DNA of 64,000 bases, taken from assembly GCA_029547225.1 (NCBI GenBank), contig JAKPPS010000056.1:25356-89355 (forward strand), given 5' to 3'. Made by a program: the position numbers and the translations under genes. Below the pieces are notes generated by a model, which made no database searches, had not been told where the DNA came from, and saw only the letters and a list, made by a program, of their open reading frames with translations. This DNA is from a bacterium (lineage in GTDB: Bacteria; Patescibacteriota; Dojkabacteria; SC72; WJKH01). Position 1 is the first letter of the stretch, and each line of letters begins with the position of its first letter. Shown piece after piece: positions 1 to 64,000 of this stretch.

Positions 1-630
1 TACTTTAAATTGATTAAAGACCTTTCGGATGCCTTACATGCGCGAGGAAAAACCCTTTCGGTTACTGTTATGGCTCAATGGCAAGATATCCAACAAGGGA
101 TGAGTCTACAAGACACCCGCAAGGTACAAGATTGGAATTATATCGGTCAATATGCTGATGAAGTTCGTATCATGGCTTATGATTACACTTGGCAAACTGC
201 TGAAAAACCTGGTCCGATTGCGCCAATTTCTTGGATCGAAGAAGTACTTAAGTTCGCAGTAAAACGCATACCTCGAGAAAAAATATGGCTTGGTGTTCAC
301 TTATCTAGTTATGAATGGATTGTTGAAGATAACAATATCGATTGGGATAAGTATAATATTGAAGAAATACCAGCAAGTACAACTCAAAGAGCTGTCTCGT
401 ACACTTACGATTCTATAATAAATCGAATCAGTATATTTGATAGCTTTAAAACAGCATATAATACTCGTTTTGAAGAGCAAATTGCCACATATGATTGTTA
501 CGATGGTCAAAAATGTGTTCTATTCTATCAAGTAAGTCGCGGAGTGACTGCACGAGAAAACTTAGCTCAAGAATACGGAATAAGGGGTATATATTACTGG
601 AGACTAGGGGAAGAAGGCGAGCTTCTATAA
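1..630 (+). CDS. Glycoside hydrolase family 18-like protein, C-terminal part (5' end lies outside the window)
   Basis: The frame is open back to base 1. The translation has GH18 C-terminal-type motifs (MAYDYTW, PGPIAPISW, IYYWRLGEE) like YaaH/chitinase-like hydrolases. The catalytic DxxDxDxE block would lie upstream of the window. Confidence 0.6.
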   Translation, partial: YFKLIKDLSDALHARGKTLSVTVMAQWQDIQQGMSLQDTRKVQDWNYIGQYADEVRIMAYDYTWQTAEKPGPIAPISWIEEVLKFAVKRIPREKIWLGVHLSSYEWIVEDNNIDWDKYNIEEIPASTTQRAVSYTYDSIINRISIFDSFKTAYNTRFEEQIATYDCYDGQKCVLFYQVSRGVTARENLAQEYGIRGIYYWRLGEEGELL

Positions 631-724
631 CCTTTCTCATGGCTCTTGAAATGACTATTCAGCAAAGCGAACAAGGATAATACAAATCGAACCAACACGA
701 TGACGATTATGATGATGATGTCTT

Positions 725-1606
725 CTACTGCCACAAACAAGTATTAGCTACACATTTACATTGTGCGTTTTCGTTCTTCTCGACTACAACACATAAAGTA
801 TTAACTCGTGGAGATGCAGAACATACTTCTCCATTACACCCACCAACATGACAGTCATTCTCAGTATTGCATTCACCTTGTTCCTGAGGCTTTTCAAAAA
901 GATCAAAGTTATTTTCACCCCAATATATGCTTAATTTTGAAGTATCACATTTTTTATCAGTTGAACATTTTGAAACTCCATCTATACATTCACATGTGTT
1001 ACATCCATCTTCAGCATGGAAAATGTCACCATTCATAAAGGTTGTATTACTATACCAGCAGATATCAAGTATTGTACCTTCAACTTCATTTTGCAGAGTA
1101 AACGCAAACTGTGGTGAAGGCTCGGTAACAATAGAAAGATTCGCAATCGTAAAATCAAGAGTAACTAGGCACTCCTTTGGATAATCCTGCATTTCTGGAT
1201 CAATCATAGCATTCAATGTGATGATATTTTTATTGCTGTCATAAGAGTAGAAACCAACTTGAGAAGGAGGTTCATTTGCATCAGTGCATTTTTGGATATG
1301 TTCGATAACAACCTTAAGCTCATTATTCTTATACGAGATAGAAGCAACATTGTATCCGAGAGGATTATTACGATTTTCAGCAGGTATAGTGCCCGATTTA
1401 TATTTATACTTGTAAGTAAGATCTTTCTTTGTAAATTCGCTATCTTGAGGAGACTGTATGAAATCAATATTGAAATTTCCGTTACCATCATTTTGATTTC
1501 TACCCAGAATATAATCAATCCACTGCGGTTTCAAAATGTAAATCGATCCCAAAGCACCGACTAAAAGTAAGAAAATCGTTATCACAACAAGCCATTCCTT
1601 TTTCAT
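725..1606 (-). CDS. Exported or membrane-anchored Cys-rich protein with a C-terminal eight-cysteine-cluster-like domain
   Basis: N-terminal hydrophobic anchor (WLVVITIFLLLVGALGSIYIL). The C-terminus ECNTENDCHVGGCNGEVCSAS..LCVVVEKNENAQCKCVANTCLWQ has 8 Cys in the CxxxxDC..GGCxGxxC..CxC..C..W pattern I recall for the eight-cysteine-cluster domain. Confidence 0.5.
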   Translation of the reverse strand: MKKEWLVVITIFLLLVGALGSIYILKPQWIDYILGRNQNDGNGNFNIDFIQSPQDSEFTKKDLTYKYKYKSGTIPAENRNNPLGYNVASISYKNNELKVVIEHIQKCTDANEPPSQVGFYSYDSNKNIITLNAMIDPEMQDYPKECLVTLDFTIANLSIVTEPSPQFAFTLQNEVEGTILDICWYSNTTFMNGDIFHAEDGCNTCECIDGVSKCSTDKKCDTSKLSIYWGENNFDLFEKPQEQGECNTENDCHVGGCNGEVCSASPRVNTLCVVVEKNENAQCKCVANTCLWQ

Positions 1607-1668
1607 ATTGACTTATTTTATCATTTTGAGCAGAATAATACCAGAACTAAGTTTCGCTAATATATTCT

Positions 1669-2583
1669 ATGACAGATTCTCATGCACACATAAGCATGCA
1701 ACCAATTTCAGACGATATCGAGAATATACTCCATGACTTTACTAGTAAAGGTGGCACGAAAATATTAAATGCTTCTTATGATTTACCATCAATCAACCAA
1801 GTTATCCTTGATAAGATTTCTATGAGCAATATTTTCCCTGACTTGATACTCACTTCAGTAGGGATCCACCCAGAAGAGTTTATTCCGACAACATTAACAA
1901 ATCATAATGATTCGCCATTAAACCAAAAATTTGATTCTTTTGAGAAAATGCGAAAAGCTTTAGATGAATACAATACACTTGTCAACAAAAACATAAAACA
2001 CATTAGTGCAATAGGAGAAACTGGTCTTGATTATCATTACTTTATAAATTCGGATAAAGAGGAAGATAGTAAATTAACGACAGATCAAATTGAAGAATTA
2101 ATCGAAATACAAAAAAACAGTTTTATCGAACATATAGAAATTGCTAAAAAAAAATCCTTACCGATGACAATCCATAGTAGGGAGAATTTTGGCGAAAATA
2201 GGTGCATCAAAGATGTCTTAAATCTCCTTTGCACAATCGGTAATGGAAAAATAGCCGCTTCTATACACAGTTATACAGGAGATATCGATCTGATTGATGA
2301 AATAATCGATCTAGGATATTACATCGGATTTAATGCCATATTAACATATAAAAGCGGTGAGAACATACGACAAATTGCATCTAAAACACCACTTGAACGA
2401 ATATTACTTGAAACAGATTGTCCAAGTTTGCCATTACATATTAAAGGTGCTCAGAAATACGGTACGCCAAGCGATATCGGATACATAGCTTCAGTACTTG
2501 CAGAGATAAAAAACATTTCTACAGAAAAGTTACTTTCGATCGTCGACGAAAACTTCAACAGAATATTTTGTAAAACTGTATAA
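1669..2583 (+). CDS. tatD: TatD-family metal-dependent hydrolase/DNase
   Basis: N-terminal DSHAH, IGETGLDYHY, TIHSRE and a C-terminal LLETDCP motif, in the order typical of TatD. Confidence 0.85.
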   Translation: MTDSHAHISMQPISDDIENILHDFTSKGGTKILNASYDLPSINQVILDKISMSNIFPDLILTSVGIHPEEFIPTTLTNHNDSPLNQKFDSFEKMRKALDEYNTLVNKNIKHISAIGETGLDYHYFINSDKEEDSKLTTDQIEELIEIQKNSFIEHIEIAKKKSLPMTIHSRENFGENRCIKDVLNLLCTIGNGKIAASIHSYTGDIDLIDEIIDLGYYIGFNAILTYKSGENIRQIASKTPLERILLETDCPSLPLHIKGAQKYGTPSDIGYIASVLAEIKNISTEKLLSIVDENFNRIFCKTV

Positions 2584-2592
2584 GTTTTTATG

Positions 2593-2642
2593 GTATGCCA
2601 CCAACCGTTTTACCAAACACGCTATCAACCCATGACTACCCA
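2593..2642 (-). repeat. Bipartite conserved motif, copy A (inverted relative to copy B)
   Basis: The plus strand reads GTATGCCACCAA(2593-2604)-N25-CCATGACTACCCA(2630-2642), which is the reverse complement of the arms at 18825-18874. Confidence 0.8.
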
Positions 2643-2738
2643 TGCACTTACTGTTACAAAATCTTATTCACATATTATAAACAAAGCATGAGAAATAGTA
2701 TTAATATTATTAAAAATCGATTGAAGAAATCTCAGTAC

Positions 2739-3902
2739 TTAATTTGAGAGTAGGGCAGAAATCTTTTTTCCAGAAATGTATTTTATGCTGTTGAATATCA
2801 AATATGCTTGACCGCCGAGAAATAATAGTAGGATAAACCAATCCTCAAAATTGTACAGCTCAAATGCTACATAAGTCTCACTCGGTACAAAGAAACTCGG
2901 TATTATTTGGAATAATTGCCCTATCACAGATATGATTGCAATAACGCTAAAAAATAATACAACCCAACCAAGTAGCGGAATTAACCACACTGTTGCAACA
3001 GCAAAGCATAACAATAATATTATTATGAATAGATCAATCTGCTCAGGATATTCGATCATAAACATTGGTATAGTAGCAATCACTATCAACGCTGTATCAA
3101 AAATGTAATCCCAAATCCGTTTATTCCGTCTATTCTTTAGAAGAATGCCATTATTAGTTTCAATTTTACTCAAATCACCATTTTCATCTTTTTTATTAAC
3201 ATTATTTGAAATATTTCGCATCAAATTCCCATCATTATCCTTTTCTAGTATTCCATTAAAAATATCATGCATACTATTTTTTACAGCATCATAATTATCT
3301 TGATTGCAAAAAAGTATGCCAACTCGTCTCCATGAATTATAAAGTGAAATTACCCTTGAGTTTTTATCAAATATTACTTGATCAATATCTGAAAAATTAA
3401 CATATTGTTTCTCCTGAGAGATAGATGTCAAACCTGTACCAACAGCACCTATCTTACCTGAAATTAACCCAAGAGCTACCAATGAACGATTCCCAAATTT
3501 TGCTTTTGAACTTGTAACCTCCATCATGACTCCATTATTATCTAGTGTAAATCGCATCGGCATTTTATTTCCGTAAAAAAGTACCATCACAATTAAAGAA
3601 ACAATGTAAAGTCCTCCAACTATAAGTGTTGTCATTAACATCATTGGTGGTATAGCCTCGATTTCATCCGTACCAACAAAAGTTAGAGTCATCAGTAAGG
3701 CCATTACAAGTCCGGTTATACCAAAGAGTTTGAGCATTTCTGACATAACTATCTTATTTGTAACCAAAGAGACATCTTTTGTCCAAGTAATCTCTCTGAA
3801 ACTTTCTGTTTTCTTAATAGTATTCTTACTACTTTTAGATTTCTTCCCTGCCATTTGTTTTAAACCAAATAACTTAGCTATCGATGATAAATTATCTATC
3901 AT
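2739..3902 (-). CDS. Multi-pass membrane protein, unknown function
   Basis: Long ORF with at least 6 hydrophobic segments and a basic N-terminal tail (KLFGLKQMAGKKSKSSK). No motif recognised. Confidence 0.55.
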   Translation of the reverse strand: MIDNLSSIAKLFGLKQMAGKKSKSSKNTIKKTESFREITWTKDVSLVTNKIVMSEMLKLFGITGLVMALLMTLTFVGTDEIEAIPPMMLMTTLIVGGLYIVSLIVMVLFYGNKMPMRFTLDNNGVMMEVTSSKAKFGNRSLVALGLISGKIGAVGTGLTSISQEKQYVNFSDIDQVIFDKNSRVISLYNSWRRVGILFCNQDNYDAVKNSMHDIFNGILEKDNDGNLMRNISNNVNKKDENGDLSKIETNNGILLKNRRNKRIWDYIFDTALIVIATIPMFMIEYPEQIDLFIIILLLCFAVATVWLIPLLGWVVLFFSVIAIISVIGQLFQIIPSFFVPSETYVAFELYNFEDWFILLLFLGGQAYLIFNSIKYISGKKISALLSN

Positions 3903-3910
3903 TTATTATA

Positions 3911-4606
3911 TTAAATACTAAAGTCTGCTTTTGCTATTATAACAACAAATTCTCCACGCAGCTCAGACTCTTTTTCCAATGTATCAATTAATTTTGAAAG
4001 CCTGTCTGTTTTGATATATTCATACATTTTTGTTAAATCATTAGAAATAGACGCATACCTATCCCCATAAGCTTTCTGACATGATTTCAGAAGTGATACA
4101 ACTCTTAAGGGAGATTCATAGAAAATTATTGATCCAGTATCATTCACATATTGTGTTAATAGATCTTCTCTTGATTTCTCATTTTTCGGAGGAAAGCCCA
4201 GAAAAACGAACCTGTCTGTAGGTAAACCACTTGCACAAAGTGCCGTGCTACCTGCAAAAGCTCCTGGCAACGGAATCACTTTATATCCCGCTTTGATAAC
4301 ATCTCTTACTAATTTATAGCCAGGATCCGAAAGAGTAGGGGTTCCTGCATCGCTAATAAGTGATAAATTAAGGCTCATTTTCATTTTCTCAAGTACTTTA
4401 TCTATAAGTGTTTCGTGTATTTGATCTCGATAGGAAATCATTTGAGCCTTAATATCATATTTCTTTAATAATTGAGCGCTATGGCGAGTATCTTCAGCAA
4501 GGATAAAATGAGAATTTTTAAGAGTCTCGACAGCTCTAAATGTAATATCACTCATATTCCCTATAGGTGTCGGTACAATAAATAATGGCATTTTGCAACT
4601 AATCAA
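3911..4606 (-). CDS. rsmI: 16S rRNA (cytidine1402-2'-O)-methyltransferase
   Basis: LFIVPTPIGNMSDITFRAVETLKNSHFILAEDTRHSAQLL and a tetrapyrrole-methylase-like fold pattern typical of RsmI. The true start may be the internal Met (MPLFIV). Confidence 0.85.
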   Translation of the reverse strand: MISCKMPLFIVPTPIGNMSDITFRAVETLKNSHFILAEDTRHSAQLLKKYDIKAQMISYRDQIHETLIDKVLEKMKMSLNLSLISDAGTPTLSDPGYKLVRDVIKAGYKVIPLPGAFAGSTALCASGLPTDRFVFLGFPPKNEKSREDLLTQYVNDTGSIIFYESPLRVVSLLKSCQKAYGDRYASISNDLTKMYEYIKTDRLSKLIDTLEKESELRGEFVVIIAKADFSI

Positions 4607-4681
4607 TCAATTTATTTAAAAAGCAATTGTAGCTTTTTCGAAAATAGATAATATTCATAAAATTTCCTATCTCGATTTCAC

Positions 4682-5749
4682 TTATGCTTGTGAATACGAC
4701 TGAACAGAAATCAAATAATCAAGTATATTATCAATATCAATTTTATCATATTTTAGTGCATTGCGGATTTCAAATTGCCATATCCGTACCCGACGCAAAG
4801 CAGTACATGTTGCATAACATCCTAAATCGTTGCCGATGTCCCTGACCAGAGATCGAATATAAGTACCACTACCACAAGTAACTTCCAGACTTATATAAGC
4901 ACCGTTACGCGCGACCTTGTCAATACTATGTATTTGCACTTTTGAAGGCTTCAGATCTACTTGAATATTCTTTCTAGCAAGATCATACGCTCGAACTCCA
5001 TTTACCTTCTTTGCTGAATATTGAGGAGGAGTTTGCATTATTTCGCCGACATATTTTCTTGATACATCTATGATTCTTGTATCAATATCTGGGATCTTCT
5101 TTTCTATGTAATCTTTCAAAATTGAATTAATTTCTTCCTGTATTTCTTTGTTATTGACGCATTTATCATTTTCAAGTCTACTTAGATCTTTGCTACATAA
5201 TATCTCTTTTGCAAGTATTGGGTCTTGCGAATTAATTGGTGGACAAACATAAACTCCGCTTTTACTATTTAATATTTCGATTATCCTCTCAGACTGTAAA
5301 TCGGCATCATAATCAGTTACCTTACCATCAATATCTAGAGTATCTGTCTGTAAGCCAAGCACCATTTCGACTCGATATGTTTTACTATGTTTTAAAGTTT
5401 GCTCAAAAAGTTTTGTGGCTTTTCCAATAAGTATAATTACTAGACCTGACGCAAATGGATCTAGCGTGCCACCATGCCCAATTTTTAGTTTCTTACTATC
5501 ATTACTAAATCGACCTTCTTTTATTGAATTGTAATATTTATGTTTAATTTCTCGGATAATATCATATGTTGTAATCCCTGCAGGTTTATCGATTAACAGT
5601 ATTCCATTTAAATCCAACTCACTGATTTGTTTACGAACCTGATTTCTTGAATCATTAAATTTCTGGATTTGCTCTGCGATATATTTATCATCTGTATTAG
5701 AATCGATAGAGATAGAAAATGATTTTCCGTAATTGTTATTCTGTACCAC
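4682..5749 (-). CDS. truB: tRNA pseudouridine(55) synthase, with N-terminal extension and an internal insertion
   Basis: GILLIDKPAGITTYD and the catalytic-Asp block GHGGTLDPFASGLVIILIGKATKL. The C-terminal part is PUA-like. Confidence 0.85.
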   Translation of the reverse strand: MVQNNNYGKSFSISIDSNTDDKYIAEQIQKFNDSRNQVRKQISELDLNGILLIDKPAGITTYDIIREIKHKYYNSIKEGRFSNDSKKLKIGHGGTLDPFASGLVIILIGKATKLFEQTLKHSKTYRVEMVLGLQTDTLDIDGKVTDYDADLQSERIIEILNSKSGVYVCPPINSQDPILAKEILCSKDLSRLENDKCVNNKEIQEEINSILKDYIEKKIPDIDTRIIDVSRKYVGEIMQTPPQYSAKKVNGVRAYDLARKNIQVDLKPSKVQIHSIDKVARNGAYISLEVTCGSGTYIRSLVRDIGNDLGCYATCTALRRVRIWQFEIRNALKYDKIDIDNILDYLISVQSYSQA

Positions 5750-5892
5750 AATTAATTATATCACACCAAACGAGATATTATTGGTATATAAATATTTTTA
5801 AACTTTAGCCTTTAAGAAATAATGATAAATCTTTCAATTACACTATTCATACTGATTCTGGTATAAAATAAATTATTGAGTTATAATAAAAT

Positions 5893-6432
5893 ATGAATCC
5901 GAGATTTTTTATTGCACCAACAGTCATATTGTTACTTATTTTTCTATCAATGTTTGTAACATACATTATAGAATTATTTGTATCTTCAACAGAAAGCACT
6001 CCCAAAGAAGATATTGACGAGATAGTTAAGCGTATTAAGGCTCAAGCAGGTGAAAGTATAGCTGATCTCGGATCGGGAACAGGCAAATTTCTACTTGCAG
6101 TGACAAAAGCAAACGACATTAGAGGAGTAGGTTTTGAATTTTCTCCAATTCTTGCATTTTTATCAAATTTCTATCGATTACTTTTTAAAATATTCACAAA
6201 AGGAAAATATCATTTTACAATCGAAGTCGCTGACTTTCTTAGTCAAGATTTACAATCATACGATATACTTTACGGGTACTTACCTCAAACTATCGTAGAT
6301 GCTTTTGAGCGGAAAGCAAATCAAGCGCTCAAAGAAGGCACACGTATTTATCTTTACAAAGCACATTTTAACAGAATCCCTGCACGAGCGGAGTATAAGC
6401 TTCCATCAGGTACAACTCTTTATGAGTATTAA
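5893..6432 (+). CDS. Class I SAM-dependent methyltransferase-like protein with an N-terminal TM helix
   Basis: Motif I IADLGSGTGKFLLAV. The substrate is unknown. Confidence 0.5.
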   Translation: MNPRFFIAPTVILLLIFLSMFVTYIIELFVSSTESTPKEDIDEIVKRIKAQAGESIADLGSGTGKFLLAVTKANDIRGVGFEFSPILAFLSNFYRLLFKIFTKGKYHFTIEVADFLSQDLQSYDILYGYLPQTIVDAFERKANQALKEGTRIYLYKAHFNRIPARAEYKLPSGTTLYEY

Positions 6433-6529
6433 TCAGAAGCGTTTTTCCAAGCTAGATCTCCGACTTGAATCAATTATTATTGAAGTTTGATAAGCAAATT
6501 CGAAATTTACAAATTAAGTTTATTATTTA

Positions 6530-7732
6530 TTGAAAATGGATAACAGTAAAATGGAACCTTTGGCATCAGTAGCTCGCCCAGAGACATTTGATGATTTTAT
6601 TGGGCAGAAACATTTGATCGGAGAGAAAGGAACTTTGTTGATTCTAATAAACAAAGGAATTTTACCTTCTATGATTTTCTGGGGTCCTCCAGGAACTGGC
6701 AAAACTACTTTGGCATACATTATCTCAAAGCAATTGGATTACAATTTCTACAAGCTTCAGGCTGTATCAAGTGGAAAAGCAAATCTAAAAAATATTTTAC
6801 GTAAAGCCATTGCAGATCAAAAAGAGGGCAAAAAAAGTATCTTATTTCTTGATGAGATACATCGATGGAATAAAGCTCAACAAGACGCATTACTTCCATT
6901 TGTAGAAAAAGGAGTAATTACATTAATTGGGGCAACAACAGAAAACCCATCATTTAGTATTAATTCTGCATTGTTATCACGTACAAAGGTTATCAAATTT
7001 GAGCAATTAAGCGACGAAGAGATTGCTCAAGGCTTAGAAAGAATAGTAAAAAAATATTGCTCTGAATATAAAATTGATTCTGATGTAATTAAGGCGATAT
7101 CACAACTTGCTAATGGTGATTTTAGATCCGCAATAAATATTTTAGAAATCGCAATTACTTTAGCAGATAAAAACAAAAAAGTAACAAAAGAAATAATCTT
7201 ACAAATTGTTCAAAAACAACTTTATTACGATAAAAATGGAGAAGAGCATTACAATATCATTTCAGCTCTACACAAATCCATGAGGTCTTCTGATAAAAAT
7301 GCTTCAGCATATTGGACAATGCGTATGATAGAAGCAGGTGAAGATCCACTTTACATTGCGAGAAGGATGATGCGTTTTGCTAGCGAAGATATTGGAAATG
7401 CAGACCCTCAAGCACTAGTACTTGTAAATGCTTGTTACAATGCGTGCAAAAATATGGGTTACCCAGAATGTGATGTGATCCTTATTCAGACTGCGATCTA
7501 TCTAGCTTCCTGCCCGAAAGATAATTCAGCATACAAAGTAGTTCAACAAACGCGAGAGGACGTAAAGAAGTTCGGGAACTTACAAGTCCCCATGCATATT
7601 CGCAATGGAGTAACAAAAATGATGCAGGAATTTGGGTATGGTAAAGGTTACATTTATGATCACGACACAGAAGATAAGAAGTCGGGTCAACAATGTATGC
7701 CAGATGAATTAAAAAACCGCAACTATTTTTAA
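6530..7732 (+). CDS. rarA: Replication-associated recombination protein A (AAA+ ATPase)
   Basis: FIGQKHLIG..., Walker A GPPGTGKTTLA, Walker B LFLDEIHRWNK, and a C-terminal MgsA-type domain (HYNIISALHKSMRSSD, GEDPLYIARRMMRFASEDIG). The ATG at 6536 is a likely alternative start. Confidence 0.9.
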   Translation: MKMDNSKMEPLASVARPETFDDFIGQKHLIGEKGTLLILINKGILPSMIFWGPPGTGKTTLAYIISKQLDYNFYKLQAVSSGKANLKNILRKAIADQKEGKKSILFLDEIHRWNKAQQDALLPFVEKGVITLIGATTENPSFSINSALLSRTKVIKFEQLSDEEIAQGLERIVKKYCSEYKIDSDVIKAISQLANGDFRSAINILEIAITLADKNKKVTKEIILQIVQKQLYYDKNGEEHYNIISALHKSMRSSDKNASAYWTMRMIEAGEDPLYIARRMMRFASEDIGNADPQALVLVNACYNACKNMGYPECDVILIQTAIYLASCPKDNSAYKVVQQTREDVKKFGNLQVPMHIRNGVTKMMQEFGYGKGYIYDHDTEDKKSGQQCMPDELKNRNYF

Positions 7733-7900
7733 TTCCATCACAATGAGCAATATTGATTGATATGCAGAAAAAACTGAAAACTACAAATCAATTATTATTA
7801 ACAAATATTAACAACCTAACTCATATAAAAACTCATATAAAAATTACAAATTCCATTAAAAGAAGATGAAAATTGAACTAAGTTATGATAAAATTACATT

Positions 7901-9121
7901 ATGACAAAAATATTAAAAGATGAAAAAATTATTAACCGTATTTTAGAAAAGGCAACAGAACAGATATTGCCATCAAAAGAGCAATTACGTGAGAAACTCA
8001 TGTCTGGACAAAGGCTAAGAATATATCAAGGCTTTGATCCTTCAGCTCCATCTTTACACATTGGGCACACTGTCATGATGCGTAAATTAGAAGATTTTAG
8101 AAAACTTGGACACGAAGTGATTTTTCTAATAGGCGATTATACTGCTATGATAGGCGATCCAGATAAACTTGCTGTAAGACACAAATTATCTCATGAAGAA
8201 GTACTCGAGAATGTAAAACAATATACGAAACAGGCATCAAAGATTATCGACATAGACAATAAAGAGAATCCCGTAAGTGTACGATATAATGGCGAATGGT
8301 TTAGTAAAATGAATTTTGCAGATTACATTGAATTAGCATCAAATTTTACTGTGCAAGAGCTACTAAAAAGAGATATGTTCCAGAGAAGATTAGACGCAGA
8401 AAAGCCAATCTTCCTAAGCGAATTTATATACCCGACAATGCAAGCATATGACAGTGTAATGCTCGATGTTGACATTGAAGGAGGTGGTAACGACCAATTA
8501 TTTAATATGTTGGCCGGACGAGAATTAACTTTGAAACTCAAAGGTAAAGAAAAGTTTATCATCACATGTAAATTACTCACTACCGCAGATGGCCAGAAAA
8601 TGGGCAAATCTGTCGGCGGTGCAATTTCATTTACTGATAAGCCTACTGACATATTTGGTAAGGTAATGGCTTATCCAGATCAGAATTTAGTCAGAGCCTT
8701 TGAATTACTCACAGACATCGAAATGGATGAAGTAGCTGCAATCGAAAAGCAATTGGCAGATGGCGTCAATCCAATGGAAATTAAAAAGCGATTAGCATAC
8801 GAAATCACCAAAATCATGATTGATCAAGAAAGTGCAGATAATGCAAAAAAATACTTTGAAGATGTTTTTCAAAAACGATCCGACAATGAAGACTTAAGCA
8901 TTGTTAATCTAGAAACGGAAAGTATAAATATCATCGAGCTATTGACAGAAAAGCTTCAATTCGCAAAAAGTAAATCTGAAGCAAGAAGATTAATCGAACA
9001 AAAAGCTGTAAGGATAGATGATCAACCAATCGATGATCCCAACTTTTTAGTTTCATTAGGAAATGAAGCTAAGATTGTAAGAGTAGGCAAGAAAGTTTCA
9101 AAGATCACCCGCAACTCTTAA
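7901..9121 (+). CDS. tyrS: Tyrosine--tRNA ligase
   Basis: HIGH-type motif (LHIGHTV), KMGKS motif, and a C-terminal S4-like domain (SKSEARRLIEQKAVRIDD). Confidence 0.9.
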   Translation: MTKILKDEKIINRILEKATEQILPSKEQLREKLMSGQRLRIYQGFDPSAPSLHIGHTVMMRKLEDFRKLGHEVIFLIGDYTAMIGDPDKLAVRHKLSHEEVLENVKQYTKQASKIIDIDNKENPVSVRYNGEWFSKMNFADYIELASNFTVQELLKRDMFQRRLDAEKPIFLSEFIYPTMQAYDSVMLDVDIEGGGNDQLFNMLAGRELTLKLKGKEKFIITCKLLTTADGQKMGKSVGGAISFTDKPTDIFGKVMAYPDQNLVRAFELLTDIEMDEVAAIEKQLADGVNPMEIKKRLAYEITKIMIDQESADNAKKYFEDVFQKRSDNEDLSIVNLETESINIIELLTEKLQFAKSKSEARRLIEQKAVRIDDQPIDDPNFLVSLGNEAKIVRVGKKVSKITRNS

Positions 9122-9230
9122 GGATTCTTTAACTTGGTGAAATTCAGAAGTATAGCAAATGTTAAAGTGAGCAAATAGAGATCAGCACAGTTTTTAGCAT
9201 ATCAATAATAGGAATCAAACAGATCTATCA

Positions 9231-12200
9231 TTAATGGATATTTAGGATGAGTTTTGCTTCTTCATCAGCAACGATTTTAATAGTTTGTTCATTAGTATTT
9301 TTTACTACAACACCATAAACACCCTTTGATACAGCATATCGTAAATACTTTTCATTATCTCCGACTATAGCTACAATTTTTGCTCGGCTTCCTTTCAACT
9401 GTTTAATTATATTATCGAAAAGATTTAATACTGATTCGTCATCCATGACTTCCTTATCCAAAGCAGACATATCAATTATGATACCATCTATGCCAGCTTC
9501 AAATATGCTCTGGGATAATATAATTTCTGAGGATCTTCGTAATACGGCATGTATTTCAAACGAACCACTTCGTCGTAAGCCAGCTGATAAAACCTCTTGC
9601 TTAAATAATTCGACAAATTTTGGATTAACAGGGTTAGCTATCGAAAGAACAACATTACGATCTTTATACACATTCCTAACCTTACGGATAATTGAGAGTG
9701 CCCGTTTAGTAAGTTGTGGTGAGCTCAAATAATGCTTGAGACCTTGTCCCTCACCAGCAATATCCTTGCCACCCTTAAGCGCTTTAAATTTGTTATAACT
9801 GTGCAAACCAAATGTGGCAAAAACTGTTTCTCCACCGACAGAGTCCGCAATCTTATCGATCGTTTGACAGATGTTTTGCGTAAATATCTTTGCTGATTCA
9901 GCATCCATGCTTGCAGGATGCACCCCATACTCGATGAATAGCTTATCCACATCAATATAATTTACACCTGATTTATATATTCTTGTCGCTGTATGAATAT
10001 TACTTGTTATTGTATTATCTTCTTGCTTAGAATCTTGATTCATATGATTGACATTAAAAATCTGACTTTTAGAAACAGTATCGGGTTTTTCAGATGCTTC
10101 ATCTAAATGTTTCTCGTTTAATTCCTCTGATAGAGGAGCTTCAGATTGATATAATGCTTGCTCAGAATACTTTGATAATAGATATACTCCGCCAAGAGAT
10201 CCATCAATCCTTATCTCGTCACCGTTCTCAAGTTGATGTATAAATTTGTTTGCGCCAACAACACAAGGAATACCTTGCTCACGACAAATTATAGCAACAT
10301 CACTTGCCATACCGCCATCTCCTACAATTACTCCGCCACTACTCAAAATAACTGGTTGGTATCCAACAGAATAAATTGGGATAACTAAAATCATGCTTCG
10401 ATTAACTTGCCCGATATCATTTGGAGAAGATGTTGCAACTTTAACTTGACCCGATACAACACCATAACTTGCACCTACAGCCGATCCAATCAAAGTACCA
10501 ACATTTGAAAAGGATTTGCTAATTCGTTCAGAAGCCTTACTAATAATATCTTGAGCATCAGCTACTTCATTTGAAATAGCTGAATCTGAATCAAGAGATG
10601 CAATATTTTGCTCATCAGAACTCTGTTTTAAGTCTGTATTTGTAGTTTCAACATAATCTTTATCAGAAACATTTTGTGTCGACATTTCACTTTTAATGTC
10701 TTCGGCACTTCGCTGATTTTCAGCGAAAATATTAGTATCACCGGCCAAGTCTGATTTAGCTTCAACAGGAGAGATACCCTGCAAAGAAGCACTCTCTTTG
10801 TCCTTTATCTCATTAATCATTTTTTCCAATTGGGCAAAATAATCAACATTGGAATCAAGTTTTTTAGCCATACTACCTTTTATTGCATTAGTATTCTTGC
10901 TGCGAGGAGAAAATATTCCAGCCAGGCCTTTACCTGAAGAAGATTTTTCTAAATCCTTCCCAGAATTTGACTGTTCATTAGCTGTGTCAGCACCGAAAGA
11001 ATCAGTCATAGCTTGTTGATTAACAATTTTTGCTACCTCAGCATCACTTTGACTATCGGTAAGGGCCATTATATCTTTTACTGAAGTAGGCATATCGATA
11101 CTCGATTCATCAGAACCCGTCATAATTGTGTCGACACCTCGGGTTTGATCTGTTATCTCAGTTGAAGATACTAAATTATCTTTAGAAACCTCTTCTTTTA
11201 CGCTATTAAGTTGAGCGATTTGAGACTGCGCACCTGCAATAATATTTTTTTCATGCTCTTGTTTAATTATTTCTGCAGCAAGCGAATTGAAGCCTTCAGT
11301 TTTTACTTCTTCTTTTTCCAATAAGTTTTTATCTATCATCTCAAGAGGTTTGGTTTGTAAAACCCATACATTTCCACTTTCCCAAACCCATTCAACAAGA
11401 TGAGGGGATTTCAATCTATCTTCGATAATCATTGCAACTTTCGCTATATCCTCAATAAATCGATCTTCTAACTTCTGCTGATGATTCCATGATTTTGAGA
11501 TCTGTATTTTCTCTTCCGTACCGAAATGACCATTTTCACGCTTCGGGCTAACTCGTCTAATTTTCATCCAATCTTGAGGAGCAATATGCTTCTCAATTAT
11601 TGCAAGGTCTTTTTTATTTAAAATATATTGATCTGGAGTAAGCTCTCCGTTCGAGATAACATCGCCTAAACCAAATACAGCCTCAACAGTAACCCGATCT
11701 TTAAGGTTGGTAATCGGATCACGAGTGTATGCGACACCAGATACTTCCGACTGAATCATTTTCTGTACCACTACAGACATCTTGAGCTCAGATAATGGTA
11801 ATGAATGTGCCTTTGCATATGCAATAACCTTATCGGTAAAGACTGATTGATAGATAAGTTTGATAGCCTCGAGAAGATTATCAAATCCTTTAACATTTAA
11901 TTCTGTACCGAACACTCCAGAAAAAGATACATCTGGCCGACTTGGGAATACAACTGAACTTCTTACTGAGACCCAAGCATCAGAAAACCCGGATAATCTC
12001 GAGTAAGCTTTTAGTAACTGCTCCTGAATATAATTTTCAAATCGTGCTTTTGAAATCATCTGAGAATATTGCTTTGCATCGATTGACATTGATCCATCCA
12101 ATATTTGCGATATTTTCTTATTGAACGCTTTAAAAAGTAGGGAAGTGTAAACTTCTGGTGAAATAGAAAAAAATGGCGGAATAGGGATATCTATATCATA

Positions 12201-12371
12201 AAGTTCAAATAGACTAAGTCCTTTTCGACCGACATATGATTCATTAACTTCACTCAGAGTAAAATCTTCATAAAAATAAATATCATTCACTATTGTATTG
12301 ATAGGATTTTCTTCAATTTTCTTTACACGTTTTTTGAAAAAAGGCAGATTCATCTTGGCAGCTAAAAACAA
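9231..12371 (-). CDS. PEP synthase / pyruvate phosphate dikinase-like protein with a large internal low-complexity insertion and Asp at the phospho-His position
   Basis: The N-terminal PPDK_N/ATP-grasp blocks are present (GRKGLSLFEL, VSVRSSVVFPSRPDVSFSGVFGTELNV, VVVQKMIQSEVSGVAYTRDP). The mobile-domain block reads GGMASDVAIICREQGIPCVVG, and the C-terminal region is degenerate and TIM-barrel-like. The ATG at 12353 (MNLPFF) is a likely start. Confidence 0.7.
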   Translation of the reverse strand: MFLAAKMNLPFFKKRVKKIEENPINTIVNDIYFYEDFTLSEVNESYVGRKGLSLFELYDIDIPIPPFFSISPEVYTSLLFKAFNKKISQILDGSMSIDAKQYSQMISKARFENYIQEQLLKAYSRLSGFSDAWVSVRSSVVFPSRPDVSFSGVFGTELNVKGFDNLLEAIKLIYQSVFTDKVIAYAKAHSLPLSELKMSVVVQKMIQSEVSGVAYTRDPITNLKDRVTVEAVFGLGDVISNGELTPDQYILNKKDLAIIEKHIAPQDWMKIRRVSPKRENGHFGTEEKIQISKSWNHQQKLEDRFIEDIAKVAMIIEDRLKSPHLVEWVWESGNVWVLQTKPLEMIDKNLLEKEEVKTEGFNSLAAEIIKQEHEKNIIAGAQSQIAQLNSVKEEVSKDNLVSSTEITDQTRGVDTIMTGSDESSIDMPTSVKDIMALTDSQSDAEVAKIVNQQAMTDSFGADTANEQSNSGKDLEKSSSGKGLAGIFSPRSKNTNAIKGSMAKKLDSNVDYFAQLEKMINEIKDKESASLQGISPVEAKSDLAGDTNIFAENQRSAEDIKSEMSTQNVSDKDYVETTNTDLKQSSDEQNIASLDSDSAISNEVADAQDIISKASERISKSFSNVGTLIGSAVGASYGVVSGQVKVATSSPNDIGQVNRSMILVIPIYSVGYQPVILSSGGVIVGDGGMASDVAIICREQGIPCVVGANKFIHQLENGDEIRIDGSLGGVYLLSKYSEQALYQSEAPLSEELNEKHLDEASEKPDTVSKSQIFNVNHMNQDSKQEDNTITSNIHTATRIYKSGVNYIDVDKLFIEYGVHPASMDAESAKIFTQNICQTIDKIADSVGGETVFATFGLHSYNKFKALKGGKDIAGEGQGLKHYLSSPQLTKRALSIIRKVRNVYKDRNVVLSIANPVNPKFVELFKQEVLSAGLRRSGSFEIHAVLRRSSEIILSQSIFEAGIDGIIIDMSALDKEVMDDESVLNLFDNIIKQLKGSRAKIVAIVGDNEKYLRYAVSKGVYGVVVKNTNEQTIKIVADEEAKLILNIH

Positions 12372-12479
12372 AATTACATATCACAATTTTGTAAAACTGA
12401 GTTTACTTTAAATGAATACACTCCAAAGTACTGGAAAACAGCAATTAGAATTTATCATTTATCTAGTAAATCCCTGTAA

Positions 12480-13685
12480 CTATACTATACCTTTAGCTTT
12501 GAGCTTTTGCAAGTCTAGATAAAATCCTATAAATAAATCTCCAAGTACAAGTACAGGAACTGTCAATAATGCTCCGAGTACTCCAGCAATTGAGTATCCA
12601 AGCATAATCCCTATTAAAACAGCAATCGGTTTGATACCAACAGCTCCACTCATCACTCTTGGAACGATAAGATTATTCTCAAATTGTTGGATCACAACAT
12701 AACCTGCTACGACCAACACCGCATTAATAGGACCATTCCCTATTAGAGCAAATAATATTGCTGGGACAGATGCGATTATTGGTCCAAGATTTGGGACTGA
12801 TTCTAGTAAACCTGCCAATACCGCAAGTGGTAATGCAAATGGCACATTAAGAATTGTTAATAGCAACCATACTAGAAATCCTATTACAAAACTCAACGTT
12901 ATCTGACCAAGAAGCCATTTTCCGAGTTTTTCCTCAACGTTATCAACTAATGCTTTTATTAACTTTCTTTGATCGTCCTTTATAAATCTCATAACAAAAT
13001 AGTTGAGCATCGTATCATGATCTGAGATAATGTAAATCGATAAGAAAAGTGTTGCAACGATAGATAACAGACCACCAAAGAATTCGCTTACTTTTCCAAG
13101 AGTAGATAATATCCCATCAAGTCCCTGAGCGAGAGTAGGTATTATATTACTCGTAAGATTACTTACATATTCATTGATTGCGTTCATGATGCTTTCTCTA
13201 TCGATATTTACAAAAGGCAGGTTGATATTTTCTACAGCATCAACTATTTGCTTTAATATCTCAGGGGCATTATTTACTAAATTGATTAACTGATTGATCA
13301 AAGGTACGAATATTACTCCAATAGAAGCCGAGAAAAGTATAATTGCCAAAAGATAAACAACCAAAATTGCCAACCATTTAGGCCATTTGTGAGAAGTCAA
13401 AAATCTTACAATAGGAAGAAAGGCTGAAGATATAATAAAAGCAAAGAAAAGTACAACTGCCACACCTAACAGCTTATCCCAGAGGAAGAATACTACAACA
13501 GCAATTATCAACATAAGAATAAATTTGGTAGATAACTCGATACGAACAACTTTATCTTCTTTCTTGTTGTCTCGATCATGTACTACTATTTTTGCATCTT
13601 CTTTTTTTGAAACGACATCCGTATTATCGCTCTCTTTCACACTTACTTTATTTTTATTCATTTTTATTTGCATTTCTTTTGCCAT
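12480..13685 (-). CDS. AI-2E (PerM/YhhT) family transporter
   Basis: About 8 TM segments and the family-typical GLLESVPNLGPIIASVPAILFAL block. The N-terminal extension is charged. Confidence 0.75.
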   Translation of the reverse strand: MAKEMQIKMNKNKVSVKESDNTDVVSKKEDAKIVVHDRDNKKEDKVVRIELSTKFILMLIIAVVVFFLWDKLLGVAVVLFFAFIISSAFLPIVRFLTSHKWPKWLAILVVYLLAIILFSASIGVIFVPLINQLINLVNNAPEILKQIVDAVENINLPFVNIDRESIMNAINEYVSNLTSNIIPTLAQGLDGILSTLGKVSEFFGGLLSIVATLFLSIYIISDHDTMLNYFVMRFIKDDQRKLIKALVDNVEEKLGKWLLGQITLSFVIGFLVWLLLTILNVPFALPLAVLAGLLESVPNLGPIIASVPAILFALIGNGPINAVLVVAGYVVIQQFENNLIVPRVMSGAVGIKPIAVLIGIMLGYSIAGVLGALLTVPVLVLGDLFIGFYLDLQKLKAKGIV

Positions 13686-13738
13686 ATTTATATTATACCA
13701 TTTTTCTGGCGGCAGACCAAATTATCAACAATCAGGCG

Positions 13739-14527
13739 CTAATCATCTTCATCCACAGTATTATTCTTATTTTTGATAATATCAAACCAGCTTATGGCAT
13801 CAAACATATTCTGGATAGTAAAGATACCAAATCCTGCACCAAAAAGTGCACCAGTAAGAATCCTTTTCGCTATATTATCAACATAGAGTGAGTATAGAGG
13901 TTCCCTAATAAATGTAAAAATACCATACTCAAGCATTGTTTGAAACACACCATCAAAAGCCATAGGTATCATTAAGGCAACATAAATTAATACTGGTATT
14001 TTTTTCTTAAGTATCCCAAATGCATAAAGTGAATACATCATAAGTGCAGTAAATGCTGTAGTTGAATATAAAGCAGTATCCCTAATACAATAAGCAACTT
14101 TATATCCGATCTGTTCGTTTCCCCAATATGGATATCCAAAATAAAATTCCTCTGCACCATCATACGGTGGATCTGGATTTACCTTCGGTATCTGATGCAT
14201 CTCTTTGAGCTCATCTACAGTGTAAAATTGCACAAGGCTTTCTTCGCCAAACAAGTAAATTGATCTTTCAACTCGCTGATGACAAAGCACATGATATATT
14301 TTGTGAATTGCAACACCTATTTTTGGTGCACCTAATTTGAAACTAATTGGGGCAATAATCGGAAGGGTAGAGTAAACAAATAAGACTATAATAACTACCT
14401 TTATTACAATCAGATATGGGCGATCACCTTTCGCGATCATTTCTTTTATACTTTTCATCAGGCTAATATATTTAAACAAAGTATATTGCAAATAATTCAA
14501 TTCTATTCCATTACAAACAGTTTTCAA
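13739..14527 (-). CDS. DUF2085-like membrane protein
   Basis: The CHQRVERS motif is followed by several TM helices, as I recall for DUF2085. Confidence 0.5.
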   Translation of the reverse strand: MKTVCNGIELNYLQYTLFKYISLMKSIKEMIAKGDRPYLIVIKVVIIVLFVYSTLPIIAPISFKLGAPKIGVAIHKIYHVLCHQRVERSIYLFGEESLVQFYTVDELKEMHQIPKVNPDPPYDGAEEFYFGYPYWGNEQIGYKVAYCIRDTALYSTTAFTALMMYSLYAFGILKKKIPVLIYVALMIPMAFDGVFQTMLEYGIFTFIREPLYSLYVDNIAKRILTGALFGAGFGIFTIQNMFDAISWFDIIKNKNNTVDEDD

Positions 14528-14630
14528 CAGTGCGAGATATCCTGTCCTTCAAAGATTTAGCTGTTTTTCAACCTATACATTCGATATTGAGAAAAAAATC
14601 TAATTCTTCACATATAAAAATTTAAACTAT

Positions 14631-14658
14631 TTGCAAAAAAATAGATATCAATTACAAT
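14631..14658 (+). promoter_or_regulatory. Sigma70-like promoter abutting the start codon of the JAB-like ORF
   Basis: TTGCAA (14631-36), a 16-nt spacer, then TACAAT (14653-58). The ATG at 14667 lies 8 nt after the -10 element. Confidence 0.4.
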
Positions 14659-14666
14659 AAAGTATT

Positions 14667-15458
14667 ATGGCAAATTTTAATGATTTATTAAAGGGTATAG
14701 GCAAATTACTTTTTGGAGGTTCTAAGAGTACTTCATGGACTTACGGTGATTTAAATCGCAAACTAGCCGTATGGAAAGAAAATCGTATTTTCCCTTATCT
14801 TTCAAATCTACCAAAATCGATAAGTTTTAACAAAGATTTCTGGGACCATATTGTGCAAATATACAAGAAAACTCAATCAGATGGATTAGAGCGTTCTATT
14901 TCAATATTTTGGGTTGATGGCGAACTAGTAGTAACTTCTATTGTTACTGGTACGGAGAGTAAAGTAACTTCAAAAGGGGTAGTAAGCGTCAAATATGACA
15001 GAGATAGTAATCCAAAATACTTTATTAAACGAATTTATGTTGATGATAAGGAGTATTCTCATGAGCGACTATATTATGAGAATATACCGAAGAAAACAGA
15101 TCTTAAATATCTGTTTAACCTTCACACGCATCCCCCTCGAGAACAAGGAACGAGATGGTATACAGAAGTCCAAACCGAAAAACTTGCTGGTGCAGATCCA
15201 AGTGCATATTCGTTTTTTTCCGCAACAGATATTAAGTCCCAAGTTAAAACTGGAAGTGCAATATCAGGTCTAGTAACAGATAGATTGTGGATTCTAATTA
15301 GAAGTTCAGAGACACCAAATTATGTAGATTATATTGAGGATAAAGATATGAATGTAGAATTCCTTGTTGATAAGCTACATTTTGCAGTATATGAAGGATA
15401 CTTTTGGGAGTCCCTACACCGTCGACGTGGCAGTATGCTTGATGAAGAGAACGAATAA
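14667..15458 (+). CDS. Hypothetical protein with a possible JAB/MPN (JAMM)-like metalloprotease motif
   Basis: HTHP ... SATD (H-x-H-P ... S-x-x-D), with an unusually long 28-aa spacer and an upstream Glu (GLERS). The N-terminal peptide is amphipathic (LLKGIGKLLFGG). Confidence 0.35.
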   Translation: MANFNDLLKGIGKLLFGGSKSTSWTYGDLNRKLAVWKENRIFPYLSNLPKSISFNKDFWDHIVQIYKKTQSDGLERSISIFWVDGELVVTSIVTGTESKVTSKGVVSVKYDRDSNPKYFIKRIYVDDKEYSHERLYYENIPKKTDLKYLFNLHTHPPREQGTRWYTEVQTEKLAGADPSAYSFFSATDIKSQVKTGSAISGLVTDRLWILIRSSETPNYVDYIEDKDMNVEFLVDKLHFAVYEGYFWESLHRRRGSMLDEENE

Positions 15459-15534
15459 AGCAAGTCAATCACGTTTTATTATTTTCAAGATTTGAAATGA
15501 GTTTTTCCATTAGCAATCTTCTTGCGTATATTTC

Positions 15535-15576
15535 AAAAAAAACTCCCCCGATAACCTAAAGGTTACACTAGGGGAG
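15535..15576 (-). terminator. Rho-independent terminator for the surface-protein gene, between convergent genes
   Basis: The outer stem ctcccc(15543-48)/ggggag(15571-76) encloses an inner stem taacc/ggtta. Read on the minus strand it is followed by a T8 run (A-run 15535-15542 on plus). Confidence 0.55.
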
Positions 15577-15644
15577 AATTAATACTTATATCATTCAATG
15601 CTCTTTCTCAAAGAATAAGTAATAAGATTTCAAAGTTAAATATT

Positions 15645-16658
15645 CTAGTTGCTCTGTTTCTGTCTTTTTAGTTTAAGTGCAACTATTGACATATTTACAC
15701 CTAAAAGTGCCAAGCAAAATATTCCGAAATACATTATTGCATTATTAAGGCCAAGAGCGTTTAAAGCATCTTCTAATACACCTGCTGATGAAGGTAATTC
15801 TGTACTACCATTTCCATTACTTGCAATTGTCGAAGCACCATCGCCATTTAAATCGCCAGATTCATATTTAACCATAATCTTTTTGTCAGCTGTAACAAAA
15901 TTACCTGATTGATCCCAGATTTCTACAACAAATTCATTATCACCCTTTTGAAGTACAATATCCTTGATCTCAAAATTTCCATCACTATCTGCTCTACCAG
16001 TAAAGGTCTGATCACCAGATTTCAAAACCACTAAAGAGTTAGGCTCCGCTTTACCTTTTAATGAATACTCACTACTGTTTGATTCATTATCATATTCAAA
16101 TTCAACAATCTTTGAAGGAGGAGTTGTATCATACTTGGAAATCAATTCTGGAGATTTCTCACTTCGTGATCTAATTACAAATCCTCGAATAGTTGCGACC
16201 TGAAACTTATGATCTCCTTCATTTTTCATCTCATAATTGTATTCATACGTACCATCTTCACTTACCTTAATAGGCTTTCTTTGCAATTTATCATTTACAT
16301 ATACAATAACTTCGTTTGCACCATCAACATATCCCTTGATTGCAATATCTTTTGAGTTAGTTGTAGTAGGAATTTCACTTACAATAGGTATTGGCATATT
16401 TTTGTCGAGTCTTGGAGCGAACCTAGTAACTATTGCAATTATTAAGATACCAAGAAGGACGATGATACCGAAGATTAAAATACCTAAACCAAGAACCTTA
16501 ATAAAAGATTCACCGGAATTATTATCATTTTCAAGCCTTGCTTCGGTTTTTTCGAGCATTGTTTCCTTTATCTCAACTGATTCATTTTTTACATCGTTAA
16601 TGACAGGACTTGTGTACTGTTCTGTTTTAACAATCTTCTTTCTTCCTCTACGAGCCAT
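15645..16658 (-). CDS. Cell-surface protein with Ig-like repeats and a C-terminal sortase-type sorting signal
   Basis: It has an N-terminal TM anchor and two bacterial Ig-like repeats (..GKAEPNSLVVLKSGDQTFTGRADSDGNFEIKDIVLQKGDNEFVVEIWDQSGN). The C-terminus reads ELPSSAG, then a spacer, a hydrophobic stretch (AIMYFGIFCLALLGVNMSIVAL) and a basic tail (KLKRQKQ). Confidence 0.55.
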   Translation of the reverse strand: MARRGRKKIVKTEQYTSPVINDVKNESVEIKETMLEKTEARLENDNNSGESFIKVLGLGILIFGIIVLLGILIIAIVTRFAPRLDKNMPIPIVSEIPTTTNSKDIAIKGYVDGANEVIVYVNDKLQRKPIKVSEDGTYEYNYEMKNEGDHKFQVATIRGFVIRSRSEKSPELISKYDTTPPSKIVEFEYDNESNSSEYSLKGKAEPNSLVVLKSGDQTFTGRADSDGNFEIKDIVLQKGDNEFVVEIWDQSGNFVTADKKIMVKYESGDLNGDGASTIASNGNGSTELPSSAGVLEDALNALGLNNAIMYFGIFCLALLGVNMSIVALKLKRQKQSN

Positions 16659-16862
16659 TATTTTTGAAATAATAATTTATTATACACATAAATATAATCA
16701 ATTTACTCTTTATACATAGGTTTTTCATATGTATAAAATACTTGATAAATAATTGTGCCTTACTACCTGTAGTGTATTACAAAAGGCCAATCTTTGCAAC
16801 AGTATTAATAGATATGATAAAATGATAATAATTAATCTTTCCTTTGTAATAATAAGTTCTAA

Positions 16863-17576
16863 TTGCAATCTATGCTGACTTTTATTAAAAAACTTTTTTC
16901 AATAGTATTACTTATTGTGATATTATGCGGAGTAGGATACATCATATATTATCCTAACAGGGATAAAATCAATATTTTCTTTAATGAGATTGATCCTTAC
17001 AATATCTCTCATAATACTTCCCTTGCTTTTTTGATTGATGTGTCGAGGCAGCAGAATAAAGAAGATTACTTCAAAGCAAGTAATACAAATTCTATTGAAG
17101 AAATAACTCCATCAACACTGGCACTTTATCAAAACGGCGGAAATACAATATATGAGCTTGAGAAATATAATACTTTTTTAGAAATTCCGAGTGCAGATAT
17201 TGCCGGAAAGGTGTTTGACGGTGAAAGCTCATGGACGATGGTAAAAGGTTTTTGGCATTTTCCACTTTCAAGCATGCCGGGTATCGCAGGGAATACAGTA
17301 ATAATAGGTCATAGATATGATAAAATGCCTCCAGCAACAGATACTTTCTTTAATCTCGACAAAGTGAAGATAGGCGATAAAGTGTATATTACACAGAATG
17401 ATGAAAAACTTTCTTTTACTGTTACTGAAACAAAAATCGTCGAAAAAACTAACAGAGAGATTTTAACCCAGACAGATGACTACCGTATCACTATCGTAAC
17501 ATGCCATCCGCTTTGGACAGATGATCAAAGACTCGTGGTAATTGCAAAGCTGGACAAAATTTATAGAAACATTTAA
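16863..17576 (+). CDS. Sortase-family transpeptidase
   Basis: N-terminal TM anchor, catalytic His block VIIGHRYD, Cys block ITIVTCHP (TLxTC-like), and a downstream Arg (QRLVVIAKL). The ATG at 16872 is a possible start. Confidence 0.75.
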   Translation: MQSMLTFIKKLFSIVLLIVILCGVGYIIYYPNRDKINIFFNEIDPYNISHNTSLAFLIDVSRQQNKEDYFKASNTNSIEEITPSTLALYQNGGNTIYELEKYNTFLEIPSADIAGKVFDGESSWTMVKGFWHFPLSSMPGIAGNTVIIGHRYDKMPPATDTFFNLDKVKIGDKVYITQNDEKLSFTVTETKIVEKTNREILTQTDDYRITIVTCHPLWTDDQRLVVIAKLDKIYRNI

Positions 17577-17612
17577 AATAAGGGCTGTTAAATAAATTTC
17601 AATAATATAAAC

Positions 17613-18743
17613 ATGGATAACAAAAACAACACTGAGGCGAAGATATACTCACTCAAGGACCTAAAAAACGGTAAATATCAGATTTCAATTAATATTGAGC
17701 GTGAAGCATTTAATAAATCATATAAAGCTAATCTTGAAAAGCAAGCAAAGACAGTTGAGATTAAAGGATTTAGAAAAGGAATGGTTCCCACATCAGTTAT
17801 CGAAGAAACAATGAAAGATGCAATCCTCAAAGATACTTTTGAAAAATTAGCACCTAACCTTGTTATGTACGCATTACAAGATGCAAAAATCTCTCCTCTT
17901 GTACCTGTAAAATACCTTGGTATTCCAAGCTTTGATGGCAACGAAGATTTACATTTTGAAGTCGAAATTATTAGTGTTCCTAAATTCACAATATGCGACC
18001 TAAAGAAGGTCAAAGTTGCAAAGAAGGATTCAAAAGTAACAGATAAAGAATTAGAGGAAACTGTAAACGCTATGTATGATAATCAGATAAAAGCAGATGA
18101 GAAAGCTTCAGAAAATAATTCTGTTGACTCAAAAAAGAAAGACACAACGAAGAGAGAAATAGATGATAAATGGGCAACAACAATTGCTGGTAAATATCAA
18201 ATAAAAGGTGTGACTTCACTTGCAAAACTGAAGGAAGAGATTAAAAAACTTCTTGAAGCAAAGAAGGTTGAATTGATTGAAAGAGAATTTGAAAGAGATA
18301 TTCTTTCCGAAGCAGTAAAACTTTCAAAAATTCAGATTCCTGATGAGGCAGTAGAATATGAACTGGCTGAGCGAGAGCATTCATTTATGCACCAACTTGA
18401 AGATATGAAAATCAGTATGGATCAATATCTCCAAGCATACAATATTACCGAAGAAAAACTGAAAGAAGCGTGGAAGGTTGATTCTAAACAAGCTATTGAA
18501 GAGCATGTGCTACTTACCGAATATGCAAAAAATGCCGAGATAAAGTTTGACGAGAATGAATTTGTACAATTTATTCAAAATTCTGGAGCTCCAAAAGAAT
18601 ATATGCAGAATTACAATTGGCTTCAAAGTATGCAAAGCGTTTATTTCAAAAATAAAGCTTTCGAGAAACTTCTCTCTGAAGTTAAAACTAATTTAGGTGT
18701 CGCTGACAGCACACCAAAGAAAAAAATAGAATTAATTAGCTAA
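17613..18743 (+). CDS. tig: Trigger factor lacking a recognisable PPIase domain
   Basis: N-terminal ribosome-binding domain with GFRKGMVP. The C-terminal arm domain is recognisable, and the position upstream of clpP is conserved. At 376 aa, the FKBP segment is replaced by a charged linker. Confidence 0.8.
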   Translation: MDNKNNTEAKIYSLKDLKNGKYQISINIEREAFNKSYKANLEKQAKTVEIKGFRKGMVPTSVIEETMKDAILKDTFEKLAPNLVMYALQDAKISPLVPVKYLGIPSFDGNEDLHFEVEIISVPKFTICDLKKVKVAKKDSKVTDKELEETVNAMYDNQIKADEKASENNSVDSKKKDTTKREIDDKWATTIAGKYQIKGVTSLAKLKEEIKKLLEAKKVELIEREFERDILSEAVKLSKIQIPDEAVEYELAEREHSFMHQLEDMKISMDQYLQAYNITEEKLKEAWKVDSKQAIEEHVLLTEYAKNAEIKFDENEFVQFIQNSGAPKEYMQNYNWLQSMQSVYFKNKAFEKLLSEVKTNLGVADSTPKKKIELIS

Positions 18744-18824
18744 CCAACTGTATAAGTTCTATCATAGAAATAGCTTCGATTATTGAAGTAGTAACGTACA
18801 CAAGATCATTTATGGCAAAAAGCG

Positions 18825-18874
18825 TGGGTAGTCATGGTGACGGATAATCTTATGCAAGTTGCTTGGTGGCATAC
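18825..18874 (+). repeat. Bipartite conserved motif, copy B (TGGGTAGTCATGG-N25-TTGGTGGCATAC)
   Basis: Exact 13-mer (18825-18837) and 12-mer (18863-18874) separated by 25 nt. The reverse complement of 2593-2642 has identical arms and identical spacing, with an unrelated spacer. Confidence 0.8.
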
Positions 18875-18975
18875 TATGAATTATAATGTATTAGTATTTG
18901 CAAAGAGTGAGATTTATGCGGATGATTTCGTTTGCACAAAAGCTTGCCAATAAATAATATTATAGAAGGAAGGTT

Positions 18976-19551
18976 ATGTTGATTCCAACAGTTATCGAAA
19001 AAAATCGTGAGGGTGATTACGCTTATGATATTTATTCACGCTTACTTAAAGATCGAATTGTTTTTGTATCTGGAGCAATTGATACTGAGATGTCAAATAC
19101 AGTTGTTGCTCAATTACTTTTCCTTGAGAAAGAGGATCCAAAAGCCGATATTCAGATGTTTATTAATTCGCCAGGCGGTGTTGTTTATGCAGGTATGGCA
19201 ATACTTGATACTATGCAATATATAAAACCCGATGTATCAACAATTTCCGTAGGTATGTCCATGTCCTTTGGTACTATACTTTTAGCAGCAGGCACAAAAG
19301 GTAAAAGATTTGCCTTACCAAACAGTATAATCCATCTGCATCAACCTTTAGGTGGGGCAGAGGGGCAGGCTAGTGATATAGAAATTACCGCACGAGAGAT
19401 TTTAAGAATTAAAGCCGATCTGTACAAAAAGCTTTCAAGCTACACAGGGCGCACTGTCGCAGAAATAGAAAAAGATGCTGATCGAGATCGATATTTCACC
19501 GCAGAAGAAGCAAAGAAATATGGGTTAATTGACAAGATACTTAATAAGTAA
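18976..19551 (+). CDS. clpP: ATP-dependent Clp protease proteolytic subunit
   Basis: Full-length ClpP pattern: [29 protein letters not shown], the Ser/His/Asp context ([16 protein letters not shown]), and [17 protein letters not shown]. Confidence 0.92.
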
Positions 19552-19710
19552 CTGTATTTTTAAAGCAGCTCAGATATTCTGGTTATTGATCGTTTCTTTC
19601 AGATTGTTAAGTAGTAAATATTTGGCTTGCTTTTTTTTTAGGAAAGCTCAAACAGAGTATAATTTTGTTTCTCAAGTATTACTATATATTTCTCTTTCTG
19701 CAAAACAGGA

Positions 19711-19739
19711 TTGAAAAAATTAAGTTGATTTGATATACT
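19711..19739 (+). promoter_or_regulatory. Sigma70-like promoter upstream of tRNA-Val
   Basis: TTGAAA (19711-16), a 17-nt spacer, then TATACT (19734-39), about 60 nt upstream of the tRNA. Confidence 0.45.
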
Positions 19740-19801
19740 GTACTGCTCATTAAATATTAGCTATGTCCTCTTTAGATTATCATAGCAGATAATTGTGTTT
19801 T

Positions 19802-19878
19802 GGACGGCTAGCTCAACTGGTTAGAGCACTTCATTGACATTGAAGAGGTTACAGGTTCAAGTCCTGTGTCGTCCACCA
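19802..19878 (+). tRNA. tRNA-Val (anticodon GAC), CCA encoded
   Basis: Manual cloverleaf: acceptor ggacggc/gtcgtcc, D arm gctc-aactggtta-gagc, anticodon arm cttca-ttGACat-tgaag (GAC at 19836-38), T arm acagg-ttcaagt-cctgt, then discriminator A and CCA. Confidence 0.9.
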
Positions 19879-19882
19879 TTTT
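19866..19882 (+). repeat. Direct repeat copy 1 (tRNA-Val 3' end, gtgtcgtccaccatttt)
   Basis: An exact 17-mer is repeated at 20364-20380. Confidence 0.85.
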
Positions 19883-19921
19883 TCCTGTAATAATTAGTCG
19901 TTAAGTTTATCTTTTTACATT

Positions 19922-20320
19922 ATGCAAAATAATGAAAGCATAGAAGAGAGATCAAAAAGAATCTTAAAAGAGCTATTAACAAAATATCCCAATAAATCTG
20001 CTTATGACCTTGACGGAAGGGGCTTACATTTTGTATGTGAGGTAGAGCCCGTAGACGAACATCCCGAATATGACAGAGCTGTAGAAGTAATAATATCAAG
20101 CAAACCTCATAAGCATAATATAATGGTACAAAATTATACCATTCTAAAAGGGATTTTAGAGTTACATGTTGATAATGATGTAATTATTCTTAAAGAGGGA
20201 AATAAATACAAAGTGGAGGCTGGCACAGTTCATTGGGCAAAAAGTGATAAAGAATGTTGGGTTGAAATATTTTCAGAACCGGGTTGGACCAAAGAAGATC
20301 ATATTCAAATTAATCAATAG
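19922..20320 (+). CDS. Small cupin-like protein
   Basis: PHKHNIMVQNYTILKGILELHVDNDVIILKEGNKYKVEAGTVHWA resembles the two-motif cupin_2 pattern (H-x-H ... G ... H). It is flanked by the 17-bp direct repeats. Confidence 0.5.
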   Translation: MQNNESIEERSKRILKELLTKYPNKSAYDLDGRGLHFVCEVEPVDEHPEYDRAVEVIISSKPHKHNIMVQNYTILKGILELHVDNDVIILKEGNKYKVEAGTVHWAKSDKECWVEIFSEPGWTKEDHIQINQ

Positions 20321-20363
20321 TATCAAGCGAGAGTTATTCTTTGTTTTTATTTTACGGTTGAAA

Positions 20364-20380
20364 GTGTCGTCCACCATTTT
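20364..20380 (+). repeat. Direct repeat copy 2 (att-like duplicate of the tRNA-Val 3' end)
   Basis: Exact 17-mer gtgtcgtccaccatttt. Weaker similarity extends upstream (ggttgaaag vs ggttcaagt) and downstream (gtaattag vs gtaataattag). Confidence 0.85.
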
Positions 20381-20560
20381 CTCATAATCGTTACTGATAG
20401 TAATTAGCTATATACCACATTGGAGAGATGTACTGATAACTGTTTGTGGTAGATGTTTTATTTATGAACATTTCGTGACACATAATTATTGAGAATCATT
20501 ATGACTATTACAATTAAAACGATCTGATTTATTATTGATATTATGATTTCTCATGCGATA

Positions 20561-20589
20561 TTGCACAAACAAATCTAGGGTGGTATAAT
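20561..20589 (+). promoter_or_regulatory. Sigma70-like promoter with extended -10, upstream of the 627-aa ORF
   Basis: TTGCAC (20561-66), a 17-nt spacer ending in TGG, then TATAAT (20584-89). The ATG is at 20617. Confidence 0.5.
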
Positions 20590-20616
20590 AATGCTATAAG
20601 TTGTCAGTCCTAGTGT

Positions 20617-22500
20617 ATGAGTACAACAAATAAACCAGAAATATCATATCTAGATTTACAGAACAATTCAAAAGAAAATACATCTTCAGGAAAAGAAATC
20701 CTCGTAAAAGAATCTGATGATTTTTTGAATTTGAGTTTGGAAAGATTAGTGAGAACTGCAAAATCATCAGCAGTTGACATGATGTCCCAAGATGAAGATA
20801 AAGAAAATGAAAGGCCCAATCAGTTGATTTCCATAATTCAAGAATTCGTAGCGAATCAACAAGATATTCTAATCGAACTGTCATCAAAAATACCTATTAC
20901 ACAACTTGAAATGGCCATACAGAGAAGATTGCTTACAGCAGGAAAGATGTTTATTCCAATAGTAGTACCGAAATTCGATAAAAGAAATGGATCAGATTAT
21001 TTTGCTTCAACTCAATTATATATTTTAGAGCAATTAAGAGCGATATTTAAATATTATGGTATAGAAGGTTGCGATGAACTACTTGCTGATCCAAACAAAG
21101 ATGACATTTCAAATAATGAAGATTATTCTGCAAGAATTGAACAACTTCTTAAAACTGCAATTGATTTACTATCCTTTTCAGACAATAATTTCCTACATGG
21201 AAACAGTTCGAAGGTAATAATAATCACTCAAGATGACGGAAGGAAGGATAGTCAGATTTATCCTGTTTGTTTTCAACATAATCCTAATGACGAAGGAAAT
21301 AATAGAGCCTTAGCCGATGACAGTATAATACGAATCAGCATTAAGGATGATATGACAGCTACTCCAGGCATTAATCCTTCAGAATTACAACAATATTATT
21401 CTACAACCTTCGGAAAAGTTTACAAACCATCTTCAATTACTTTTTACCCAACACATATAACTAATTGGCATGAAAGGATCATAAACGACATGCGTCCTTT
21501 AGACAGTACAGCACTTAGAGCAATTCTTTTGGAGGTTGAATTTATTACCCACGGAGATTTCAGAGCTTCCATTGCAATGTTAGAGCATATGCAGGATATT
21601 TTCCCTCAACTATATAGAAGAATTATGCAGCACTTATATGTAGATAATACTGGTTTTTATAGCGCAGTGGATCTTCAAGATCAGAAGCTATTAAAACAAT
21701 TATACGAAAGATACTTCGAAGAGGAAATTGTACATATTAATAGACTCTTGACTTTCTTAAAACGAGATGGATTATCACGTTTCATTTCTGAGGAGCCATC
21801 AGAAGATAAACGACTTCTATCTCGTAAAGATATCTGTATGATATATAGTATTGCTGCACAGTTCAGAGATGAATCTGCGTACCCAAATGTCTTTATAATC
21901 AATCAATTAATTGCAGAAATTATTGCAAAAGCCTTTTATTACAATTATTATTTTCAAACCGATGGACAAGGATTAGACCTTGTGCATATAACTAAAATTA
22001 CACGATCAATACTTGGATGCGCATTGAATACAGAGGATAGATACTCACAGACACATCGAGATACACTTTTACAGAATCTTTCAAACTTTGATTATTCCCA
22101 CTATTCGGATACTTTCAACGATCTGTATCCAGTAATAAAAATATTAGATGTGTATATGATAGAAATTTTTTCAAAAATATCACCTATGAATCAAGAGGTA
22201 GGATATTTTCATGGACCTGATTCCTATGAACAAATCTTCATAAGCCCGTTTGCTCTTGATTGGCTATTGTTTTGTTACAATATTAAAATGGCAGAAAAGG
22301 CTAAACCTCATAACAATAACACTTCCGATACTACAGATGATTCAGCCGGTGAATCGCCATCTGAAACAAGAAAAACTCCAGATAGGCAATCAATTACATC
22401 CGTAAACCAGAAAGCACTTGACCGTTTGATATATACTATTATAACAAGATTCCCACCAAAGTATGAAGGAGTCTCTCGGACATTTGGAGGTCGAATTTGA
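20617..22500 (+). CDS. Large soluble orphan protein (627 aa), unknown function
   Basis: Uninterrupted 1.9-kb ORF in AT-rich DNA with its own promoter-like element. It has no TM segments and no motif I recognise. Both termini are low-complexity. Confidence 0.6.
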   Translation: MSTTNKPEISYLDLQNNSKENTSSGKEILVKESDDFLNLSLERLVRTAKSSAVDMMSQDEDKENERPNQLISIIQEFVANQQDILIELSSKIPITQLEMAIQRRLLTAGKMFIPIVVPKFDKRNGSDYFASTQLYILEQLRAIFKYYGIEGCDELLADPNKDDISNNEDYSARIEQLLKTAIDLLSFSDNNFLHGNSSKVIIITQDDGRKDSQIYPVCFQHNPNDEGNNRALADDSIIRISIKDDMTATPGINPSELQQYYSTTFGKVYKPSSITFYPTHITNWHERIINDMRPLDSTALRAILLEVEFITHGDFRASIAMLEHMQDIFPQLYRRIMQHLYVDNTGFYSAVDLQDQKLLKQLYERYFEEEIVHINRLLTFLKRDGLSRFISEEPSEDKRLLSRKDICMIYSIAAQFRDESAYPNVFIINQLIAEIIAKAFYYNYYFQTDGQGLDLVHITKITRSILGCALNTEDRYSQTHRDTLLQNLSNFDYSHYSDTFNDLYPVIKILDVYMIEIFSKISPMNQEVGYFHGPDSYEQIFISPFALDWLLFCYNIKMAEKAKPHNNNTSDTTDDSAGESPSETRKTPDRQSITSVNQKALDRLIYTIITRFPPKYEGVSRTFGGRI

Positions 22501-22702
22501 TACATCAGGTTTTGTTGAAGCAGCAGGAGATTATGAAATTGAATATTCCGTGAAATTATATTTAAAACACTACAAAGTATAATTTTCAAACCTAATCTTA
22601 ATTTTCAGACAAATCCGAATACAAATCCAATACTTTTTCAACATTTTGCAAAAATTTTAAAAAGCGTATAATAAAATAGATTAACTTTATTATTACGAAA
22701 AG

Positions 22703-23572
22703 ATGAAAAAGGGAATATTTATAGCAATCATATCAGGAGTATTAATAACAGGAGTAATAGGAGGAATATTGCTTTTCAAATATTTAATATTACCCAATTA
22801 CTCACAAGATAAAAAAGAAGACAATAAAACAACTCAAGAAGAAGAACAAAAAGATAGTACAAAATCGGACACTAACAAAAAATCAGACACAAACACCAAT
22901 AGTGAAAACAATAAACAAAACAATGAAAACAGTACAACTCCTAAAATAATAATTACAAGTCCAGAAGCACAAACTAATATCGATGGAAAATTTTTAGTAA
23001 CAGGAGAAGCATTAGCAACCTTGCAAGAAGTGACAATACATGTCCAAGATGATGAGGGGACAATACTTGGACAAGTAATAGCAGGACTTGCTAGCGGAGA
23101 TCCCAATCCTATGCACGGAATATATCAACAGATACAATTAAACAAATCACCTATGACAAAGACGGGTAAAATAGTTGCTTATCCAACAAGCGAAAGTTCA
23201 GATAGTCAGGATCGGGTAGAAGTACCGATAGCATTTGAAGCTGGATTAAGTGCAGAAAGATTAATTGTGTATTCACCTATCAAAGAGATGTATTATCAAG
23301 GTGGCGAAACGACAATATGGGGACAGATGCAAGATTTCTTTGAAGGTACAGGATATGTAAAATTGCTAAACAGTAATGGTGGGACATTGTGGGAAGGTTC
23401 ATTTACATCGTTATCCGAAAATTATAATCAGTTTGCAGATTTCTCATACACATTTGACATGGGACAAATACCTTTGGCAGCTGGAGATGAAGCAAAATGG
23501 GTATTCTATGATGTAAGCATGCAAGATGGATCAACTTCTATACTTGTGGAAATTCCAGTTCAGATTCATTAG
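22703..23572 (+). CDS. Membrane-anchored or exported protein with two Gmad2-like Ig-type domains
   Basis: An N-terminal TM/signal anchor is followed by a Lys/Asn/Thr-rich linker and two repeats of the pattern xIxSPxx..G.a..fFEgt..v.l.d..G (IIITSPEAQTNIDGKFLVTGEA...; LIVYSPIKEM...QDFFEGTGYVKLLNSNGGTLWEG). Confidence 0.45.
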   Translation: MKKGIFIAIISGVLITGVIGGILLFKYLILPNYSQDKKEDNKTTQEEEQKDSTKSDTNKKSDTNTNSENNKQNNENSTTPKIIITSPEAQTNIDGKFLVTGEALATLQEVTIHVQDDEGTILGQVIAGLASGDPNPMHGIYQQIQLNKSPMTKTGKIVAYPTSESSDSQDRVEVPIAFEAGLSAERLIVYSPIKEMYYQGGETTIWGQMQDFFEGTGYVKLLNSNGGTLWEGSFTSLSENYNQFADFSYTFDMGQIPLAAGDEAKWVFYDVSMQDGSTSILVEIPVQIH

Positions 23573-23768
23573 GTATTTTTGGGCTTTTCCTCTGTCAATC
23601 CTACGATTGAGCAGATGAAGCAATCTCGATAATTTACAATAATAATATATGCCCATTGAAAGGTAGAGTCCTAGAAATACCTCAATGACAAGTTTAGTGT
23701 AAGCGTATACGGCCCCTGGAGTAAATCTACTCAAAGTTACCTGCGATAATTAACCTACAACAAAGAGA

Positions 23769-23797
23769 TTGAAACCGTTTTAAAAATATTGTATAAT
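23769..23797 (+). promoter_or_regulatory. Sigma70-like promoter abutting the start codon (possible leaderless mRNA)
   Basis: TTGAAA (23769-74), a 17-nt spacer, then TATAAT (23792-97). The first ATG at 23804 lies 7 nt after the -10 element. Confidence 0.45.
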
Positions 23798-24220
23798 ACT
23801 TTTATGAATTCTACAGATACTGCCATAAAGGAACCACTCAGTCCAGCATATCAAAGTATTACAATACACAATCAAAGTTCTTTACCAAAAGTAGCACTAC
23901 TTTGGGTTAAAGATTTTTTTTACTGGTGGTATTTAAAGATGCCCGTTTTTCACCTTCTTACACTCAGGCGAATAGTAATTGTATTAAATGATCAACTCTC
24001 ATTTTCACTTTTATTGAGGACTTTCTTTACTCCTTGGAAACGAGATAGGAGGGCAACTGGATATTTTGTCGGGATTACAATTAGATTAATCTATCTTCCA
24101 ATAGCTTTTTTTGCAATTGTATTTGCAGTCATATTGTATATCGCATTTATTATTTTCTGGGTTACACTACCAATTATTACTTTTATTTTACTTATCGCTA
24201 CACCGTTTCTACCAATTTAA
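23789..24220 (+). CDS. Small membrane protein upstream of the Clp-like ATPase, unknown function
   Basis: 2-3 hydrophobic helices in the C-terminal half. The TTG at 23789 lies inside the promoter element, so the ATG at 23804 (MNSTDT) is the more plausible start. Confidence 0.55.
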   Translation: MYNTFMNSTDTAIKEPLSPAYQSITIHNQSSLPKVALLWVKDFFYWWYLKMPVFHLLTLRRIVIVLNDQLSFSLLLRTFFTPWKRDRRATGYFVGITIRLIYLPIAFFAIVFAVILYIAFIIFWVTLPIITFILLIATPFLPI

Positions 24221-24273
24221 TACATGATACACTTTGTTAAATTATTAAGCGTTTTGGATAATTACAGATTTAT

Positions 24274-27006
24274 ATGGGAACATTAAGAACAAATAGTAAA
24301 ACCAACCTTCTTGGATATCATGATAAAAGCACCAACAAAGTTGGACTGATGGATCAGGATCAACTTCCAATGCTGATAGATGAAAATTATGCACCGTTTC
24401 TGACAACAAGAGATCATAATTTTGTAATTGCAACACCTGAAATCAAATCAATGATTCAGAATTTTGCTATCACTAAAAATTTTAGGAAGGTTAAAAATAA
24501 TATTGCATCGATATTATTAATCCCTGGTCTTATTATTTCAATAGGTTATATCTTAAAACTGTTTGGATTCTTTGACGATATTTCATTAATAAACAATATA
24601 TTTTCAAATAAATTACTGAATATGTCATTCTGGATAGCTGTACTTGGAATCCTAGTTTTATGGCACGATACTTATCGAAACGAGATACACCCGATACAAT
24701 TACCACAATCGCCCTTAATACCTGAAAAAGAAATTGACCAGATAAAAACGTACGGATTTAAATTCACAAGATATGTAGAACTTGGCACTTGTGGTTTTGT
24801 CTCAGAAGAACTCCAGCAATTTCTCGCTGCAAATACACATGAAGATAATCTCAATTCGCTAAGACTTTTTAATGAACTACTTAAAATTGAAGAGATTGAG
24901 CGAATAATCAAACGATCTAACCTTGATCTAAATCAATCTCAGTATGAAAAATACGATATTAGCAAAGCTACAATACCTGATTATCCTCTGACAGCTGTAA
25001 GATGTTTGCTTACTTATGCGCTCCAAGAAGCAATTTTGACTAAATCACCATCTATCCAGCCTGCTCACATTTTCCTTGCATACTTCAAAGTTTTTCCAAT
25101 CCTCAAAAAATATTTACAATCAAAGAATTCGTCTATAGAGATCATGCGTGAAGTCGAAAGGTATTATCAAGAGGAGAAAAGTCATAATCAAAGCGTAAGT
25201 TTTTTTAATCCTAAAACAAAATATTATCGTACAGGCGGAATAGGGCGAGATTGGATATATGGTTGGACTTATTACCTCGGTAAATTTAGTACAGATTTGA
25301 CTCAAGAAATAATTGGGGTAGATAAAGTATTTGGTATTGGTCATGAAAAAGAGGTCGAGGCAATAGTATCAATTATTGGAAGATTATCAAAAAAAAATAT
25401 ATTATTAATCGGTGAGGCCGGTACAGGTAAATCAAGCCTGATCAAGGGACTGGCACAGAGGATTAACCTCGGGAATGTACCTCCTCAACTTCAAAACAAG
25501 AGGATTATCCAACTTGATCTTACTCAATTGCTTGCTCTCTCAAGTAATGAAAATAACGGCGGAAGTAGTATGGGAGACCAACTTAAAAGAGCACTCGATG
25601 AACTTGCCAAAGCTGGAAACACAATTCTATATATTGATGAGATACAGGAGATAATACCAGCAAAATCAGAGTCAACTGGTCAAAGCATAGCTTCTATAGT
25701 ATTACCATATATTCTGGAAGGAAAATTTCCTGTAATTGGCACGATAAACTATTCTGACTATAAAAAATATTTTTATTCAAATGAATCTTTACGACAAGGT
25801 TTTGAAAATGTTGAAGTAGCAGAACTTTCTCCGAGAGACACTATGTATATTATTGAAAGCCAGATAGATCAACTGGAAGAGAACTATAAACTTTACATTA
25901 CTTTCCCTGCTATTACAGCATCTATTGAATTAGCTCAAAGATATATTTCTAGTCGTAAATTACCTGATAGTGCAGTCAGAGTTATAGAAGCTTCATGTTC
26001 TTGGGCTCAATCTCAAAATATTAAAGTTTTGACCAATGAGCATGTTTCAAAATATATTTCTATACAAACCAATATCCCCGTCGAAAGCATTACAGCCGAA
26101 GAAGCTACTCGCCTTATGAATCTTGAACAAAATATTAAATCAAGAGTAATCGGTCAAGACGAGGCCGTACATGCTATCGTAGAGTCTCTAAAGCGCTCAA
26201 GAACCGATGTAAGAGATCCAAACAAGCCAATCGGTGTATTTTTATTTCTCGGGCCCACAGGTACTGGTAAGACACATTTGGCTAAAGTTATTTCGGAAGA
26301 ATATTTTGGATCTAAAAGCGATATTATCAGGATTGATATGTCAGAATACCAGGACATCAAGAGTATCGACAAATTACTCGGAGTTTCCGGATCAACGGAT
26401 ACATTATCTCAACAAGCTATTTCTCTATTAGATAGAGTAAAATCAAATCCATACACTGTAGTATTATTTGACGAAATAGAAAAGGCGCATCCTCAAATAT
26501 TAGATCTTTTCTTACAACTATTTGATGAAGGTAGATTAACAAGCAATTCTGGTGAAACAGTTAATTTTACAAACACAATTATCATATCAACAAGTAATAT
26601 CGGAAGCAGATTATTACTTGAAGCTCTACAAAAAGATCGTTCATTGTGGGAAGAAGCAAAGGGTAGGGCAATAATTGAACTCCGCCAAGCCATTCGTCCT
26701 GAATTGCTAAATAGATTTGATGGAGTAATTGTATTCGCTCCACATACAATACAAAATCTTATTAAGATTACTGAAATCCTATTAAACGAAATGGCCAAAA
26801 GAATGCTCGAGAAATCTATCACACTTAAGTGGGATAATACCATTCCTATGATTATTGCTGATAAAGCACAGGAACCGGGACTTGGTGCAAGACCTTTAAA
26901 AAGATTTATTCAGGAGAAAATTGAAGGAAAGCTTGCAACGGAAATTATATCCGGCAGCATCAAAAACGGCGATACAGTTGACATACGTGAGAGCTGGTTA
27001 AACTAG
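24274..27006 (+). CDS. Double-ring Clp/Hsp100-family AAA+ ATPase with N-terminal transmembrane segments
   Basis: D1 has Walker A GEAGTGKSS and Walker B ILYIDEIQEI. D2 has GPTGTGKTHLAK, VVLFDEIEKAHP and ARPLKRFIQ. There is no long ClpB-type middle domain, and I see no IGF/LGF-type ClpP-docking tripeptide. Two hydrophobic helices lie near the N-terminus (IASILLIPGLIISIGYILKLFGFF; MSFWIAVLGILVLW). Confidence 0.8.
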   Translation: MGTLRTNSKTNLLGYHDKSTNKVGLMDQDQLPMLIDENYAPFLTTRDHNFVIATPEIKSMIQNFAITKNFRKVKNNIASILLIPGLIISIGYILKLFGFFDDISLINNIFSNKLLNMSFWIAVLGILVLWHDTYRNEIHPIQLPQSPLIPEKEIDQIKTYGFKFTRYVELGTCGFVSEELQQFLAANTHEDNLNSLRLFNELLKIEEIERIIKRSNLDLNQSQYEKYDISKATIPDYPLTAVRCLLTYALQEAILTKSPSIQPAHIFLAYFKVFPILKKYLQSKNSSIEIMREVERYYQEEKSHNQSVSFFNPKTKYYRTGGIGRDWIYGWTYYLGKFSTDLTQEIIGVDKVFGIGHEKEVEAIVSIIGRLSKKNILLIGEAGTGKSSLIKGLAQRINLGNVPPQLQNKRIIQLDLTQLLALSSNENNGGSSMGDQLKRALDELAKAGNTILYIDEIQEIIPAKSESTGQSIASIVLPYILEGKFPVIGTINYSDYKKYFYSNESLRQGFENVEVAELSPRDTMYIIESQIDQLEENYKLYITFPAITASIELAQRYISSRKLPDSAVRVIEASCSWAQSQNIKVLTNEHVSKYISIQTNIPVESITAEEATRLMNLEQNIKSRVIGQDEAVHAIVESLKRSRTDVRDPNKPIGVFLFLGPTGTGKTHLAKVISEEYFGSKSDIIRIDMSEYQDIKSIDKLLGVSGSTDTLSQQAISLLDRVKSNPYTVVLFDEIEKAHPQILDLFLQLFDEGRLTSNSGETVNFTNTIIISTSNIGSRLLLEALQKDRSLWEEAKGRAIIELRQAIRPELLNRFDGVIVFAPHTIQNLIKITEILLNEMAKRMLEKSITLKWDNTIPMIIADKAQEPGLGARPLKRFIQEKIEGKLATEIISGSIKNGDTVDIRESWLN

Positions 27007-27301
27007 ATATTTCAGCATTTTACCAAAGAATAATCATTATCGATTTAAACAAGTGAGTATCCTGTTTTTTGTATCCGAGCGCTACCCGCAAACACATCTC
27101 TGCCCATCGCTATAAAATCGCTTTCAGAAGGCGATCATTGTCACAATTCAAACAATAAAAAAATTACAGAAATTAGTAGTATCGTTATATTTAAGTAGCT
27201 CGAAATAAATAATTTTGACTGAATAGTAAATGAAATTAGGTTTTGGTTTAGTTCGATTATTGCCATCAGGAATTGTAGAAATAAATAATTTAAAATAGCA
27301 G

Positions 27302-27330
27302 TTGATATATTTCGTAAAATTAATTATAAT
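27302..27330 (+). promoter_or_regulatory. Sigma70-like promoter of the rpmF-nusB-rnc-rpsP-KH gene string
   Basis: TTGATA (27302-07), a 17-nt spacer, then TATAAT (27325-30). The rpmF ATG is at 27364. Confidence 0.5.
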
Positions 27331-27363
27331 AACGAGAATCTACTAATTTGAATACGTAAAGAA

Positions 27364-27618
27364 ATGGGTGCACTACCAAAAAGAAAAATTTCTAAAGCTA
27401 GAAAAGGCAGAAGAAGATCTCACAATGCTCTAACTTCACCAGCAATGTCAGTTTGTCCAAAGTGTGGCAAACCAAAGCGACCACATTTTAAATGTGAATA
27501 CTGTGGACATTACGGCAGTTTCAAAAGAGAATCAACTGATACAAAAGCAAATACTAGTGAGAAGAAAGTAAGTACCGCTCAAGCTACAAAAAAAGCTAAA
27601 GCTGTAGAAAAAAAGTAA
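27364..27618 (+). CDS. rpmF: 50S ribosomal protein L32 with a C-terminal Lys/Thr-rich extension
   Basis: MGALPKRKISKARKGRRRSHNAL and the zinc ribbon CPKCG...CEYCG. Confidence 0.85.
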   Translation: MGALPKRKISKARKGRRRSHNALTSPAMSVCPKCGKPKRPHFKCEYCGHYGSFKRESTDTKANTSEKKVSTAQATKKAKAVEKK

Positions 27619-27630
27619 AAATTTACTCAA

Positions 27631-28155
27631 ATGAAAACAAACCGCGATCCGAGACATCATTCAAGAATATTGGCTTTACAGCAGTTATATTCCTATCATT
27701 TTCATATTAAGAGTGCTGAAGCTAAAATCGATTATGAAGTCGACGAACTCGCAAAACTTGATCTAATTAATGATTTTCAGGACACTCTATACACTCAAAT
27801 AGTCGATGGTGTAAAAGAAAATTTAGAAAGTATTGATAGTTTTATTACAAAACGTGCTCCACAGTGGCCAATCGATCAAATTAAGAAGATCGATCTCGAA
27901 ATAATGCGAATAGCAATATATGAAGGTTTTATTTCTCAAATAACTCCACCAAAAGTTGCTATAGATGAAGCAATAGAACTTGCAAAGAAATTTGGAGGTG
28001 AAACAAGCAGTAAATTTGTTAATGGAGTTCTTGGATCACTTTTTGAAACCAATAATCAGAATGATTCTAGCAAAAATAAAGTAGTTAAAACTGATAAGAG
28101 TCCTGCAGTAAATAAAAAAATTAAATCAACTGTTAAGAAATCTTTATTACTATAG
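27631..28155 (+). CDS. nusB: Transcription antitermination factor NusB, with a basic C-terminal tail
   Basis: [13 protein letters not shown] at the N-terminus, and the [25 protein letters not shown] block. Confidence 0.8.
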
Positions 28156-28243
28156 TATTAGCAATAAGCTTTGTTGGAAAAAATACTTACAAGAAAATAC
28201 GATTATCATAAATATACGAATAAAATAAATCTTACCAAAAATC

Positions 28244-28963
28244 ATGAAAACAAATCCAGATGTAAAGGAAATAACTACAAAACTTGGTATAAAAATAAAA
28301 AAAATTGAGCTTTACGAAATTGCATTTACTCATAGATCCTATTTAAATGAAGCAAAAAAAGAAATACGTGCCCACAATGAACGCTTAGAGTTTTTAGGGG
28401 ATGCTGTTCTTGAGCTAATAATCTCAGAATATTTATATACCAAACATCCTGACCATCCAGAAGGAGATCTCACAAGTTTCAGATCAGCGATTGTAAAAGC
28501 ACCATCATTAGCAAAATTTGCTAAAGACTTTGGTTTCGGCGAGTATCTACGAATGTCAAAGGGAGAAGAAATCACTGGTGGAAGAACAAAAGACTACCTT
28601 TTAGCAAATACCTTTGAATCATTTTTAGGAGCGTTATACATCGATTTAGGCTATAAAGAGTGCCAAAAATTCATTTACAAGCACTTAGTTCCCGAACTAG
28701 AGAATATTATTGCCAACCGTCTTGATGTTGATCAAAAATCCAAATTTCAAGAAATGGCACAAAGCCTTTTTAAGTTAACTCCGGAATACAAACTTCTTAA
28801 AGAAGAAGGACCTGATCATGAGAAAATCTTTACTATGGCAGTATTTCTTGGCGAAAAACAATATGGTATTGGGAAAGGTCCAAGTAAACAGAAAGCAGAG
28901 GAAGAAGCCGCTTTGAACTCTCTAAAGATGCTTAGAGAAGATAAAAGTGTGATTACCTCTTGA
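28244..28963 (+). CDS. rnc: Ribonuclease III
   Basis: Signature NERLEFLGDAVLEL, and a dsRBD at the C-terminus (GPDHEKIFTMAVFLGEKQYGIGKGPSKQKAEEEAA). Confidence 0.9.
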   Translation: MKTNPDVKEITTKLGIKIKKIELYEIAFTHRSYLNEAKKEIRAHNERLEFLGDAVLELIISEYLYTKHPDHPEGDLTSFRSAIVKAPSLAKFAKDFGFGEYLRMSKGEEITGGRTKDYLLANTFESFLGALYIDLGYKECQKFIYKHLVPELENIIANRLDVDQKSKFQEMAQSLFKLTPEYKLLKEEGPDHEKIFTMAVFLGEKQYGIGKGPSKQKAEEEAALNSLKMLREDKSVITS

Positions 28964-28997
28964 ATTAATTAAATTGTTCTGATAAAATCAGTAAGCT

Positions 28998-29480
28998 ATG
29001 ATAAAGTTCAAATTAAAAAGAGTAGGTAAAAAAGGGCAAGCATTTTATCGAGTGGTTGTCATCGAATCTACTAAAAAAAGATCAAGTAATTACATAGAAG
29101 ATCTTGGCTGGTACAATCCGCATCTTGAGGCCGGTAAGTCATTTAATATTGATATCGAAAAGGCAAGAGAGTGGATCAAAAACGGTGCACAACCGACAGA
29201 AACAATAGCACAGTTTTTCGTAAAACTTGGTTTGATCGATAAATTACATCGTGGTTCTAGATTAGCTAAAGCTCCTGTTAAAGAAGCTCCAGCTACCGAA
29301 AAACCTGCAGAAAAAGCAACTGAAACAGAAGCACCAGATCAAGTTGATAAATCAAATGAATCAACAAATACTGAAGCTGAAGCTACAGAAGCAGCTGCTG
29401 AAACTCCAAAGGCTGAAGAGCAGACAGAGGATCAAGCAAATACTCAACCTACTGACCAAACATCAGAGGAGCCTAAATAA
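28998..29480 (+). CDS. rpsP: 30S ribosomal protein S16 with an acidic Ala/Glu/Thr-rich C-terminal extension
   Basis: MIKFKLKRVGKKGQAFYRVVV ... LGWYNP ... WIKNGAQPT. Confidence 0.9.
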   Translation: MIKFKLKRVGKKGQAFYRVVVIESTKKRSSNYIEDLGWYNPHLEAGKSFNIDIEKAREWIKNGAQPTETIAQFFVKLGLIDKLHRGSRLAKAPVKEAPATEKPAEKATETEAPDQVDKSNESTNTEAEATEAAAETPKAEEQTEDQANTQPTDQTSEEPK

Positions 29481-29497
29481 TTTATTTATTTCTACAT

Positions 29498-29857
29498 ATG
29501 AAAGAACTAGTTGAATATATAGTCAAGTCAATAGTCAATAATCCTGATGAAGTTGAAGTTTCTCAGAGAGAGAGTGTTGATTTTCCAGGTTTACATATTG
29601 TAACAATCAAGGTTTCTGATAAAGATCTTGGAGCTTTAATTGGTAAAAAAGGTAGAACAATTCACTCAATTAGAGATATTGTAACAATTGCAGCTATCAG
29701 AGCAAATAAGCGAGTTAGAGTAGTTGTACATGAAGAGGGTCGTACAGATGATGAGGGTGGTCATAATCACAATCATCAAGAGCATAATGAAAATACTCAG
29801 CCACAAACAACTGAAGTTATGTCAGATGAGAGTGTTGAGGAGACATTAGATTTGTAA
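29498..29857 (+). CDS. KH-domain RNA-binding protein (YlqC/UPF0109-like) with a His-rich tail
   Basis: It sits in the conserved position after rpsP. It carries the KH GxxG block LIGKKGRTIHSIRDI and the tail GGHNHNHQEHNEN. Confidence 0.75.
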   Translation: MKELVEYIVKSIVNNPDEVEVSQRESVDFPGLHIVTIKVSDKDLGALIGKKGRTIHSIRDIVTIAAIRANKRVRVVVHEEGRTDDEGGHNHNHQEHNENTQPQTTEVMSDESVEETLDL

Positions 29858-29881
29858 TCTCTTTTACTATTTGATTATTAA

Positions 29882-29906
29882 GGGATCCGCAAGGGTCCCT
29901 TTTTTT
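29882..29906 (+). terminator. Rho-independent terminator after the rpsP-KH genes
   Basis: The stem gggatcc(29882-88)/gggtccc(29893-99) carries a GCAA tetraloop and is followed by T7 (29900-06). Confidence 0.7.
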
Positions 29907-30052
29907 ACTGTATTCATTTTCAGGTTATTTACACGAAATCCATGTTTATGAAAATTTTTGAAAATATAGTTAATAGTTATTGAATTTTTACGCCTGAAAC
30001 TACTGACAATTACTGAAAGGTTGGATTGAAAAAAATGGATAATAGCAGATCG

Positions 30053-30730
30053 TTAATCTAGCAGTTTACTTCTATTTCTAAGCATTTCTACAAGATTATT
30101 AAAATTGGTGTACGGGACAAATGTTTGATAAGGGTCGACATTTGAGACACTCTCACTTAAATAATAACCGTTGATTGTAATATCAAAAGACCACCTCTTA
30201 CCCGATATATTTGAAAGATCAATTGAATTTACAGAGACAATGTATGGGGAAGATTTCTGTAGATCCTCAAGGAAAGATAAAACATCCGTATAATTACCCT
30301 CATAGCTTAAAGGACCACTGACTGTTGACATATCTAACGAGCTATCTTCAGAAGTTATATCAGAGTTTGAAGCCCGAATTTCATTAAGCTTAAGCCCTTT
30401 ATCTTTTGCAAGTTCGTCAACAAAATATACAAAATCAGCAACTTCAAGTCGGGTAGGGATAACTTGATCGATTATCTGATAGTCTTCATAAAGCTGGGTA
30501 CCATCCAATTCATCAATTTTTACTTGTAAAGTTTTCATTTGTTCCTGCTTACTTATGACATTTTTGGTATCATCATTGAGTTCGACTGTTTCCGTAATCA
30601 TAGGAATATATACAAAAATCGTTAATACAATAAATATGATAAAAGCAAGAAATGGTATTACAAAATCAGAGAAAATTAATTTCTTCTGCACTTTCTCACC
30701 ACTTTTTATTATTTCCCTTTGCTTTTGCAT
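30053..30730 (-). CDS. pilO: PilO-like type IV pilus alignment-complex protein
   Basis: It has a short cytoplasmic N-terminus, a single TM, a coiled-coil segment and an alpha/beta C-domain. It lies directly downstream of the pilM and pilN-like genes. Confidence 0.55.
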   Translation of the reverse strand: MQKQREIIKSGEKVQKKLIFSDFVIPFLAFIIFIVLTIFVYIPMITETVELNDDTKNVISKQEQMKTLQVKIDELDGTQLYEDYQIIDQVIPTRLEVADFVYFVDELAKDKGLKLNEIRASNSDITSEDSSLDMSTVSGPLSYEGNYTDVLSFLEDLQKSSPYIVSVNSIDLSNISGKRWSFDITINGYYLSESVSNVDPYQTFVPYTNFNNLVEMLRNRSKLLD

Positions 30731-30855
30731 TGTTCTATTATACTAAATAATATTTACTACTCATTTATCTGTTCGATCATTTGCATAAACAGATTTTCAA
30801 CATATCATTTACAAAAAAATAGTCAATCTTAACTCTTTCAATACCAATATTAATC

Positions 30856-32496
30856 TTAATTAGACGTTTCTCCGCTTGTTTTATTTTTAAAATAATCATA
30901 ATTAAGTTGACCTTCAAACTCGAAAGTAGTTTTATTAGCATATGATCCAACCGAATTAAGATTTACAATATTAACACGCGAATCCATACTGAGCAGATGC
31001 CACAATTTTGCAACATCCGTTAGTGAACTTGCCTCACCGCGAACAATAAAATGCAAATCAGGGTCCAACTCAATATTACTAATCTTACCCAATTTTGAGC
31101 TTACCTGATCCCAATACTCAAATACTTCACGATAAGAAACAGTATTTTGCTGGATAGAGTCAAAAAGTTTTATTCGTCGTAGTATGTAAGAGTTCTTTGT
31201 AAGTGTATCCTGATCTTGTAATACTTCTTTTTCAATCCTTGTTAATATTTTTTTCTGACCTTGGTTTTCTAACTTTGCTATAAAATTTGATCCGATGATC
31301 CCAATCGAGAGTAATACCAAAACCAAAATAAATACTGCGCCTGCAATGTTAAAACTGGCTTTTCGTTCATTTCGTGCAATTTCATCCGATGTAGCAGGTG
31401 GCAAAAGATTTATTCCTTCATTAATGTTTAATATTAATGGATTATCTTTTTTGTCAACCGATACTTGGCTTTTCTTCTTAGAAAATAAACCAAGCCCATT
31501 TTTCTTTTTTAAAGATTTATTCTTATTATTCTCGTTTACTTTTGTCTCATCGACTTTTATTTCATCTTGAACTTCGTCTTTCTTTAATTCTAGATTTACT
31601 TCGTCTTCAGGTTGATCTGCAATGTTAACACTGTTTTCTGTATTTGAATTCGAGATTTCTGACTCTTCAGTTAAAGCACTTACGACAACAGGATCTTTAA
31701 CAATTGCCTCAATCTCAGGCTTGATATCAATACTATCTTTTTTCTCGGTTAGCTCAACATTTTGTACTGGGGCTTCGGTTTCTGGAATTTTCTCAGGTAT
31801 GACATTCATAACTTCATCGGCTACAACACCTATCGTTTCAGTATTATCTGTTAACGCAATTTCTGATTTCTCCTCAGTTTTGACAGGATTTTCATTATTT
31901 TCTATTGCAAGTTTTTGGTCATCAGTCACTTTGATTTCTGGGTTATCCACGACAACATCTGATTTTGTTTCTTTCTTTTTAAAAAGCTTACTAAATATTG
32001 ATTGTCGTTTTGGTTTCACTTCCTTCATTTTTGTGTTTGCTTCGGGAGTAGCTTCAATGTTACTGCTTTCTTGAGTATCATTTTTTTCTAAGTCAGAAGC
32101 AATCTGGGTGACCTCAGTATTTGTTTCTGTCTGGCTTTTATCTGTAGTATCATCAGCAACTTCGTCAAAAGTTTCTCCACCTAATCCCTTTTTTTGTTCT
32201 TTATCACTAGTGTCCTCTATACCCATCTCCGATTGAGGTACATCTGCAACGGGTAAAGTTGCCTCACTGCCAGTATCGTCTGTATTTGGGGTACTAGGAG
32301 AGCTCACATTACCCACTGAAACGGATTGAGAGCCTTCCGAAATATTCACTGGTGCTTTTTCATCAGCTTTCGAAGTATCCGGACTTATTGGAGTCTCCGT
32401 TTGGCCATCATTTAGCACCGTTTTTAGCGCCTGATCAAGCTTAGCCTTATCTTTATCATCTATCTTTTTTTTACTAAAAATACTTAGGATTCCCAT
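30856..32496 (-). CDS. pilN: PilN-like protein with an acidic low-complexity N-terminal extension of about 355 aa
   Basis: An INLLP motif (EGINLLPP) lies immediately before the single TM (IAGAVFILVLVLLSIGIIG), followed by a PilN-type periplasmic domain. The ORF stays open from 24 nt downstream of the pilM stop. Confidence 0.6.
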   Translation of the reverse strand: MGILSIFSKKKIDDKDKAKLDQALKTVLNDGQTETPISPDTSKADEKAPVNISEGSQSVSVGNVSSPSTPNTDDTGSEATLPVADVPQSEMGIEDTSDKEQKKGLGGETFDEVADDTTDKSQTETNTEVTQIASDLEKNDTQESSNIEATPEANTKMKEVKPKRQSIFSKLFKKKETKSDVVVDNPEIKVTDDQKLAIENNENPVKTEEKSEIALTDNTETIGVVADEVMNVIPEKIPETEAPVQNVELTEKKDSIDIKPEIEAIVKDPVVVSALTEESEISNSNTENSVNIADQPEDEVNLELKKDEVQDEIKVDETKVNENNKNKSLKKKNGLGLFSKKKSQVSVDKKDNPLILNINEGINLLPPATSDEIARNERKASFNIAGAVFILVLVLLSIGIIGSNFIAKLENQGQKKILTRIEKEVLQDQDTLTKNSYILRRIKLFDSIQQNTVSYREVFEYWDQVSSKLGKISNIELDPDLHFIVRGEASSLTDVAKLWHLLSMDSRVNIVNLNSVGSYANKTTFEFEGQLNYDYFKNKTSGETSN

Positions 32497-32520
32497 TAAA
32501 ATAGTTTTTATCTTATCATT

Positions 32521-33552
32521 TTATTCAGTTTTCAGAGCCAAACCGACAGCTACCGAGAACGAAGGTTTACTCTTAGCTAGAGCACTTTCATATTTGGCAT
32601 CCACTTTGATATTTGTCCAAGGATCTCCTACTTTAGAATTAATATTTAATTGATCTGTCATGTATTTTTCGAGTCCTGGCAACATTGCACCATCACCGTT
32701 AAGCAGACATTCCTGTGGGACGGGTAGGAGAGTACGAGATTTGTAGAATTCCATACCTCTTTGGATCTCAACTAAAATCGAATCCATAACAGGTTTTAGC
32801 GCTTGAGCAACTTTACCTTCCAAAACATCTTCAGCAAGACCATAATTTCTCTTATACTCTTCAGCTTGATTATATTCAAAGCCAAACTTATTAACTATCG
32901 CTTGAGTTAATGCGTCTGAACCGATAGAAATACTCTGAGCAAAAACAAGAAATCCGTTATTCATAATGCTCATATCTGTACTCTGAGCTCCAAAATCAAG
33001 CATAAGTATTTCTTTTATACCAGTCGAACGATACATGGCTCGACCCATTGCAATAGATTCGGTTTCAATAGCTACAGGTTCAAGACCAGCCTTATCAACA
33101 ACACTTGTATAAATATCGATTATTTTTCGTGGTGCTGCGACTATTAAAACTTTATATACAGATCGTTTATCATCATACCCAATTGGTAGATAACTCATCT
33201 GAACCTCTTCAATCGGTAAAGGAATGAGCCTTTTTGCCTCATAAAACACAGCATTTTTAATCTCATCTTCTTTGATTCCACTATATTCCGTAAATCGTGT
33301 AAATACACTAAATTCAGGTAATGCCATAACTACACGTTTCTCTTTGATTTTTGCGGAATCAAAAAGCGCCTTAAGAGAATCTGTAAGTTTTTGTTGATGT
33401 GACGCATCTTCACTATTGATGACTCCCTGAGGAGTAACTTGGCTACCAAAATTTACTAAAGTTGGCTTATTTGAAGAAATATCCTCTAGCTGAACTGCTT
33501 TTACAGAATGACTTCCGAAATCTAAGCCTACATGATCGGGCAATTGTGACAT
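32521..33552 (-). CDS. pilM: Type IV pilus assembly protein PilM (actin-like ATPase fold)
   Basis: GLDFGSHSVKAVQL at the N-terminus, MLDFGAQSTDMSI, and LNGDGAMLPGLEKYM, typical of PilM. Confidence 0.85.
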   Translation of the reverse strand: MSQLPDHVGLDFGSHSVKAVQLEDISSNKPTLVNFGSQVTPQGVINSEDASHQQKLTDSLKALFDSAKIKEKRVVMALPEFSVFTRFTEYSGIKEDEIKNAVFYEAKRLIPLPIEEVQMSYLPIGYDDKRSVYKVLIVAAPRKIIDIYTSVVDKAGLEPVAIETESIAMGRAMYRSTGIKEILMLDFGAQSTDMSIMNNGFLVFAQSISIGSDALTQAIVNKFGFEYNQAEEYKRNYGLAEDVLEGKVAQALKPVMDSILVEIQRGMEFYKSRTLLPVPQECLLNGDGAMLPGLEKYMTDQLNINSKVGDPWTNIKVDAKYESALAKSKPSFSVAVGLALKTE

Positions 33553-33830
33553 TTTTGGACAGTAATAAAAAATTAAAATAGTCTACTATGACAGAAACCC
33601 TTTACTGATAAGGTCGCGTCTATCATTAGTGAATCTATATAAAAGAACAAACTATTTCCCTTTGCTTAGTATAATCCATTTAACAAACTTAATAAAGAAC
33701 CTAGAGTATTTTTCATTTTTTTTACTCAAAGGTTAAATTATTAATAATAACGGCGTCAATAATTCTGGATTTTGAATTATTGATAGAAGACAAAAGAATG
33801 AAAATAGTTTGGCTACGTTTCAATACATGA

Positions 33831-36800
33831 TTAATAAGGTTTATACCCAAGTTCTTTTACATATGCATCAGAATCAACACCAAAGAATTTACTAGAAATA
33901 TAAAGATATCTTGGATCATAAATAACAACAAATGATGGATAGCTATTATTATCAAGCAGCTGTAAGGATCTTTGCCACAACAAGCCATTAGAATCTCCGC
34001 CCAAAGAATAAACCGCACCTTGGATTTTTATTCCGTCTACAGTTACCTGACCAATATCTGTACGTGGGAAGATTATATGTCCTCCAGCAATAAAGACTCC
34101 GTTTAAACTGTCAAAACTAGGTACACCACCTGAACTTTTATATGTTCCTTCTTCGATAGAAATATTTCCTCCAGCTAAGAATATGCAACCATTGATCTTT
34201 GGGGTATCTGTTTTGGTAATGTCAGGGTTAATTGTGATATTACCATTTGTTTTGATCAGCGCTTGACGATTACAATTTATTGCATTCACATCTAAATTTC
34301 CACTCGCGTTTATTACACATGCATTCGATTCGCTTAAACAGATATTTGAGACATCCCCACTAATCGATCCCACACTTAAGTTATATGAGTCAATAGTCCC
34401 ACTTGCGATTTCTTTATTTACTTGAGAGAGTAGTTGTTGATAATTAATAGACGTATTCGAATACGATACAAGTGTATACGGATCATATTTATTACCTCGA
34501 ACAACATTTTGAACAATAGTTGAGCCGTTTATTAAGCCTAATTCAGTAGTTATTTGTGTATTTGAACTGTTTGAACCATATGGATCAGCAAAATAAGTTA
34601 TAGCAGGATCTGGTACTTTAATAGGGCTTTCAACATCTCCAGCAGAGTAGAGTAACCCACCTTTTGTAGCGAACCAACTTTCTCCAATTGCAAGATTATT
34701 ACTATTATCAGTAAAAGAACCCATGTTACAGGCATTGTCAGTAGCTTTGATTTTGACTCCAAGATTTCCTTCGTTAATAACTCCTATGTTTAACTGCTGA
34801 GTACCAGAATTAACAGCTCCCTTTGCCCATATTGGAACAGGGTTAAAATCTTCACTTCCAGTCGAAGCATTAATATACGGAACAGTCACTGAAACATGAG
34901 GTTCAGCTGAAACTTCGGTAACAGTATGCTCATTTGGTTCATATGAGCTTCCAAACAAACCTACCAAACCAATAGATGACTTAACTCCAGAATTTGTATC
35001 AGTTAGGCTCCACTGGTACGATACAGTATTTTTATCTACAATCGTTGGGCCTGTTATAGTCGATGTTGGAGCAGTAAAATCAATTCGATAATCACCCTTA
35101 TCGTTCCATGTTGTTTGTCCAGGACCTGATGCAGTATCCCTTGCAAAACCAAGTAAATTTGTTACACCCTCCGGCATATTTGCGCCAAAACCAACAGTAA
35201 AAACATAAGTACATGTGTTACCTGAACAATCTGTACTAGCTAATTTCCAGCGGTTTTGCGAGCTATCTTGGCTTTCACTCGGATTCCATATTTCTGAGCT
35301 ATTATATTGATCATTATTTGAAGATGCTGACGAGAGTGCTGACATGATCATACCGGTACTTCCTGCACTCATACCAGTATTAGAAGGTAACTCCCAGTCA
35401 TAATTCCACGTATCATTACTAAAATCGTTAAGATATGTTAACCCATATAAAGCCATACTATTATTTCCGACAGCATTAGCTGAAGGAAGAGCTGTCGTAG
35501 TTGAACCCGTTGCAGTAAGGTTACGATTTATTGTAAACATTTGCCCATTAACTTTTATTGAATCTATATAAAGATTTCGATCCCCAGAAGGCACTGTAGA
35601 TACATAATAATCATTAGGAAAACGTATAGTTATTTGATTGGGCCGTAAAGCTGTATTATGAGTATATTGATATACACCTCCACCAGAAGTGATACCAGTA
35701 GAATTAGCAGCCCCAGTATTAACAGATTTTATAGTTTTCACGAGGTTACCATCTATCAGTATCTCCATATTAGCAAGCTGAGAAGCAGTACCCGAATTAA
35801 GGGTTGCTGCATAAATTTTGATTTCCGTTCCCTTGTGAGCTAGAGCATGTACCGATGTTTTAAGATCACTCCCCAAGGATGTAGTGTCATCGATCCACAG
35901 CCCTGCCCACAAAATATCACTAGGCCCATCATTATCCGTAACTGTAACAGTAAAATCTCTCGGATTATTATCATTACTTGCACCGCAATCTGTTCCATTA
36001 TCATAATTGGGTAACGAGCCAGAAAGACCACTATTAGGTGAGACTGTAACAGTTGGCTTACTGTTGATTTTAAAATATCCAATCAACTGATTTGAGCACA
36101 TGCCATCTGTACAGATAAACGAATCAGTACATTGGCGTAGTGGGGCATACTGTGTAGTCACTGTATATGATCGTCCTTCAGTTTTATTTATACTTGACCA
36201 GTTTGGAGAATAATACCTTAACCGAGTCCCCTCAGATGCTTCACTATCCAAACCCGCAACAGCAGTTAAACTTGTGCCTACTCCTGTGACGGCATAAGAA
36301 GCTAATAAACCACGAGAGTTTGTAGGAAATTGAGAGCTATTTGCGACATCAACCATGAAATATAGATTAGTTGCTAATTCTTCTGCATTTATTAGTGTCG
36401 GTTTTGAGGGATCGGTCGACAATTTTATACAAGCTTCTTGATTTGGACTACATATCGAAACATATTCTGGTGTTGGCGCTTTTGTGACTGTAGGATTTAC
36501 ATAACAAGCAGCTCCTGATGTTGTACAGGGACCACAATCGTTCTGTCCACTGCAAGATGACGAAACTGGGCTGCATCCTGCCCAACCACTCTGATATCCC
36601 AAGGGTTGAGTGAAGCTATATCCCGCACTACATGTTGGAGTACATGCTTCACACCCATTAGAATATGTTCCAGAACAACATGGTGTTGTATTGTCACATG
36701 GAGGACATAATACATCTACTTTGTCACCTGGAGCCCAACAGTAGTCACTTCCATTATCCTTACTCGTGCCACATCTATTTGGAACAGGAGATGAAAGAGT

Positions 36801-37436
36801 ACAATCTAATTTCTCACAACCTCCTGTTCCCTCATTTCTTCCAAGAAGACAATAATTACTTTCACCACAATCACCGACACAGGCACAGCTATATTCTGTA
36901 CGTGTCTTTACCCAACTACATCCTTTGTTAGAAGCTCTTTGACATTGATCCTTTTCTTTAATGTTTTTACAAACTGTTCCTGCTTTACAAAATGGAGCTT
37001 TCCAAGTACAGCCATCTGTTTTTTTACATTCTGGTTCCGTTGTTGCTCCAATACATGAATCGCCACAATAACCTTTTTCAATTACATTCCATTTACAAGC
37101 TTCATAATTTTCACAATCATTCTTATTTGTAAAATTTTTACACTTTGGACCAAAAATATTAATATCTTCTGACCTATACCAACAATTACCATCTTCACAC
37201 CCTGCATTAACATCCATAACAAACAAATCAGATATGATATTTCTAGAAGAATTGCTAGCTATATCAGTAGATAAGAACTTTATATCCGAAGAAGTAAAAT
37301 CAATAGAATTTGCGGGTTTATTAAAATAGCTATTTAGAAATAAGGAATAGAAGACTGACAGTAGTACAACAATTGCAGTAAAAAGGGTAAAAAACAGTTT
37401 ATTTCCAATTGTAATTTTTAATTTTCGTTTATTCAT
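33831..37436 (-). CDS. Giant exported orphan protein (1201 aa) with a Cys-rich N-terminal module; candidate pilus-associated adhesin
   Basis: It has an N-terminal signal anchor (LFFTLFTAIVVLLSVFYSLFL) and about 35 Cys in residues 75-345. A possible carbohydrate-binding-like segment contains DRNLYIDSIKVNG, and the C-terminus is Gly/Asn-rich and beta-helix-like. The gene sits inside the T4P operon. Confidence 0.65.
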   Translation of the reverse strand: MNKRKLKITIGNKLFFTLFTAIVVLLSVFYSLFLNSYFNKPANSIDFTSSDIKFLSTDIASNSSRNIISDLFVMDVNAGCEDGNCWYRSEDINIFGPKCKNFTNKNDCENYEACKWNVIEKGYCGDSCIGATTEPECKKTDGCTWKAPFCKAGTVCKNIKEKDQCQRASNKGCSWVKTRTEYSCACVGDCGESNYCLLGRNEGTGGCEKLDCTLSSPVPNRCGTSKDNGSDYCWAPGDKVDVLCPPCDNTTPCCSGTYSNGCEACTPTCSAGYSFTQPLGYQSGWAGCSPVSSSCSGQNDCGPCTTSGAACYVNPTVTKAPTPEYVSICSPNQEACIKLSTDPSKPTLINAEELATNLYFMVDVANSSQFPTNSRGLLASYAVTGVGTSLTAVAGLDSEASEGTRLRYYSPNWSSINKTEGRSYTVTTQYAPLRQCTDSFICTDGMCSNQLIGYFKINSKPTVTVSPNSGLSGSLPNYDNGTDCGASNDNNPRDFTVTVTDNDGPSDILWAGLWIDDTTSLGSDLKTSVHALAHKGTEIKIYAATLNSGTASQLANMEILIDGNLVKTIKSVNTGAANSTGITSGGGVYQYTHNTALRPNQITIRFPNDYYVSTVPSGDRNLYIDSIKVNGQMFTINRNLTATGSTTTALPSANAVGNNSMALYGLTYLNDFSNDTWNYDWELPSNTGMSAGSTGMIMSALSSASSNNDQYNSSEIWNPSESQDSSQNRWKLASTDCSGNTCTYVFTVGFGANMPEGVTNLLGFARDTASGPGQTTWNDKGDYRIDFTAPTSTITGPTIVDKNTVSYQWSLTDTNSGVKSSIGLVGLFGSSYEPNEHTVTEVSAEPHVSVTVPYINASTGSEDFNPVPIWAKGAVNSGTQQLNIGVINEGNLGVKIKATDNACNMGSFTDNSNNLAIGESWFATKGGLLYSAGDVESPIKVPDPAITYFADPYGSNSSNTQITTELGLINGSTIVQNVVRGNKYDPYTLVSYSNTSINYQQLLSQVNKEIASGTIDSYNLSVGSISGDVSNICLSESNACVINASGNLDVNAINCNRQALIKTNGNITINPDITKTDTPKINGCIFLAGGNISIEEGTYKSSGGVPSFDSLNGVFIAGGHIIFPRTDIGQVTVDGIKIQGAVYSLGGDSNGLLWQRSLQLLDNNSYPSFVVIYDPRYLYISSKFFGVDSDAYVKELGYKPY

Positions 37437-37477
37437 AATACTCTATAGATCTTTATAAAACTAAGACTTCTACACAA

Positions 37478-39097
37478 TCAATCAATAATATAAAATAATG
37501 AACTTTGAGTAAGTTTTATTAGATATTGTGACTCATCCTTTTCGTAGTACAAATACTCATCTGGTTCAATAAGCCATAAAGTGTTTGATTCGATACTTCC
37601 ATCATCTGCATAAGAATTGTTATTTCGGTTTAATTCTGTAGTAAAAGCATACCATAATATTTCCGAGATTTCATTTTCTTCAAAAAGAATATTGCAATTC
37701 TTTACTGATTCTTCTTTTACATTAACTTCTTGCGGACTACTTGCATTGATTTCTCTATCGGACAAGTCAACTACTGCATTAAATATGCATTGATTCAAAC
37801 CCAAAGGAAAACCAAATTTATTCATCACTGATAAGGCTCTGCACAAATTGTTATCTTGTTTCGTGAAGCTCTCAGCTTCTTGCTGGTCATCTTGAGAAAT
37901 ATTTTTTGAGTCAGAGTACTCGAGGAGCTTGATAAATAAATCTTCTGAGGCTTTTCGTCCCCAATAAGATTCTCCATCTGACCACACATTACCCAAGTTA
38001 TTTACCGTATCCATCGGATCATTTAATAGATCCTGATTATCACACGTAGGATTACTTTTTTGCTTACAGATTGAAGACATTGAGGTAAAATAGTTTGTAA
38101 GAGTACTGCATTTCTCGCCACACTTCTCTGATTCGGACAAGCTCAAATCTAATAAAGTACATTCATATCTTCGATCATTACTTTTGTTAACAGTATAATT
38201 CTCGGCGCTAAAAACTGATGGGAGACCTTCCAATATTTCCAATGCTTTGCTGACATAATCACTTTTTTCTTCTAATTCTGAATTTGTATTAACATATTTA
38301 ATTAGAAATAATGAGTTTAGAAAGATAGTATACGGATCTTCTGACTCGGCATAATCTTTCAAAACAATATTATTGTTTTCACCATTTAATAAGAATAAAT
38401 CGTTCTTTGGGAGAGTCAAAGTCAGGCTATCATATTTCAAAATATTTTTATCGATTTGATACAAAGAATGAAGAAATCCGACATATCGATCAGCTGGCAT
38501 TTCCCCTTTAGCAATCTCAGATTCTTTAGTTTTATCGATATTATTTAAACTAATTTGGTAGTTTTCTGCTTCAAGGAAATAATCCTTGTTAAAAAACACT
38601 TTTTTTATGTAATCAATAAATTTCGGTTTATTTAAAGTGTTTTCAGATTGTAACAACCGAGGTCCATACACAATAGAATCTGTATTATCAAGAGAAATAT
38701 TTATTTTCTCGATTGGTAATAGGACTACATCTTGAACAATAACTTCTGAATCCAACTTTTCTAATGATTTTGAATAGTATTCAACTTTAATATTTTCTCC
38801 AGAATATGTAGCTGATTTAACATAAATATTCTTCCCATAAGTAAGTCTACATAGCTCTTTTTCTGAACCATCATAAATGGCAGTCAACAAAGGTAGCCTG
38901 AATTCATCGTGTGAAAAAGAAGTGTTTATCAAAGTAGCTTTATCACAATAGTTCCAATTTTTATAGCTAGTAAAAGAAATAATAAGAAAAATCGCAATCA
39001 ATAGAAAGGGTATAAGTAAAAAAAATAGCCAAGAATTCTTCCAATTACTTTGAGATTTATTCGTGTTATCGTTCAGAGACATAAGAGCAGTATTCAA
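37478..39097 (-). CDS. Exported or membrane-anchored orphan protein (539 aa) in the T4P operon
   Basis: N-terminal TM (WLFFLLIPFLLIAIFLIISF). No recognised domain. Its stop lies 41 nt upstream of the start of the 1201-aa gene. Confidence 0.6.
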   Translation of the reverse strand: MNTALMSLNDNTNKSQSNWKNSWLFFLLIPFLLIAIFLIISFTSYKNWNYCDKATLINTSFSHDEFRLPLLTAIYDGSEKELCRLTYGKNIYVKSATYSGENIKVEYYSKSLEKLDSEVIVQDVVLLPIEKINISLDNTDSIVYGPRLLQSENTLNKPKFIDYIKKVFFNKDYFLEAENYQISLNNIDKTKESEIAKGEMPADRYVGFLHSLYQIDKNILKYDSLTLTLPKNDLFLLNGENNNIVLKDYAESEDPYTIFLNSLFLIKYVNTNSELEEKSDYVSKALEILEGLPSVFSAENYTVNKSNDRRYECTLLDLSLSESEKCGEKCSTLTNYFTSMSSICKQKSNPTCDNQDLLNDPMDTVNNLGNVWSDGESYWGRKASEDLFIKLLEYSDSKNISQDDQQEAESFTKQDNNLCRALSVMNKFGFPLGLNQCIFNAVVDLSDREINASSPQEVNVKEESVKNCNILFEENEISEILWYAFTTELNRNNNSYADDGSIESNTLWLIEPDEYLYYEKDESQYLIKLTQSSLFYIID

Positions 39098-39158
39098 ATA
39101 TAAAAAACAGTATTACTGGACAAAACAAATTACTATCTTAAAAATCTTGTTATCAGAT

Positions 39159-39548
39159 TTACTTGCTTCCTAGATATTTCTCAATATTACTAATCAATTC
39201 CTCGGAAGAGATTTCTGTTTTGACAAAATACTCTGAAGCACCTAAAGTCAAGCATTCTTTAACAACTTTATCACTTACCATATTGGTTAAAATCACTACA
39301 GGTACACCATCATATTGATCCGGATGAGATTTGATTTGTCTCAATACTTCAATACCATCAATACCTGGCATCATAAGATCTAGCAATACTACTGCGACTG
39401 AGGATTTATTCTCTTCGATAAGCTTTAAACCTTTATATCCATCCGTAGCACCATATACCGTTGCTCCAGTTGACTCAATAACTTCAGTATAAGAGTCAAG
39501 CAAATCTTTCTCATCTTCAATAATAATCACAACTTTATTTGGATCCAT
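39159..39548 (-). CDS. Single-domain response regulator receiver (CheY/PilH-like)
   Basis: The receiver residues are in order: acidic pocket (IIIEDEKD), phospho-acceptor context VVLLDLMMPGIDG, Thr (VVILTNM) and Lys (YFVKT). There is no output domain. Confidence 0.85.
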   Translation of the reverse strand: MDPNKVVIIIEDEKDLLDSYTEVIESTGATVYGATDGYKGLKLIEENKSSVAVVLLDLMMPGIDGIEVLRQIKSHPDQYDGVPVVILTNMVSDKVVKECLTLGASEYFVKTEISSEELISNIEKYLGSK

Positions 39549-39678
39549 ATATTACAATATTTAATTTATCCTTTTCTACATAGTAAATATAATTATCTTA
39601 CAAGTCAATACTCTTTCCAAAAACATTAAACTCAAAAATCCTAGCAAGACATTAAATAAAACATGTATCAACACGGGT

Positions 39679-40638
39679 CTATTCAGTATAAGTCAAATCT
39701 CCATATCCATTATAAAGTACAAAATCAAAAAGTGATGGAGCAGAAGGCACCAGATCTTTGTAATAATAATTGGCTCTATAAGTACCACCACAATTCGTTG
39801 AAGCAACAACGATAACTTTAGGATCGAAGAAAATACAAGTAGACTCTATCTTAACATTCATATCACTCCCCAGAGCTTTTATCCGAACAGAGATGGTGTT
39901 TCCTGTACCCAAACTGTTTGTAACAACTGGCAGATTATATCCAGTGCTTTGATTGTACGAAATCCAGGATCCGCTCCAGTTTGTATCTCCATTAATTTTT
40001 AGGCCAACAATATTATCTGGTCCATTCTCAACGACAGAAATAACCTCCCCATTTACATCTCTACCACCTTCAAACCTTGAAATTATTGCCCCAGAAGATG
40101 TTTGTAGAGTAGGGGTCAATTTAATATTAGCTGTACATCCAGGCGTACTTACTGTACTCTTCACATTTAAATTGAGAGTCTCATCTTTCGAAATATTAAA
40201 TCCATCCTGATCAGAAGTCTGTTTAAAACAAAGTTCAGCAGTGGTATTTGTTTCGCCGGGACAATTTAAAGATTCTTTTACGATAACAGGATCAATACCA
40301 TCAAACTGAGTTAGATTGCCACCTGCAAAACAACATTCTTTACCTGAACCGAATTCGGGACATTTATCAACAATATCGTCAATTTCTATTGACTTTGAGA
40401 TCTCTACTAAAGAATCCGATACTTCAATTGCACCAGAAGAAAGGGTTTCCTCAGCAACTCGAGCATTTTGTTTCAAAGTCCTCGATACTAGTGCCAAAGC
40501 AATAAGTGCACAAATAAGTACAATAATTAGTACAAGAGCTAGTGCTTGAGATTCATACCTAGTATCATTTATTGATTTTCCTGGAAGCTTTCTGGCACAA
40601 GAATTACCTTTTAGTGTATAAAGAATGTCTTTAATCAT
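39679..40638 (-). CDS. PilX-like minor pilin candidate
   Basis: The N-terminal hydrophobic helix ESQALALVLIIVLICALIALALV resembles a PilX_N segment. The gene sits last in the minor-pilin string. No canonical G/F-x-x-x-E site is present. Confidence 0.4.
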   Translation of the reverse strand: MIKDILYTLKGNSCARKLPGKSINDTRYESQALALVLIIVLICALIALALVSRTLKQNARVAEETLSSGAIEVSDSLVEISKSIEIDDIVDKCPEFGSGKECCFAGGNLTQFDGIDPVIVKESLNCPGETNTTAELCFKQTSDQDGFNISKDETLNLNVKSTVSTPGCTANIKLTPTLQTSSGAIISRFEGGRDVNGEVISVVENGPDNIVGLKINGDTNWSGSWISYNQSTGYNLPVVTNSLGTGNTISVRIKALGSDMNVKIESTCIFFDPKVIVVASTNCGGTYRANYYYKDLVPSAPSLFDFVLYNGYGDLTYTE

Positions 40639-40810
40639 ATTTTAATATAACATATATATTATTTTATTTCGACAAATTGACACAAAAGTTTATATTCTAG
40701 AAATGCCACAAACAATATATTTCTCTTGTTCCTAAGTTCTGTACTTTTTCTACAATAGCTTATGGTATTTATAGAATTCAGTTTTTTATATCAATTTTCC
40801 TAGAAAACTT

Positions 40811-41533
40811 TTAGTTACTACTCATCTTATTTGTAGTAATATACAGGTCTTGGTTAATCGCTCTTGGTAACTCAGAATTTCCATATTTCTTGGTGGGTTG
40901 ACCAGAAAGTTTAATCCGATAAAAGACATTTTGAGAGCCTCCGGAAAAGTACGTAGCGTCAAATTGTGTAAAGTTTACCTGCGATGTGTTCAACTTCATT
41001 ATATTCTTTTTATATTCTGAAGTTGTAGAATCAAAGCAGCTAGCATGATTGCTCAGATTTTTGTAAGATGTTTTAAACAAATATCCTTTACCCTCAGAAT
41101 CGACAAAATAGCCTATACATATCCATCTATCAGAATTAAATGGTAATAGGTGAATTTCATTTCCAATATTGCTTTCACCTTCATCCAGAGGAGCAGAGAA
41201 CTCACCAGAAGATGATGGATTCCTTGTAATAACATCATTAGTAGAATCATAGTAGTAATATTCTCTGGAGTTAAACAAGAAAACACTACTTGGATTACTC
41301 TGCTTAATTGTTCGCTTTATCAGCTCCATCGTAAAATCGGTTTGATTCAAAGATTCCATGCGTGCACTTGATACAAAAGAGACCTGAAGTAACGAATTAA
41401 GACTGAGGCCAATTATTAACATTACAACAGAGACAACTGCCACAGAAATAATCATCTCGACAAGAGAATATGCTTCATATTCTGAATTCCTGCCAATTAG
41501 TTGTACTTTATTTGAATTTCGTAATTTTCTCAT
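40811..41533 (-). CDS. PilW-like minor pilin with a prepilin-type N-terminus
   Basis: EYEA/YSLVEMIISVAVVSVVMLIIGL has Glu at +5 if cleaved after Ala. Confidence 0.55.
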   Translation of the reverse strand: MRKLRNSNKVQLIGRNSEYEAYSLVEMIISVAVVSVVMLIIGLSLNSLLQVSFVSSARMESLNQTDFTMELIKRTIKQSNPSSVFLFNSREYYYYDSTNDVITRNPSSSGEFSAPLDEGESNIGNEIHLLPFNSDRWICIGYFVDSEGKGYLFKTSYKNLSNHASCFDSTTSEYKKNIMKLNTSQVNFTQFDATYFSGGSQNVFYRIKLSGQPTKKYGNSELPRAINQDLYITTNKMSSN

Positions 41534-41559
41534 TATCGATTTATTTTAATCAAACACAC

Positions 41560-42141
41560 TTAATTAAGTTTTAAAACAACATTTTTCTCCTGATCGGAAA
41601 TTAAACATGATTTTGTAAAAGCTACTTTGCGACAATCAATCCTCCCAGAATATATTACACCTGTTACAATACCAGAATCCCCATCATATGAATTGATACA
41701 AAAACTTGCAAAATCACCTTCTTCTAAATCATCTACAATTGCTTTCGTACGACACTTATTATCTCGATTTTTCAACGAAGCATAATCACAAATCGGAGAG
41801 CTAAATGAAGGGCTCGAAATATCTCCCTGAATTCGATAACACATTTTCCAATCATCCCCCTCATTAAATGGAAAGTACGATGGCTCATCAAGTTCTTTTG
41901 AGTTTTCTAAATCAGCAAGCCTTGTTACTTTTGCTGATACGCCTTCCATTTCCCTCACAAGCCTCTCAGTTACTTCAATACGATCCATATTCATATAAGT
42001 ATCTTGAGCTAGAGACAGAAAAACAACTCCAGCAACGGATGCAAGAAAAAGAGCTAAAAGTGCTTCAACGAGACCTTGAGCTTTATAGCTAGTGAGTTCA
42101 TTATTATCATTTTTTATTCTTTTTGTATTACTTTTATTCAT
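41560..42141 (-). CDS. PilV-like minor pilin candidate
   Basis: YKA/QGLVEALLALFLASVAGVVFLSL has Glu at +5 if cleaved after Ala. Confidence 0.45.
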   Translation of the reverse strand: MNKSNTKRIKNDNNELTSYKAQGLVEALLALFLASVAGVVFLSLAQDTYMNMDRIEVTERLVREMEGVSAKVTRLADLENSKELDEPSYFPFNEGDDWKMCYRIQGDISSPSFSSPICDYASLKNRDNKCRTKAIVDDLEEGDFASFCINSYDGDSGIVTGVIYSGRIDCRKVAFTKSCLISDQEKNVVLKLN

Positions 42142-42196
42142 TTTATACTTTTTAGTACTGATATTTAAGTAATATCCTAAGCGAAATAAAATATTT

Positions 42197-43111
42197 TTAC
42201 TCTAAACTTTTAACAGGATCAAGAATAATTGGATCAGATTTTATTGGGTCTGTAGTGCCTGAATCGTCCTTGGGAATCTCTTCATTGACAGGAGGAACAA
42301 TATTTCCATCATCGATTGGTTTTGCTACATCTGCATCACCTGGATAATTATCAACAACTGATACTTGCCCAGATACACGATTCACCACAATATCTTTTGT
42401 AAAATTTCCTGCTGACAAACTGATTACTGCAGGAACTTGTTTATCATCAATCTGTACAGCGCCTGAGATATAAGCATAGTTCAGCAAATTTCCTGAGGCA
42501 TCATACATAAAAGCTCTACCTGTAACCGATTCGAATAGAATATATTTTGGATTTTTTGAAGAGGTAGCCTCGGTTTTTGACTTTACAATACTATTTAACG
42601 AAGTCACTCCTCTTCCTGAAACTGGGACTAAAGTGTTTGCAGTTAGCGCATTACAACTTGTTTTAGTTATAGTACTACCTGACATATCAATTGGTAAATT
42701 ACCATTTCCTATTAATATTGGTTTCTTTTCGTCGAAATATGGAAGTTCTCCGCGCAATTTAGCTTGAGAAGGATCATAATCAGGATACTCAGAACACCAC
42801 TTGAAAATCGTATAATTCCCATTTTCGATTTGAGAAAGATCAACACCGATACCATACATCCAATATTCTCCAGCTTCCCTTCGTAAAGTCATGGAAGATC
42901 GCTGTGCCCAAGAGATATCCTGAGCCAATAATCTGACATCTTCATTTAGAGCAATAGAATTTCGAATACCTGTAAATGCCGAACCAGTCACTGCAAATAG
43001 GATAATAGTGATTGCTATTACAACCAACATTTCAACCATGGAAAATCCTTGAAAATATTCTCTTTCGATTCTTGTTTTATTTTTTTTTAGATTGTGGGGC
43101 AATTGAAGCAT
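42197..43111 (-). CDS. GspH/FimT-like pseudopilin with a canonical prepilin signal
   Basis: REYFQG/FSMVEMLVVIAITIILFAV is followed by a GspH-like region (LLAQDISWAQRSSMTLRR). Confidence 0.65.
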   Translation of the reverse strand: MLQLPHNLKKNKTRIEREYFQGFSMVEMLVVIAITIILFAVTGSAFTGIRNSIALNEDVRLLAQDISWAQRSSMTLRREAGEYWMYGIGVDLSQIENGNYTIFKWCSEYPDYDPSQAKLRGELPYFDEKKPILIGNGNLPIDMSGSTITKTSCNALTANTLVPVSGRGVTSLNSIVKSKTEATSSKNPKYILFESVTGRAFMYDASGNLLNYAYISGAVQIDDKQVPAVISLSAGNFTKDIVVNRVSGQVSVVDNYPGDADVAKPIDDGNIVPPVNEEIPKDDSGTTDPIKSDPIILDPVKSLE

Positions 43112-43263
43112 TTTCTCTAACCCATTAATAATTATCCGCGAACGCTACTTATAGATATTAGCATAAGATTGTTCTCTTCTCAAATAGGATCTATTTCAAA
43201 AAGCATAATAAGCTGTCTAAATAGTTGAATTAATATGTGAAAGGAAGATAAACCTGAGATATG

Positions 43264-44073
43264 CTACATAAACAAAAATCCGATGTCCCAATAATCATAT
43301 CCACAATTAGTTAATATCAATGAGATAACATAACCTATTGAAATAAAGGGAATCAGTGGAATATAACTTTTCAAAGTGATTTTTTTGAAAAGCAACATAA
43401 TAATTATGTATATTAAACTAACTAGTAGAGTTACAAACAAGACAAGTAATATCATAAATTTGTTCAAGAAAATTCCCAAACCTAATAATATAAGTACATC
43501 ACCAAATCCAAACGATTTCTTGAAGATATTTAATAACATCATTATCACAACTACAATCATAGTTGCCGAAAGCGAAAAGAACTTTGCAGTAAAAAAATCC
43601 GTGCCATAATAGAATTGATTTGCGACAAATATCTCTATGGTTACAAGGAGCGATAATATTAAAAATAAGTGAACAACTTTTCTTGGTATCGACCGGCTAT
43701 TAATATCAAAGAAGGACATGAAAAACAAAAATGCAAGAATAACATAAAATTCCGCTTGTACATCACAATATGCGAATGCTCCAAAACTTGCACCCAGAAA
43801 TAATTCAGAGATAGGGTAGATGAATGGGATTTTTGCTTTACAATGAATACATTTTCCACCAATGAATAAATAGCCAAAGAAAGGTATAAGTGCATACCAC
43901 GGAATATTCTTTTTACATCTATCGCAGTTGGAGGATTCAAAAAGAAGGGCTCTTAATTCAGAACCCTTCTCAATCCTAAAAACCAATGTATGGAGGAAAC
44001 TTGCAATACACATACCAATTAGGCCTAAGAATATTGCAAGAATCGTATTATTCATATCATCAATTATTGCCAA
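43264..44073 (-). CDS. pilD: Prepilin peptidase (A24 family)
   Basis: Zn-finger-like CDRCKKNIPWYALIPFFGYLFIGGKCIHCKAKI, multiple TMs, and the FGFGDV Asp-box context. It overlaps the pilin gene by 10 nt. Confidence 0.85.
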   Translation of the reverse strand: MAIIDDMNNTILAIFLGLIGMCIASFLHTLVFRIEKGSELRALLFESSNCDRCKKNIPWYALIPFFGYLFIGGKCIHCKAKIPFIYPISELFLGASFGAFAYCDVQAEFYVILAFLFFMSFFDINSRSIPRKVVHLFLILSLLVTIEIFVANQFYYGTDFFTAKFFSLSATMIVVVIMMLLNIFKKSFGFGDVLILLGLGIFLNKFMILLVLFVTLLVSLIYIIIMLLFKKITLKSYIPLIPFISIGYVISLILTNCGYDYWDIGFLFM

Positions 44074-44615
44074 GCCTTATCTTCACCTGACCATGTTCCA
44101 GGAATACACCTATCTGCTGGTAGACAGCCAAGAATTTTACCATATGCTGATGTAAGATTTGCATCATATTTTATTAATCTATCAGTTGCAGGAGTGCCAG
44201 TTGGCAATGAATTAAATCCATTTCCTTCACAATATAAATCCTCTTTTGAACTTTTATCTGACCCACCAAGATAAACACAAGCTAGGAAAGAGTTTCTATC
44301 TTCGGAAACCATATAATAATATATTGCATCATTACCACCATCAAAACCACCTAAGTAGTCAACTAATGTAGTCTCAACTAGAGTTTCAAAACTACCTGTT
44401 GCTTCAGGATAAGATAGTGTCTGATTATAATAAGCTGTTAAAGCTGTAGAAATTGTACTTGCACCCTTTTTATGTGCTGTATCTGCAGCATTCTGGATGA
44501 TAGCTCTACCACCAAAAAAACCTACTGCACTAAGTAGTACGATTATCGCCATGACGACAAGCATCTCGACGAGAGTAAAACCTTTATATGTTTTTCTCAT
44601 ATTAAATAATAACAA
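44064..44615 (-). CDS. pilA: Type IV pilin (candidate major pilin)
   Basis: MRKTYKG/FTLVEMLVVMAIIVLLSAV is a canonical class III signal, and Cys residues in the C-terminal region could form a D-region disulfide. The likely true start is the ATG at 44600. Confidence 0.75.
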   Translation of the reverse strand: MLLFNMRKTYKGFTLVEMLVVMAIIVLLSAVGFFGGRAIIQNAADTAHKKGASTISTALTAYYNQTLSYPEATGSFETLVETTLVDYLGGFDGGNDAIYYYMVSEDRNSFLACVYLGGSDKSSKEDLYCEGNGFNSLPTGTPATDRLIKYDANLTSAYGKILGCLPADRCIPGTWSGEDKAWQ

Positions 44616-44759
44616 ATTATTTAGGGCAATATTTGAGAGAAACGAACACTCATCATATTACTCATTCCAGAATATCACTTGACAAGTTATAAGTCAAATT
44701 GATTAATATTTTTTACTCGAAGTATATATCCAATTTTGCTGCAATTAATTATCCACTAA

Positions 44760-45977
44760 TTATCCACCAAAAGCGCTCGAGAGACTAAACATCGGCATGT
44801 AAACAGCAAGTGCAATAAATCCTACAATAACACCCATTATTATAAGCATTACAGGTTCAAGTAGGGTAGAGAGGGTATCAGACATAACATCAACCTCTTC
44901 TTCATAATATTCTGATAATTTGCCCAAAACCTCATCAAGTTTACCAGTCTCTTCACCAACTGCTACCATCTGACTCACAATCAAAGGAAATGCCGTAACA
45001 CGAGAGAGTGGGAGAGCAAGCGGAATACCTTTTTCGATATCTTTTTTAGCATCTTGTACGCCAAACCTAAAAACGAGATTTGTTAGAGAATAAGAAGTTA
45101 ATTCAAGAGCAGACAATATTGGTAATCCACTTTTCATCAATAAAGATAGTATTCTCGAGAATTGCGCTATTTGAATATTTGAAATAAGCTTACCAAAGAC
45201 AGGAATCTTTAAAGCAATTTTGCTAAACATCAATTTCCCAGCTGGAGTATCAGTATAAACCTTAATAACAATACCTATCACAGCGGCAAAGATAAGAAAT
45301 ACCCACCAATAAGTGACAAAAGTATTACTCATAGCAATAACTGCTTTTGTAACCCATGGAAGTTCTGCACCTGCATCATCGAACATCTGTTTTATTGAAG
45401 GGACTAAGACAACCATCAACAACACAACAACTGTAATAACAACTACCAAGATAATAATTGGATATGTGGTAGCAGACTTAATCCTTTGTTGTACTTTACT
45501 GTTTTTCTCAAGTTCTATAGCTAATCTTTCAAGTATCGTATCAAGATTACCACTTTGCTCTCCAGCATCAATTAGGTTTATCGTAATTGTATCAAAGACA
45601 TCAGGATATTTTGCTAATGACGCAGATAAACTCAGACCTCCCTCGACATCAGATAATACTAAACCGAGTACCTTTTTAAACCTAGGATTTTGCGCTTGCT
45701 CACGCAAGATCTGTAAAGCTCGTGGCAATGCCAAACCTGCTGATATCATTGTTGAAAGCTGTCGCATAAAAACAACTTTATCCTTCATCGGAACTCCACC
45801 GATATTTATTTCCTTTAGTTTATCCAGATTAAAACCAATATCTTCTGCAACTTCGACTATAGTCAGATCCTTCTTTTGTAAAGTGTCAACAACTTGATTG
45901 CTATCTTTTGCCTCCATACTTCCTTTTACGATAGCACCTTCCTTTGTTCGTGCAGAATATTTAAATTTTCTTGCCAT
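44760..45977 (-). CDS. pilC: Type IV pilus platform protein PilC (GspF family)
   Basis: Duplicated T2SSF domains, three TM segments, and blocks such as FMRQLSTMISAGLALPRAL and FSRILSLLMKSGLPILSAL. Confidence 0.9.
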   Translation of the reverse strand: MARKFKYSARTKEGAIVKGSMEAKDSNQVVDTLQKKDLTIVEVAEDIGFNLDKLKEINIGGVPMKDKVVFMRQLSTMISAGLALPRALQILREQAQNPRFKKVLGLVLSDVEGGLSLSASLAKYPDVFDTITINLIDAGEQSGNLDTILERLAIELEKNSKVQQRIKSATTYPIIILVVVITVVVLLMVVLVPSIKQMFDDAGAELPWVTKAVIAMSNTFVTYWWVFLIFAAVIGIVIKVYTDTPAGKLMFSKIALKIPVFGKLISNIQIAQFSRILSLLMKSGLPILSALELTSYSLTNLVFRFGVQDAKKDIEKGIPLALPLSRVTAFPLIVSQMVAVGEETGKLDEVLGKLSEYYEEEVDVMSDTLSTLLEPVMLIIMGVIVGFIALAVYMPMFSLSSAFGG

Positions 45978-46144
45978 TTTTCATTTTTTTATTATTTTAT
46001 TTTTTCACTAAAATTTCTTGCTATTTTTTCACGCATAAAATTCTTTACAAATTCAACACGCGATAACAAATTTAATATGCGACAACTTACTTTTTGTTAT
46101 CAATTCTCGATTTCTACTATTACACCATTAATACTAACACATAT

Positions 46145-49100
46145 CTACCCCTTAAGTAATCTAGAAATCTCTTCAGGATGGACTGCATAAGCCATAGCTT
46201 TTTCCATAGTAATAAGATTTTCTCTAACCAGTGATACTAAAGCTGATTCTAACGAAATCATGCCAATATCTGAGCTTGTACCTATCACATTGTCCAACTG
46301 ATGGGTTTTACCTTCACGAATCAGGTTTCGTACAGCTGGATTTGCAATCATAATTTCACAGACGGCTTTACGACCACCCTTGTCCAATGGAATCAATCTC
46401 TGACCTATTATTGCTTCTACCACATTTGCAAGCTGAGCTCGAATTTGCGATTGTTGATTTTCTGGGAATACATCGATAATCCTATCAACCGTTTGAGAAG
46501 CACTATTAGTATGCAATGTTGCAAATACCAAATGGCCTGTTTCTGCCAAAGTTATCGCTGAAGAAATTGTCTCATAATCACGCATTTCTCCGACAAGTAT
46601 AACATTAGGATCTTCACGCAAAGCACTCTTTAGAGCTATCTGCCAAGAGTGAGTGTCATCTTGCACTTCTCTCTGAGATATCAAAGCTTTAGAAGGAGGG
46701 AAAACATATTCTATTGGATCTTCAATTGTAAGGATGTGACATTGTCTAGTTAGATTTACTTCTTGGATTATTGAAGCAAGTGTAGTACTTTTACCATGTC
46801 CAGTAGGTCCAGTTACTAAAACTAATCCCTGAGATAATTTTGTTAATTGATGGAATATTGGAGGTAAGCCTAATTCGTCTATCGTACGAATCTTCGAAGG
46901 TATCAATCTGAATGCTGCCGCCATTGTCTGTTGCTGAAAATATGCGTTGATCCTAAATCTCCCCATATCTTTGTATGCATATGCAAGATCAATTTCTCGA
47001 TTAACCTCGAGTCTGTCTCGTTTATCTTCGCTCAATACAGGCAAAACTAACTCAGCAATGTTTTCCTCAGTAATGATTTCATCTGATACAGGTACCAATG
47101 AGCCATCAAGCCTTATCATTGCAGGATAACCAACATTTACGTGGAGATCTGAGGCATTTCTCTCGATAACCATCGCAAGCAACTGTTCTATACTATATAT
47201 ATAATGTTTACTAGATTTAATTGGCTTATTTTCTTGAGTAATATTTGTATTAACCATTCCGTTTGAACCAGCTCCTAAGCCATTATCCGTATTTTGCTGT
47301 ACAGGCGATGAATTCTCAACAACCTGAGTAGATTGAATCGGTTGATTAGTGCTATCCGCTTGAGCACTAACTGCCTGATTATTAATTTCAGCTACAGTAC
47401 TATCTACTTTATTTGCTGATACATCACCAACACTATTAATGTCACTTGCCACGACTGTATTCGTATTTTCCACAGGAGTACCAGCAGTCAGATTTTCAAA
47501 TGGCAAATTAGTTACTTGAACATTTGGATCTACAGTTGGACTCGCTTCCACCGTCGGACTTATTGAAGGTGGTGCCACAGCAGTATCCCCTGAGACACTA
47601 GCTGTAACAGTATTTACTGGATCCGATTGACTAACAGCACTTGCTCCTTGGACTGCATTATCCTGACTGGTAGCACTTACTACTTTCGTCGGATCAACAA
47701 AATCTGCAACTGGAGTCACAGTTGGAGCGATAACAGGTGTACTAACCGCTCCAGTGCTCGTTAGTGAAGTACTCATATTATTATCCATAATTTTTTCTCC
47801 TAATTTATCTAATTTATTATTTTGAATGCTTTGTGCAAATTCATTATATTCTTCAACAGGTTTTGTAACAGGCTGCTGACTCTCTGTTGAAGCAATCGTT
47901 TCTTTTTTTTCAATCACTGGCATACCTGGGATTGAGGACAAGGGCAAATCTGATGTTGTCGCATTATCTGATTGTTCTTCAATGCTTGTTTTAGTATCTG
48001 AGTGATCTTCCTTTTCGGCCTGTGTATTAATATCTATCTTACCATCAGAAGTATTATCCTCTTCAACAATATCTAATTCAGGTAATTGTATTTTTGTATC
48101 ATTCTTCTTTTCTGCAACTTCAGCCTTATCAGCATTATTTTTATCATCGCTTTGGGGTAATTCTTCCGCCTTCTCTTCGTCAGCTGTACCTTCAACTGTA
48201 AAGAATTGATCTCTAAGTTTTGCAAGTCTCTGTGCGAATTTCGACTGCTTCTTTTTCTTCTCTTTCTTATCGTTATCATCACTTAATTGAGTGCTATTTC
48301 CATCATCAGAAACAGTAATGTTTTGACTAACTTGCGAACTTATATTACTATTCCCAATACTAACACTATCCGCGTTTATTACATTGCTCGATTGAGTAGA
48401 AGCATTTACTGTAACCGTACTGGATGCAGGATCAGATAATTGCGATTGAGCTGAGATATCTGTTTTATCTTGAATACCTGTTTGGGTATCCTGTGCAATA
48501 CCGATATTGCGTGAAAGGGAGGGGGAAACGGTCTGTGAAACATTACTCTCGCTCGTCGATACTGGCTGTGAGGGCTGTGAAACATTGCTCTCACCTGTCG
48601 ATACCTGCTGTACGGACCGTGAAACATCTGGTAGATTCTCTGTCGAGATTACACTAGTCTGTGAAACAATATTATCTTGTCCTACCAAACCAACGTTTTC
48701 TTTCTTAATGTCCTTTTGTACGTTATCAGAGATCGCCGTTGTAAAATCTGGAGTTTGAGAAGGCGACTCAATTTCGTTTTCACCAGATTCAGACATTGTC
48801 GGCATACTAGCGTTTAATTTCGTTTGCTCGATCTTTTTACTTGCTAAGTCCATTATTTCAGATATTGTCTTATCATTATTAACAGCATTTTTTTGAGTTA
48901 TCGGCTTATTTTCATCTGACAAATCAGACTGTATTGTTGGTGAAATAGGCTGAGTCGGTGTGATTCCAATGGTAGGATTTATACTTGTTTGCGTATTCGA
49001 AACAGGAGATGCTTGCATAGATTGATCCACAACAGGAGATTGAGAGGATGAAGGAGTTGTCGTAGATACTTGAGCTACAGAAGGCGTTTGTGCAATTGGA

Positions 49101-49231
49101 ACTGACTGGTTATTCGTTACTGGCGGTACAGTTGAATTTACTTGAGTTGCAGTTGAAGATGAGTCAGTAGATACAGGATTAGTACCTGCAGGAGTTGCAC
49201 TAGGATATGTAAAATCTAAACTATTTCCCAT
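46145..49231 (-). CDS. pilT: PilT-type retraction ATPase fused to an N-terminal low-complexity extension of about 675 aa
   Basis: The C-terminal 350 aa carry Walker A GPTGHGKSTT, Walker B ILVGEMRD, His box GHLVFATLHT and the PilT-specific AVRNLIREGK. The N-terminal part is Ser/Thr/Val/Gln/Pro/Asn-rich, and the ORF stays open from 20 nt downstream of the pilB stop. Confidence 0.85.
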   Translation of the reverse strand: MGNSLDFTYPSATPAGTNPVSTDSSSTATQVNSTVPPVTNNQSVPIAQTPSVAQVSTTTPSSSQSPVVDQSMQASPVSNTQTSINPTIGITPTQPISPTIQSDLSDENKPITQKNAVNNDKTISEIMDLASKKIEQTKLNASMPTMSESGENEIESPSQTPDFTTAISDNVQKDIKKENVGLVGQDNIVSQTSVISTENLPDVSRSVQQVSTGESNVSQPSQPVSTSESNVSQTVSPSLSRNIGIAQDTQTGIQDKTDISAQSQLSDPASSTVTVNASTQSSNVINADSVSIGNSNISSQVSQNITVSDDGNSTQLSDDNDKKEKKKKQSKFAQRLAKLRDQFFTVEGTADEEKAEELPQSDDKNNADKAEVAEKKNDTKIQLPELDIVEEDNTSDGKIDINTQAEKEDHSDTKTSIEEQSDNATTSDLPLSSIPGMPVIEKKETIASTESQQPVTKPVEEYNEFAQSIQNNKLDKLGEKIMDNNMSTSLTSTGAVSTPVIAPTVTPVADFVDPTKVVSATSQDNAVQGASAVSQSDPVNTVTASVSGDTAVAPPSISPTVEASPTVDPNVQVTNLPFENLTAGTPVENTNTVVASDINSVGDVSANKVDSTVAEINNQAVSAQADSTNQPIQSTQVVENSSPVQQNTDNGLGAGSNGMVNTNITQENKPIKSSKHYIYSIEQLLAMVIERNASDLHVNVGYPAMIRLDGSLVPVSDEIITEENIAELVLPVLSEDKRDRLEVNREIDLAYAYKDMGRFRINAYFQQQTMAAAFRLIPSKIRTIDELGLPPIFHQLTKLSQGLVLVTGPTGHGKSTTLASIIQEVNLTRQCHILTIEDPIEYVFPPSKALISQREVQDDTHSWQIALKSALREDPNVILVGEMRDYETISSAITLAETGHLVFATLHTNSASQTVDRIIDVFPENQQSQIRAQLANVVEAIIGQRLIPLDKGGRKAVCEIMIANPAVRNLIREGKTHQLDNVIGTSSDIGMISLESALVSLVRENLITMEKAMAYAVHPEEISRLLKG
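48533..48700 (-). repeat. Four tandem 42-bp (14-codon) imperfect repeats inside the pilT extension
   Basis: ctgtgaaaca... recurs at 48533, 48575, 48617 and 48659. It encodes units like QQVSTGESNVSQPS / QPVSTSESNVSQTV on the minus strand. Confidence 0.75.
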
Positions 49232-49251
49232 TTAGGCAGCAATAAATTAAA

Positions 49252-51111
49252 TTAATCTTTCGATACTCTCATAACCTCTTCTATAGTAGTTACTCCCTCG
49301 AGAGCTTTCAAGTACCCATCTTGTTTCATTAGTATCATGCCATTTTTTACACCTTCATTTTCAATATCCGAAGCCGTACTATTATCCATCATCATCCTAC
49401 CCATTGATTCCGTTATCGACATGACTTCAAAAATACCAATACGACCGGAATATCCAGTTCCATTACATCTATCACAGCCCTTACCCTTATAGAGATACAA
49501 TATTTGTTTACCGTCTGGAGTTACTTCTGGGCATTTAACATCTGTAGAACCACTTGGACCATCAGTATTTACTGGAGCTCCTGCCATAACAGCACTACCT
49601 ACAGTGTTTCCAATTTTCGATTTTTCGGCCTTACAGAAATCCGTAGCGTATTTATAAATATCAAAATTCTGCAGATTAGAAAGCACCTTCTTTATATCCA
49701 TTATCTCCGCCTCAGTTGCAGGTATAGCTTCACGACAGTATGGACAAATACGTCTGGGCAATCTTTGTGCAACAACAAGACGCAATGTCGAAGCCAATAG
49801 ATACGGTTCAATACCCATATCTATAAGTCTCGGTACTGCCGTCGCCGCACTATTTGTGTGAAGAGTTGATAAAACTAGGTGTCCAGTCAAAGAAGCTTCT
49901 ACTGCAAGTTGAGCCGTCTCACGATCTCGAATCTCACCAACCATAACGATATTTGGATCTTGCCTCAATATTGAACGAAGTCCGGTAGCAAAAGTCAGAC
50001 CGACATCTGGATTTATCTGAACCTGATTCACACCTGGAACCCGTATTTCAACAGGATTTTCAAGGGTAATAATATTTACCTTTGGATCATTTAATTTTCC
50101 CAAAGTACCTGCTAAAGTACGAGTCTTACCACTACCAGTAGGGCCCGTAATTAATATGATGCCATTTGTAGCTCTTATCGAATCCATATATATTTTATAA
50201 CCATTACCTCGTAAACCAGATGTTTCAAGAGCTGGAACTTCATTTCCAGATTCGAGTATACGCATAACTATTTTTTCTCCATACACGGTCGGTAGAGTGG
50301 AAACACGAATATCAACCTTTCGATCTCCGGATTTTAAAGTAATCCTACCATCTTGAGGTATTCGCTTTTCATCAATTTTAAGATCAGCCATGATTTTGAT
50401 TCTAGATATAACCGAGCTTGTTAAATGTTTTGGTAATGCCAATTTCTCCGTCAGAATACCATGTATCCTAAGTCGTACTCGCAATTTACCCTCCATCGGT
50501 TCGATATGAATATCTGAAGCATTTGATTTGATTGCAAATTGAAAAATCGAATTTACAATCCTCGCAATAGGAGCATTCTGCAACGATACATCATCAAGTG
50601 AGCTTGCACTTGTACTATCTAATTCCGTTACTGGCCCTTCAATATCCTCAAGAGCTTCGCTAACCTCTGTAGAAATTACTTCACCAGATTTCCTCTCCAA
50701 AATTGCATTTACTGCTTTTTGAGTTGAAATATGAACCACCAGGCGCGAACCAAGAGGCAACATATGCTCGATTGCCTGAATAGCCTGGATATCAAATGGA
50801 TCTACCATCGCAATTTTAATTTCATTACCTTCCTGTGAAAAAGGTACAGCATTGTAGGTCTTCAAACTATCGACTTTAATTAAGCCGAATACTGTATCTG
50901 GAATATTAATATTTAATAAATCAGCATAAGGGATATTAAATAGCTCTGATTTTACCTGAGCAAGTACGATGTCATCAACAATACCCTGTGACAACAAGAG
51001 TTGTTCTTCGCCTTGACTTGACTTAATAAGATCTACGCGAAGTTTATCCGCGGTGATTTTATCAATTTTGCCTTGTTTTTCAAGAAAATCTATTATTTTT
51101 GTGTTTCCCAT
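49252..51111 (-). CDS. pilB: Type IV pilus assembly ATPase PilB (GspE family)
   Basis: N-terminal T2SSE_N-like domain, Walker A GPTGSGKT, MVGEIRD, GHLVLSTLHT, and a tetracysteine CPYC...CDRCNGTG interrupted by an insertion. Confidence 0.9.
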   Translation of the reverse strand: MGNTKIIDFLEKQGKIDKITADKLRVDLIKSSQGEEQLLLSQGIVDDIVLAQVKSELFNIPYADLLNINIPDTVFGLIKVDSLKTYNAVPFSQEGNEIKIAMVDPFDIQAIQAIEHMLPLGSRLVVHISTQKAVNAILERKSGEVISTEVSEALEDIEGPVTELDSTSASSLDDVSLQNAPIARIVNSIFQFAIKSNASDIHIEPMEGKLRVRLRIHGILTEKLALPKHLTSSVISRIKIMADLKIDEKRIPQDGRITLKSGDRKVDIRVSTLPTVYGEKIVMRILESGNEVPALETSGLRGNGYKIYMDSIRATNGIILITGPTGSGKTRTLAGTLGKLNDPKVNIITLENPVEIRVPGVNQVQINPDVGLTFATGLRSILRQDPNIVMVGEIRDRETAQLAVEASLTGHLVLSTLHTNSAATAVPRLIDMGIEPYLLASTLRLVVAQRLPRRICPYCREAIPATEAEIMDIKKVLSNLQNFDIYKYATDFCKAEKSKIGNTVGSAVMAGAPVNTDGPSGSTDVKCPEVTPDGKQILYLYKGKGCDRCNGTGYSGRIGIFEVMSITESMGRMMMDNSTASDIENEGVKNGMILMKQDGYLKALEGVTTIEEVMRVSKD

Positions 51112-51559
51112 GGGCAGTGGATGTAAAATGAAAACTACTACAGTTCTTTTAAGATATTATCACAAACTTTATTCAAAAGGAAACACTTTCCCCGACTTAT
51201 AGTGTAATTTTCGTGATAATATATTGTTTAGTAAGAAGAAGATGATTCTTTGACTACCATTTCTGTTTTTACCGAATTCTTTAATGGAATTATTACCGAA
51301 TTTAGGGCACTTTTTTCATGATTTTATTTCTGAATTTAATATATGTGTAGTATATCCTATTATGACAATCTAAAAAGGGGTTTTGAGCGACGCATTTCTG
51401 CCTTAAAACCTAATTCTTTTCATAATAGAATTGAAGAATCACTTAACAATCCAGCTTAAGTACATTGTGAGAAAAATTCGAAAAATGATGATACAATGAT
51501 TCCTGACACAAAAAAATCTTTTAGCAATCAAGTATAAAATATAAATATGATTCCTTAAT

Positions 51560-52618
51560 ATGACAATACTAATAATCGATTCAGTTAAAGAAAACCGAGA
51601 GCGATATCTTTTTAAATTGCTTAAGAGATATACACAAAGAAAATTTACCTCGCTCCAGGAAGCTATGATTTGTCCCGACATACACATACTAAGCAGCGCA
51701 AATGGCAACTCAATAAGCATTGAACAAGTCAATAAACTTAACAGTGAGATGATATATAAGCCTTTCGAATTAGCAGTACAAGTTGGAGTTATTATAGATA
51801 GTCAACTCCTTACGATTGAAGCTCAGAATGCTTTATTAAAATCACTCGAAGATCATAGCGACAAAACAATATATATCTTACTAGTCAATAATGAATTTAA
51901 TCTGCTGGAGACAATCGTATCGAGATGCAAAAAGTATTATGCTAACAGAAGAAAAAAAGGTAATAGGGATAATACACGTTTGCCCAAAGATTTAGAGAAT
52001 ATAAGTAGTCAAGAAGAGCCTTCAAAATCAATTAGAAACGACGAGATTAAAAGTATCAATAACCAGTACAATAGCTCAGAGTTCGTCGAGGATGAAGAGG
52101 AAACAGAGCAGAGAGCACAAATAAAAGCACTTAGCTTTGCACTTCTTTCGCAGAATCTACTTAAAAGTTTTCAAAGTATTATTCAAATAATAGATATTGA
52201 AAAAGAAGAAAAGGAGAAATTATTCATAAACGCAATACTATACAATTTGATGTCCAATTATAAAGCGATTTATGAAAGTATCGACAACTCTGACGAAATA
52301 AACGTGATAATTGAAAACATTGATAAAAAAATCGCTCGACTTGTTTTTCCAGCAGACACGCAAGATGAACAAGGCAGTTTGGCAAAACCATTTCAAGGCA
52401 AGCCAGAAGAAGAGAAAACAATTTTACATTTACTATGCAATGAAGTTACTAAACAAAAAATCTCTACACAAAATAGTGCTATTATGAACAGAATACGAGC
52501 AAGCATTGAAGCAATTGAGTTTGCTCGTAACCAAATTGAGGCGAGTACAAACAAGAAATTGGTACTTGAAAATATGATCTTAAAATTGCGCCGTTTAGCC
52601 GACTCAGATTTGAAATAA
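51560..52618 (+). CDS. holB: DNA polymerase III delta-prime-like clamp-loader subunit with a long C-terminal extension
   Basis: AQNALLKSLEDHSDKTIYILLVNN..LLETIVSRCKKY matches the NALLKtLEEP ... TIxSRC signature. There is no P-loop. Confidence 0.6.
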   Translation: MTILIIDSVKENRERYLFKLLKRYTQRKFTSLQEAMICPDIHILSSANGNSISIEQVNKLNSEMIYKPFELAVQVGVIIDSQLLTIEAQNALLKSLEDHSDKTIYILLVNNEFNLLETIVSRCKKYYANRRKKGNRDNTRLPKDLENISSQEEPSKSIRNDEIKSINNQYNSSEFVEDEEETEQRAQIKALSFALLSQNLLKSFQSIIQIIDIEKEEKEKLFINAILYNLMSNYKAIYESIDNSDEINVIIENIDKKIARLVFPADTQDEQGSLAKPFQGKPEEEKTILHLLCNEVTKQKISTQNSAIMNRIRASIEAIEFARNQIEASTNKKLVLENMILKLRRLADSDLK

Positions 52619-52666
52619 TCAATAAAACAAAGTAAAATATTATTAGCTAAATTAATACAATTTACT

Positions 52667-53773
52667 ATGAATTATCAAGAGCTAAAAGAGAAACTCAATT
52701 TAGAAAATATAAAGTATGCGGAGAACTACGAACTTGCACCCATGACAACATTAAAAATAGGTGGGCCCGCTAGATTATATATTGAATTAAACGACATACC
52801 TTCTGCTCAAAAAACCATAAAACTTGTAAGTGAAAGTGGTCTTCCGGTCTTCTTTTTGGGCGGTGGAAGTAATCTATTAATCGCTGATGAAGGTTTTGAC
52901 GGTATCGTAATTAAAAATAAAATTGAAGGTATTTCGATTTTAAATGATAGTGGAAATTCTAACGATTTAAAAGTTGATAATGTAGAGCAACAAGAAAAAG
53001 AGGAACAAAAAAAGCTTGAAGCAAGACTAATGCAAGTTGAGACGGATAAGTATTTATCATTTGATGCGCTCAACTATGATGAATCCGACAAAGAGCATAT
53101 CTATGTGAAAGTCTATAGTGGGACACTATTATCATATACAATCGATCAACTTATAAAAAATGGAATTACGGGTCTACAGTGGTTTGCAGGGATCCCCGGT
53201 ACTATTGGTGGAGCAGTATTTAATAATATCCATGGCGGTACTTATTATTTAAGTCAGTATCTCGCAGAAATAGAGATTATTGACAATAATGGAGATATTA
53301 AAGTATTGAAAGTCAATGATTTAGACTTAGATTATGATTATTCAAAACTTCAAGAAAGTAAGAGTTTCATTTTGAGTGCAAAACTCAAACTCTATAAGGG
53401 TGATAAGGAGAAAGCAAAAGATACGGCAATAAAATGGGCACAATCAAAAGTAAGAGTACAACCATATAATTCTGCCGGAAGTAGTTTTAAAAATATTACC
53501 AAAGAAGAGGCATTAAAAAACAATTTCTTAAGTAATGGATGGGGATACATCATTGAAAAAGAACTCGATCTTAAAGGATTTAAATATAATGGAGCTCAAA
53601 TCTCAACAAAACACGCTGCATTTGTTGAAAACTTAGGCTCAGCAAAAGCAGAAGATGTTCTTTATCTTTTTGATTTGATTTACGACAAGGCAAAAGAGAA
53701 ATATAACCTGACACCGAAATCGGAAATTTTCTTTCTTGGATTTCCTCTTGAGCGAATAAAGAAATTTCTTTAG
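52667..53773 (+). CDS. murB: UDP-N-acetylenolpyruvoylglucosamine reductase with an internal charged insertion
   Basis: MTTLKIGGPARLY, FFLGGGSNLLIADEGFDG, GIPGTIGGAVFNNIHGG, and the C-terminal GSSFKN block. Confidence 0.85.
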   Translation: MNYQELKEKLNLENIKYAENYELAPMTTLKIGGPARLYIELNDIPSAQKTIKLVSESGLPVFFLGGGSNLLIADEGFDGIVIKNKIEGISILNDSGNSNDLKVDNVEQQEKEEQKKLEARLMQVETDKYLSFDALNYDESDKEHIYVKVYSGTLLSYTIDQLIKNGITGLQWFAGIPGTIGGAVFNNIHGGTYYLSQYLAEIEIIDNNGDIKVLKVNDLDLDYDYSKLQESKSFILSAKLKLYKGDKEKAKDTAIKWAQSKVRVQPYNSAGSSFKNITKEEALKNNFLSNGWGYIIEKELDLKGFKYNGAQISTKHAAFVENLGSAKAEDVLYLFDLIYDKAKEKYNLTPKSEIFFLGFPLERIKKFL

Positions 53774-53892
53774 GTCTATTTGTGAAATTGATCACATAAC
53801 AATTACCTAAAGTTTCTATTACTTGGTTACATACAATTAGATATAATTTTCTAACAAAAAGCGTAATAAGACTTTGTAAACATTGATTTGAT

Positions 53893-53921
53893 TTGAATAA
53901 ATCTTAAAAACAAAGTACAAT
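53893..53921 (+). promoter_or_regulatory. Candidate sigma70-like promoter upstream of gyrB
   Basis: TTGAAT (53893-98), a 17-nt spacer, then TACAAT (53916-21). This would give a leader of about 160 nt. Confidence 0.35.
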
Positions 53922-54073
53922 ATCACTTGCTAGAAATATGATACCAGAGAAACACTGTATAATAGCTAATTTCTCTAAAGTTTCACATCAGGTTTCGCAA
54001 GCATATTAATATTTAATTGGACGTAGTATCAAGCACTCGTAACAATTATTACAAATAAAAATATATAAGATAA

Positions 54074-56185
<2,112 letters not shown>

Positions 56186-57280
56186 ATGCTTTGCCAATAC
56201 CCGCAAGAGGCGGTAAACAAATATTACCAAGATATACAATCTCCGATGTATATCGGGATTGATGGCACATATCTTACAGAGCAAACACAAAATTTACTCA
56301 ATGAGGTAAGACCTGCAGGAGTAATTTTAGTATCGAGCAATATAAGTGACTTTGCGCAAACTAAATCACTCATAAAATCTATTAAAGATTATGGAAAAAA
56401 CTTAGGCATAGATATCAAAATCGCAACTGATGAAGAAGGGAGTTTAGTGGCAAGATTAAAAAGTCTACCAGAATATCCTACATATACCTCCCCGGGTATA
56501 TATGCACAATCATATTACCCCGTATGTGCTGATCAAATTGCCAACGAGATAATGCCTGACTGTCAATATGAAATGACTAAAGTTGAAACAATCAATCCGT
56601 ATAATCACAAGATATTGACAACTTATATACCTACAGGGGTATATCAAGAAGAGCTTGCCCATGCAGAGTTTATGCGTGAATTAGGTATAGATATAAACTT
56701 CGCTCCTGTGGCTGACATAGCATATGATCAAGATTCAATAATGATCAGTAGAGCTTTAGGATACGATGTTACACAAAGTAGTGTCAATGTAGGACAATAT
56801 GTTTCAGCCGAGAGAAGTGCAAGTATTATGACAACATTAAAACATTTTCCGGGACATGGGAGGACTAACTATGACACCCATTTCCAAATAGCACCAATAC
56901 ATCTTGATTATATAACTTGGCTTGAAACCGACGCTAAACCTTTTAACAAAGGGATAGAGAAGGGTAGTGAATATATAATGACAGGACATCTGATATACCC
57001 AGAGATAGATAACAATAGTGCTTCCGTTTCAGCAAAATGGATAAAAGAGATCCTAAGGAAAGATTTAGATTACAAAGGTTGGATAATTACTGATGATATA
57101 AAAATGCAAGGTATAACGAAATCAGATGGTTTTGTACAAGCAAGTACTGCTAATTGGGATAACAGATATTATCCTGATATGATAAAGCAATCTCTCAATG
57201 CCGGGAATAATTATGTTATTTTGATATTAAGCGAAAGTGATATGTTAGATGTCTGGCAAGTTACTCAATCCTTAATGTAA
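56186..57280 (+). CDS. Glycoside hydrolase family 3 (NagZ-like beta-N-acetylhexosaminidase)
   Basis: KHFPGHG motif, GWIITDDIKM Asp-nucleophile context, and an NFAPVADI block. The ATG directly abuts the gyrB stop (TAAATG). Confidence 0.7.
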   Translation: MLCQYPQEAVNKYYQDIQSPMYIGIDGTYLTEQTQNLLNEVRPAGVILVSSNISDFAQTKSLIKSIKDYGKNLGIDIKIATDEEGSLVARLKSLPEYPTYTSPGIYAQSYYPVCADQIANEIMPDCQYEMTKVETINPYNHKILTTYIPTGVYQEELAHAEFMRELGIDINFAPVADIAYDQDSIMISRALGYDVTQSSVNVGQYVSAERSASIMTTLKHFPGHGRTNYDTHFQIAPIHLDYITWLETDAKPFNKGIEKGSEYIMTGHLIYPEIDNNSASVSAKWIKEILRKDLDYKGWIITDDIKMQGITKSDGFVQASTANWDNRYYPDMIKQSLNAGNNYVILILSESDMLDVWQVTQSLM

Positions 57281-57321
57281 CAATATTTATTTTATCTAAT
57301 TTTCTTGATATACTAAACAAT

Positions 57322-60300
57322 ATGGAAATAAATCACAAAACAATAAGAATCTCGGCCCAAAAAGATGACCAGATTGTAAACAATACATTAGATATTGAAA
57401 ACACAGAGGATATTGAAAAAAACCAAACTGCCAACGATGCAGAAACTGGACTAAGAAAAGAGATTCTCAATCGTGCAATGGATAGTACAGACTCAGAGGA
57501 AAAAGCTGATAGTGTTAGCGACGATAACAGCAATGGAGATGACGGAAATATAAAAGACGGAAGCATAAATAATGACGATGGAGATGACAATGGCACAATA
57601 AACAGTGCCAACATAGAAACTCAGATTGATCCTGTAGAAAAAGGTGATGTAACCAATGAAGATTTGACAGACGACCTAGTACAGCTTTCATTCACACCAG
57701 GTGAGATTATAAATCGTTCAATAGCGGAGGAAATGCGCAAAAATTATCTCGACTATTCTATGTCCGTTATAGTTTCTAGAGCTTTACCAGATGTAAAAGA
57801 TGGTCTCAAACCATCTCAGCGTAGGATTTTAGTTGCCATGAACGATCTTAATCTTACTCCAAGCGCCCACTTCAGGAAATCAGCAAAAATCGCTGGAGAT
57901 ACAACAGGTAACTACCACCCACATGGTGACCAAGTTATATATCCAACTATGGTTAAATTGGCTCAAGATTTCTCTGTACGATACACATTGGTTAATGGAC
58001 AAGGAAACTTTGGTTCGATCGATGGAGATATGCCAGCAGCAATGCGTTACACTGAAGCTAAAATGACGAAGATAACCCTCGAAATGCTTCGAGATCTTGA
58101 TAAAGGTACAGTAACTTTCTCTCCAAACTATGATGCAACTCGAGTTGAACCAAATTATTTGCCAACTCTCTTTCCAAATCTGATTTGTAATGGAAGCGAT
58201 GGTATCGCTGTAGGTATGGCAACAAAAATACCTGCTCATAACCTTGGTGAAGTTGTAGACGCACTTCGCGCAATGATCGAGCAAGGAAACAAATGGAAGG
58301 GTAAAGCTATCTACAATTCATTGAGATTAGCACGAGAAGGAAATGAAATAATACCAAAGGTTTTAAACTCTACACCCGCTGATTTCTATGAAAATTATGT
58401 CCCAGAAAATGAATTGGACAGAGAAGCAAAAGTTGAACAAATCAAATCACAGTTACATGATGAGAATGGCGAAGAGGCTGTAAAACTATACCCTGAATTT
58501 GAGACAGACCTTACAAACCAAGATATTATGAAATATATTCCAGGGCCAGATTTTCCAACAGGCGGTATTATTTACGATAAGGCTGAGATATTAAATGCTT
58601 ACACAACAGGACGAGGCAGGATACTTACTCGAGCTCGAGCTTCGATAGAAGAAGGAAAGGGCGGAAGATTCCATATTATTGTTACAGAAATTCCTTACCA
58701 GGTAAATAAATCTGTGCTTATCACAAACATTGCAGATCTTGTAAAAGATAAACGCATAGAGGGTATCGCAGATATCAGAGATGAATCAAACCGAGAAGGC
58801 ATGCGTATAGTTATTATCCTCAAAAAGGATGTACAACCGAAAGTAATTTTGAACAAGTTGTACAAGTATTCTGCTTTGCAAAATGCATTTAATGCAAACA
58901 TGATTTCTCTCGTTGACGGAGAGCCAGAATTATTGAGCATGACAAGGATGCTTGAATTATTCTTAGGCCACAGATTAGCTGTAGTGATAAGAAGATATGA
59001 GTTTGAATTGGCACAAAATCGCTATGAAGGGCATATTTTGGCAGGACTACTTAAAGCACTTGATCTACTTGACGAGATTATTGCTATGATAAGAGCTTCG
59101 AAAACGCAAGAAGATGCAAAAACAAACCTTATCTCGAAATTTGAATTTACTGAAGTACAAGCCCAAGCAATTTTAGAAATGCAGTTGCGTAAACTTGCTG
59201 CACTAGAACGACAGAAACTTGAAGATCGTAACAAAGAAATTTTAGCAGCAATTGAAAGTCATAATAAAATATTAAGCGACCAGGCAGAAATATTAAAGGT
59301 AGTTGATCAAGAATTGGCATTGCTCAAAGAGAAACATGGCGATCCGAGAAGGACAAAAGTTGTAGCTGGCAAAGTTGATGATATTTCTGAAGAGGATACT
59401 GTAGCTTCTGAAGAAACATTTATCAACATCAGTCGATCAGGATACATCAAACGATTATCACCAGACACCTATCGAGTACAAAAAAGAGGTGGCAAGGGGG
59501 TTATTGGAGCTACTACAAAAGAAGACGATTACATCCAACATGCTCTTTCATGCAATACTCATGATGAACTATTCTTGTTTACAAACAAAGGTAAGGTCTT
59601 TAACATCAAGGCTTACCAGATACCAGAATCTAGTCGTACTGCAAAAGGTATCCCGATAGTCAATCTTGTCCAGATAGAGCAGGGTGAGATAGTAACTGGA
59701 GTACTTAATAAAGATAGCAAGAGCCTAGATAAAGACTCAAAGAAGCCGAAATATCTATTTATGGCTACGGAAAAAGGTGTTGTCAAGAAAACAGAGCTTA
59801 CTGAGTTTGGAAACATCAGAGCTAGCGGCCTTATTGCAATAAAACTTGATCCAGGTGATGAGTCAAAATGGGTTGCAACAACAAGTGGAGAAGACGATAT
59901 TATCTTGATAACCAAAAAAGGAAAATGCATAAGATTTAGTGAAGCAGATGTAAGACCAATGGGCAGAAATACTCGAGGCGTTACAGGTATCAAATTCAAA
60001 TCTTCAGATGATTGCGTGATTTCTATGAGCAAAATCGAGGCAAAAGAAGTAGAAGATCGCAAAGTTTTGACAATATCTGAAAATGCTTTCGGTAAAACAA
60101 CTTCATTAAGTAATTATGAAAAGCAACGAAGAGGTGGTACAGGATTATTTACATTTAGAGTGACGCCAAAGACAGGAAATCTAGTAGTCACACGCGTAAT
60201 CGATCCTAGTGACCCAGAAATAGTCGTTATGTCAACTCGAGGACAAGTTATCAGAGCAGAGTTAAAAGCAATACCTGACTATGTAAATCGACAAACTTCT

Positions 60301-60399
60301 GGTGTACGTATTATGAATATGCATGAAGGTGACACCGTTGCTGCAATTGCAATATTACCTCCAACTCAGGAAGATGAATCACCTATCAGTGAAGGATAA
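57322..60399 (+). CDS. gyrA: DNA gyrase subunit A with an acidic N-terminal extension of about 125 aa and an internal insertion
   Basis: YLDYSMSVIVSRALPDVKDGLKPSQRRIL, catalytic Tyr context AAMRYTEAKM, and C-terminal beta-pinwheel repeats. Confidence 0.95.
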   Translation: MEINHKTIRISAQKDDQIVNNTLDIENTEDIEKNQTANDAETGLRKEILNRAMDSTDSEEKADSVSDDNSNGDDGNIKDGSINNDDGDDNGTINSANIETQIDPVEKGDVTNEDLTDDLVQLSFTPGEIINRSIAEEMRKNYLDYSMSVIVSRALPDVKDGLKPSQRRILVAMNDLNLTPSAHFRKSAKIAGDTTGNYHPHGDQVIYPTMVKLAQDFSVRYTLVNGQGNFGSIDGDMPAAMRYTEAKMTKITLEMLRDLDKGTVTFSPNYDATRVEPNYLPTLFPNLICNGSDGIAVGMATKIPAHNLGEVVDALRAMIEQGNKWKGKAIYNSLRLAREGNEIIPKVLNSTPADFYENYVPENELDREAKVEQIKSQLHDENGEEAVKLYPEFETDLTNQDIMKYIPGPDFPTGGIIYDKAEILNAYTTGRGRILTRARASIEEGKGGRFHIIVTEIPYQVNKSVLITNIADLVKDKRIEGIADIRDESNREGMRIVIILKKDVQPKVILNKLYKYSALQNAFNANMISLVDGEPELLSMTRMLELFLGHRLAVVIRRYEFELAQNRYEGHILAGLLKALDLLDEIIAMIRASKTQEDAKTNLISKFEFTEVQAQAILEMQLRKLAALERQKLEDRNKEILAAIESHNKILSDQAEILKVVDQELALLKEKHGDPRRTKVVAGKVDDISEEDTVASEETFINISRSGYIKRLSPDTYRVQKRGGKGVIGATTKEDDYIQHALSCNTHDELFLFTNKGKVFNIKAYQIPESSRTAKGIPIVNLVQIEQGEIVTGVLNKDSKSLDKDSKKPKYLFMATEKGVVKKTELTEFGNIRASGLIAIKLDPGDESKWVATTSGEDDIILITKKGKCIRFSEADVRPMGRNTRGVTGIKFKSSDDCVISMSKIEAKEVEDRKVLTISENAFGKTTSLSNYEKQRRGGTGLFTFRVTPKTGNLVVTRVIDPSDPEIVVMSTRGQVIRAELKAIPDYVNRQTSGVRIMNMHEGDTVAAIAILPPTQEDESPISEG

Positions 60400-60601
60400 A
60401 TTGCATAAAATGGTAATGGTAAACTAGCAAAGGTATTTCGAAAGATAGGAGAAGTCCAGGCTATTAAAAAATGTGCAGAATATTGGTGCTATGTAAAGCG
60501 ATTTTATTGCAATGGTACAAGATAATGCCACAGTGACGGCATGGTTACATAAAAATTGGTACATATATAGGTACATAGATGAATTTATTGTAAAATAGGT
60601 T

Positions 60602-61632
60602 ATGGACAACAGTACTTCAAGACATTCTGCCGGATTAATTCGTAACATCATCGTATCAATGATACTTATTTCTGCTATTTTGGCATGTATAACGATAATT
60701 ATTAACAATACAATTCCTGATTCTGTAGAGGGTGAGGACAAACTTAGTTATTCCGTAGATAGCTTTAAAAGTAACGCGACATATATTTTTGCGTATGATA
60801 AATATGTTGAACTAGAAGAGCAGAAATCCTTGTCAAACAAGGAGGATGTAAAAGAGTCAAATGATGAACCAATCGAAGATATTAATCCTGATAGTGATAG
60901 TACTGACATCATTGACGAAGAGAAAGCAACTTCAGATCCATTCACTAAAACGATTAGCAGTCTTCCTTCTGATCCAGTAGCGCAAGAAAAGGCGGCTCAA
61001 TACCAGCCGACATCAAATTGGTGGAGTTATCCAGCCAATATTTATCAGACAACTCGAAATGGCGATGATCTACTGGTATTAGTTAATAAGCAATATAGGT
61101 TAGATTCAGGATATTATCCAAGCGATCTAGTAGATCTGGGACAAACTGGTATACCTGATAGCGGAGGCAAACAGGGTAGGGCAATTATGATCACTCAACT
61201 TACTCAGATGTATAACGATGCTCAAGCTGCCGGGATAAATCTTTCAATACTTTCAGGCTTCAGATCTTATGATACACAGGTTGTGACTTACAATTATTGG
61301 GTCAGCTACAATGGCGAGATATTGATTATACTGATACTATTTCAGCTCGCCCTGGTCACAGTCAGCATCAACTTGGGACTGCGATTGATTTTGGTGTTTA
61401 TGAAGATGGATACTTGCAGATGTGGCAAGATTTTAATGACTCTAGAGCTGCTAATTGGCTAGCTCAAAACGCATGGAAATATGGTTTCGCTCTGTCTTTC
61501 CCATACGGCGCTGAATCTACTACTGGTTTTGCATATGAGGGCTGGCATTTCAGATTTATTGGTGTCGATAACGCTGCTAATTGGTACGCTTCTGGTCTTT
61601 TGTTTGAAGTCTGGTTAAGAGGGGTGAATTAA
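60602..61632 (+). pseudogene. VanY/LdcB-type M15 D,D- or L,D-carboxypeptidase interrupted by a 1-nt frameshift near 61316-61320
   Basis: The first frame carries a TM anchor and SGFRSYDTQ...YNYWVSYNGE. The frame offset by +2 (-1) continues DIDYTDTISARPGHSQHQLGTAIDF...EGWHFRF. The two halves join at the expected spacing if one base is restored in gcgagat. Confidence 0.75.
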
Positions 61633-61671
61633 GATGATATAATTATTTATAGAAAACATCAGAGTATATAA

Positions 61672-62634
61672 TTGATACCAAACATAAATATGTACAATTT
61701 AATAGATTCTCAACAGCAACAAAATGCTTTACCCATACCAACAGAGCCGATCGAGGAGGGGACAAAAAGAAAAATTTCTAACATATTATCATCAAGAGAA
61801 AGTCATAGACAAATTCTTGAAGTAGTGATTATCAATGATACTGATGAGCAGGCAGCCTCTCAGCAAGAACAATATTTAGCTCAAGTAAGAAGAATTCTAT
61901 CTTCAAAAGGAGTTGGAAATAATGAAATCGAGTCTTTCGTATCTCAACTTCGGGAGATAATCAGTGCAGTATTTGTAGAACAAGATGCAGAGAAAATCCG
62001 AGGATTGTTAGATCAAAAAATCGAATTAATTAAATACATACCACTGGAGATACTCTTGCTGTTTGCTGCAACCTGTATAAATACAGATATTAAAGGTTTT
62101 TTACTTTCAAATTCAGATGAAAACAACAATAATCAAGACAATACAGCCGAAGTTAGAGATTACATGAGCAGGATGACAAAGATAATCGATCTTTTTTCTG
62201 ACGAAACTGGCCGACCAAGAAATATTAATATTGAGTTGATAAATTTATTGCTCGCCTCCATAGCTACTAATATGGAGGCACAATTTTTATTTATTTTCAA
62301 TTGTTTAAATCCAGGATTAGCAACATATAGCCTTCAATCCCAAGATAATTTTAATATGAATACTTCATCATCTGATGCTAATCCTATTCGCTTAACAAGA
62401 ATTACTATGCTTGGCAAGATGAAAGCCATGCTTGAGCAATGCGTAGGTACAATAGATATAAATCGAGTAAAAAAATTTTTGATTTCGCCATTGGCAGAAG
62501 AATTAGGATTATACGTATATGAAGGTTATAACACTGGGATAATCGAATTATTAAAAGTCTTCCAAGCTTTGTTATATTATTTCAAAAGAGATCGAATAGC
62601 GCTTTCAGAGGTGGAGCATTCAAGATTAGAATAA
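61672..62634 (+). CDS. Orphan soluble protein (320 aa)
   Basis: Long ORF with no recognised motif. The track start is a non-ATG codon, and the ATG at 61690 (MYNLID) is possible. Confidence 0.5.
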   Translation: MIPNINMYNLIDSQQQQNALPIPTEPIEEGTKRKISNILSSRESHRQILEVVIINDTDEQAASQQEQYLAQVRRILSSKGVGNNEIESFVSQLREIISAVFVEQDAEKIRGLLDQKIELIKYIPLEILLLFAATCINTDIKGFLLSNSDENNNNQDNTAEVRDYMSRMTKIIDLFSDETGRPRNINIELINLLLASIATNMEAQFLFIFNCLNPGLATYSLQSQDNFNMNTSSSDANPIRLTRITMLGKMKAMLEQCVGTIDINRVKKFLISPLAEELGLYVYEGYNTGIIELLKVFQALLYYFKRDRIALSEVEHSRLE

Positions 62635-62925
62635 AATTTGTTCTCTAAACCGATACTATAAATACTACTATATTCTATCTTACAGATTTTTACTAATCTT
62701 TCCGATTTTGTAATTCGGTAAAATACTCGATTAATAAAATGATCATACTATTAATTAATTAAATTTTTACTTTCTAACTTATTTATGAAGTTTTATCAAT
62801 TTGCATTTGCTATCCCATAAGATAAGGGTTAGGCATAAGAGTGGGGAATATTAATACGATAGGAATATTGACTATTTTATGATATAATAATAGAATAGAA
62901 AAAATAAAATTTTAAAAGCAAAAAA

Positions 62926-63399
62926 ATGCAAAATAACACTCCCCAAGATATTACAAAAAACCCAGTATCTAACGACAAAGAAGTACAGGATCTACTTGAC
63001 AAACTTTTTATGACTCTTAAAAGTGCAGGGATGTCCGATGAAGACTTGCTTGATCTCGGTCAACAAATAGTAGAAATATCATCAAATCGTATGATGGCGT
63101 ACTTGATGACAAGACTTACCGAAGATGAATTTAACAAATGGGATGCAGAATCAAAAAACGTATCCGAGTTAGAAATGATGGACATGCTTGACAAGATTAT
63201 CTTCGGAAAAACGGGAGAGCATATTGAAGAGATTCATAATCGTATAACTATTGCAATGATAAAATCTTCTATTAAATTTGTTGTTGATGAACCAGCATTG
63301 ATTAAGAAAATTTCGGAGAAAAACTTGACGGACGAACAGATAGACGAATTGATTAAACAAGTCGCTAACGGCGATACTTCAGGATTGGATAATTTATAA
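62926..63399 (+). CDS. Orphan acidic protein (157 aa)
   Basis: ORF with a promoter-like upstream region (TTGACT...TAGAAT). No recognised motif. Confidence 0.45.
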   Translation: MQNNTPQDITKNPVSNDKEVQDLLDKLFMTLKSAGMSDEDLLDLGQQIVEISSNRMMAYLMTRLTEDEFNKWDAESKNVSELEMMDMLDKIIFGKTGEHIEEIHNRITIAMIKSSIKFVVDEPALIKKISEKNLTDEQIDELIKQVANGDTSGLDNL

Positions 63400-63411
63400 A
63401 CTTTTATTGTG

Positions 63412-64000
63412 ATGAGTTACTTAGAAGGATACAATCCAAAACAAGAACCAAATCCGCGACAACAAGACAGAGAACTTCTCGCTAAAGACCATCCAGGCGA
63501 ATTTATTATTGGTCAGAACATAGTAGAAGATGATATTATTTTTGCAGATGAAAAACAAACAAAAATTTTAATAGATAATAAGTATCAATTTCCTGGGATC
63601 TATGTTACAGTTACACAGCATATTTACCAACAAGAAGTACAAGGTAGGGAGATAATAATTAACAGTCGTTTTCCTAACAATGTCCATGGAGCTCCCCGTA
63701 TAGCACTCTTGGTTAATTCAGCAAAAAATGATGAAAGAGAAAAAGTAGTAAATAGAACAGCAGGTCCCATTACAGTTTTATATTTAGCTGATGGGGATTC
63801 AACAATTCAAACCATTGCAGAAAAAATCGAACAGTTATCCCAAGCCGATAAAAGTATTAGTTCAATATCAGGTGTATCACGAAGCGATTCTGGCAGGTAC
63901 TATTATGTTATCCAAGATGGTAAAAGAGTGGCATTTGAATACATACCTAACGATCAAAAATCTAGGAGAGCAGTTATACGATTACTTTTTATATCTGACG
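63412..64000 (+). CDS. Orphan protein, 3' end outside the window
   Basis: It is not in the supplied track. My own translation from the ATG at 63412 (MSYLEGYNPKQEPNPRQQDRELLAKDHPGEF...) stays open for 196 codons to the window edge, 12 nt after the previous stop. Confidence 0.45.
   Translation, partial: MSYLEGYNPKQEPNPRQQDRELLAKDHPGEFIIGQNIVEDDIIFADEKQTKILIDNKYQFPGIYVTVTQHIYQQEVQGREIIINSRFPNNVHGAPRIALLVNSAKNDEREKVVNRTAGPITVLYLADGDSTIQTIAEKIEQLSQADKSISSISGVSRSDSGRYYYVIQDGKRVAFEYIPNDQKSRRAVIRLLFISD

Follow-up and report, generated by a model that had tools for sequence, protein, structure and literature searches.

Canonical PilT proteins comprise ~340-380 residues and start 0-6 residues before helix alpha-1, whereas the pilT gene in the stretch of DNA analysed here (64,000 nucleotides of contig JAKPPS010000056.1 from a Dojkabacteria genome, referred to as the window) places 675-680 residues ahead of this helix, which raises the question of whether such an extension is really made and what a pilus motor would do with it. 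A preliminary description of the locus had proposed a 1028-aa ORF with the PilT core at its C-terminal end, and an extension beginning 20 nt past the pilB stop; both features were recovered (Table 1), the spacer measuring exactly 20 nt and the ORF opening with ATG. The gene belongs to a pilus cluster on the minus strand (30053-51111) that encodes pilB, pilT, pilC, a pilin, pilD and minor pilins, followed by pilM, pilN and pilO. No alternative genetic code is needed to read it, the frame being free of TGA, TAA and TAG. Shine-Dalgarno-like sequences precede just 1-2 of the 48 ORF starts in the window, so that their absence before the pilT ATG is normal here and uninformative for or against this first start.

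Table 1. Features of the pilT locus, with positions numbered along the window
Feature	Position	Strand	Remarks
pilC platform protein	44760..45977	-	405 aa, T2SSF x2; directly downstream of pilT
Full pilT ORF	46145..49231	-	1028 aa plus stop codon; ATG start
PilT core	46148..47191	-	aa 681-1028; Walker A, Asp box, Walker B, His box, AVRNLIREGK
Pre-core segment SKHYIYS	47192..47212	-	aa 674-680; counterpart of the family G-K-Y-P-Y preceding helix alpha-1
ATA codon	47198..47200	-	aa 678; start of the 351-aa NCBI model of the gene (P0006)
N-terminal extension	47207..49231	-	aa 1-675; predicted intrinsically disordered, net charge -46, without family match
Internal ATG	47255..47257	-	aa 659; only canonical start shortly upstream of the ATPase domain; candidate alternative start, not conserved
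Charged central block	47792..48277	-	aa 319-480, 40% charged; low-charge S/T/N/Q/P/V-rich blocks on either side
M2-like amphipathic helix with K-rich lead-in, KKKKQSKFAQRLAKLRDQFFTVE	48191..48259	-	aa 325-347; AlphaFold2 helix 326-340
42-nt tandem repeat, in frame	48533..48627	-	2.3 copies; encodes VSTGESNVSQPSQP / VSTSESNVSQTVSP
Strain-variable patch	48803..49129	-	aa 35-143; dS 0.33, dN 0.12, omega 0.37 vs L001
Motif M1, LDFTYPS	49199..49219	-	aa 5-11; conserved hydrophobic-x-Y-P of Dojkabacteria long PilT
pilB-pilT spacer, TTTAATTTATTGCTGCCTAA	49232..49251	-	20 nt, from pilB stop TAA (49252-49254) to pilT ATG; without Shine-Dalgarno
pilB	49252..51111	-	619 aa, MshEN + T2SSE; directly upstream of pilT, same operon

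Judged by its sequence, the core is a complete PilT/PilU-family type IVa pilus ATPase and a predicted retraction ATPase. The NCBIfam model TIGR01420 (pilT_fam) scored 452 bits, well above its cutoff of 319, with model positions 2-343 of 343 lying on aa 681-1021, and the Pfam T2SSE match was confined to aa 678-955 of the 1028-aa protein. The catalytic motifs are Walker A (GPTGHGKST, 808-816), the Asp box (EDPIEY, 837-842), Walker B (VILVGEMRD, 877-885), the His box (HLVFATLHTN, 900-909) and AVRNLIREGK (966-975), a PilT-specific helix of the AIRNLIRE type, and the columns of all five are invariant in 63 homologs. Solved PilT structures aligned to aa 678-1026 with E values from 8e-102 (6OJX) to 5e-94, the canonical proteins of G. 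metallireducens (6OJX), Aquifex aeolicus (2EWV) and P. aeruginosa (3JVV) matching this region end to end, and in the AlphaFold2 monomer the core takes the PilT fold, with pLDDT of 70-96 in its N-terminal domain. No CpaF/TadA family model of NCBIfam exceeded its threshold (the TadA-family model scored 32 bits, its cutoff being 373). With TIGR01420 fully matched, all catalytic motifs present and the gene located between pilB and pilC, the protein agrees with canonical PilT; its size and the 680 residues before helix alpha-1 are an architectural difference that leaves family membership unaffected.

Several properties of the extension confirm it as a coding sequence and not a chance opening in the DNA. 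In-frame stops are absent from its 675 codons, compared with 25-93 in the other five frames and a mean of 46 (minimum 25) in 2000 shuffled versions, and the probability of the frame staying open calculated from base composition is ~1.6e-21; the earlier remark that the 2 kb upstream of the core is open beyond chance was well founded. GC content at the three codon positions (0.49/0.43/0.24) is similar to that of the core, and codon log-odds trained on the 25 other ORFs in the window reached +0.32 bits per codon in frame 0, being positive in 9 of 9 blocks of 75 codons and negative in every other frame. Compared with a 96%-identical sister strain (L001), the extension differs only in the patch of aa 35-143, to which the omega of 0.37 refers and which also contains the sole indel, an in-frame change of 30 nt or 10 codons; the omega of the PilT core is 0.03. 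Stop codons in this region of relatives had been named as a possible objection, and none was found, the extension being uninterrupted in eight related loci analysed as DNA and in ~100 homologous proteins. At the sequence level, the extension is shown to be under purifying selection. We infer from this evolutionary record that the extension is very probably translated as part of a single 1028-aa PilT, from the ATG 20 nt past pilB, as had been proposed; the open frame, the gene-like codons, the omega value, the in-frame indel and a conserved N-terminal motif, all of them indirect tests, agree on this point.

Three other accounts of the same DNA were weighed against a translated extension. According to one, the sole product is a PilT of canonical size, initiated at ATG 659 or at the ATA, TTG or ATG codons at 678, 684 and 687, and the 2 kb ahead would be an untranslated leader or an artefact of gene calling. 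The NCBI model of the gene is indeed a 351-aa protein (P0006), a PilT begun at ATG 659 would be 370 aa long, and 2 weak promoter-like matches (minus-strand 47406-47378 and 47319-47291) lie upstream of that codon. However, an untranslated leader is not expected to remain open for 675 codons (P ~1e-21), nor to display gene-like codon usage, an omega of 0.37 and in-frame indels, nor to keep motif M1 right after the first ATG when the linkers are otherwise unalignable. The NCBI start is moreover a non-canonical ATA, and those of 4 relatives (ATG, TTG, ATA and ATG) fall at non-homologous positions. An internal Met as the sole start had been named in the preliminary description as another possible objection; methionines before the core occur in relatives no more often than by chance and at unconserved positions, and no internal ATG before the ATPase domain is conserved among 56 non-redundant relatives. 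Promoter-like matches overall (28, against 25.7 expected from shuffles) are at chance level and therefore evidence neither for nor against an internal promoter. We consider this account very improbable. A combination of full-length tailed PilT and core-only PilT from ATG 659, which would produce mixed hexamers with fewer than 6 tails, is improbable to a lesser degree: ATG 659 exists, with plausible promoter-like hexamers upstream, and the rarity of Shine-Dalgarno sequences in this genome makes internal initiation hard to exclude by sequence, but the lack of conservation of that start and the chance level of the promoter matches speak against it as well. The likelihood that two genes were fused by a lost stop or a chimeric contig is negligible. 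The source is a metagenome-assembled genome, and nothing else was found in favour of such an artefact, whereas the same tail and core architecture recurs in independent ENA, JGI, Logan and NCBI assemblies, including the closed 1.04-Mb genome CP129478.1 (L086), the same long pilT is present in at least 4 other assemblies (P0001, from three ENA contigs; P0002, from a JGI contig and cut by the contig end), and an exhaustive profile search returned no stand-alone protein carrying the tail motifs M1 and M2.

Whereas the preliminary description had read the extension as an isolated peculiarity, the comparison makes it the longest known case of a trait found across Candidatus Dojkabacteria (WS6). Word-index searches were swamped by low-complexity words (5 matches for the full protein and 2 for the M1-M2 alignment), and a core-only homolog search together with an exhaustive profile search was used in their place. 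Extensions of about 120-520 aa are carried by nearly all close Dojkabacteria PilT homologs (518 aa in L006 and 351 aa in L007, for example), the window being the extreme at 675 aa, and most of the best 120 core homologs measure 460-640 aa. All these extensions start at an ATG shortly past pilB, with a gap of 20 nt in the window and of 20-89 nt in the 4 Dojkabacteria loci (L086-L089) in which NCBI lists a "short" PilT. Each of these 4 has an unannotated in-frame upstream ORF of 124-454 codons, reaching back to an ATG and bearing M1 plus M2 or M3. No loss of the tail was seen among the Dojkabacteria homologs examined as DNA. As a control, in ~70 other species among the matches listed, Saccharibacteria, Gottesmanbacteria, WWE3 and Parcubacteria lineages included, the frame closes 0-30 codons from the core and the start lies 0-6 codons before it. 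On this sequence comparison, the tail is specific to Dojkabacteria and missing from PilT of other phyla, other CPR lineages included, among the matches listed. Within Dojkabacteria the comparison shows that the tail is conserved as an architecture, along with its composition (in twelve relatives the extensions are unalignable, yet all are net acidic, with 1-3% aromatics and 7-18% proline), whereas its length is not conserved, ranging from 124 to 675 aa.

Two motifs recur in these tails. M1 is a hydrophobic-x-Y-P peptide. Of 102 long homologs, 85 carry it in their first 45 aa, compared with none of 5000 background windows; among non-redundant homologs the count is 45 of 56, and in 33 of these proteins the motif starts at aa 10-15. 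M2, with the consensus SPLQALAKKLxxLKDEFVEE, a K/E-rich lead-in and an acidic tail, occurs in most long homologs, scoring 20-37 bits in many, and in one of them (P0013) AlphaFold2 models it as a helix at aa 108-124 with pLDDT ~85. A profile covering M1 to M2, run against 1.84 billion proteins, found its matches exclusively at the N-termini of PilT proteins 626-786 aa long, and no free-standing protein with both motifs was retrieved.

In the window protein, the extension is S/T/V/N/Q/D/P-rich, as first described, and contains only 1.5% aromatics and 0.6% Arg. The disorder that had been suspected is what AlphaFold2 predicts: pLDDT stays below 50 over aa 1-673 except for a helix at 326-340. Neither Pfam, NCBIfam nor PDB sequences matched aa 1-677, and no hidden domain was found. 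NVSQ-type repeats are common to this protein and 2 homologs (P0003 and P0007). M1 is the only tail motif firmly present, its DFTYP being identical to that of L086 and P0016. Homology of the divergent helix at 326-340 to the family M2 is plausible, without statistical support: FAQRLAKLRDQFF (aa 332-344) pairs without gaps with LAKKLSNLKDEFV in MAFFT and BLAST alignments, and we downgraded the assignment because PSSM and HMM scores were no better than those of shuffles. M3 (LQDIIPGEKVPKAL) is not claimed for this protein, which has merely an "IPG" resemblance near aa ~434. The composition does not favour phase-separation-like clustering, given the few aromatic and Arg stickers and the net charge of -46.

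We propose that the PilT ATPase would be preceded, in one protein, by a disordered and net-acidic arm of ~675 aa, so that each subunit of the PilT hexamer would bear a flexible arm whose terminal peptide or helix would dock on a partner. The likeliest partner would be either a component on the cytoplasmic side of the pilus machine (PilM, PilN, PilC or PilB) or the PilT ring, and docking would keep the motor close to the base of the pilus or control when it engages, while the linker would drift freely in length and sequence by in-frame gain and loss of repeats. Tethering fits the anatomy of a motif on a linker, and a docking or tethering role is a real, if tentative, possibility, to which we give somewhat less than an even chance. 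The explanation taken as a whole, a translated long PilT with a docking or tether arm, is the one we lean towards.

Two further readings accept the tail and dispute this role. The tail could be largely functionless, low-complexity sequence expanded by slippage in which at most a short N-terminal motif is selected and the length of 675 aa is non-adaptive, and this reading, rather unlikely overall, draws on the wide variation of the linkers in sequence and length (124 to 675 aa), on the in-frame tandem repeats and strain-level indels, and on the polar low-complexity segments of many other proteins in the window (PilN, ~350 aa; the GyrA N-terminus, ~125 aa; a PPDK-like enzyme, ~326 aa), which suggest that extreme tail length may be tolerated drift and not adaptation. 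Against it stand an omega of 0.37, not ~1, even in the variable patch, the conserved composition of unalignable extensions, the conservation of M1 and M2 and their specificity for PilT N-termini, and the retention of the tail in every Dojkabacteria homolog examined as DNA. It is also conceivable, with a slightly lower probability, that the tail is autoinhibitory or regulatory, its F-x-Y-P peptide or helix folding back on the PilT ring, for example in competition with the similar Y-P-Y segment ahead of helix alpha-1; hexamer conformation or ATPase activity would thereby be gated until a partner or phosphorylation releases the tail. M1 resembles the pre-core G-K-Y-P-Y, short homologs (366-382 aa) have the Y-P-Y segment itself as N-terminal peptide (as in MTAQNQ...GYPYSMDYLL), and the tail is Ser/Thr-rich; in other systems, ATPase activity tended to rise when the intrinsically disordered region (IDR) of CpaF was truncated (PMC12019362) and a regulatory role was proposed for the C-terminal IDR of M. 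xanthus PilU (PMC13584747). However, the monomer models give pLDDT below 50 at M1, and the pre-core segment of the window protein reads HYIYS, not YPY.

Returning to the docking arm, PilT would not be the only component of this kind. In this genome PilN has an arm of ~365 aa, whose three basic FSKKK motifs precede the PilM-binding INLLP peptide of the protein, and long disordered arms on several components may organise the cytoplasmic face of the Dojkabacteria pilus machine, with the F-x-Y-P tip and helix of PilT as a new docking system that tethers the motor, an idea that we regard as speculative and unlikely to hold in full.

N-terminal additions are known on the same ATPase fold. The N1 domain of GspE binds GspL, and Thermus PilF bears N-terminal GSPII domains (PDB 6F8L); in our PDB search this PilF matched the core of the window PilT only. 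These additions and the MshEN domain of PilB, which the PilB of the window also has, link a motor to its machine or to signals and are functional analogues of the proposed tether, but they are folded and belong to assembly ATPases, whereas the addition described here is predicted to be disordered, contains short motifs and belongs to a putative retraction ATPase. Loss of the 79-aa N-terminal IDR of Caulobacter crescentus CpaF lowers pilus dynamics but not ATPase activity, and the authors of that study suggested that the region makes contact with the machinery (PMC12019362). As in CpaF class II, we deal with a putatively hexameric PilT/VirB11-like pilus motor with a lineage-restricted, predicted N-terminal IDR; CpaF is, however, a bifunctional member of a different subfamily, in which an IDR of ~79 aa is followed by a three-helix bundle, whereas the Dojkabacteria tail, known here from sequence, spans 120-675 aa with motifs of its own (M1 and M2), and the likeness, drawn by analogy, is functional only. 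M. xanthus PilU (MXAN_1995) has a lineage-conserved predicted C-terminal IDR of ~112 aa for which a regulatory or partner-binding role was proposed, and a longer N-terminus is mentioned for the PilT paralog MXAN_6705 (PMC13584747). These are likewise PilT-family proteins with predicted disordered terminal extensions conserved within one lineage, although their extensions are much shorter and unrelated in sequence, and that of PilU is C-terminal. The CpaF and PilU IDRs are the closest precedents.

For ultrasmall CPR bacteria, type IV pili are thought to play a central part in attaching to host cells and feeding on them. To our knowledge, no type IV pilus system has yet settled the question of how the extension motor and the retraction motor alternate at the base of the pilus. 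In reference annotation these genes are shortened to about 350 aa, in some cases by the choice of an ATA or TTG start, and "intergenic" gaps of 0.4-2 kb remain after pilB, so that the tailed PilT is hidden from annotation-derived protein sets. A retraction motor with six long flexible arms tipped by a conserved peptide would represent a natural experiment in motor recruitment, for which the DFTYP-type peptide and the helix are concrete candidates for partner tests. If the docking-arm reading is true, the retraction motor would be permanently tethered, which would constitute a new control of PilB/PilT exchange.

The reading frame of pilT opens exactly 20 nt after the TAA stop codon of pilB, within a type IV pilus gene cluster, and its sole recognisable domain is the C-terminal one. 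Pfam T2SSE matches aa 678-955, the NCBIfam model TIGR01420 (PilT/PilU family) covers aa 681-1021 over its entire length with 452 bits against a cutoff of 319, and PDB PilT chains align to aa 678-1026 (6OJX, E=8e-102). Walker A, Asp box, Walker B, His box and AVRNLIREGK were all found in this core, and aa 1-677 have no match in Pfam, NCBIfam or PDB. Judging by the names that its nearest homologs bear, the organism belongs to Candidatus Dojkabacteria (WS6), a lineage of the candidate phyla radiation (CPR). The long N-terminal extension (aa 1-675, the tail) that the preliminary description had noticed on this PilT is confirmed, with the core lying only at the C-terminus of a 1028-aa ORF. The pilus cluster also encodes a stand-alone response-regulator receiver domain (39159-39548, - strand) and a possible adhesin of 1201 aa (33831-37436, - strand) that contains a CBM60 carbohydrate-binding module.

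Features of the window, with blocks of the PilT tail given in residues of the protein
Feature	Size	Position	Strand	Remarks
Type IV pilus gene cluster		51111 to 30053	-	includes pilB, pilT, pilC
pilB (cluster)	619 aa		-	MshEN and T2SSE domains
pilT	1028 aa	46145..49231	-	ATG start
pilC, pilin, prepilin peptidase (cluster)			-	after pilT
Minor pilins (cluster)			-	three or four
Response regulator and two large proteins (cluster)			-	
pilM, pilN-like gene, pilO (cluster)			-	
pilN-like gene	546 aa	30856-32496	-	between pilM and pilO
GyrA	1025 aa	57322-60399	+	
PPDK/PEP-utilising enzyme homolog	1046 aa	9231-12371	-	
In-frame tandem repeat (pilT tail)	42-nt unit	48533-48627	-	
PilT tail block 1		aa 1-318		low charge, S/T/N/Q/P-rich
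PilT tail block 2		aa 319-480		40% charged residues
PilT tail block 3		aa 481-675		low charge, S/T/V/A/N-rich

The open frame of the extension is beyond chance: its 675 codons contain no in-frame stop, compared with 25-93 in the other five frames and a mean of 46 (minimum 25) in 2000 shuffled versions, and the probability of its staying open, calculated from composition, was about 1.6e-21. GC content by codon position (0.49/0.43/0.24) was similar to that of the core. With codon log-odds derived from 25 further ORFs in the window as training genes, we obtained +0.32 bits per codon for the extension in the reading frame (training genes average +0.24), with values above zero in all 9 consecutive blocks of 75 codons and below zero in every other frame.

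A sister strain was compared for selection at the protein level. Three independent ENA contigs carry its PilT (P0001, 1038 aa, 96% identity), flanked by pilB and pilC in the order seen in the window, and the differences between the two proteins are confined to two patches. One lies in the tail (aa 35-143; dS = 0.33, dN = 0.12, omega = 0.37) and includes the sole indel of that patch, of 30 nt and in frame; the other lies in the core (aa 817-871; 46619-46783, - strand), where many synonymous changes relative to the sister-strain locus gave an omega of 0.03 and a core dS of 0.14. The 515 codons separating them are identical in both strains, a mosaic that suggests recombination between strains. 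A further variant (P0002, 988 aa) only seems shorter: its contig breaks off 8 nt ahead of the called start, and the frame is open as far as the contig end. These comparisons show a single long ORF that is coding and under purifying selection, and they support the proposal that the upstream 2 kb would be translated as part of PilT.

Tails of this kind are widespread in relatives. Among the best 120 core matches (65-77% identity) most proteins have 460-640 aa, and therefore tails of 100-290 aa; a small number of entries, near 350 aa in length, come from NCBI (PGAP) models. We examined four of the latter as DNA (loci L086-L089), one of them in a closed 1.04-Mb genome. In all four, 393-1452 nt after pilB had been left without annotation, and this stretch stays open in the pilT frame, as an ORF of 124-454 codons whose ATG lies 20-89 nt past the pilB stop. 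NCBI placed the four starts on ATG, TTG, ATA and ATG codons that are not homologous in position. For the pilT of the window itself, the NCBI protein (P0006, 351 aa) begins at the ATA codon of aa 678 (47198-47200), and at locus L006, with a tail of 518 aa, the annotated 527-aa protein, for which NCBI chose an internal Met, is a truncation of an 870-aa ORF. Locus L007 has a tail of 351 aa, and an exhaustive profile search yielded further PilT proteins of 651, 730 and 786 aa. We found no stop codon upstream of the core in relatives, the frames being open in the loci examined. By sequence comparison, the long-tail architecture shows conservation across the Dojkabacteria lineage.

As a control we used the PilT loci of about 70 other species among the matches listed, including Saccharibacteria, Gottesmanbacteria, WWE3, Wolfebacteria, Yanofskybacteria and many non-CPR phyla. 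The frame in the matches listed shuts 0-30 codons ahead of the core, whose first helix (helix alpha-1) begins 0-6 codons after the start, with two exceptions: P/A-rich tails of 53-176 aa, unrelated in sequence, in a few Armatimonadota, and long open frames in two high-GC genomes, which are probably due to chance. The Armatimonadota extensions (L028, L032, L038 and L049; 53-176 codons, open and in frame) may be a separate instance of a disordered PilT N-terminus; two of them start MS(N/D)(D/Q)FSW, and the motifs M1 and M2 described below are absent from all four.

The Dojkabacteria tails share short motifs and are otherwise unalignable over most of their length. M1, a hydrophobic-x-Y-P peptide, occurs within the first 45 residues of 85 of 102 long homologs and in 0 of 5000 windows of 45 residues drawn at random from tail interiors; in the non-redundant set 45 of 56 have it, and in 33 of those 45 it begins at residue 10-15. 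The window copy is LDFTYPS (aa 5-11), with a core identical to that in L086 and the homolog P0016. M2 (SPLQALAKKLxxLKDEFVEE) is an amphipathic helix that follows a K/E-rich lead-in and runs into an acidic tail; many homologs score 20-37 bits for it, and AlphaFold2 predicts it in homolog P0013 as a helix at aa 108-124 (pLDDT about 85). A second subclade carries another motif, M3, LQDIIPGEKVPKAL. In the window, FAQRLAKLRDQFF (aa 332-344) aligns gap-free to the C-terminal half of M2 with MAFFT and BLAST, but the window tail scores no higher than its shuffled versions with the M2 PSSM and profile HMM, and we therefore call the region of aa 326-340 an M2-like helix of unproven homology. When an M1-to-M2 profile was searched against 1.84 billion representative proteins (E<=1e-3), only five matched, all PilT of 626-786 aa and all at their N-termini; the module therefore appears specific to PilT.

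The segment preceding helix alpha-1 reads G-K-Y-P-Y in most members and KHYIYS in the window. Ten short close homologs of 366-382 aa (P0019, P0031, P0057, P0060, P0063, P0076, P0084, P0097, P0116 and P0118) start MTAQ(N/D)Q... and reach (G/N)YPY(S/T)M(D/E)YLL after only 20-35 residues, so that the N-terminal peptide and the pre-core Y-P-Y are one element in them. The long forms resemble a duplicated tip joined to the core by an inserted linker.

That the first ATG is the real start is best supported by M1, a conserved peptide at a fixed short distance from it. A Shine-Dalgarno-like sequence precedes only 1-2 of 48 ORF starts in the window, so its lack at 49231 means nothing; many starts are instead preceded by TATAAT-like A/T-rich sequence, which together suggests leaderless or Shine-Dalgarno-independent initiation. 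A minor short isoform from an internal start is possible, canonical start codons close to the core being limited to ATG (aa 659), TTG (aa 684) and ATG (aa 687), but there is no sign of it as a main or conserved product: a Met falls within the 30 residues before helix alpha-1 in 17 of 56 non-redundant relatives, versus 39% expected from composition, at scattered positions with none conserved, and promoter-like matches within pilT are about as frequent as in shuffled sequence.

AlphaFold2, run with a 63-sequence alignment, predicted a folded core and a pLDDT below 50 for aa 1-673, with the helix at aa 326-340 as the only secondary structure of the whole tail, in agreement with the proposed disorder. 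The tail carries a net charge of -46, with 1.5% aromatics and 0.6% Arg, a composition that would not favour sticker-driven phase separation. In twelve relatives the tails are likewise net-acidic, aromatic-poor and proline-containing, though their sequences are unrelated. The 42-nt tandem repeat, together with NVSQ-type repeats common to the window tail and its closest relatives, points to tail growth by slippage.

We propose that the tail would be a flexible arm whose tip, plus the helix where present, docks on a partner, which would keep the retraction motor tethered to PilB or, on the cytoplasmic side, to the pilus machine. Alternatively, the tail could fold back onto the PilT ring and be autoinhibitory, given that the F-x-Y-P tip resembles the Y-P-Y segment preceding helix alpha-1 and that both coincide in short homologs, e.g. 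MTAQNQ...GYPYSMDYLL. The tail could also be a largely neutral low-complexity expansion with selection on the motifs only, a reading supported by the long polar low-complexity segments in other proteins of this genome. In the PilN-like protein, the canonical PilM-binding INLLPP peptide lies at aa ~373, not at the N-terminus, and the ~365 preceding residues are of D/E/K/T-rich low complexity and contain a basic motif three times (ILSIFSKKK, SIFSKLFKKK, GLGLFSKKK), making it a second cytoplasmic pilus component with a long disordered N-terminal arm. GyrA has about 125 acidic, polar residues ahead of the conserved N-terminal segment EEMRKNYLDYSMSVIVSRALPDV, no Met near the canonical start position, and a Pfam topoisomerase domain beginning at aa 153; the PPDK-like enzyme has about 300 aa of polar low complexity between PPDK_N (aa 45-351) and the mobile domain (aa 659-727). 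A crude filter on composition picked out at least one polar, low-hydrophobicity segment of 40 aa or longer in 22 of 47 window ORFs. The extreme length of 675 aa may therefore be tolerated rather than selected.

Disordered terminal regions on PilT-like motors have precedents in Caulobacter CpaF, whose 79-aa N-terminal IDR lowers pilus dynamics but not ATPase activity when removed (PMC12019362), and in Myxococcus PilU, with a 112-aa C-terminal IDR; Myxococcus MXAN_6705 has a longer disordered N-terminus (both PMC13584747). A CPR protein-family survey names PilT only as a component (PMC6744442), and in the full-text literature, with subscription papers incompletely covered, we found no account of an N-terminal PilT extension in Dojkabacteria or other CPR.

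Altogether, the window gene encodes a genuine PilT whose disordered N-terminus is exceptionally long and bears motifs; its anatomy is clear and testable, and we infer its translation from comparison. NCBI/PGAP models of Dojkabacteria pilT are systematically shortened to some 350 aa by starting at ATA, TTG or an internal ATG, leaving 0.4-2 kb of apparently non-coding DNA after pilB. The trait is found throughout the Dojkabacteria, hidden by reference annotation, and the window PilT is its extreme case.
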